From a bacterium (lineage in GTDB: Bacteria > UBA6262 > WVXT01): a DNA stretch of 24,111 nucleotides. The stretch is taken from positions 1-24,111 of the forward strand of contig JBHIBS010000024.1 in NCBI GenBank assembly GCA_046759165.1, written 5' to 3'. The notes beneath the pieces are model-generated. The model saw only the letters and a list, made by a program, of their open reading frames with translations. It searched no databases and had not been told where the DNA came from. A program made the position numbers and the translations under genes. Shown one piece after another: positions 1 through 24,111 of this stretch; the stretch's first letter is position 1; each line of letters opens with the position of its first letter.

Positions 1-86
1 AAGTATTTTCAGTTTATTGATTTTCCGACGAGAAAATAGTTTTGTGACAGGCACATAAATAAATATGGATAGGAGGTGTAAACTAA

Positions 87-677
87 ATGAAGAGTTTTCG
101 GAATGTATTAGGGATTGTCTTTCTGGGTCTTATTCTGGTGGGAGTAGCGAGTGCCGTTAAGAGTCAGGAAGCCGCAAAAGAGACAACACGGGAAGAAACG
201 ACAGAGCAAGAGAGGCTGCGCGATAGGGAGAGGATTCTGGAAAACGAAAGTAAGATTCTTGAGAAATATGCTGAGCGCTTTGCAGTGGACACAGAGACTC
301 TGGCAGACTTAAGGGCAGAACGCATGGGTTATGGAGAAATCAGCCATGCACTTGTGTTTTCTGAAATGGCGGATATTTCACTGGAGGAAATTGTAGCCAT
401 GAGGGATGGTGGCAAAGGCTGGGGACAGATAGCTGAGGAGCTCGGGGTAAGATTTGGGAAGGTGAGAAGAGAAACGAAAAGAGAGTATCGCCGCATTAGG
501 CGCGAACTTACGCGCGAAGAGCGACGTACTCTCCGCCACTCTTGGAAGGAAAGGCGCAGGCGAGCCAAGGAAGTCGGCTCGCCACAACTTAAGTATAAAC
601 AGGGGAAGCTGGGTAAAGAATATGGACCACCAAAGAGAGGTCACGGAAGAGGCGGTGGAGGTCGGGGAGGACGCTGA
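87..677 (+). CDS. Hypothetical secreted/periplasmic protein with Arg/Glu-rich helical region and Gly/Arg-rich C-terminal tail
   Basis: 196-aa ORF; AGGAGGT SD just upstream; N-terminal signal peptide (MKSFRNVLGIVFLGLILVGVASA); two similar motifs GYGEISHAL and GWGQIAEELGV; ends RGHGRGGGGRGGR. Confidence 0.8.
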   Translation: MKSFRNVLGIVFLGLILVGVASAVKSQEAAKETTREETTEQERLRDRERILENESKILEKYAERFAVDTETLADLRAERMGYGEISHALVFSEMADISLEEIVAMRDGGKGWGQIAEELGVRFGKVRRETKREYRRIRRELTREERRTLRHSWKERRRRAKEVGSPQLKYKQGKLGKEYGPPKRGHGRGGGGRGGR

Positions 678-678
678 A

Positions 679-1143
679 ATGAGAAAAACATTTTCAATTT
701 TAGTATTGATGTTGATTTTTTTGAGTGTTTCCAGTAAAGGGCTGGCTTATGATAAGAACGATTTTGGCCTGGGGATCATTCTCGGTTCTCCCACAGGACT
801 CAGTGCAAAGCTCTGGCTCAGTAAAAGTAGTGCTTTCGATGCTGCGGCTGCCTGGTCTTTTAGCAGGAAGGGACGGCTTCAGATTCATGGGGATTATCTC
901 TGGCATAATTTTAACCTTATCAAAGTGGAGAAAGGTAATATGCCCCTATATTATGGTTTAGGGTTTCGGGTCAATTTTGGAGATGAGATAGAGGCAGGAG
1001 TGAGGTTCCCAATTGGGTTGGAGTATCTCTTTCCTGGGGCACCTTTCGATATTTTTGTAGAAGTGGGTCCTGTCCTCAGGGTCATTAAGAAGACTGATTT
1101 TGAAATTGATGGGGCTATCGGAGCACGTTTCTTTTTCAAGTAG
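679..1143 (+). CDS. Putative outer-membrane beta-barrel protein (DUF3996-like)
   Basis: ATG at 679 directly after the upstream stop with GGAGG SD (track start 622 is too long); signal peptide; FGLGIILGSPTGLSAKLWL motif; alternating amphipathic strands; aromatic C-terminus (GARFFFK). Confidence 0.7.
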   Translation: MRKTFSILVLMLIFLSVSSKGLAYDKNDFGLGIILGSPTGLSAKLWLSKSSAFDAAAAWSFSRKGRLQIHGDYLWHNFNLIKVEKGNMPLYYGLGFRVNFGDEIEAGVRFPIGLEYLFPGAPFDIFVEVGPVLRVIKKTDFEIDGAIGARFFFK

Positions 1144-1155
1144 AGTCTTGAGAAG

Positions 1156-2277
1156 ATGAGAAATACTATACAGTTGGGAAAAATTTTCGGTATTCAGATA
1201 AGGATAGATTACAGCTGGTTCATTATCTTTTTATTAATTACTTGGTCCTTGGGAAGCCACTACTTTCCCCATTACTATCAGGGCTGGCACTCCCTTACTT
1301 ATTGGATTGTCGCCTTATCGACCTGTTTGATATTCTTTGCCTCTGTATTGGCCCACGAATTGTCCCACAGTTTAGTCTCTAAGGCTCATGGAATCCCTGT
1401 CCGAGATATCACGCTCTTTATTTTCGGAGGAGCTGCCCAAATCGCAAGTGAACCTGAAAGGCCGGGGAAAGAATTTCTTATGGCCTTTGCAGGACCTCTG
1501 GTAAGTATTGTAATTGCCATCCTTTTTAGATTCGTTGTGGTTTTAATTGGTTCCCCCCTCCATCCTGTCACCGCTTTAGCATCTTGGCTAAGCAGGATAA
1601 ATCTTATACTCGCTATATTCAATTTGGTTCCCGGTTTCCCTCTCGATGGCGGCCGTCTTTTGAGAGCCGTTATCTGGAAGATAACTGGTAACTTTAAGAA
1701 AGCAACCCGGGTTGCTTCGGGAGCGGGTCAATTTGTAGCTTTTTTATTGATTTTCTTTGGTATATTTATGTTCTTTGCAGGGAGATTTCTTAATGGGATA
1801 TGGTTTGTATTTATTGGATGGTTCCTCAATAACGCTGCTGAGAGAAGTTACCGGCTGGTTGCCTTGAAAGATACGATGCGCGGGGTAACTGTGGAGGAAG
1901 CAATGGTTAGGGAATGTTATGGAGTGCCGGGCGATACCACGCTCGAACAGCTTATCTATGAACATATTATTCGGGGGGGCTCTCGCTGTCTGCCTGTAAT
2001 TGAGCATGGTCGAGTGCTGGGGCTTGTAACAGTACATCAGGTAAGAGAGGTTCCTCGCCATGCCTGGAGTAGTACCACTGTTAAACAAGTGATGATTCCT
2101 TTAGATAAGACAAAGGCAGTTAAACCCAGTGACTCTCTATTTTCTGTATTTGAGACAATGACTCGAGAAGATATCAGTCAACTTCCCGTTGTCCGGAACG
2201 GAGAATTAGTGGGTATAATAGGGAGGGACAATATTCTCAGTTTTATTCGTACACTTTCTGAACTGGGGATAGAGTAG
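1156..2277 (+). CDS. Site-2 protease (M50 family zinc metalloprotease) with tandem C-terminal CBS domains
   Basis: HELSH zinc motif, NLVPGFPLDGG motif, multiple TM segments, two CBS repeats (LPVIEHGRVLGLVT; LPVVRNGELVGII). Confidence 0.93.
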   Translation: MRNTIQLGKIFGIQIRIDYSWFIIFLLITWSLGSHYFPHYYQGWHSLTYWIVALSTCLIFFASVLAHELSHSLVSKAHGIPVRDITLFIFGGAAQIASEPERPGKEFLMAFAGPLVSIVIAILFRFVVVLIGSPLHPVTALASWLSRINLILAIFNLVPGFPLDGGRLLRAVIWKITGNFKKATRVASGAGQFVAFLLIFFGIFMFFAGRFLNGIWFVFIGWFLNNAAERSYRLVALKDTMRGVTVEEAMVRECYGVPGDTTLEQLIYEHIIRGGSRCLPVIEHGRVLGLVTVHQVREVPRHAWSSTTVKQVMIPLDKTKAVKPSDSLFSVFETMTREDISQLPVVRNGELVGIIGRDNILSFIRTLSELGIE

Positions 2278-2307
2278 AAATAAATTTTAATATTCCCAAG
2301 AGAAGAT

Positions 2308-2691
2308 ATGAAGATCAAAATTCGAGCGCCTTTTGGAAAATTGCTTGAGATGAAGGTTTTGGAAGCTAAAGATGGCTTTGGAAAAGTAGTGATGCCCTAC
2401 AGGAAACAGTTCACTAATCCCCATGGCTTAATTCATGGGGGAGTCATATGTTCTTTGGCTGATACTGCTGGAGCTGTGGCCTTGGCTATGAAATATGGTG
2501 ACAGAATGTACTTCACAGCTAAACTAGAGATGGGGTTTAAGTCTGCTATTGAAGATGGAGAAATTTTCGCTGAGGCAAGAATCATCAAAAGAAAAGGGAA
2601 GTTCTTGTTCTGCAGAATTGAAGTTAATGATGGAAAGAAAAAGTTATTAGCTACGGGTTCTGCTGTCTATTTTGTGCCTTCCGAGAAGTGA
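2308..2691 (+). CDS. PaaI family hotdog-fold thioesterase
   Basis: NPHGLIHGGVICSLADTAG motif; 127 aa. Confidence 0.9.
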   Translation: MKIKIRAPFGKLLEMKVLEAKDGFGKVVMPYRKQFTNPHGLIHGGVICSLADTAGAVALAMKYGDRMYFTAKLEMGFKSAIEDGEIFAEARIIKRKGKFLFCRIEVNDGKKKLLATGSAVYFVPSEK

Positions 2692-2775
2692 CCTTAAAGG
2701 GAATTCATATGCCAGGGAATAGAATTTCAAAATTTCAATTCGAAATTCCGAACAATCTTTGCGAAAGACTTGAGT

Positions 2776-2796
2776 CCGCCCGAAAGGGCGGTTTTT
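2776..2796 (+). terminator. Probable intrinsic terminator after the thioesterase operon
   Basis: CCGCCC-GAAA-GGGCGG perfect 6-bp GC stem with GNRA loop, followed by TTTTT. Confidence 0.7.
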
Positions 2797-2841
2797 ATAA
2801 ACTCCAATGAATTTGGACATTTTTGTTTCGGATTATGCACT

Positions 2842-2907
2842 GTCATTGCCAACGGAGTGAAGTCCCAACTGGTGGGGACCACGCTCCTTTCATTGGCTAG
2901 CAATGAC
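2842..2907. repeat. REP-like long imperfect palindrome (GTCATTGC...GCAATGAC)
   Basis: Nested stems: GTCATTGC(2842-49)/GCAATGAC(2900-07), GGAGTG(2854-59)/CGCTCC(2882-87), GTCCC(2862-66)/GGGAC(2875-79). Confidence 0.6.
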
Positions 2908-2959
2908 CCTTCGAGTCAAATCATAATTTTGTTGACATTGACCGGGAGTAGATTTGGCT

Positions 2960-3124
2960 GTGAAGAGAATCGATGAGTATGAATATTTTCTTTTGAAGAG
3001 AGTGGGCAAGACAATTTCAGATTACGAATTCATAGAGAATAATCTCAGAAATATCGTTGTTGTATCTGGTGGTAAGGATAGCCTATCTCTTCTGCGTCTT
3101 TTAACAGTCAGGGGTTTAAAATAG
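2960..3124 (+). pseudogene. Truncated N-terminal fragment of a TtcA-like PP-loop tRNA thiolase
   Basis: Manual translation from GTG 2960 (GGAG at 2945-48): MKRIDEYEYFLLKRVGKTISDYEFIENNLRNIVVVSGGKDSLSLLRLLTVRGLK*; PP-loop SGGKDS preceded by TtcA-like 'VGKxIxDY'; only 54 aa; missing from the ORF track. Confidence 0.75.
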
Positions 3125-3145
3125 ATTAAGGGAGGAGAGAACAGA

Positions 3146-4570
3146 ATGGTATATAAGCGGATAGAAGAGGGTACTATACAGAAGCTCAGAGATATCGTTG
3201 GCGAAGAGAACTTGATTTATGAACAGGAGAAAATGGTCGACTATAGCCATGACGAGTTTGCCCTCGAGTCGATAAGGAAACTTCCTGAGGTGGTGGTGAA
3301 ACCGAAAAACAGTGAGGAGATTTCCGAAATTCTCAAACTTGCCGATAAGGAGAAGTTTCCGGTCACTGCCCGGGGAGGTGCCACAGGACTTGTGGGTAGC
3401 TGCGTTCCTCTGTATGGCGGTCTGGTTCTTTCTCTAGAAAATATGAATGAGGTTCTGGAAGTAGATACAGAAAATCTTATGGCAGTGGTCGAGGCAGGTG
3501 TCCCATTAATGGAGTTCTATAAGAAGGTAGAAGAGGCGGGACTCTTCTTCCCTCCCCATCCTGGTGAGGAGAGTGCAAACATAGGAGGAGTTATAGCCAC
3601 CAATGCAGGTGGCTCAAGGGCAGTTAAATATGGAATAATAAGGAACTTTGTCAAGGGACTGGAAGTCGTTCTGTCCACAGGAGAAATAATAAACATCGGT
3701 GGAAAAATTATGAAAGACAGCGCTGGCTATAGCCTCCTCAATCTGATGATAGGCTCCGAAGGCACTCTGGGAATTATTACCAAAGCCACAATTTCTCTCC
3801 TCCTGCCACCAAGAGCTATGTTTACACTGGTTGTACCTTTCAATAGCGTTCGCGATGCCATAAAGACAGTTCCCTTGATAATAAAGAGTAAGACAGTTCC
3901 TATGGCAATAGAATTTCTGGAGAAGGAGCCCATCCTTGTTACTGAAGAGTATCTCCAGAAGAGATGGCCCTCTCGGGAAGGGGAGGCATATCTTATGATA
4001 ATAATAGATGGCTCCAGCGAACAAGAGGTGATGGAGCTTTCGGAATCTGTAGGAGAGTTATGTTTTGCCAATAATGCGCTGGATGTCTTTGTGGCCGATA
4101 CTAAAGAGAGACAGGATAATATATTGAACATAAGGAGCCAAATCTATGAAGCTATTAAGCCTTACACAATCGAGATACTGGACATCACCGTTCCGCGAGC
4201 ACAGATTACCGCTCACGTGGAGAAGGTACATGAGATCGCGGATAAATATGATGTCTGGTTGCCCACATACGGCCATGCAGGAGACGGGAATGTGCACACC
4301 CATCTCATGAAAGTCAAATTTAAGGAAGGGAAGATAGAAGAGGCAAAAGAAGGATGGGAGAAGAAGTATCGCCAGGTGCGAGAAGAACTCCACATAGATG
4401 GTATAAATAGAGGAGGAACTGTTTCAGGAGAACATGGGATAGGCATAGTGAAGAAGGAGTATCTATCTATGGCCCTGAGCGAAGCCCATATTGAGATTAT
4501 GAAGGGGATAAAGAAAATTTTCGATCCAGAAAATATTTTAAATCCAGGGAAGATATTTGACCTTGCTTAG
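3146..4570 (+). CDS. FAD-binding oxidoreductase, GlcD / D-lactate dehydrogenase (LctD) family
   Basis: RGGATGLVG FAD motif, ATNAGGSRAVKYG, GSEGTLGIIT, HAGDGNVH, SGEHGIG, ILNPGKIF; GGAGG SD. Confidence 0.92.
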   Translation: MVYKRIEEGTIQKLRDIVGEENLIYEQEKMVDYSHDEFALESIRKLPEVVVKPKNSEEISEILKLADKEKFPVTARGGATGLVGSCVPLYGGLVLSLENMNEVLEVDTENLMAVVEAGVPLMEFYKKVEEAGLFFPPHPGEESANIGGVIATNAGGSRAVKYGIIRNFVKGLEVVLSTGEIINIGGKIMKDSAGYSLLNLMIGSEGTLGIITKATISLLLPPRAMFTLVVPFNSVRDAIKTVPLIIKSKTVPMAIEFLEKEPILVTEEYLQKRWPSREGEAYLMIIIDGSSEQEVMELSESVGELCFANNALDVFVADTKERQDNILNIRSQIYEAIKPYTIEILDITVPRAQITAHVEKVHEIADKYDVWLPTYGHAGDGNVHTHLMKVKFKEGKIEEAKEGWEKKYRQVREELHIDGINRGGTVSGEHGIGIVKKEYLSMALSEAHIEIMKGIKKIFDPENILNPGKIFDLA

Positions 4571-4577
4571 GATCCTT

Positions 4578-4943
4578 CTATTTTCTTAAGATTACCCTTT
4601 TTTTCATTCTCTTTGCACAAAAAAATTTTTTGGCGAAATTTGCGGCTTTCTCTGTATCGAATTGCTTACAGGAGAATATGTTGATATAAGCAGAATTCCA
4701 GAGCTCGGAGAAATGGCCGATGATGGAACTGGACTCAATGAATTGGACGAGAGAATAGCCCGTAGTGTAAGGCTGCTTCAGTCCAAAGTGGAGAATAGAA
4801 GGTTTGCCACATTTTTTCATCTTTATTAGACTGCACAAATTATCGATGAAATCACTCAATTTCCTACGGGAGCGAATTGTTTTCTCATCGCAACCGTAGA
4901 GGTCAAGCATAAGTTCTGTGCCATAAGTTTCTCTTCTATCCAT
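4578..4943 (-). CDS. Divergent S-adenosylmethionine decarboxylase-fold pyruvoyl proenzyme (substrate uncertain)
   Basis: G-x-ELMLDLYGC N-terminus; GYSLVQFIESSSIIGHF aligns with the AdoMetDC cleavage region; AYINIFSCKQFD keeps the conserved Cys; overlaps speE stop by 8 nt. Confidence 0.8.
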   Translation of the reverse strand: MDRRETYGTELMLDLYGCDEKTIRSRRKLSDFIDNLCSLIKMKKCGKPSILHFGLKQPYTTGYSLVQFIESSSIIGHFSELWNSAYINIFSCKQFDTEKAANFAKKFFCAKRMKKRVILRK

Positions 4944-5802
4944 TTCTTTTAGTCTCCACTGTTTCCTTTATATGAGTGGGCAAGGCAAACGAAGCGAGAT
5001 GAATTTCCGGATTATAGTATCTGGTTTTTAGTTTAAATTTCCTATACCTTTTTTCTAGTTGTGATAGGCGGATATTCAGGGGATCAATCCCCTTAGAAGC
5101 GAAGACAAAACTGAAGAATCCGCCCACATAGGTGGGAATAGCTGTCAAAAAGATAGCCACAAAAGGGAATATTTTCTTCAGTCTTTTATATACATAAGGG
5201 AGTTCTTCTCTCTGAAGAAAAGGCGAGCCCGTCTGTTGAGCAAATATTCCGTCGCCGTTGGAAAGTGCATTAAAGGCATCCCGATAGAATTTCGATGAGA
5301 AAAGCACTTTTGATGGACCAATAGGGTCTGAAGAATCAATTATCGTCACGTCGAATTTTTCCTTGCATTCCTTAATGAAGTTTACTCCATTGTCAATTAT
5401 TATGTTAGCCCGCCTGTCGGCAAAAGAATTTCTACAAATGGGTGAAAGATAGGTTTTCGACAGTTCAATTACTTTCTCGTCTATTTCTACTAAAAATACT
5501 TCCTTAACCGGATGTTTCAGGACTTCTCTCAAGGCCCCTCCGTCCCCACCTCCGATAATTAGTACCCTTTTCGGATGAGAATGAGAGAGCATGGGTAAAT
5601 GAGTCAGCATCTCGTGGTAGATAAATTCATCTGCTTCTGTGGTCTGTACAATTCCGTCTAAAACTAATACCTTGCCAAATTCATAAGTATTTAAAATATT
5701 AATCTTCTGATATGGACTCTTCTTCGAAACGAGAGTTTCCTTAACCTTAAGCCCCAATTTCACCGAAGGGAAAAGAGACTCATAAAACCACGTTTCCTTC
5801 AT
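4936..5802 (-). CDS. speE: Polyamine aminopropyltransferase (spermidine synthase)
   Basis: LDGIVQTTEADEFIYHEML, VLIIGGGDGG, VEID, DSSDP motifs. Confidence 0.96.
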   Translation of the reverse strand: MKETWFYESLFPSVKLGLKVKETLVSKKSPYQKINILNTYEFGKVLVLDGIVQTTEADEFIYHEMLTHLPMLSHSHPKRVLIIGGGDGGALREVLKHPVKEVFLVEIDEKVIELSKTYLSPICRNSFADRRANIIIDNGVNFIKECKEKFDVTIIDSSDPIGPSKVLFSSKFYRDAFNALSNGDGIFAQQTGSPFLQREELPYVYKRLKKIFPFVAIFLTAIPTYVGGFFSFVFASKGIDPLNIRLSQLEKRYRKFKLKTRYYNPEIHLASFALPTHIKETVETKRNG

Positions 5803-6185
5803 TGCAGAATTCCCCTCTTAAGTTCCAGTAGCTGCATCTTTTTAGGCTTGAATGCCTTCTTTAATACAGGAATAGCTTTATATGGATTTACTTCCCCGCA
5901 GACAAAAATATCGATTGCCACATATCCAAACTCAGGCCAGGTGTGGATAGTGAGGTGGGATTCTTTAATAATTGCTATGCCCGATATTCCTTGGTTAGGA
6001 GAAAAATAGCGCAGTTTTATTTCTAAGAGGGTAGCGCCGGAGGCATCAATTGAATCAATCAAAGCTTTCTTAACTTTCTTTAAGGAGGTAATATTTATAG
6101 CTCCCCACAGTTCTAAGAGAAGGTGAGTCCCTGCGTAGTCAAATTGCTCGCACTTGCTGTAATATCCCCTCGCTTTCTTTTTCAT
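5799..6185 (-). CDS. speD: S-adenosylmethionine decarboxylase proenzyme (class 1B, short type)
   Basis: GTHLLLELWG; KESHLTIHTWPE (canonical E/SH cleavage site); DIFVCG; GGAGAGG SD; 4-nt overlap with speE start. Confidence 0.93.
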   Translation of the reverse strand: MKKKARGYYSKCEQFDYAGTHLLLELWGAINITSLKKVKKALIDSIDASGATLLEIKLRYFSPNQGISGIAIIKESHLTIHTWPEFGYVAIDIFVCGEVNPYKAIPVLKKAFKPKKMQLLELKRGILQ

Positions 6186-6338
6186 CCTCTCCCTTTTAAG
6201 TTGGTGGTAACTTACTAAGGAGTTCTTCTAATTTATTTAATAAATGCCGTTAGAAATTTTGCTATAAACCTTTACGCAGGAGATATTTCTAATGGAGTAA
6301 AGCTAAGTCATGGCTTTACCGGAATTTTGATTTTTGTT

Positions 6339-6367
6339 ATTTTAACATCTTAGAAAAAATTTGTCAA
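6339..6367 (-). promoter_or_regulatory. Sigma70-type promoter of the polyamine operon
   Basis: Minus strand TTGACA (6367-6362), 17 nt, TAAAAT (6344-6339), with extended TG. Confidence 0.8.
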
Positions 6368-6401
6368 CAGAATAGTTAAATTTTTCTCAAGACATAGATT
6401 G

Positions 6402-6430
6402 TTGACTTTGTCTCGGGATTATAGTAGTAT
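6402..6430 (+). promoter_or_regulatory. Sigma70-type promoter of the radical SAM gene (divergent)
   Basis: TTGACT (6402-07), 17 nt, TAGTAT (6425-30). Confidence 0.6.
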
Positions 6431-6473
6431 CGACCCGGTTCTGTTTTCCACTAGAAGTGAGTGGTGATTGCAG

Positions 6474-7813
6474 ATGGCATCTGCACTCTTAATATATCCA
6501 TGGATATACGATTTTGCCGCTTACGATTTATGGCTTAAGCTCCTAGGGTTACTCTATATAGCAAGCATACTAAGAAAACTCGCAATTAAGGTTAACTTTA
6601 TAGACTGTCTGGACAGATACCATGAGAGTTTGTCTCCTTCTTTAGGAAATAGTGTTTCTGAGAAGAAGTACGGTTGCGGGACATACTACTATGAAGAAGT
6701 AGAAAAGCCTCAACTGCTTAAGAAGTTTCCTCGAAAGTATAAGAGATATGGACTTCCTGTTCAGTTCTTTCTCGAAGAGATTGGCAAGTTGTCCACACCG
6801 GATATTATTCTGGTGAGTTCAGGTATGACCTATTGGTATCCCGGAGCCTTTGAAACAATTAAAACACTCAAAGTAAAATTTCCCGAAGTTCCCATAATTC
6901 TGGGAGGCACATATGCCACACTATGCTACCAACATGCACTCGAAAGCTCGGGAGCCGACTATGTATTTAAGGGAGGAGATCTGGGCAGGTTGATAAGATT
7001 GGTAGAAGAGATTACAGGAGCCGATTTCTCTAAAGGAAAATTGCCTTTAGATTCTTTCAGTTATCCATATCCAGCTTACGACTTATATCGAAGGAATGAG
7101 TATGTGGCTATAAGGACTTCTATGGGGTGCCCTTTCAGATGTACATACTGTGCTGTCAATCTATTGAACGGAAAATTTGAACAGCGAAAGCCAGAACTGG
7201 TGGTAAGAGAAATCGAGCATTTTCATAAAAATTTGAGCGTGAAAAATTTTGTCTTTTACACTATTCTTTATTGTTCGATGAACAGAAACATTTCAGGAGA
7301 ATCCTTGAGCTTATATTGAAGCTTAAACTCGATTGCTTTTTTCACAGGCCTAATGGGCTTCAAGCAAGATTCCTTACTTATGATGGGGCAAGATTGATGA
7401 ACAGAGTTAGCTTTATAAATCCGAGATTAAGTCTTGAAACAGTTAACGAGAAGAGGCAGATGGCGTCTGGAAATAAGGTTACCAGCGGAGAGGTAGAGAA
7501 AGCACTTCGCTATCTGGAAGAAGCGGGCTACTCTTCCAGCCAGGTCGGAATATATGTTATGATGGGCATGGCCGATCAGCCATTTGAAGAAGTCTATGAG
7601 ACGATGCAGTTTGTGCACAAACTGGGAGGCAAAATTTTGCTGGTAGAATACTCACCAATTCCGGGAACAAAGGAATGGGAGAAAAGTTTATTGGAGGATA
7701 ATCTCAATGCCCTTCTTCACAACAATTCATTATTTGCATTATACGATGTTAAAGATTGGAAGGAATTTCAGAAATTGAAAGACGAAGCACGAAGGCTAAA
7801 TCGAAAATATTAG
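6474..7813 (+). pseudogene. Frameshifted cobalamin-binding radical SAM protein
   Basis: ORF 6468-7319 carries the B12-binding-like N-domain (PWIYDFAAYDLW, MTYWYPG, GGTYATL) and CPFRCTYC; ORF 7271-7813 carries the rest (PNGL, LET, YSPIPGT); frame changes near 7260-7270 (FVFY then LLFDEQKHF in another frame). Confidence 0.8.
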
Positions 7814-7825
7814 AAAGAGTCCTTT

Positions 7826-8572
7826 TTAGCCTTCTAGCAATTCCTTAAATCTTAGAGCGTTCTTTACGGCAAATCCATAAGCATCATTATTAAAGTAGGC
7901 ATATATATCTTTTCTTTTTTCCATCCAATGTTTAGCCTTGGAAGCCCACTTTCTAAGTTCTTCCTCCGAATAGTTGGAACCATAAAGAATCTCTCCCCCA
8001 TGAAAACGGAAATAGATGAAATCGGAAGTGGAAAGCTCCTCACGAGGCCAGCGCTTGGAATGGGCAATACACAATGAGAAGCCATACTTTCTCAATATAC
8101 CGTATATCTCTTTACAGAACCAGCTTGGGTGTCGGAACTCGAAACAGTGGCGGGTCGACCTGGAAACCCTGAGGCGGTGGATGATCCTACAGAATATCTC
8201 CAGTTTCTCCCGATTGGCATGCAGGTTGGGAGGTAATTGCCACAACACCACCCGGAGCTTTTCTTTTAAGCCTTCGACATTATTGAAAAATACCTTCAGA
8301 GGCTCTTCGCAGTCCTTTAGCTTCTTGATATGGGTGATGAAACGGCTCCCTTTAACTACAAATGTGAAGTTCTCTGGGGTTCTCTTTCGCCATCCTTCAA
8401 AAATGCTCTTCTTGGGTAGCCTGTAGAAAGAGACATTTAGCTCGACTGTATCGAAGATACTGGTGTAATGTTCCAACCACTTCCTTTCCGGAAGACCTCT
8501 GGGGTAAAAAACACCATCTGACCAATGGGGGTAGCTATATCCGCTTGTGCCAATAAATGTGTTAATTGCCAT
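7826..8572 (-). CDS. DUF72 (YecE-like) TIM-barrel protein
   Basis: IGTSGYSYPHW, VELNVSFY, WQLPP, EFRHPSW, YFRFHG, YFNND motifs; ATG at 8572 with SD, since the promoter -10 overlaps the longer track start. Confidence 0.93.
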   Translation of the reverse strand: MAINTFIGTSGYSYPHWSDGVFYPRGLPERKWLEHYTSIFDTVELNVSFYRLPKKSIFEGWRKRTPENFTFVVKGSRFITHIKKLKDCEEPLKVFFNNVEGLKEKLRVVLWQLPPNLHANREKLEIFCRIIHRLRVSRSTRHCFEFRHPSWFCKEIYGILRKYGFSLCIAHSKRWPREELSTSDFIYFRFHGGEILYGSNYSEEELRKWASKAKHWMEKRKDIYAYFNNDAYGFAVKNALRFKELLEG

Positions 8573-8595
8573 CCGGTTTCTCCTTCCGGTTTTCA

Positions 8596-8624
8596 ATTAT
8601 ATATGAGTATCCCTCCCAAGTCAA
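8596..8624 (-). promoter_or_regulatory. Sigma70-type promoter for the DUF72 gene
   Basis: Minus strand TTGACT (8624-8619), 17 nt, TATAAT (8601-8596). Confidence 0.8.
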
Positions 8625-8672
8625 GATGCGAGGAGAAAAAGCAAAGATCGAGGGTTCTTTTGGCCGCGGTTG

Positions 8673-8701
8673 TTGAAATTTTGTTAATTATTTGGTATTC
8701 T
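8673..8701 (+). promoter_or_regulatory. Sigma70-type promoter for the small hypothetical gene
   Basis: TTGAAA (8673-78), 17 nt, TATTCT (8696-8701), with extended TG. Confidence 0.6.
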
Positions 8702-8807
8702 AAAGTTCAGGATTCGATTTTGAATTAAAAGATAGTTTGTTGATTGCTGAGAAATTCTTTACGCCAGAAAGCGCGTCAGTTTAAATAATGAAGGGAGGTT
8801 TAGCAGG

Positions 8808-9053
8808 ATGGCCGAGGAGAAGAAGGAAGCCCTGCCTGAAGAGGTTAAAGGAGCCGCTGGTGAGAAGAAGGAAGAGACCCCTCCTAAGCCCAAGAAGAGA
8901 GAGAAGATAGGAAAACTTACTCTGGAGGAGGTAGAAGAGAAACTGAAATCCGTTCAGGCTATCATGGGAGGGACTTCTTCAAAGTATGCTCAACATCTTC
9001 TTCAGAGGAGAGAAGAGCTACTTCAGAAGAAGAGAGCAGAAGAGATGAAATAA
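8808..9053 (+). CDS. Small highly charged hypothetical protein
   Basis: 81 aa; strong GGGAGGT SD; purine-rich coding bias; disordered N-terminus then helix-GG-helix. Confidence 0.8.
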   Translation: MAEEKKEALPEEVKGAAGEKKEETPPKPKKREKIGKLTLEEVEEKLKSVQAIMGGTSSKYAQHLLQRREELLQKKRAEEMK

Positions 9054-9091
9054 ATCTCCTCTTTAAATGAAGTGATGAAGTGATATGATTG

Positions 9092-9272
9092 AAGAGGAAG
9101 TTTGTTCGTCACTGGCAATTTTTCTAACGCTGTGCGAGCCATCTCTCCACGCATGCAAAAGCAAACTCGTCTCGACTGCGTCGGGAGGCAGACAAGCTTT
9201 TGCTTAATTAGAGATATAGCCAAGACGGCTCCCTCGCTAAAAATTGCAATTTTCCTCACAAACTGTCCTCTT
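9092..9272. repeat. Large nested palindromic intergenic element (REP/MITE-like or structured ncRNA)
   Basis: AAGAGGAAGTTTGT/ACAAACTGTCCTCTT outer arms, then GCAATTTTT/AAAAATTGC, GAGCC/GGCTC, ATCTCT/AGAGAT, GCAAAAGC/GCTTTTGC, CTCGAC-TGC-GTCGGG. Confidence 0.7.
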
Positions 9273-9308
9273 TAAACGTTTTTTATATTTGGCTCACCCG
9301 AAGGAGTG

Positions 9309-9337
9309 TCGACTTTCTCAGGGGCGTGTATTAGAAT
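9309..9337 (+). promoter_or_regulatory. Possible promoter of the DUF488-kptA-nth cluster
   Basis: TCGACT (9309-14), 17 nt, TAGAAT (9332-37). Confidence 0.4.
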
Positions 9338-9372
9338 ATCTTTTACTAAAATAAGAGGTATTGGCGCTCGAT

Positions 9373-9786
9373 ATGACCAAAGGAGCAAAGAAAAGAGTTA
9401 TCTATACTATAGGTTCAGCCGACAGGTCTCAGGATGATTTCCTCAAGACTTTAAGGGCCCATGGAGTAAAGACTTTATTTGATGTGAGGAGGTTCCCCAC
9501 CAGTAAATATGAACATTTCAAAAGGGAAAATCTCGATATGATTCTTTTCTCCTCAGAAATTGAATATGTCTATATGGGAAAGGAGCTGGGCGGGTTTCGT
9601 AAGGCTGGCTATGAAGCCTATATTAAGACGAAAGAGTATAAACAGGCTCTGAAGTCCCTCCAGAAAGTAGCAAAGAGAAGCCCTGCTGTAATAATGTGCT
9701 GTGAGAAGTTGCCAGCTGGATGCCACAGAAGATATATTAGCCAGAGCCTGAAGAAGCTCGGCTGGAAAGTAGTCGATATAATATAA
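9373..9786 (+). CDS. DUF488 family protein
   Basis: IYTIG, DVRRFPTS, LGGFR, IMCCE...CHRRYI motifs; start could be TTG 9361 or ATG 9373. Confidence 0.88.
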   Translation: MTKGAKKRVIYTIGSADRSQDDFLKTLRAHGVKTLFDVRRFPTSKYEHFKRENLDMILFSSEIEYVYMGKELGGFRKAGYEAYIKTKEYKQALKSLQKVAKRSPAVIMCCEKLPAGCHRRYISQSLKKLGWKVVDII

Positions 9787-9812
9787 CCCCCTTCACCTTA
9801 CTTGGTTTGCTT

Positions 9813-10376
9813 ATGGAGAAGAGAACAACGGTAGAATTATCGAAACTGATTTCCTATATCCTTAGGCACCATCCCCAAAAGTATGGTCTGAGTCTGGATA
9901 GGTATGGATTCGCCAAATTGAAGGAGGTGGTGAGAGCCATCAGCCAGAAGAAGAAATGGGTGGGCGAAGAGGATATAAGGAGGGTAGTGGAAGAATCGGG
10001 AAAGAAGAGATTTGAGATAAGGGAAAATAAGATAAGAGCTACTTACGGTCACACTATAGAAGTTGAACAGATAAGTCTCGAAGTTGAACCGCCGGAGGTC
10101 CTCTTCCACGGCACATCGAGAAGAAAAGTGGAAGCTATTCTAAAAGACGGATTGCAACCTATGAAACGGCAATATGTCCATTTGTGCCAGACTGAACAGG
10201 AAGCGTACCGAGTAGGTAGACGCAAAGACACAAATCCAGTGATTCTCCAAATCAGGGCAAGGGATGCCTTTTGCGAGGGAATAAAGTTCAGAAGGTGCGG
10301 TAGTGTCTACATTGCTAAAGAGATTCCGGGGAAGTTCATTAAGCAAAATTGGGCGGGAGACCATTCTGAAGAATAA
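9813..10376 (+). CDS. kptA: RNA 2'-phosphotransferase (Tpt1/KptA family)
   Basis: LSKLISYILRH, KKRFE, IRATYGHT, LFHGT, MKRQYVHL motifs. Confidence 0.95.
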   Translation: MEKRTTVELSKLISYILRHHPQKYGLSLDRYGFAKLKEVVRAISQKKKWVGEEDIRRVVEESGKKRFEIRENKIRATYGHTIEVEQISLEVEPPEVLFHGTSRRKVEAILKDGLQPMKRQYVHLCQTEQEAYRVGRRKDTNPVILQIRARDAFCEGIKFRRCGSVYIAKEIPGKFIKQNWAGDHSEE

Positions 10377-11046
10377 AGTATCAAAGATTATAACTCTCTT
10401 AGAAGGAGAGTATGGAACGCCCGAGTTCGACAGTTTTGACGACCCATTAGATGAATTGATAGTTACTCTTCTTTCTCAGAATACTACTTGGCAGAATTGC
10501 AGGACAGCTTTCGATAATCTGAAAAGAAGATTTAGGACTTGGGATAGAGTCAGAAAAGCAAAGACGGAAGAGATTACTGATGCGATAAAGTGCGGAGGTC
10601 TGGGAAAGGTTAAGGGGGGAAGGATTAAGAGCCTACTCGATTTTCTTTATCGGAGGAGAAAATCTTTGAGCCTCAACTTCTTAAAGAGGATGGGTACTGG
10701 GGAGGCTTTGGAATTTTTAAGCGGGTTGAAAGGAGTCGGACCAAAAACCCGAGCCTGTGTTCTACTCTTTTCTTTGAAAAGACCTGTTCTGCCTGTAGAC
10801 ACTCATATTCTGAGGGTGAGTAAGAGGCTCGGGCTTATTGACTCACAGGCTAATTTAGTTAAAGCACATGAACTCCTGGGCAGGATTGTTCCGGAGAACA
10901 GGGTTCTCTCTTTTCACATAAATTTGATTCAGCATGGGAGGAGAATCTGCAGACCGCTCAATCCTAAATGCGACGAGTGTGTGCTTAAATCTCTGGGATG
11001 TCAAGCAAGAGTTCAACCTACTACACTTCGCAATTCTAAAAATTAA
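10363..11046 (+). CDS. nth: Endonuclease III (HhH-GPD DNA glycosylase/AP lyase) with 4Fe-4S motif
   Basis: LLSQNT; HhH LKGVGPKT with catalytic Lys; PVDTH with catalytic Asp; C-X6-C-X2-C-X6-C; start uncertain (GTG 10303 or ATT/CTG 10363/10366). Confidence 0.88.
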   Translation: MLKNKVSKIITLLEGEYGTPEFDSFDDPLDELIVTLLSQNTTWQNCRTAFDNLKRRFRTWDRVRKAKTEEITDAIKCGGLGKVKGGRIKSLLDFLYRRRKSLSLNFLKRMGTGEALEFLSGLKGVGPKTRACVLLFSLKRPVLPVDTHILRVSKRLGLIDSQANLVKAHELLGRIVPENRVLSFHINLIQHGRRICRPLNPKCDECVLKSLGCQARVQPTTLRNSKN

Positions 11047-11148
11047 ACGATAGTTTGTCAAGGGCAATGCCTTGCCTATAAAGGAATGCTCCTCAATGCC
11101 CGAAGGGAATATTTTGTTCCGGAATTACAATCGGAGAGGTGAATATCT

Positions 11149-11430
11149 TTGCCAAAGGTTAGAGCTCATGTCTGGATAGAGGGATTTGTTCAGGGAGTCT
11201 TCTTCCGCAGTTATACTCGTGACAGAGCGATAAGCTGGAGAATCAAAGGTTGGGTGAGGAATTGTCCAGATGGTCGGGTTGAAGCTGTTTTTGAAGGGGA
11301 TAAAGAGGCTGTGGAAAGAATTATCCAATGGTGCTATCGGGGTCCTGCTGGGGCAGAAGTTAAGGACGTTCAAGTCGAATGGGAAGAATATACTGGAGAA
11401 TTTGACACTTTCTCAATCAGATATTTTTAG
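11149..11430 (+). CDS. acyP: Acylphosphatase
   Basis: VQGVFFR, GWVRN, GRVEAVFEG, GPAGAEV; TTG start with GAGGTG SD. Confidence 0.95.
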   Translation: MPKVRAHVWIEGFVQGVFFRSYTRDRAISWRIKGWVRNCPDGRVEAVFEGDKEAVERIIQWCYRGPAGAEVKDVQVEWEEYTGEFDTFSIRYF

Positions 11431-11438
11431 GGGGAGAT

Positions 11439-12230
11439 TTGAAGAAAAAGGAAAGCAGGTGCAATCGGATAATATTCCTGGGAACAGGCGGGGCAAGGGT
11501 TGTCGTGTTTAAACAGATTAGAGCTTCTGGCGGAATATGGTTCTCTATGGATGGAACGCAGTTCCTCTTAGACCCTGGCCCGGGTGCTCTCATTCGGTCT
11601 TTAGAGAAAGGTCTCAAGCCAAAAAGTCTGGAAGGGATTATCCTTTCTCATAGACATCTCGACCATTCAGCAGACATAAATGTCATGATAGAGGCAATGA
11701 CAGAGGGAGGTTTTGCCAAAAAGGGAGTTGTATTTGCTCCTGGAGATGCTTTCGCAGAGGACCCCGTTATATTCAGATATGTTAGAAATTATCTGGAGAA
11801 AGTAGAGATACTTGAGGTTGGGAAAAAGTACAGAATAGGGAATGTATCCTTTGAATCTCCGGTAAAGCATATCCATGGTAATGCAGAAACTTATGGCTTC
11901 AATTTTCATACTTCTAAATGTGAAATCTCCTATCTGTCTGATACTCGCTTCTTTCCCGAGCTAATCGATCACTACAAGAGCGACCTTCTAATTGTCAATG
12001 TGGTAAGGCTTGAAGCTAGCAATCTGGACCACCTGTGTATGGAGGATGTTAAAAGGATAGTTATGGAATGTAAGCCGAGGGTCGCTATCCTCACCCATTT
12101 TGGAATGACTCTCCTGAGAGCCAATCCCTGGAAGCAGGCTAAGAGCATCGAAGATTCTACAGGAATTAAAGTAGTAGTGACAAAGGATGGAATGGTGTTC
12201 GATACGGACAACATGGAAGTTTCCTCCTGA
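11439..12230 (+). CDS. MBL-fold metallo-hydrolase (RNase Z/PhnP-like)
   Basis: FLGTGG, DPGPG, SHRHLDH, HIHG, SDT, HL and THFG motifs. Confidence 0.9.
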   Translation: MKKKESRCNRIIFLGTGGARVVVFKQIRASGGIWFSMDGTQFLLDPGPGALIRSLEKGLKPKSLEGIILSHRHLDHSADINVMIEAMTEGGFAKKGVVFAPGDAFAEDPVIFRYVRNYLEKVEILEVGKKYRIGNVSFESPVKHIHGNAETYGFNFHTSKCEISYLSDTRFFPELIDHYKSDLLIVNVVRLEASNLDHLCMEDVKRIVMECKPRVAILTHFGMTLLRANPWKQAKSIEDSTGIKVVVTKDGMVFDTDNMEVSS

Positions 12231-12271
12231 TAGAAGCACATGAACTTAATACAACAGCTCAAGATGAGGAT

Positions 12272-12877
12272 ATGAACTACAGAGATCCTAAGGAATCGAT
12301 AAGGCAAAAGATTTGGAGACTTTTGGAGGAGAAGAATATTGCCGCCTTTCCCAGGCCATGTTTTAACCGAATTCCAAATTTCATTGGTTCCTGGGTTGCC
12401 TCGGAGAGGATAAAGCAGATTCTTGAATTTAACTCCAGTAGATGTGTTTTCTGTGCTCCAGATTTCGTTTTGAAGAGGGTAAGGGAGATAGTTCTTGAAA
12501 GCAATAAAGTTCTGGCAGTGGCTCTACCCCATATGGTCGATTTTCTGCAGATTTCGGAGAAAAGGAATATTAAGCAGGCAACCATCATAAAAGGCTTCAA
12601 GAGATATGGTGTTCCACTTAAGACAGAAGTAGAGCTCTTTGTTGAGGGAAGCGTTGCAGTAGACAGGAGGGGAAATCGATTAGGAAAAGGTAGAGGTTAT
12701 GGAGATAGAGAATGGTTCTATTTGCTTGAGAATAATCTTCTCCGGCCAGAAGTCAAAGTTGTTACTCTCGTTCACGACGAACAGATTGTTAAAGATTTTT
12801 CTGACCTTACGACTGGAGCCGATAAGAAGGTAGATTATATTTTGACCCCCACCGCCATAATTAAGATAGATAATTAA
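12272..12877 (+). CDS. 5-formyltetrahydrofolate cyclo-ligase-like protein (archaeal/COG0212-type)
   Basis: FPRP..RIPNFIGS, GSVAVD..GNRLGKGRGYGDRE, TLVHDEQI, DYILTP motifs. Confidence 0.85.
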   Translation: MNYRDPKESIRQKIWRLLEEKNIAAFPRPCFNRIPNFIGSWVASERIKQILEFNSSRCVFCAPDFVLKRVREIVLESNKVLAVALPHMVDFLQISEKRNIKQATIIKGFKRYGVPLKTEVELFVEGSVAVDRRGNRLGKGRGYGDREWFYLLENNLLRPEVKVVTLVHDEQIVKDFSDLTTGADKKVDYILTPTAIIKIDN

Positions 12878-12892
12878 TAAGTTAAAAATGGC

Positions 12893-12923
12893 TTGACAGA
12901 TGCCGAACAATATTTAATATAAT
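12893..12923 (+). promoter_or_regulatory. Probable promoter of htpX
   Basis: TTGACA (12893-98) followed by TAATAT (16-nt spacer) or TATAAT (19-nt spacer). Confidence 0.55.
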
Positions 12924-13020
12924 GAAATTAGCTTGTACAGATTAAATGTGTACCTACAACCATTATTTATATAGGGACAATTTCAAATTGTGCAGGTAAA
13001 TTCCCCAGGAGGTGGTAAAT

Positions 13021-13863
13021 ATGTTAAATCAGATGAAGACCTTTATTCTAATGTTAGCCCTGACTTTAGTTTTGATCTGGGTGGGAAACCTTGTCGGCGG
13101 AAGGCAGGGGATGATTTTTGCGTTCATAATCGCAGCTGGGATGAACTTCATAAGCTACTGGTACTCTGATAAGATTGTTTTAGCCATGTATAGGGCTCAG
13201 CCTTTAACAGAGGATGATATGCCTCAACTTTATCGCCATGTAAGCGTTCTTACCCAGAAATCTGGATTGCCCATGCCAAAACTCTACCTTATTCCACATC
13301 CCGCTCCCAATGCCTTTGCCACCGGGAGAAATCCCCAGCACGCTGCAGTGGCAGTAACTGAAGGTATATTGCGGGTCCTGGATGAGGAGGAACTGGCAGG
13401 AGTAATCGGGCATGAGCTGGCTCACGTAAGAAACCGAGATATCCTGATTCAGACTGTGGCAGCCACTATTGCTGGAGCAGTAATGATTTTGGCATTCATT
13501 GCGCGCTGGGCAGTGATCTTTAGAGGGTACGGTTCCAGGGAAGATAAGGGAGGAGGGGCAATAGGGCTTCTAGTTGCTGCAATTGTAGCACCAGTGGCTG
13601 CTATGATAATTCAGATGGCGATTTCTCGCTCCCGCGAATACCTGGCTGACAGGGGAAGTGCTCTGGTAACAGGTAATCCTCTTGGCCTGGCTAGAGCACT
13701 CAGGAAGCTGGAAGCCAGTGCAAGCCAGAGGAGATTACCCGCCCACCAGTCCACCGCACACATGTTTACTGTCAATCCTTTGAGAGGCGGAGGGCTTGCA
13801 GTTCTCTTCTCCACTCACCCCCCTATCCAGAAAAGAATTGAGAGATTAGAGAAAATGGCATGA
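13021..13863 (+). CDS. htpX: Zinc metalloprotease HtpX (M48 family)
   Basis: PNAFATGRNP, HELAH, ISRSREYLAD, FSTHPP; AGGAGGTGG SD. Confidence 0.96.
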   Translation: MLNQMKTFILMLALTLVLIWVGNLVGGRQGMIFAFIIAAGMNFISYWYSDKIVLAMYRAQPLTEDDMPQLYRHVSVLTQKSGLPMPKLYLIPHPAPNAFATGRNPQHAAVAVTEGILRVLDEEELAGVIGHELAHVRNRDILIQTVAATIAGAVMILAFIARWAVIFRGYGSREDKGGGAIGLLVAAIVAPVAAMIIQMAISRSREYLADRGSALVTGNPLGLARALRKLEASASQRRLPAHQSTAHMFTVNPLRGGGLAVLFSTHPPIQKRIERLEKMA

Positions 13864-13911
13864 GGGGAGATCTAAGGGTCTCCAATACGATTGTCTTTAA
13901 AGGAATTATCA

Positions 13912-16380
13912 ATGGCCTTCCGTAAATTTCTCCTTTTAGCGACTATTTGTATTCTGCTCTCTCCCCTTCCAAATTGCGTGGGTGAGGAGCTATTTGATAA
14001 AGTTGCAATAACCAAGATCGAGTTTTTTCAGAAAGGTAGATTAGCTGAGGTTGTCAACGATGATGCTCCTGTCCGCATCAGAGCCTACGTTGAAGCGAAG
14101 GAGATAATGCCAGAATTCAGAGACAAATTTCTTTTGATTTTCTATCTGGATGATTTGCCCGTCCGTACTTTTCCGATTTCAGATATCAAGTATACCCCGT
14201 TCGTTGACTACTTGTGGGAGAAACCCACCAGTGGTCTCCATTCGATAGGCGCCTCTTTTGGAACTCCCGCTGGCGTGGGAGAAAGAGTCTATTACGATAT
14301 ATTTATAGAGGAGGTAAGGCCTGTTCTGAGAATAAATAGCCTTGAAATCGATACTACCCGAAGGCTTGAGGCGGGCGATATAGTAAAATTCTTCGTCTTT
14401 GTAAGCAACGATTCCGAAAAGGTTATCCTGCGCGACAATTTTATTGTGAGGCTCCAGTTAAAAGCTAAAGAAGAGGAAAGAACTATCCTCCTCAATTTCA
14501 GAGGCACACCGAGAATTAGTCCGAAGGCACACAATGTGAGCCTGGGTCCTATTGAGTGGGTAGTTGAAGATGGGGATTGGTTGGTCTATCCCCAAATTCT
14601 GCCCAGAGTCGTTAATAATAGAAAAGTACTGGAAGTAGTAAAAGCTGAAGATCTCTTTCTCGATCTCAGAATTGGCGAGTCAAGGCCTGATCTCTTTCTT
14701 GAATTCTCTCTTTCTCCTCCCTCCCCATATATTATAGGAGAGAAGGTGAAGATCTTAGTAAGTCTGGAAAACAGGGGCGATCTTCCTTGTGAAAAGTATC
14801 GTCTATTCCTCTATGTGGATGGAAGACGGAAAGGTTCAATTGTGGAGGGACCTGCCATTTTCCCAGGAGAAACTCAAGATTTCCAGTTCGACTGGAGGCC
14901 CGAGAGGGAGACCCACTATTTGAAAGTCTCGACCTCCTACGAGTTTGATGAGAGGGAATTCTTAACTAAGGCTGAATTGCCACTCAGTATCGAGACAGGG
15001 ATAAATCTTGTGCCAGTTATTCTCTCCTGGAAGCCTGCCGATCCCCAGAGTGGGGACATTATGACTATCTTAACGAGAATAGAGAACATTGGAGTAAATC
15101 CTATTAACCCTTGGCATGAAGTGAGAGAGGTGGGTTACAAGGCAATCTTCTCTGTGGATGGGATAGAGAAGGAGGTTAAATTTGATGCTGAGATAGGGCC
15201 CGGAGAGAAAGGCAATTTTGAGTTCACCTGGGATGCTGAGGAAGGCGAGCACCTTCTGAAATTCTCTTCCCTTTACGTTGTGGCAAAAGATATAGAGCCC
15301 CTTTTGCATAGTGATGAGGAATCGATTAGGGTAATGCCTGCGCCAAAACTTGTCTGTGTTCAGGACAATTGGAGCCCCAATCCAGCTACAGAAGGAGATA
15401 TTGTAGTGGTTTCCCTTGTGGTGAAAAATGATGGCGAAGGCCCAGCTCGTCTATGGGATGAGGAGGAGATGGTGGGATATAAAATAGCATTCTCCATTGG
15501 CTCTGAAGAGAAAGAGGATAGTAAACCTATACCTCCTGGAAAGGAAGTCACATTCTCCTTCCGCTGGAAGGTGGATGAGGGAGGAGAATATCCCGTAAAG
15601 CTCTTATTTGTTCATCCAAGTGGCAAGGAAATAGTAAAACCATATAGAGGTACTCTGTCTGTCCTTTCTTCCGAGCCGATTGATGAATTGGGAAGAGGAA
15701 CACTAAAGTTTCTGGAGAAGAAGGGAAAGAAGAAAGCATCTCTTTATAAGTCGCTCGGGAAGAGCCTTGAAGAGCTTCTTCATCCTCCCGATTCTCGATT
15801 TGAGAAGCTGGCTAAGAAGACAAGTAAAATAGCCTCAGGAACCTTAAAGTCCATTTTTGAAGAAAGGCAGAGACTCCCATTTTCAGACGAGAGTCTCAAT
15901 GAGAAATATTTAGCAGAAGTGAGCAAGAATCTAGAAGAGATTGTGGAGGATATAGATAGAATCGATTGGAAATCAGTTTCCCCAGGAGGGGAAAAGCTGG
16001 ACTATGAGTACGATAATTTAAGGGACTACATCGCTCGCTGTCTCTTCTCTGAAGGTGGCATGGTCTCCCTTCTGGGGCAGGAAGTGGCAAGTTATCGGCA
16101 GATGAGAGCCAACAATTTAGCAGTTGGAGAAGGAGGAATTCGTCCTTATCCTAATGCCAAAAACGAGCTTCTGAAAGTTCTTAAGGCAGAAGAGAAATTG
16201 GGAATGGATATTTACGAAGATTTCCAGAAGGAAGAATCTCTGTTTGCTTCCCTTAGGGGAGAGGCTGAGCGAGAAAAGACGGCGAGAATTCAGTTAGGCC
16301 TTTTGAAATCTATAATCAGTATGTTGAGAATCGAGGGAGTAAGGACTCGAAACTTGCAGAAGGAGTTTTATGACAGATGA
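13912..16380 (+). CDS. Large exported protein with several CARDB/Ig-like repeats and a helical C-terminal domain
   Basis: Signal peptide MAFRKFLLLATICILLSP; repeated units (G-D/E-x-V-x-I...EN-x-G...I-x-PG-E/K...F-x-F-x-W...G-x-H/Y-x-L/V-K); last ~230 aa charged and helical. Confidence 0.7.
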   Translation: MAFRKFLLLATICILLSPLPNCVGEELFDKVAITKIEFFQKGRLAEVVNDDAPVRIRAYVEAKEIMPEFRDKFLLIFYLDDLPVRTFPISDIKYTPFVDYLWEKPTSGLHSIGASFGTPAGVGERVYYDIFIEEVRPVLRINSLEIDTTRRLEAGDIVKFFVFVSNDSEKVILRDNFIVRLQLKAKEEERTILLNFRGTPRISPKAHNVSLGPIEWVVEDGDWLVYPQILPRVVNNRKVLEVVKAEDLFLDLRIGESRPDLFLEFSLSPPSPYIIGEKVKILVSLENRGDLPCEKYRLFLYVDGRRKGSIVEGPAIFPGETQDFQFDWRPERETHYLKVSTSYEFDEREFLTKAELPLSIETGINLVPVILSWKPADPQSGDIMTILTRIENIGVNPINPWHEVREVGYKAIFSVDGIEKEVKFDAEIGPGEKGNFEFTWDAEEGEHLLKFSSLYVVAKDIEPLLHSDEESIRVMPAPKLVCVQDNWSPNPATEGDIVVVSLVVKNDGEGPARLWDEEEMVGYKIAFSIGSEEKEDSKPIPPGKEVTFSFRWKVDEGGEYPVKLLFVHPSGKEIVKPYRGTLSVLSSEPIDELGRGTLKFLEKKGKKKASLYKSLGKSLEELLHPPDSRFEKLAKKTSKIASGTLKSIFEERQRLPFSDESLNEKYLAEVSKNLEEIVEDIDRIDWKSVSPGGEKLDYEYDNLRDYIARCLFSEGGMVSLLGQEVASYRQMRANNLAVGEGGIRPYPNAKNELLKVLKAEEKLGMDIYEDFQKEESLFASLRGEAEREKTARIQLGLLKSIISMLRIEGVRTRNLQKEFYDR

Positions 16381-16402
16381 ACTATTCTGAAAGGAGATAG
16401 AA

Positions 16403-17608
16403 ATGGTTTCTGAGAGCGTAATCAAGGAAATTTCCATTAAGACAGATTCTAAGATTCTACTCCTGGTTATTGATGGAGTTGGCGGTTTGCCATTAGATGG
16501 AAAGACAGAGCTGGAAAGAGCTGAAACTCCAAATCTTGACAATCTTGCTTCCCGCTCGATTTGTGGCTTAACTGACGCTATCGGGTATGGAATTACCCCG
16601 GGAAGTGGCCCTTCCCATTTGGCACTATTTGGCTATGACCCCCTGAAGTGTCTTATTGGACGAGGCGTCCTGGAGGCATTGGGGATAGGTGTGGAGTTGA
16701 CTTACAAGGATATGGCAGCCAGAGGTAATTTCGCAACTATGGATAGTCGAGGAATAATTGTGGACCGCCGGGCAGGAAGAATTCCCACTAGGAAGAATAG
16801 AGAAATTTGTGCTCTCCTTGCGAAGAAGATAGAGAAGATAAAAAGTGCGAAAGTCTTTATTCGACCCGGGAAGGAACACCGCTTTGTAGTTATTTTTCGC
16901 GGGGATGGTCTGAATGGTCCGCTCAGCGATGCTGATCCTCAGAAAAATGGAGAGAAGGCAAAGCCTGCCCGGGCGCTTTCTGCCAGAGCTAAAAAGGCAG
17001 AGGAGGTTGCAAATAGTTTTATCAGGAAAGCAAGTGAGGTTTTGAAAAAACAACATCCAGCTAATACAGTACTTTTGAGAGGGATCTCTAAAATGCCACG
17101 GATTCCATCGATGGGGGAACTCTTCAATCTCTCTCCGGCAGCGATTGCTACTTACCCGATGTATAAAGGACTGGCTCGACTAGTGGGGATGGAAGTTCTC
17201 CAGACAGGAGAGAGTATAGGGGATGAGTTGAGGACACTTAGAGAAAACTTTGAAAAATTCGATTTCTTTTATCTCCATCTCAAGCAAACTGATTCTTATG
17301 GGGAGGATGGCAACTTCGAGAAGAAAGTGAGAATGATTGAAGAAGTAGATAAATTTATTCCTAAAATTCTGAATTTGGAATTTGATGTGGTTGTAATTAC
17401 CAGCGATCATTCAACTCCTTCTCTCTTGAAATCCCATTCGTGGCATCCCAATCCATTCTTGCTCTGGTCAAAATTTATTCGAGTTGACGGGGTTAAGAGA
17501 TTTACAGAGAGGGAGTGCAGCAAGGGTGGTCTGGGGAGGTTTCCGGCAGTTAATGCCATGGCGCTGATGCTCTCTAATGGTCTTAAGTTAAGAAAATTCG
17601 GCGCCTGA
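16403..17608 (+). CDS. apgM: 2,3-bisphosphoglycerate-independent phosphoglycerate mutase (ApgM type)
   Basis: IDGVGG, TPGSGPSHLALFGYDP, GRGVLEALG, DSYGEDG, SDHSTP, HSWHP. Confidence 0.94.
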   Translation: MVSESVIKEISIKTDSKILLLVIDGVGGLPLDGKTELERAETPNLDNLASRSICGLTDAIGYGITPGSGPSHLALFGYDPLKCLIGRGVLEALGIGVELTYKDMAARGNFATMDSRGIIVDRRAGRIPTRKNREICALLAKKIEKIKSAKVFIRPGKEHRFVVIFRGDGLNGPLSDADPQKNGEKAKPARALSARAKKAEEVANSFIRKASEVLKKQHPANTVLLRGISKMPRIPSMGELFNLSPAAIATYPMYKGLARLVGMEVLQTGESIGDELRTLRENFEKFDFFYLHLKQTDSYGEDGNFEKKVRMIEEVDKFIPKILNLEFDVVVITSDHSTPSLLKSHSWHPNPFLLWSKFIRVDGVKRFTERECSKGGLGRFPAVNAMALMLSNGLKLRKFGA

Positions 17609-17763
17609 TAAAGCGGCTAATTATTAAATGTTCGATATTTGGCTTTTGCGTTGAGTTTTATGGTTATATTTTGTATATTTAAAATGAATCCTCCAGGAAA
17701 AAATAGAATACCTCCACAAAATTTTCTCTCCTGAACCAAAAGAATAATTTTTTCAAATTCTTC

Positions 17764-17793
17764 TTGACATAGCTATATATAGTATGTTAGTAT
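17764..17793 (+). promoter_or_regulatory. Promoter of the nrdR-nrdD operon
   Basis: TTGACA (17764-69), 18 nt, TAGTAT (17788-93), with extended TG. Confidence 0.7.
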
Positions 17794-17816
17794 AAATCTG
17801 CTACTTTATATTGTAT
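17770..17816 (+). promoter_or_regulatory. Tandem NrdR boxes
   Basis: tagCTATATATAGtat (17770-85) and ctaCTTTATATTGtat (17801-16) resemble the acaCwATATATwGtg consensus; 31-bp start-to-start spacing typical of NrdR sites; they overlap the promoter. Confidence 0.8.
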
Positions 17817-17832
17817 GTTTGGGGTGGTTACA

Positions 17833-18318
17833 TTGAAGTGTCCATTTTGTGGCAACTCTGGAGGAAGAGTAATCGATTCCAGACCAGTAGAAGGAAGTTC
17901 TGTGGTCAGGAGACGCAGGGAATGTCATGCCTGTAAGAAGAGGTTTACCACTTTTGAAAGGATTGAAAGTATGCCTCTCATGGTTATTAAGAAGGACAAA
18001 AGGCGGGAAGTTTTCGACCGTAATAAGTTACAGGAAGGCATTCTGCGCGCCTGTCAGAAGAGGCCAATTTCTCTCGATACTGTGGAAAAAATGGTGAGCG
18101 AGATTGAGGAGGAATTGAGAGACTATATAATGGAGGTACCATCTAAAGTAATTGGGGAGATAGTCTTGAGGAAGCTACGCAAATTGGATGAGGTAGCTTA
18201 TGTCAGATTTGCTTCTGTCTACAGGCAGTTCAACGATATAGATACATTCTCAAAAGAACTGAAAAAATTGAAGCGCAGAAATAAACAGAGAGGAAATGCA
18301 GACAAAGTGGTTAAGTAG
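17833..18318 (+). CDS. nrdR: Transcriptional repressor NrdR
   Basis: [26 protein letters not shown] zinc ribbon; ATP cone; [15 protein letters not shown]; likely TTG start at 17833 with GGGGTGG SD. Confidence 0.97.
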
Positions 18319-18364
18319 AAGAGGCTAAAGCTCATTCTGAATTGAGTGTGGGAGGCCTTTTGAG

Positions 18365-18706
18365 ATGATAAATAATTCTTTCAGAAATTTTGTAAAATCC
18401 AGTAAGGGGAAATCAGTAAAAATGGTGAAAGGCATTTCCCGTAAGACTCTGGCCTATAGCGACAAACAGATGGTTGTAGAGTTTACTTTTCGGAAAGGGT
18501 CATCAACTCCCCATCACTCCCATCCCCATGAACAGATAGGTTACTTGGTTAAGGGTAAACTTCGATATCAGATAGGAAATAAAGAAGATATAGTAGAGAG
18601 TGGAGACAGCTTTTACGTTCCTTCTAATGTCGATCATGCTAATTGGGCATTGGAGGAGACAGTGGCCATAGATGTATTCTGCCCACCACGGGAAGACTAT
18701 AAGTAA
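18365..18706 (+). CDS. Cupin domain protein (cupin_2/KdgF-like)
   Basis: HHSHPHEQIGY...G and GDSFYVPSNVDH cupin motifs; DVFCPPREDY C-terminus; GGAGG SD. Confidence 0.88.
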   Translation: MINNSFRNFVKSSKGKSVKMVKGISRKTLAYSDKQMVVEFTFRKGSSTPHHSHPHEQIGYLVKGKLRYQIGNKEDIVESGDSFYVPSNVDHANWALEETVAIDVFCPPREDYK

Positions 18707-18734
18707 GACGGTCCTTTTAGGAGCAAGAAGAGAG

Positions 18735-19010
18735 ATGAAAGTCAAAATTTTTGGAAAGAAAGACTGCAACCTTTGTAAAGCTTCCCTCAGGAAATTTAGA
18801 TTCTTTCTCGGCAAATGGGAATTGGTTGAAAGGATTGAACTCACCTTTTATGACCTGGATACAGTGGATGGATTGACCGAGGGTTCTCTTTTGGATGCTA
18901 TGGAAGTTCCCACAATAATTTTGGAGAAAGATGGTGTGGAAATTGCCCGCTGGGAGAAGAGAATACCGGGGTCTGAGGAATTTGAAAAAATTCTTGTTTC
19001 GACATCATAG
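18735..19010 (+). CDS. Thioredoxin/glutaredoxin-like redoxin (NrdH-like)
   Basis: ATG 18735; MKVKIFGKKDCNLC with CxxC; cis-Pro motif EVPTIIL; directly upstream of nrdD. Confidence 0.8.
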   Translation: MKVKIFGKKDCNLCKASLRKFRFFLGKWELVERIELTFYDLDTVDGLTEGSLLDAMEVPTIILEKDGVEIARWEKRIPGSEEFEKILVSTS

Positions 19011-19157
19011 TGCAGGTTTAAAACTGCTAAAATTCCTGAAGCTCTTTACAAACTATTTTTCAAATATTGTGGCTGCAGAGCGACCTTGTAGGGGTGACCT
19101 TCACCGTCGCAACTGCTGCTTGATAAAAGTAAACGAGATATATTTTGGAGGCGAAGA

Positions 19158-21632
19158 ATGATTAAGGTTCAAAAGAGGTTCTTTACTTCAGTCAGGAAAA
19201 GAGATGGCCGGATTGTGCCCTTTAATAAGGGAAAAATCGTTGAGGCCATATTTAAGGCAGCCAGGCAAGGCGGTGGGGAGACCTGGCGGATGGCTCGCAA
19301 AATAGCCAATGATGTGGAAGAGTACTTGAAGAAGAACTATCTGCCGGATGAAACGCTGAGCATGAAGGCAATTGGTGATGCTATTGAGACTGTGCTTATG
19401 GAAGGTGGACACCCATTAACTGCAAGGGCTTACAACCTTCATCGGATTGCTAGGCAGAAAATGGCCCAGAAGCTGAAGGTATCAAAGAAGAAGAAGAAAA
19501 GAACCGATATCACGGACTTCGCTCTCCTGGTTGCTGCTGAAACCGAAGCAGAATTGACTGCCTGGAATAGGGAGAAAATTAGCCAGGCCTTAGTCAAGGA
19601 GGCAAACATTCCCCTAAAGGTTGCCAATCGGGTTGCCCACAATGTGGAGAAGAAGGTAGTGGCTTCTAGTGTGAAGCAGGTGGCTACTGGTTTTATTCGA
19701 GAGTTAGTGGATAGCGAGTTACTGGAATTAGGTTATGGAAAGAAGATCAAGGAACAGACAAGTTTAGGAATCCCCACTTACGATCTGCAGGAATTAATCT
19801 TTTCCAAGAGTCTGGAGAACAGTAACATAGCTTCCCATAACCCGGAAGCGGTAAATTTGATTATTGCTGAAACCACATTGAAACAGTATGCGCTCAACAA
19901 CATTTTTTCCAGAAATTTAGCTACTGCCCATCTGGAAGGGAAAATCCACATTCACGACCTCGGTTATCCTGTTAGGGTTTATTGTAGTAGCCATTCTCTA
20001 GAATATATTAAGAAGTATGGGCTCCACCTGGAGAAACTGGAGATCATCTCCTCGCCAGCAAAACATGCTAGGACCCTTACCGGACATTTGAACACCTTTC
20101 TTGCTTCTATGCAGGCCTATTATGCTGGAGCTCTGGGTGTGGGTTACATAAACATATTCTATGCCCCTTATCTAGTGGGGATGAGCCCTAGGGAGATTAA
20201 GCAAGAAGCCCAATATCTAATCTTCTCTTTATCCCAATCGGCATTCTCCCGTGGTGGCCAGGTTCTGTTTCTGGATGCAAATGTACACACAGGAGTTCCC
20301 GGTTACCTGAAGAACGTTCCAGCCATCGGACCTGGAGGAGAATACACTGGAAAGACTTATGGAGACTATGAGGAGGAAGCACAAACATTTGCAAGGGCAT
20401 TGATGGATGTCTGGCGGGAGGGGGATAGTTTCGGTCATATCTTTGCATTTCCCAAGATGGACCTCCACATAAATGCAGATACGTTTTCAGACCCTAAACA
20501 ATATGAACTATTAGAGTACGCCTGTCTCATTGCCAGTGAGAACGGTGTTCCCTATTTTGTCTTTGACCGAGATGATGTCACCCTTTCTGCATGCTGCAGG
20601 TTACGCACCACAATCCAGGATGATTACGTTATCAAACATCCCGAGTCGATGAGATTTTGTGGATTTCAGAATGTAACCATTAATCTTCCCCAGGCAGCCT
20701 ATCGGGCAGGGAGAGGGAAAATAGAGAGGTTGTTCCCGGAGATTGAGAAAGCAATGGATTTGGCAATGGAAGCACATCTTCAGAAGAAGAGATTTATTGG
20801 GAGCTTGATGAAAGAGAAAGGGTTGCCTTTGTGGGAGTTAGGAATGATTGATCCAGATGGCCGACCTTATATTGACTTAGATAAAGCTACTTACATCATT
20901 GGAATTATTGGACTGAACGAATGCGTACAGTATCTGACCAGAAAAGAGTTGCATGAAGGTGAGGATGTTTATAGGTTGGGATTGAAGATAGTATCCTTTA
21001 TGTATCTGAAGGCAAAGGAGTATGAGAAGAAGTATGGTTTAAAAGTTTCACTGGAGGAAAGCCCCGCTGAATCGGCTGCTCGCAGGCTGGCCAAGGTGGA
21101 CCTCAGGGAGTATCCAGAGTCAAAAGAAGTGATTAAAGGGAACATTGAGAAGGAAGAATTCTACTATACTAATAGCATACATTTCTCTGCGAGCGCTCCC
21201 ATAAACCTGGTCGACAGGATTGTTAAGCAGAGTAAATTTCATACCATAATTGAGAGCGGAGCAATTCTTCACGCCTTCATTGGTGAGGAGAAACCGTCCC
21301 CGGCTTCAATAATGAATCTGGTAAAGAAAACATGGCAAACTACCAAGGCGGCACAAATCACAATCTCGCCAGAATTTACAGTTTGCCACAAGTGCAATCG
21401 GTTGACCAGGGGATTAAAAGAGAAGTGTTCCTATTGTCACTCCACTGAAGTATATGGAATAACCCGTATTGTTGGATACTTCAGCAGGATTCCCAACTGG
21501 AATAAGTCTAAACTGGGTGAATTGAGCGACCGGCACAAAGGGAACTATTCCTTGGGAGGTTTAAAGATTGAAAGTAAAGGTGATGAGATTAAGGAAAGAT
21601 ATTCCTCTGCCCCAGTATCGACACCAAGGTGA
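19158..21632 (+). CDS. nrdD: Anaerobic (class III) ribonucleoside-triphosphate reductase with N-terminal ATP cone(s)
   Basis: VRKRDG ATP cone; HIHDL..YC; ACCRL finger loop; ESPAES; YYTNS; CHKC...CSYC zinc site; ITRIVGY glycyl-radical motif. Confidence 0.96.
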   Translation: MIKVQKRFFTSVRKRDGRIVPFNKGKIVEAIFKAARQGGGETWRMARKIANDVEEYLKKNYLPDETLSMKAIGDAIETVLMEGGHPLTARAYNLHRIARQKMAQKLKVSKKKKKRTDITDFALLVAAETEAELTAWNREKISQALVKEANIPLKVANRVAHNVEKKVVASSVKQVATGFIRELVDSELLELGYGKKIKEQTSLGIPTYDLQELIFSKSLENSNIASHNPEAVNLIIAETTLKQYALNNIFSRNLATAHLEGKIHIHDLGYPVRVYCSSHSLEYIKKYGLHLEKLEIISSPAKHARTLTGHLNTFLASMQAYYAGALGVGYINIFYAPYLVGMSPREIKQEAQYLIFSLSQSAFSRGGQVLFLDANVHTGVPGYLKNVPAIGPGGEYTGKTYGDYEEEAQTFARALMDVWREGDSFGHIFAFPKMDLHINADTFSDPKQYELLEYACLIASENGVPYFVFDRDDVTLSACCRLRTTIQDDYVIKHPESMRFCGFQNVTINLPQAAYRAGRGKIERLFPEIEKAMDLAMEAHLQKKRFIGSLMKEKGLPLWELGMIDPDGRPYIDLDKATYIIGIIGLNECVQYLTRKELHEGEDVYRLGLKIVSFMYLKAKEYEKKYGLKVSLEESPAESAARRLAKVDLREYPESKEVIKGNIEKEEFYYTNSIHFSASAPINLVDRIVKQSKFHTIIESGAILHAFIGEEKPSPASIMNLVKKTWQTTKAAQITISPEFTVCHKCNRLTRGLKEKCSYCHSTEVYGITRIVGYFSRIPNWNKSKLGELSDRHKGNYSLGGLKIESKGDEIKERYSSAPVSTPR

Positions 21633-21999
21633 TGCAGGGGTTGACCTATTCAATGCTGGTGAGAAGATTTCGTTAAAGCCCCAGGAGAGAGCATTAATTC
21701 CTACTGGAATAAGAGTAGCCGTTCCTTCTGGATATGAGTTGCAAATCAGACCCCGTAGTGGATTAGCGATAAATAAGGGACTGACAGTTTTGAACAGTCC
21801 TGGAACAGTCGATTCCAACTATCGGGGCGAAGTGAAGGTGATTATCTTTAATACCAATCCTAAAGATACTATAGAGGTTAAAAAAGGGGATCGTATTGCC
21901 CAGGCTGTGCTCAAAAAGGTAGAGCCTATAGAATGGGAAGAGTGCGAAGGACTCGATGAGACAATGCGTAATGAAGGAGGATTTGGTAGCACAGGATAA
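21568..21999 (+). CDS. dut: dUTP diphosphatase (trimeric dUTPase)
   Basis: AGVDL, RPRSGLA, GTVDSNYRGE, RIAQ, RNEGGFGSTG motifs; TTG start with GGGAGG SD. Confidence 0.96.
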   Translation: MKVKVMRLRKDIPLPQYRHQGDAGVDLFNAGEKISLKPQERALIPTGIRVAVPSGYELQIRPRSGLAINKGLTVLNSPGTVDSNYRGEVKVIIFNTNPKDTIEVKKGDRIAQAVLKKVEPIEWEECEGLDETMRNEGGFGSTG

Positions 22000-22072
22000 C
22001 CCTATCTATGCAGGGAATGGTGTAATTCATTACTTATAATACATAAGTCATAATATATTTAGGGGGTGTGAG

Positions 22073-23233
22073 ATGCCTTTTTTTATAGGTCGAGATCGGG
22101 AGGCTCGGAGGGCTTACGGTTTTGATGAAGTGGCTTTAGTTCCAAGTCTGGTTACCATAAATCCAAATGAAGTCGACATTACTTGGAAGCTTGCAGATTT
22201 AAAGCTGGAGATACCTTTCATTGCTTCAGCAATGGATGGGGTAGTGGACCCTAGGTTTGCCATTGCCATGGGCAAGCTTGGGGGATTGGCAGTATTAAAC
22301 TTAGAGGGAATACAGACTCGATATAAAGACCCTGAGAAGATTCTGAAAAGAATTGCCACCGCCAGTACAAATGAAGCAACAGTCCTGGTTCAGGAAATTT
22401 ATAAAGAACCTATAAAAGAAGAACTTATCACCAAGAGGATAAGAGAGATCAAAGACGCTGGGGTCCTAACTGTTGCTTCCTCCATTCCCCAGAACGCTTC
22501 CAGGTATGGCAAATTGGCTCAAGATGCGGGATGCAATATCTTTGTGGTTCAGTCAACAGTCACCACGGTTAGGCATATCTCTACAGAATATGAAGTTCTC
22601 GATTTCAAGAAATTCTGTTCCCAGATGAAGATTCCAGTGATTGTCGGGAACTGCGTGAGTTACGATGCTGCTTTAGAACTTATGGACACAGGATGTGCCG
22701 GGCTTCTGGTGGGAATTGGTCCTGGCGCTGCCTGTACGACGAGAGGAGTACTGGGAATAGGCGTTCCCCAGGTGACTGCTACTGTAGATTGTGCTCAAGC
22801 GCGCGATTACTATTATAAGAGGACCGGAAGATACATCTCAATTATCACTGATGGGGGTATGACTACAGGTGGCGACATATGTAAAGCCTTTGCCTGTGGG
22901 GCAGATGCAGTGATGATTGGCTCAGCATTTGCCCGGGCAAAAGAGGCGCCTGGAAGAGGATACCACTGGGGAATGGCTACTCCCCACCGAAACCTCCCTC
23001 GGGGAACCAGAATTCATGTGGGCACTACAGGAACCTTAGAAGAGATCCTATATGGACCAGCCAAGCTGGATGATGGGACGCAGAATCTGGTTGGAGCACT
23101 CAGAACGGGCATGGGTAATGTGGGGGCAAGAAACATTAAGGAGATGCAGCTCACTGAAATAATAATTGCCCCTGAGATAAAATTGGAAGGTAAGATATTT
23201 CAAAAGGCGCAAAGAGTGGGCATGGGTAAATAA
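22073..23233 (+). CDS. guaB3: GuaB3-family IMP dehydrogenase-related protein (no CBS subdomain)
   Basis: [31 protein letters not shown] catalytic Cys loop, DGG, WGMATP..LPRGTRI. Confidence 0.9.
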
Positions 23234-23241
23234 GGAAAGTT

Positions 23242-24111
23242 ATGGAAAATTCAAAGCTAATTAGAGAAACTAAACTGGAAGGAATACCTCTCTTCTTTAG
23301 GGGGAAGGTGCGGGATATCTACGATCTGGGTGAGGAACTTCTGATTGTGGCCACAGACAGGATTTCTGCCTTTGATGTTGTTCTTCCCACTCCCATACCC
23401 GATAAAGGCAGAATACTCACCCAGATCTCTCTTTTCTGGTTCAATTACTTAAAGGATATCGTCCCCAACCACCTGATTAGTGGAGATGTTGAAGATTTTC
23501 CTCCTCAGCTCTTTCCTTATAAGGAGATTTTGAGAGGTCGCTCTATGCTGGTAAGGAAAGCGAGGCGAATAAATATAGAAAGTGTGGTTAGGGGATATCT
23601 TGCGGGTTCTTCCTGGAGAGATTACCAGAGGGAGAGGAGGGTTTGCGGTGTCGACTTACCCGAGGGTTTAAAGGAGTCAGATAGACTTCCCCAGCCCATC
23701 TTCACGCCAGCTACGAAAGCTCAGACAGGAAACCACGACATAAACATAACTGAAAAACAGCTTATTGATAACGAGGGAGAGGAGGTCTCCCTATTTCTCA
23801 AGGAGAAGAGCCTTGCCTCCTACAAAAAGGCAACCGATTATGCTCTCTCCAGAGGAATTATTATTGCCGATACCAAATTTGAGTTCGGCATTCTCAGGGA
23901 GGAGATAATCCTTATCGATGAAGTTTTAACTCCCGATTCTTCCAGGTTCTGGGATAAGGAGAGTTACCAGCCAGGAAAGCCCCAATTGAGCTTCGACAAA
24001 CAATTTGTCCGCGACTATCTCGAATCCCTCAATTGGGATAAGAGACCCCCTGCCCCCGAATTGCCTGAAGAAATTGTCCAAAAGACAGGGGAGAAATACC
24101 ACCAAGCCTAC
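23242..24111 (+). CDS. purC: Phosphoribosylaminoimidazolesuccinocarboxamide (SAICAR) synthase, truncated by the window end
   Basis: Manual translation from ATG 23242: [64 protein letters not shown]; no stop before 24111; absent from the ORF track. Confidence 0.96.

Follow-up and report, generated by a model that had tools for sequence, protein, structure and literature searches.

An S-adenosylmethionine decarboxylase (AdoMetDC)-derived, pyruvoyl-dependent L-ornithine decarboxylase class, SpeDC, was published and biochemically tested in 2023, together with the gene cluster type speD-speE-speDC (Li et al., J Biol Chem, PMC10407285). The closest described loci, likened here from the text of that article alone, are those of Ca. 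Atribacteria bacterium (PIU25646), Anaerolinea thermophila UNI-1 (BAJ63311) and Ca. Sumerlaeota bacterium (MBN1518199), in which two SpeD homologues and speE are clustered. According to the same text, these genomes lack canonical arginine and ornithine decarboxylases (ADC/ODC) and the agmatine-to-putrescine enzymes, and in such clusters one homologue was shown to be an AdoMetDC, by tests on those of Sumerlaeota and M. hungatei, and the other an ODC (PMC10407285). Genomes with an anomalous SpeD and without an agmatine-to-putrescine route were predicted, and found, to encode an ODC (PMC10407285). The same two activities also adjoin speE as SpeD-SpeDC fusions, described in the article for Desulfotignum phosphitoxidans (EMS77273) and Ca. 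Omnitrophica OLB16 (KXK35843).

We show here that a stretch of bacterial DNA of 24,111 nucleotides (the window) carries an ordinary further example of this published cluster type, with two SpeD homologues clustered with speE as in the three loci above (Table 1). The second homologue, the predicted SpeDC, is called D2 below. Whereas the SpeD-SpeDC fusions are one protein, the window has two separate genes with speE between them. All three open reading frames are real genes and not chance ORFs, their Pfam scores being far above the cut-offs. speD and speE overlap by 4 nt (ATGA, 5799-5802), speE and D2 by 8 nt (ATGGATAG, 4936-4943); both overlaps had been described in the initial annotation and are recovered from the ORF coordinates and the sequence. 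We infer that speD, speE and D2 are co-transcribed and translationally coupled.

Table 1. Features of the speD-speE-speDC locus (positions in the window).
Feature	Position	Strand	Length	Description	Remarks
speD	5799-6185	minus	128 aa	class 1b AdoMetDC proenzyme	first gene of operon
SpeD processing site (predicted)	5958-5960 (S76 codon)	minus		cleavage E75/S76	plus H81, C96, Pro84 of HTWPE
speE	4936-5802	minus	288 aa	spermidine synthase / polyamine aminopropyltransferase	middle gene
speDC (D2; predicted)	4578-4943	minus	121 aa	AdoMetDC-derived pyruvoyl-dependent L-ornithine decarboxylase proenzyme	third gene
D2 processing site (predicted)	4728-4730 (S72 codon)	minus		cleavage S71/S72	with H77, C92, Gln67, Phe78, Tyr86
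sigma-70-type promoter (predicted)	6339-6367	minus		TTGACA-17-TAAAAT, extended -10 TG	11/12 matches
leader	6186-6338	minus	~150 nt	long central hairpin (incl. 6250-6292)	hairpin over ribosome-binding site

Judged by its sequence, the first gene encodes a bona fide class 1b S-adenosylmethionine decarboxylase. The protein matches PF02675 (AdoMet_dc) with 113.1 bits in the Pfam search and scores 119.7 bits against the TIGR03330 equivalog (cut-off 75.65). A PDB sequence search pairs it with the AdoMetDC of T. maritima (1tlu/1vr7, E 4e-23) over a near-identical catalytic core, and ESHLTIHTWPE...C is common to SpeD and the T. maritima structures (PDB 1tlu, 1vr7, 1tmi). Its motif, IIKE/S76HLTIH81TWPE...FVC96, confirms the canonical KE/SHLTIHTWPE site that had been read in this gene, so that the Glu-Ser site, H81, P84 and C96 all accompany an equivalog score above the cut-off. 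SpeE carries the Spermine_synth domain (PF01564, 208.2 bits) and the N-terminal tetramerisation domain (PF17284, 58.7 bits), and it exceeds the cut-offs of two equivalogs (TIGR00417, 323.8 bits, cut-off 249.55; NF002010, 354.7 bits, cut-off 260). Among solved structures it comes closest to the spermidine synthases 1inl (E 1.9e-71), 3o4f and 1iy9. By both Pfam domains and both equivalogs SpeE belongs to the spermidine synthase family, its amine substrate being predicted.

The nearest characterised relative of D2 is WP_128700171 from Ca. Velamenicoccus archaeovorus LiM, with 62% identity and 80% similarity over 116 residues without gaps (E 4e-50). The sole PF02675 gene of the LiM genome, a 126-aa ORF (L023:3971-4351), has exactly the sequence of WP_128700171.1. 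As reported in the article, this protein is a pyruvoyl-dependent L-ornithine decarboxylase (SpeDC) with a kcat/Km of 113 M-1 s-1 on L-ornithine; it did not act on L-arginine or L-lysine, nor did it restore spermidine synthesis in E. coli deleted for speD (PMC10407285). The two proteins are similar in length, score alike against PF02675 (66.2 bits for LiM, 65.8 for D2 over residues 11-120) and have the core FIE(T/S)SSI(T/I)GHFSELWNSAYINIFSC in common. They differ in that LiM SpeDC has Thr before the processing serine and Thr three residues after it, where D2 has Ser and Ile. In addition, the LiM genome has no SpeD homologue other than SpeDC, whose gene adjoins a carboxynorspermidine-synthase-like gene instead of lying in a speD-speE operon. 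Phylogeny gives a consistent picture: a branch with SH-aLRT 99 splits 33 SpeD-type rows from 170 D2-type rows, and the characterised ODC falls on the D2 side, WP_128700171 being the one characterised anchor in a tree that holds no anchors of the arginine decarboxylase type (SpeDA). LiM was the only genome with a characterised protein among the best 80 related loci, and none of the further characterised accessions from the article occurred in the 20 protein clusters of relatives inspected. One arginine decarboxylase, that of Pelagibacter phage HTVC201P, is described as clustering with the SpeDC clade (PMC10407285); thus, the substrate does not follow with certainty from a place in this clade. 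A tblastn search with D2 against a phage collection gave no match at 1e-5.

Genome context narrows the choice further. The initial annotation had noted that speA, speB and speC are absent from the window, and this extends to the whole assembly, in which a search for conventional putrescine synthesis genes found none. The assembly is 92.4% complete in 165 contigs, and all absences are meant within it. There were no matches to arginase/SpeB (PF00491), agmatine deiminase AguA (PF04371), AAT-fold Orn/Lys/Arg decarboxylases (PF01276), PdaD (PF01862) or a deoxyhypusine-synthase-like SpeY, and SpeA and SpeC were likewise not found in this 92%-complete genome. The only PF02784 match is LysA (494 bits, cut-off 297.9), which lies between argH and dapF. 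Taken together, the 62% identity of D2 to SpeDC and the lack of agmatinase and agmatine deiminase in the genome make ornithine the most likely predicted substrate of D2, and putrescine its product. Alternatively, D2 could be an L-arginine decarboxylase of the SpeDA type, or a dual Arg/Orn enzyme, with the agmatine being aminopropylated by SpeE or converted to putrescine elsewhere. SpeD-derived arginine decarboxylases are reported to have arisen several times, and one of them clusters with the SpeDC clade (PMC10407285), and the residue before the serine of D2 departs from the SpeDC consensus. We nevertheless regard an arginine substrate as very unlikely. The use of agmatine that would go with SpeDA calls for SpeB or AguA/AguB, and the PF00491 and PF04371 searches returned neither an agmatinase/ureohydrolase nor an agmatine deiminase, so that the pathway would stop at agmatine or aminopropylagmatine. 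Moreover, D2 is close to an enzyme without detectable arginine activity, and the SpeDA proteins are described as resembling AdoMetDC (PMC10407285), whereas D2 has the SpeDC-type Gln, Phe and Tyr. The SpeD-derived arginine decarboxylase of the crenarchaeon Sulfolobus solfataricus, cited in the article as an independent emergence (PMC10407285), is likewise a class 1b AdoMetDC paralogue that has taken on a new function alongside a bona fide AdoMetDC; however, it is highly similar to its own AdoMetDC paralogue, while D2 is 29% identical to its neighbour SpeD and groups with an ODC.

The residues around the processing site are in line with an ornithine decarboxylase, apart from positions 71 and 75. 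The D2 motif reads FIES71/S72SIIGH77FSE...IFSC92, and the earlier reading of this site as IES/SSIIGHFSE holds: the pyruvoyl serine, the later His and the Cys of IFSC are kept, and Ser takes the place of both residues, Glu before and His after, that flank the processing serine of SpeD. The spacing of Ser, His (+5) and Cys (+20) in both paralogues equals that of T. maritima S63/H68/C83, the residue roles being those given in the article (PMC10407285), and all 118 sequences aligned (window D2 and 117 close homologues) agree at S72, H77 and C92. We compared 81 D2-type proteins, namely those of the best 80 related loci and window D2, with 33 neighbouring SpeD-type proteins. The signature Q-T-S-H-F-Y-C occurs in 76 of the 81; of the remaining five, four have Ser71, as Q-S-S-H-F-Y-C in three (window D2 included) and Q-S-S-H-F-F-C in one. 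The SpeD-type proteins mostly show A-E-S-H-T/S-A-C at the corresponding columns. D2 therefore keeps three of four putative SpeDC markers (Gln67, Phe78 and Tyr86), with Ser71 in place of the Thr found in 77 of the 81 proteins; the four marker positions derive from the contrast of SpeD (D1) and D2 columns and not from Figure 8 of the article. Position 75 is Ile and not Thr. Such changes close to the pyruvoyl serine could mean that D2 acts on L-lysine or 2,4-diaminobutyrate, or that it is a non-catalytic modulator of SpeD like the trypanosome prozyme, and the trypanosome AdoMetDC/prozyme heterodimer is indeed among the weak fold matches of the D2 model. We consider this highly improbable, as Ser72, His77 and Cys92 are all retained, favouring a working enzyme, and as lysine is used by none of the SpeDC proteins characterised in the article (PMC10407285). 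Within the bacterial family, Ser71 is confined to window D2 and one 95%-identical relative, and family members at about 80% identity retain Thr71; hence, Ser71 arose recently and is probably neutral.

Structure prediction places D2 in the AdoMetDC fold. The AlphaFold2 model (pLDDT 95.2) superimposes on T. maritima AdoMetDC (1vr7/1tlu) with a Foldseek TM of 0.83-0.85 and an rmsd of 1.9 A, but identity in the structural alignment is only about 21%, and the fold search was needed because a PDB sequence search with D2 gave no match of any kind at an E of 1 or below, solved AdoMetDCs included. Public sources name the relatives of D2 (even the characterised ODC) 'S-adenosylmethionine decarboxylase', and its Pfam AdoMet_dc match might suggest the same, but a second such enzyme in D2 is extremely unlikely, since its TIGR03330 score of 28.5 bits is below the cut-off of 75.65, sequence searches link SpeD and not D2 to solved AdoMetDCs, the motif GHFSELW lacks the HTWPE proline that, according to the article, every bona fide AdoMetDC has (PMC10407285), and the nearest characterised relative did not rescue the speD deletion strain.

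With D2 as an ornithine decarboxylase, the three-gene operon would make spermidine from L-ornithine and S-adenosylmethionine without a PLP enzyme, a reading that we hold with high confidence. SpeDC would cleave itself between Ser71 and Ser72, Ser72 becoming the pyruvoyl cofactor, and would decarboxylate L-ornithine to putrescine. SpeD would cleave itself at Glu75/Ser76 and then decarboxylate S-adenosylmethionine, and SpeE would transfer the aminopropyl group onto putrescine, giving spermidine and methylthioadenosine. Ornithine would be supplied by the arginine pathway, of which ArgJ (486 bits) is encoded in the genome, and methylthioadenosine would be disposed of by an MTA phosphorylase, which the genome also encodes (TIGR01694, 329 bits, cut-off 274.85). 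Self-processing and substrate specificity are predicted here from family, residues, fold and similarity to the characterised ODC. The initial annotation saw in the second paralogue a possibly repurposed amino-acid decarboxylase of the pyruvoyl type, supplying the amine acceptor of a self-contained three-gene pathway; the similarity to SpeDC supports this and narrows the amino acid to ornithine, and no other putrescine route was found in the assembly.

Transcription of the operon probably starts from a predicted sigma-70-type promoter about 154 nt before the speD ATG, with a long leader between. Among nine promoter-like sites in a scan of 2.3 kb it scores best (shuffled sequences averaged 5.6), and it is letter-for-letter identical in the seven related upstream regions aligned. 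Of the "one strong promoter" claimed at first, a near-consensus promoter upstream of speD thus stands, and "strong" reflects the consensus match only. In the leader, the hairpin over the ribosome-binding site pairs CUCCUU...AAGGGAG, and these pairs are kept in nine of nine distinct family leaders, almost without covariation. It is tempting to think of a new cis-acting regulatory RNA that senses a polyamine or S-adenosylmethionine and gates translation of the whole operon, but this is very unlikely. The fold has a z of -2.0 against shuffles and a covariation term of -0.11 kcal/mol. A covariance model of the leader (R1) gave two matches in 40 more distant loci, at E 0.43 and neither upstream of speD. 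These results do not suffice to claim a riboswitch. Rfam yielded no match in the window at gathering thresholds and, for the leader, chance-level matches only, even with E as high as 10. What favours a regulatory RNA is the sequence conservation of the leader, which is within one bacterial family; weak R1 matches elsewhere in the same genome are explained by a dispersed palindromic repeat that includes the central hairpin.

D2 is present in all eight genomes of the same bacterial family, and a D2-query search did not find the cassette in three genomes outside the family, of the same order and class. This distribution fits the horizontal transfer proposed in the article (PMC10407285). The nearest named records are metagenome-assembled genomes titled 'Clostridia bacterium', and the terms Bacillota, Firmicutes and Clostridia do not occur in the article's text (PMC10407285). 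The window adds one lineage to the published list of those making putrescine via an AdoMetDC-derived pyruvoyl enzyme, here in a compact, PLP-free ornithine-to-spermidine cassette, and leaves knowledge of the enzyme class itself unchanged. It is of practical relevance that, with such proteins publicly named 'S-adenosylmethionine decarboxylase', metabolic reconstructions will wrongly report a missing putrescine route. The order speD-speE-D2 recurs in 25 of the best 80 related loci and is broken by a contig end in two more, and, like the SpeD-SpeDC fusions, some of the D2 matches (245-282 aa) have two domains, each protein being matched over two stretches.

We propose that the speD-speE-D2 operon very probably makes spermidine from ornithine and S-adenosylmethionine, using a pair of pyruvoyl enzymes that process themselves and a single aminopropyltransferase. 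D2, the third gene product, is predicted to be SpeDC, the L-ornithine decarboxylase (ODC) derived from S-adenosylmethionine decarboxylase (AdoMetDC). What carries this reading is a set of genes joined by overlaps, together with their catalytic residues, the fold of D2, its close kinship with a proven ODC, and a genome that needs a source of putrescine. The initial annotation had described a three-gene operon behind a promoter, and every detail was borne out by reading frames, Pfam matches and promoter scan: the ends of speD and speE share 4 nt (ATGA) and those of speE and D2 share 8 nt (ATGGATAG). A purine-rich ribosome-binding site lies 5' of each of the three start codons. The genes are probably co-transcribed from the promoter at 6339-6367, and their translation would be coupled. 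The upstream neighbour gene is divergent. The B12-binding radical SAM gene is broken into two overlapping frames, either by a frameshift or through an assembly error. In the relatives L004-L007 (related loci from the genome scan carry L-numbers) the end of a DUF72 gene lies directly 5' of the speD promoter, so the ~1.4-kb segment 6468-7813 is peculiar to the window.

Features of the operon and related elements (window positions, unless a contig, C, or locus, L, of the window's own genome, G000, is named)
Feature	Position	Strand	Support or remark
speD (first gene), 128 aa	5799-6185	-	ORF; Pfam AdoMet_dc, 113.1 bits
speE (middle gene), 288 aa	4936-5802	-	ORF; Pfam Spermine_synth, 208.2 bits; N-terminal tetramerisation domain, 58.7 bits
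D2 (third gene), 121 aa	4578-4943	-	ORF; Pfam AdoMet_dc, 65.8 bits
Ser71 and Ile75 of D2, flanking predicted pyruvoyl serine	4728-4733 and 4719-4721	-	alignment; consensus Thr at both
Promoter-like site TTGACA-17-TAAAAT with upstream TG	6367-6339	-	11/12 matches, best in region
Leader, ~150 nt, between conserved promoter and speD	6186-6338	-	central hairpin and RBS hairpin
Dispersed intergenic palindrome TTAGAAAT-N10-60-ATTTCTAA	6250-6292		within leader's central hairpin
Other palindrome places, G000	C3:10382-10457, C3:38458-38565, C5:46254-46281, C5:49929-49969, C10:45012-45078, C100:149-223		
GlcD-like FAD oxidase gene	3146-4570		downstream neighbour, converges on operon
B12-binding radical SAM gene	6468-7813 (frames 6468-7319 and 7271-7813)	+	
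Second aminopropyltransferase-like gene	G000 C10, locus L087 547-2838	-	NF037959

SpeD scores above the cut-off of the NCBIfam equivalog TIGR03330 (119.7 vs 75.65 bits) and matches the solved Thermotoga maritima AdoMetDC (1tlu, 1vr7; E 4e-23) with a near-identical core, ESHLTIHTWPE...D.F.C. The alignment equates Ser76, His81 and Cys96 of SpeD with T. maritima S63, H68 and C83, which the text of Li et al. (JBC 2023, PMC10407285) gives as processing and catalytic residues. SpeD also has the HTWPE proline, described there as fully conserved in bona fide AdoMetDCs and not in the derived SpeDA arginine decarboxylases. Its sequence is that of an ordinary AdoMetDC. SpeE exceeds both model cut-offs (TIGR00417, 323.8 vs 249.55; NF002010, 354.7 vs 260), among solved structures it is closest to 1inl (E 1.9e-71), followed by 3o4f and 1iy9, which are spermidine synthases from T. 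maritima, E. coli and B. subtilis, and by these matches it is a predicted spermidine synthase.

D2 matched no solved structure by sequence search (E up to 1). When its AlphaFold2 model (33-sequence alignment, pLDDT 95.2) was compared with T. maritima AdoMetDC, the folds agreed (TM 0.83-0.85, rmsd 1.9 A). Among 5.8 billion proteins searched there were 117 relatives, every one carrying PF02675. Representatives at 50% identity, searched exhaustively, yielded 1276 related clusters (E up to 0.001), some of which are two-domain forms with lengths of 245-282 aa. The aligned core of D2 and the 117 close relatives reads G-Y-S-L-V-Q-F-I-E-T-S-S-I-T-G-H-F-S-E-L-W-N-S-A-Y-I-N-I-F-S-C, and Q67, S72, H77, N88, F90, S91 and C92 are invariant (118/118). 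The spacing of S72, H77 and C92 (+5/+20) is that of the T. maritima catalytic residues; cleavage is therefore predicted between residue 71 and Ser72, in agreement with the initial annotation, and D2 would process itself there (Ser71/Ser72).

SpeDC is set apart from AdoMetDC and SpeDA by four residues, in order Gln, Thr, Phe and Tyr, according to the text of PMC10407285. When 33 SpeD-type proteins (32 from loci and the window's) were compared with 81 D2-type proteins (from the 80 best loci and the window's), four columns changed cleanly: position 67 (Ala to Gln, 81/81), 71 (Glu to Thr, 77/81, or Ser, 4/81), 78 (Thr/Ser to Phe, 81/81) and 86 (Ala to Tyr, 79/81). We take these to be the four diagnostic positions, assigned from alignment contrasts and not from the published figure. 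D2 has Gln, Ser, Phe and Tyr. Ten of the 117 close homologues have Ser71 (11/118 with the window's own), as do proteins at 3 of the 80 best loci (4/81); within the window's family only D2 and one 95%-identical relative carry it, and four named relatives with 78-81% identity keep Thr71. Ile75 is rare (3/118). Both look like recent conservative changes beside the predicted pyruvoyl serine. Sporadic changes from Thr to Ser at this position are also seen in distant lineages (L054, L058, L083).

The closest link to function comes from Candidatus Velamenicoccus archaeovorus LiM, whose complete genome supplies locus L023 among the best 80 (one genome per species). It holds one PF02675 gene only, a 126-aa ORF (L023:3971-4351) whose exact sequence carries accession WP_128700171.1. 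The purified protein has ODC activity (Km 0.073 mM, kcat/Km 113 M-1 s-1; Li et al., PMC10407285, Table 3). D2 aligns with it over 116 gapless residues at 62% identity and 80% similarity (E 4e-50), SpeD over 51 residues only, at 31% identity. With this kinship, and no other route found, the proposal of the initial annotation that D2 is a repurposed amino-acid decarboxylase supplying the amine acceptor is supported and sharpened to ornithine, for which D2 is probably specific. An arginine decarboxylase, likewise AdoMetDC-derived (SpeDA), is unlikely: WP_128700171 is reported in the same text as inactive on arginine and lysine. A second AdoMetDC would share fold and Pfam family, and is also unlikely; D2 falls below the TIGR03330 cut-off (28.5 vs 75.65 bits), is only 29% identical to the window's SpeD, and its proven relative did not rescue an E. 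coli speD deletion strain (PMC10407285). Action on another substrate, or service as a regulatory subunit, is unlikely too, since D2 retains Ser72, His77 and Cys92 and none of the characterised SpeDC proteins used lysine. Public sources continue to call the ORF product proven in 2023 to be an ODC 'S-adenosylmethionine decarboxylase', and they give the named relatives of D2 the same label.

The genome needs a putrescine source. Its assembly (165 contigs, 92.4% complete, to which the following absences apply) holds two PF02675 genes, both within the operon. Conventional putrescine genes, which the initial annotation had proposed to search for, were not seen: neither an arginase-family protein (SpeB), agmatine deiminase, an AAT-fold ornithine/lysine/arginine decarboxylase, PdaD nor a deoxyhypusine-synthase-like SpeY was found. 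The sole alanine-racemase-fold decarboxylase is LysA (TIGR01048, 494 vs 297.9 bits), between argH and dapF. A PF02784 search gave no CASDC-like match, so a carboxyspermidine route is unlikely. ArgJ is present (486 bits), and therefore ornithine is made. A gene pattern without these alternative routes is the basis on which PMC10407285, in its text, predicts ODC over arginine decarboxylase. MTA phosphorylase is encoded (TIGR01694, 329 vs 274.85 bits). SpeE is not the only aminopropyltransferase-like protein of the genome: a 763-aa membrane protein falls in the fused MFS/spermidine-synthase subfamily (NF037959, 62 bits, cut-off 40).

Phylogeny places the two paralogues apart. The tree (IQ-TREE quick search, 129 columns, n=203) comprised both window proteins, 80 D2-type and 32 SpeD-type proteins from loci, and 89 single-domain representatives of at most 160 aa among 150 listed of the 1276 clusters, longer fused forms being excluded. 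At a branch with SH-aLRT 99 the tree splits into 33 SpeD-type rows and 170 others, which hold D2 and WP_128700171, the sole characterised ODC in rows that include no characterised SpeDA. Many inner forks are unresolved, and very long branches lead to two SpeD-type rows. Together with the proteins of four MAGs titled 'Clostridia bacterium', D2 makes up a starred clade of five. Gene order, read in the best 80 loci with about 4 kb of flank, was speD-speE-D2 in 25, speE-D2 truncated by a contig end in two, D2-speD-speE in three and speD-D2-speE in one; the two decarboxylase genes were adjacent without speE in five, and D2 lacked either partner in 44, the LiM locus included. The text of PMC10407285 describes speDC clustering with speD/speE, casdh/casdc or hss, and speD/speE/speDC clusters in Ca. 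Atribacteria, Anaerolinea thermophila and Ca. Sumerlaeota; the operon joins a kind of cluster and enzyme already published in 2023. D2 is found in 8/8 searched genomes of the family (78-82% identity), with no match to this query in two other genomes of the order or one other of the class. Beyond the family, the best 80 loci and the tree show both decarboxylases to be closest to those of MAGs labelled Omnitrophota or Planctomycetia. Hence acquisition of the whole cassette by transfer would fit. Six MAGs so labelled have two D2-type genes at separate places (L020/L052, L043/L076, L042/L079, L050/L055, L056/L063, L021/L053).

Promoter and leader are kept in nine distinct family sequences. In the consensus fold of the leader, a long hairpin occupies the centre and a second one, CUCCUU...AAGGGAG, pairs over the ribosome-binding site. 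A dedicated riboregulator is possible but unsupported, because the pairs are mostly invariant (covariation term -0.11 kcal/mol), the single-sequence z-score is -2.0, Rfam gave no match, the covariance model had no hit in front of speD at 40 more distant loci, and the central hairpin is part of a dispersed palindrome. This palindrome has eight matches at seven genome places (30 shuffles averaged 0.13), is often bordered by CCCC/GGGG and variably oriented to neighbouring genes, and it looks like a REP-like repeat.
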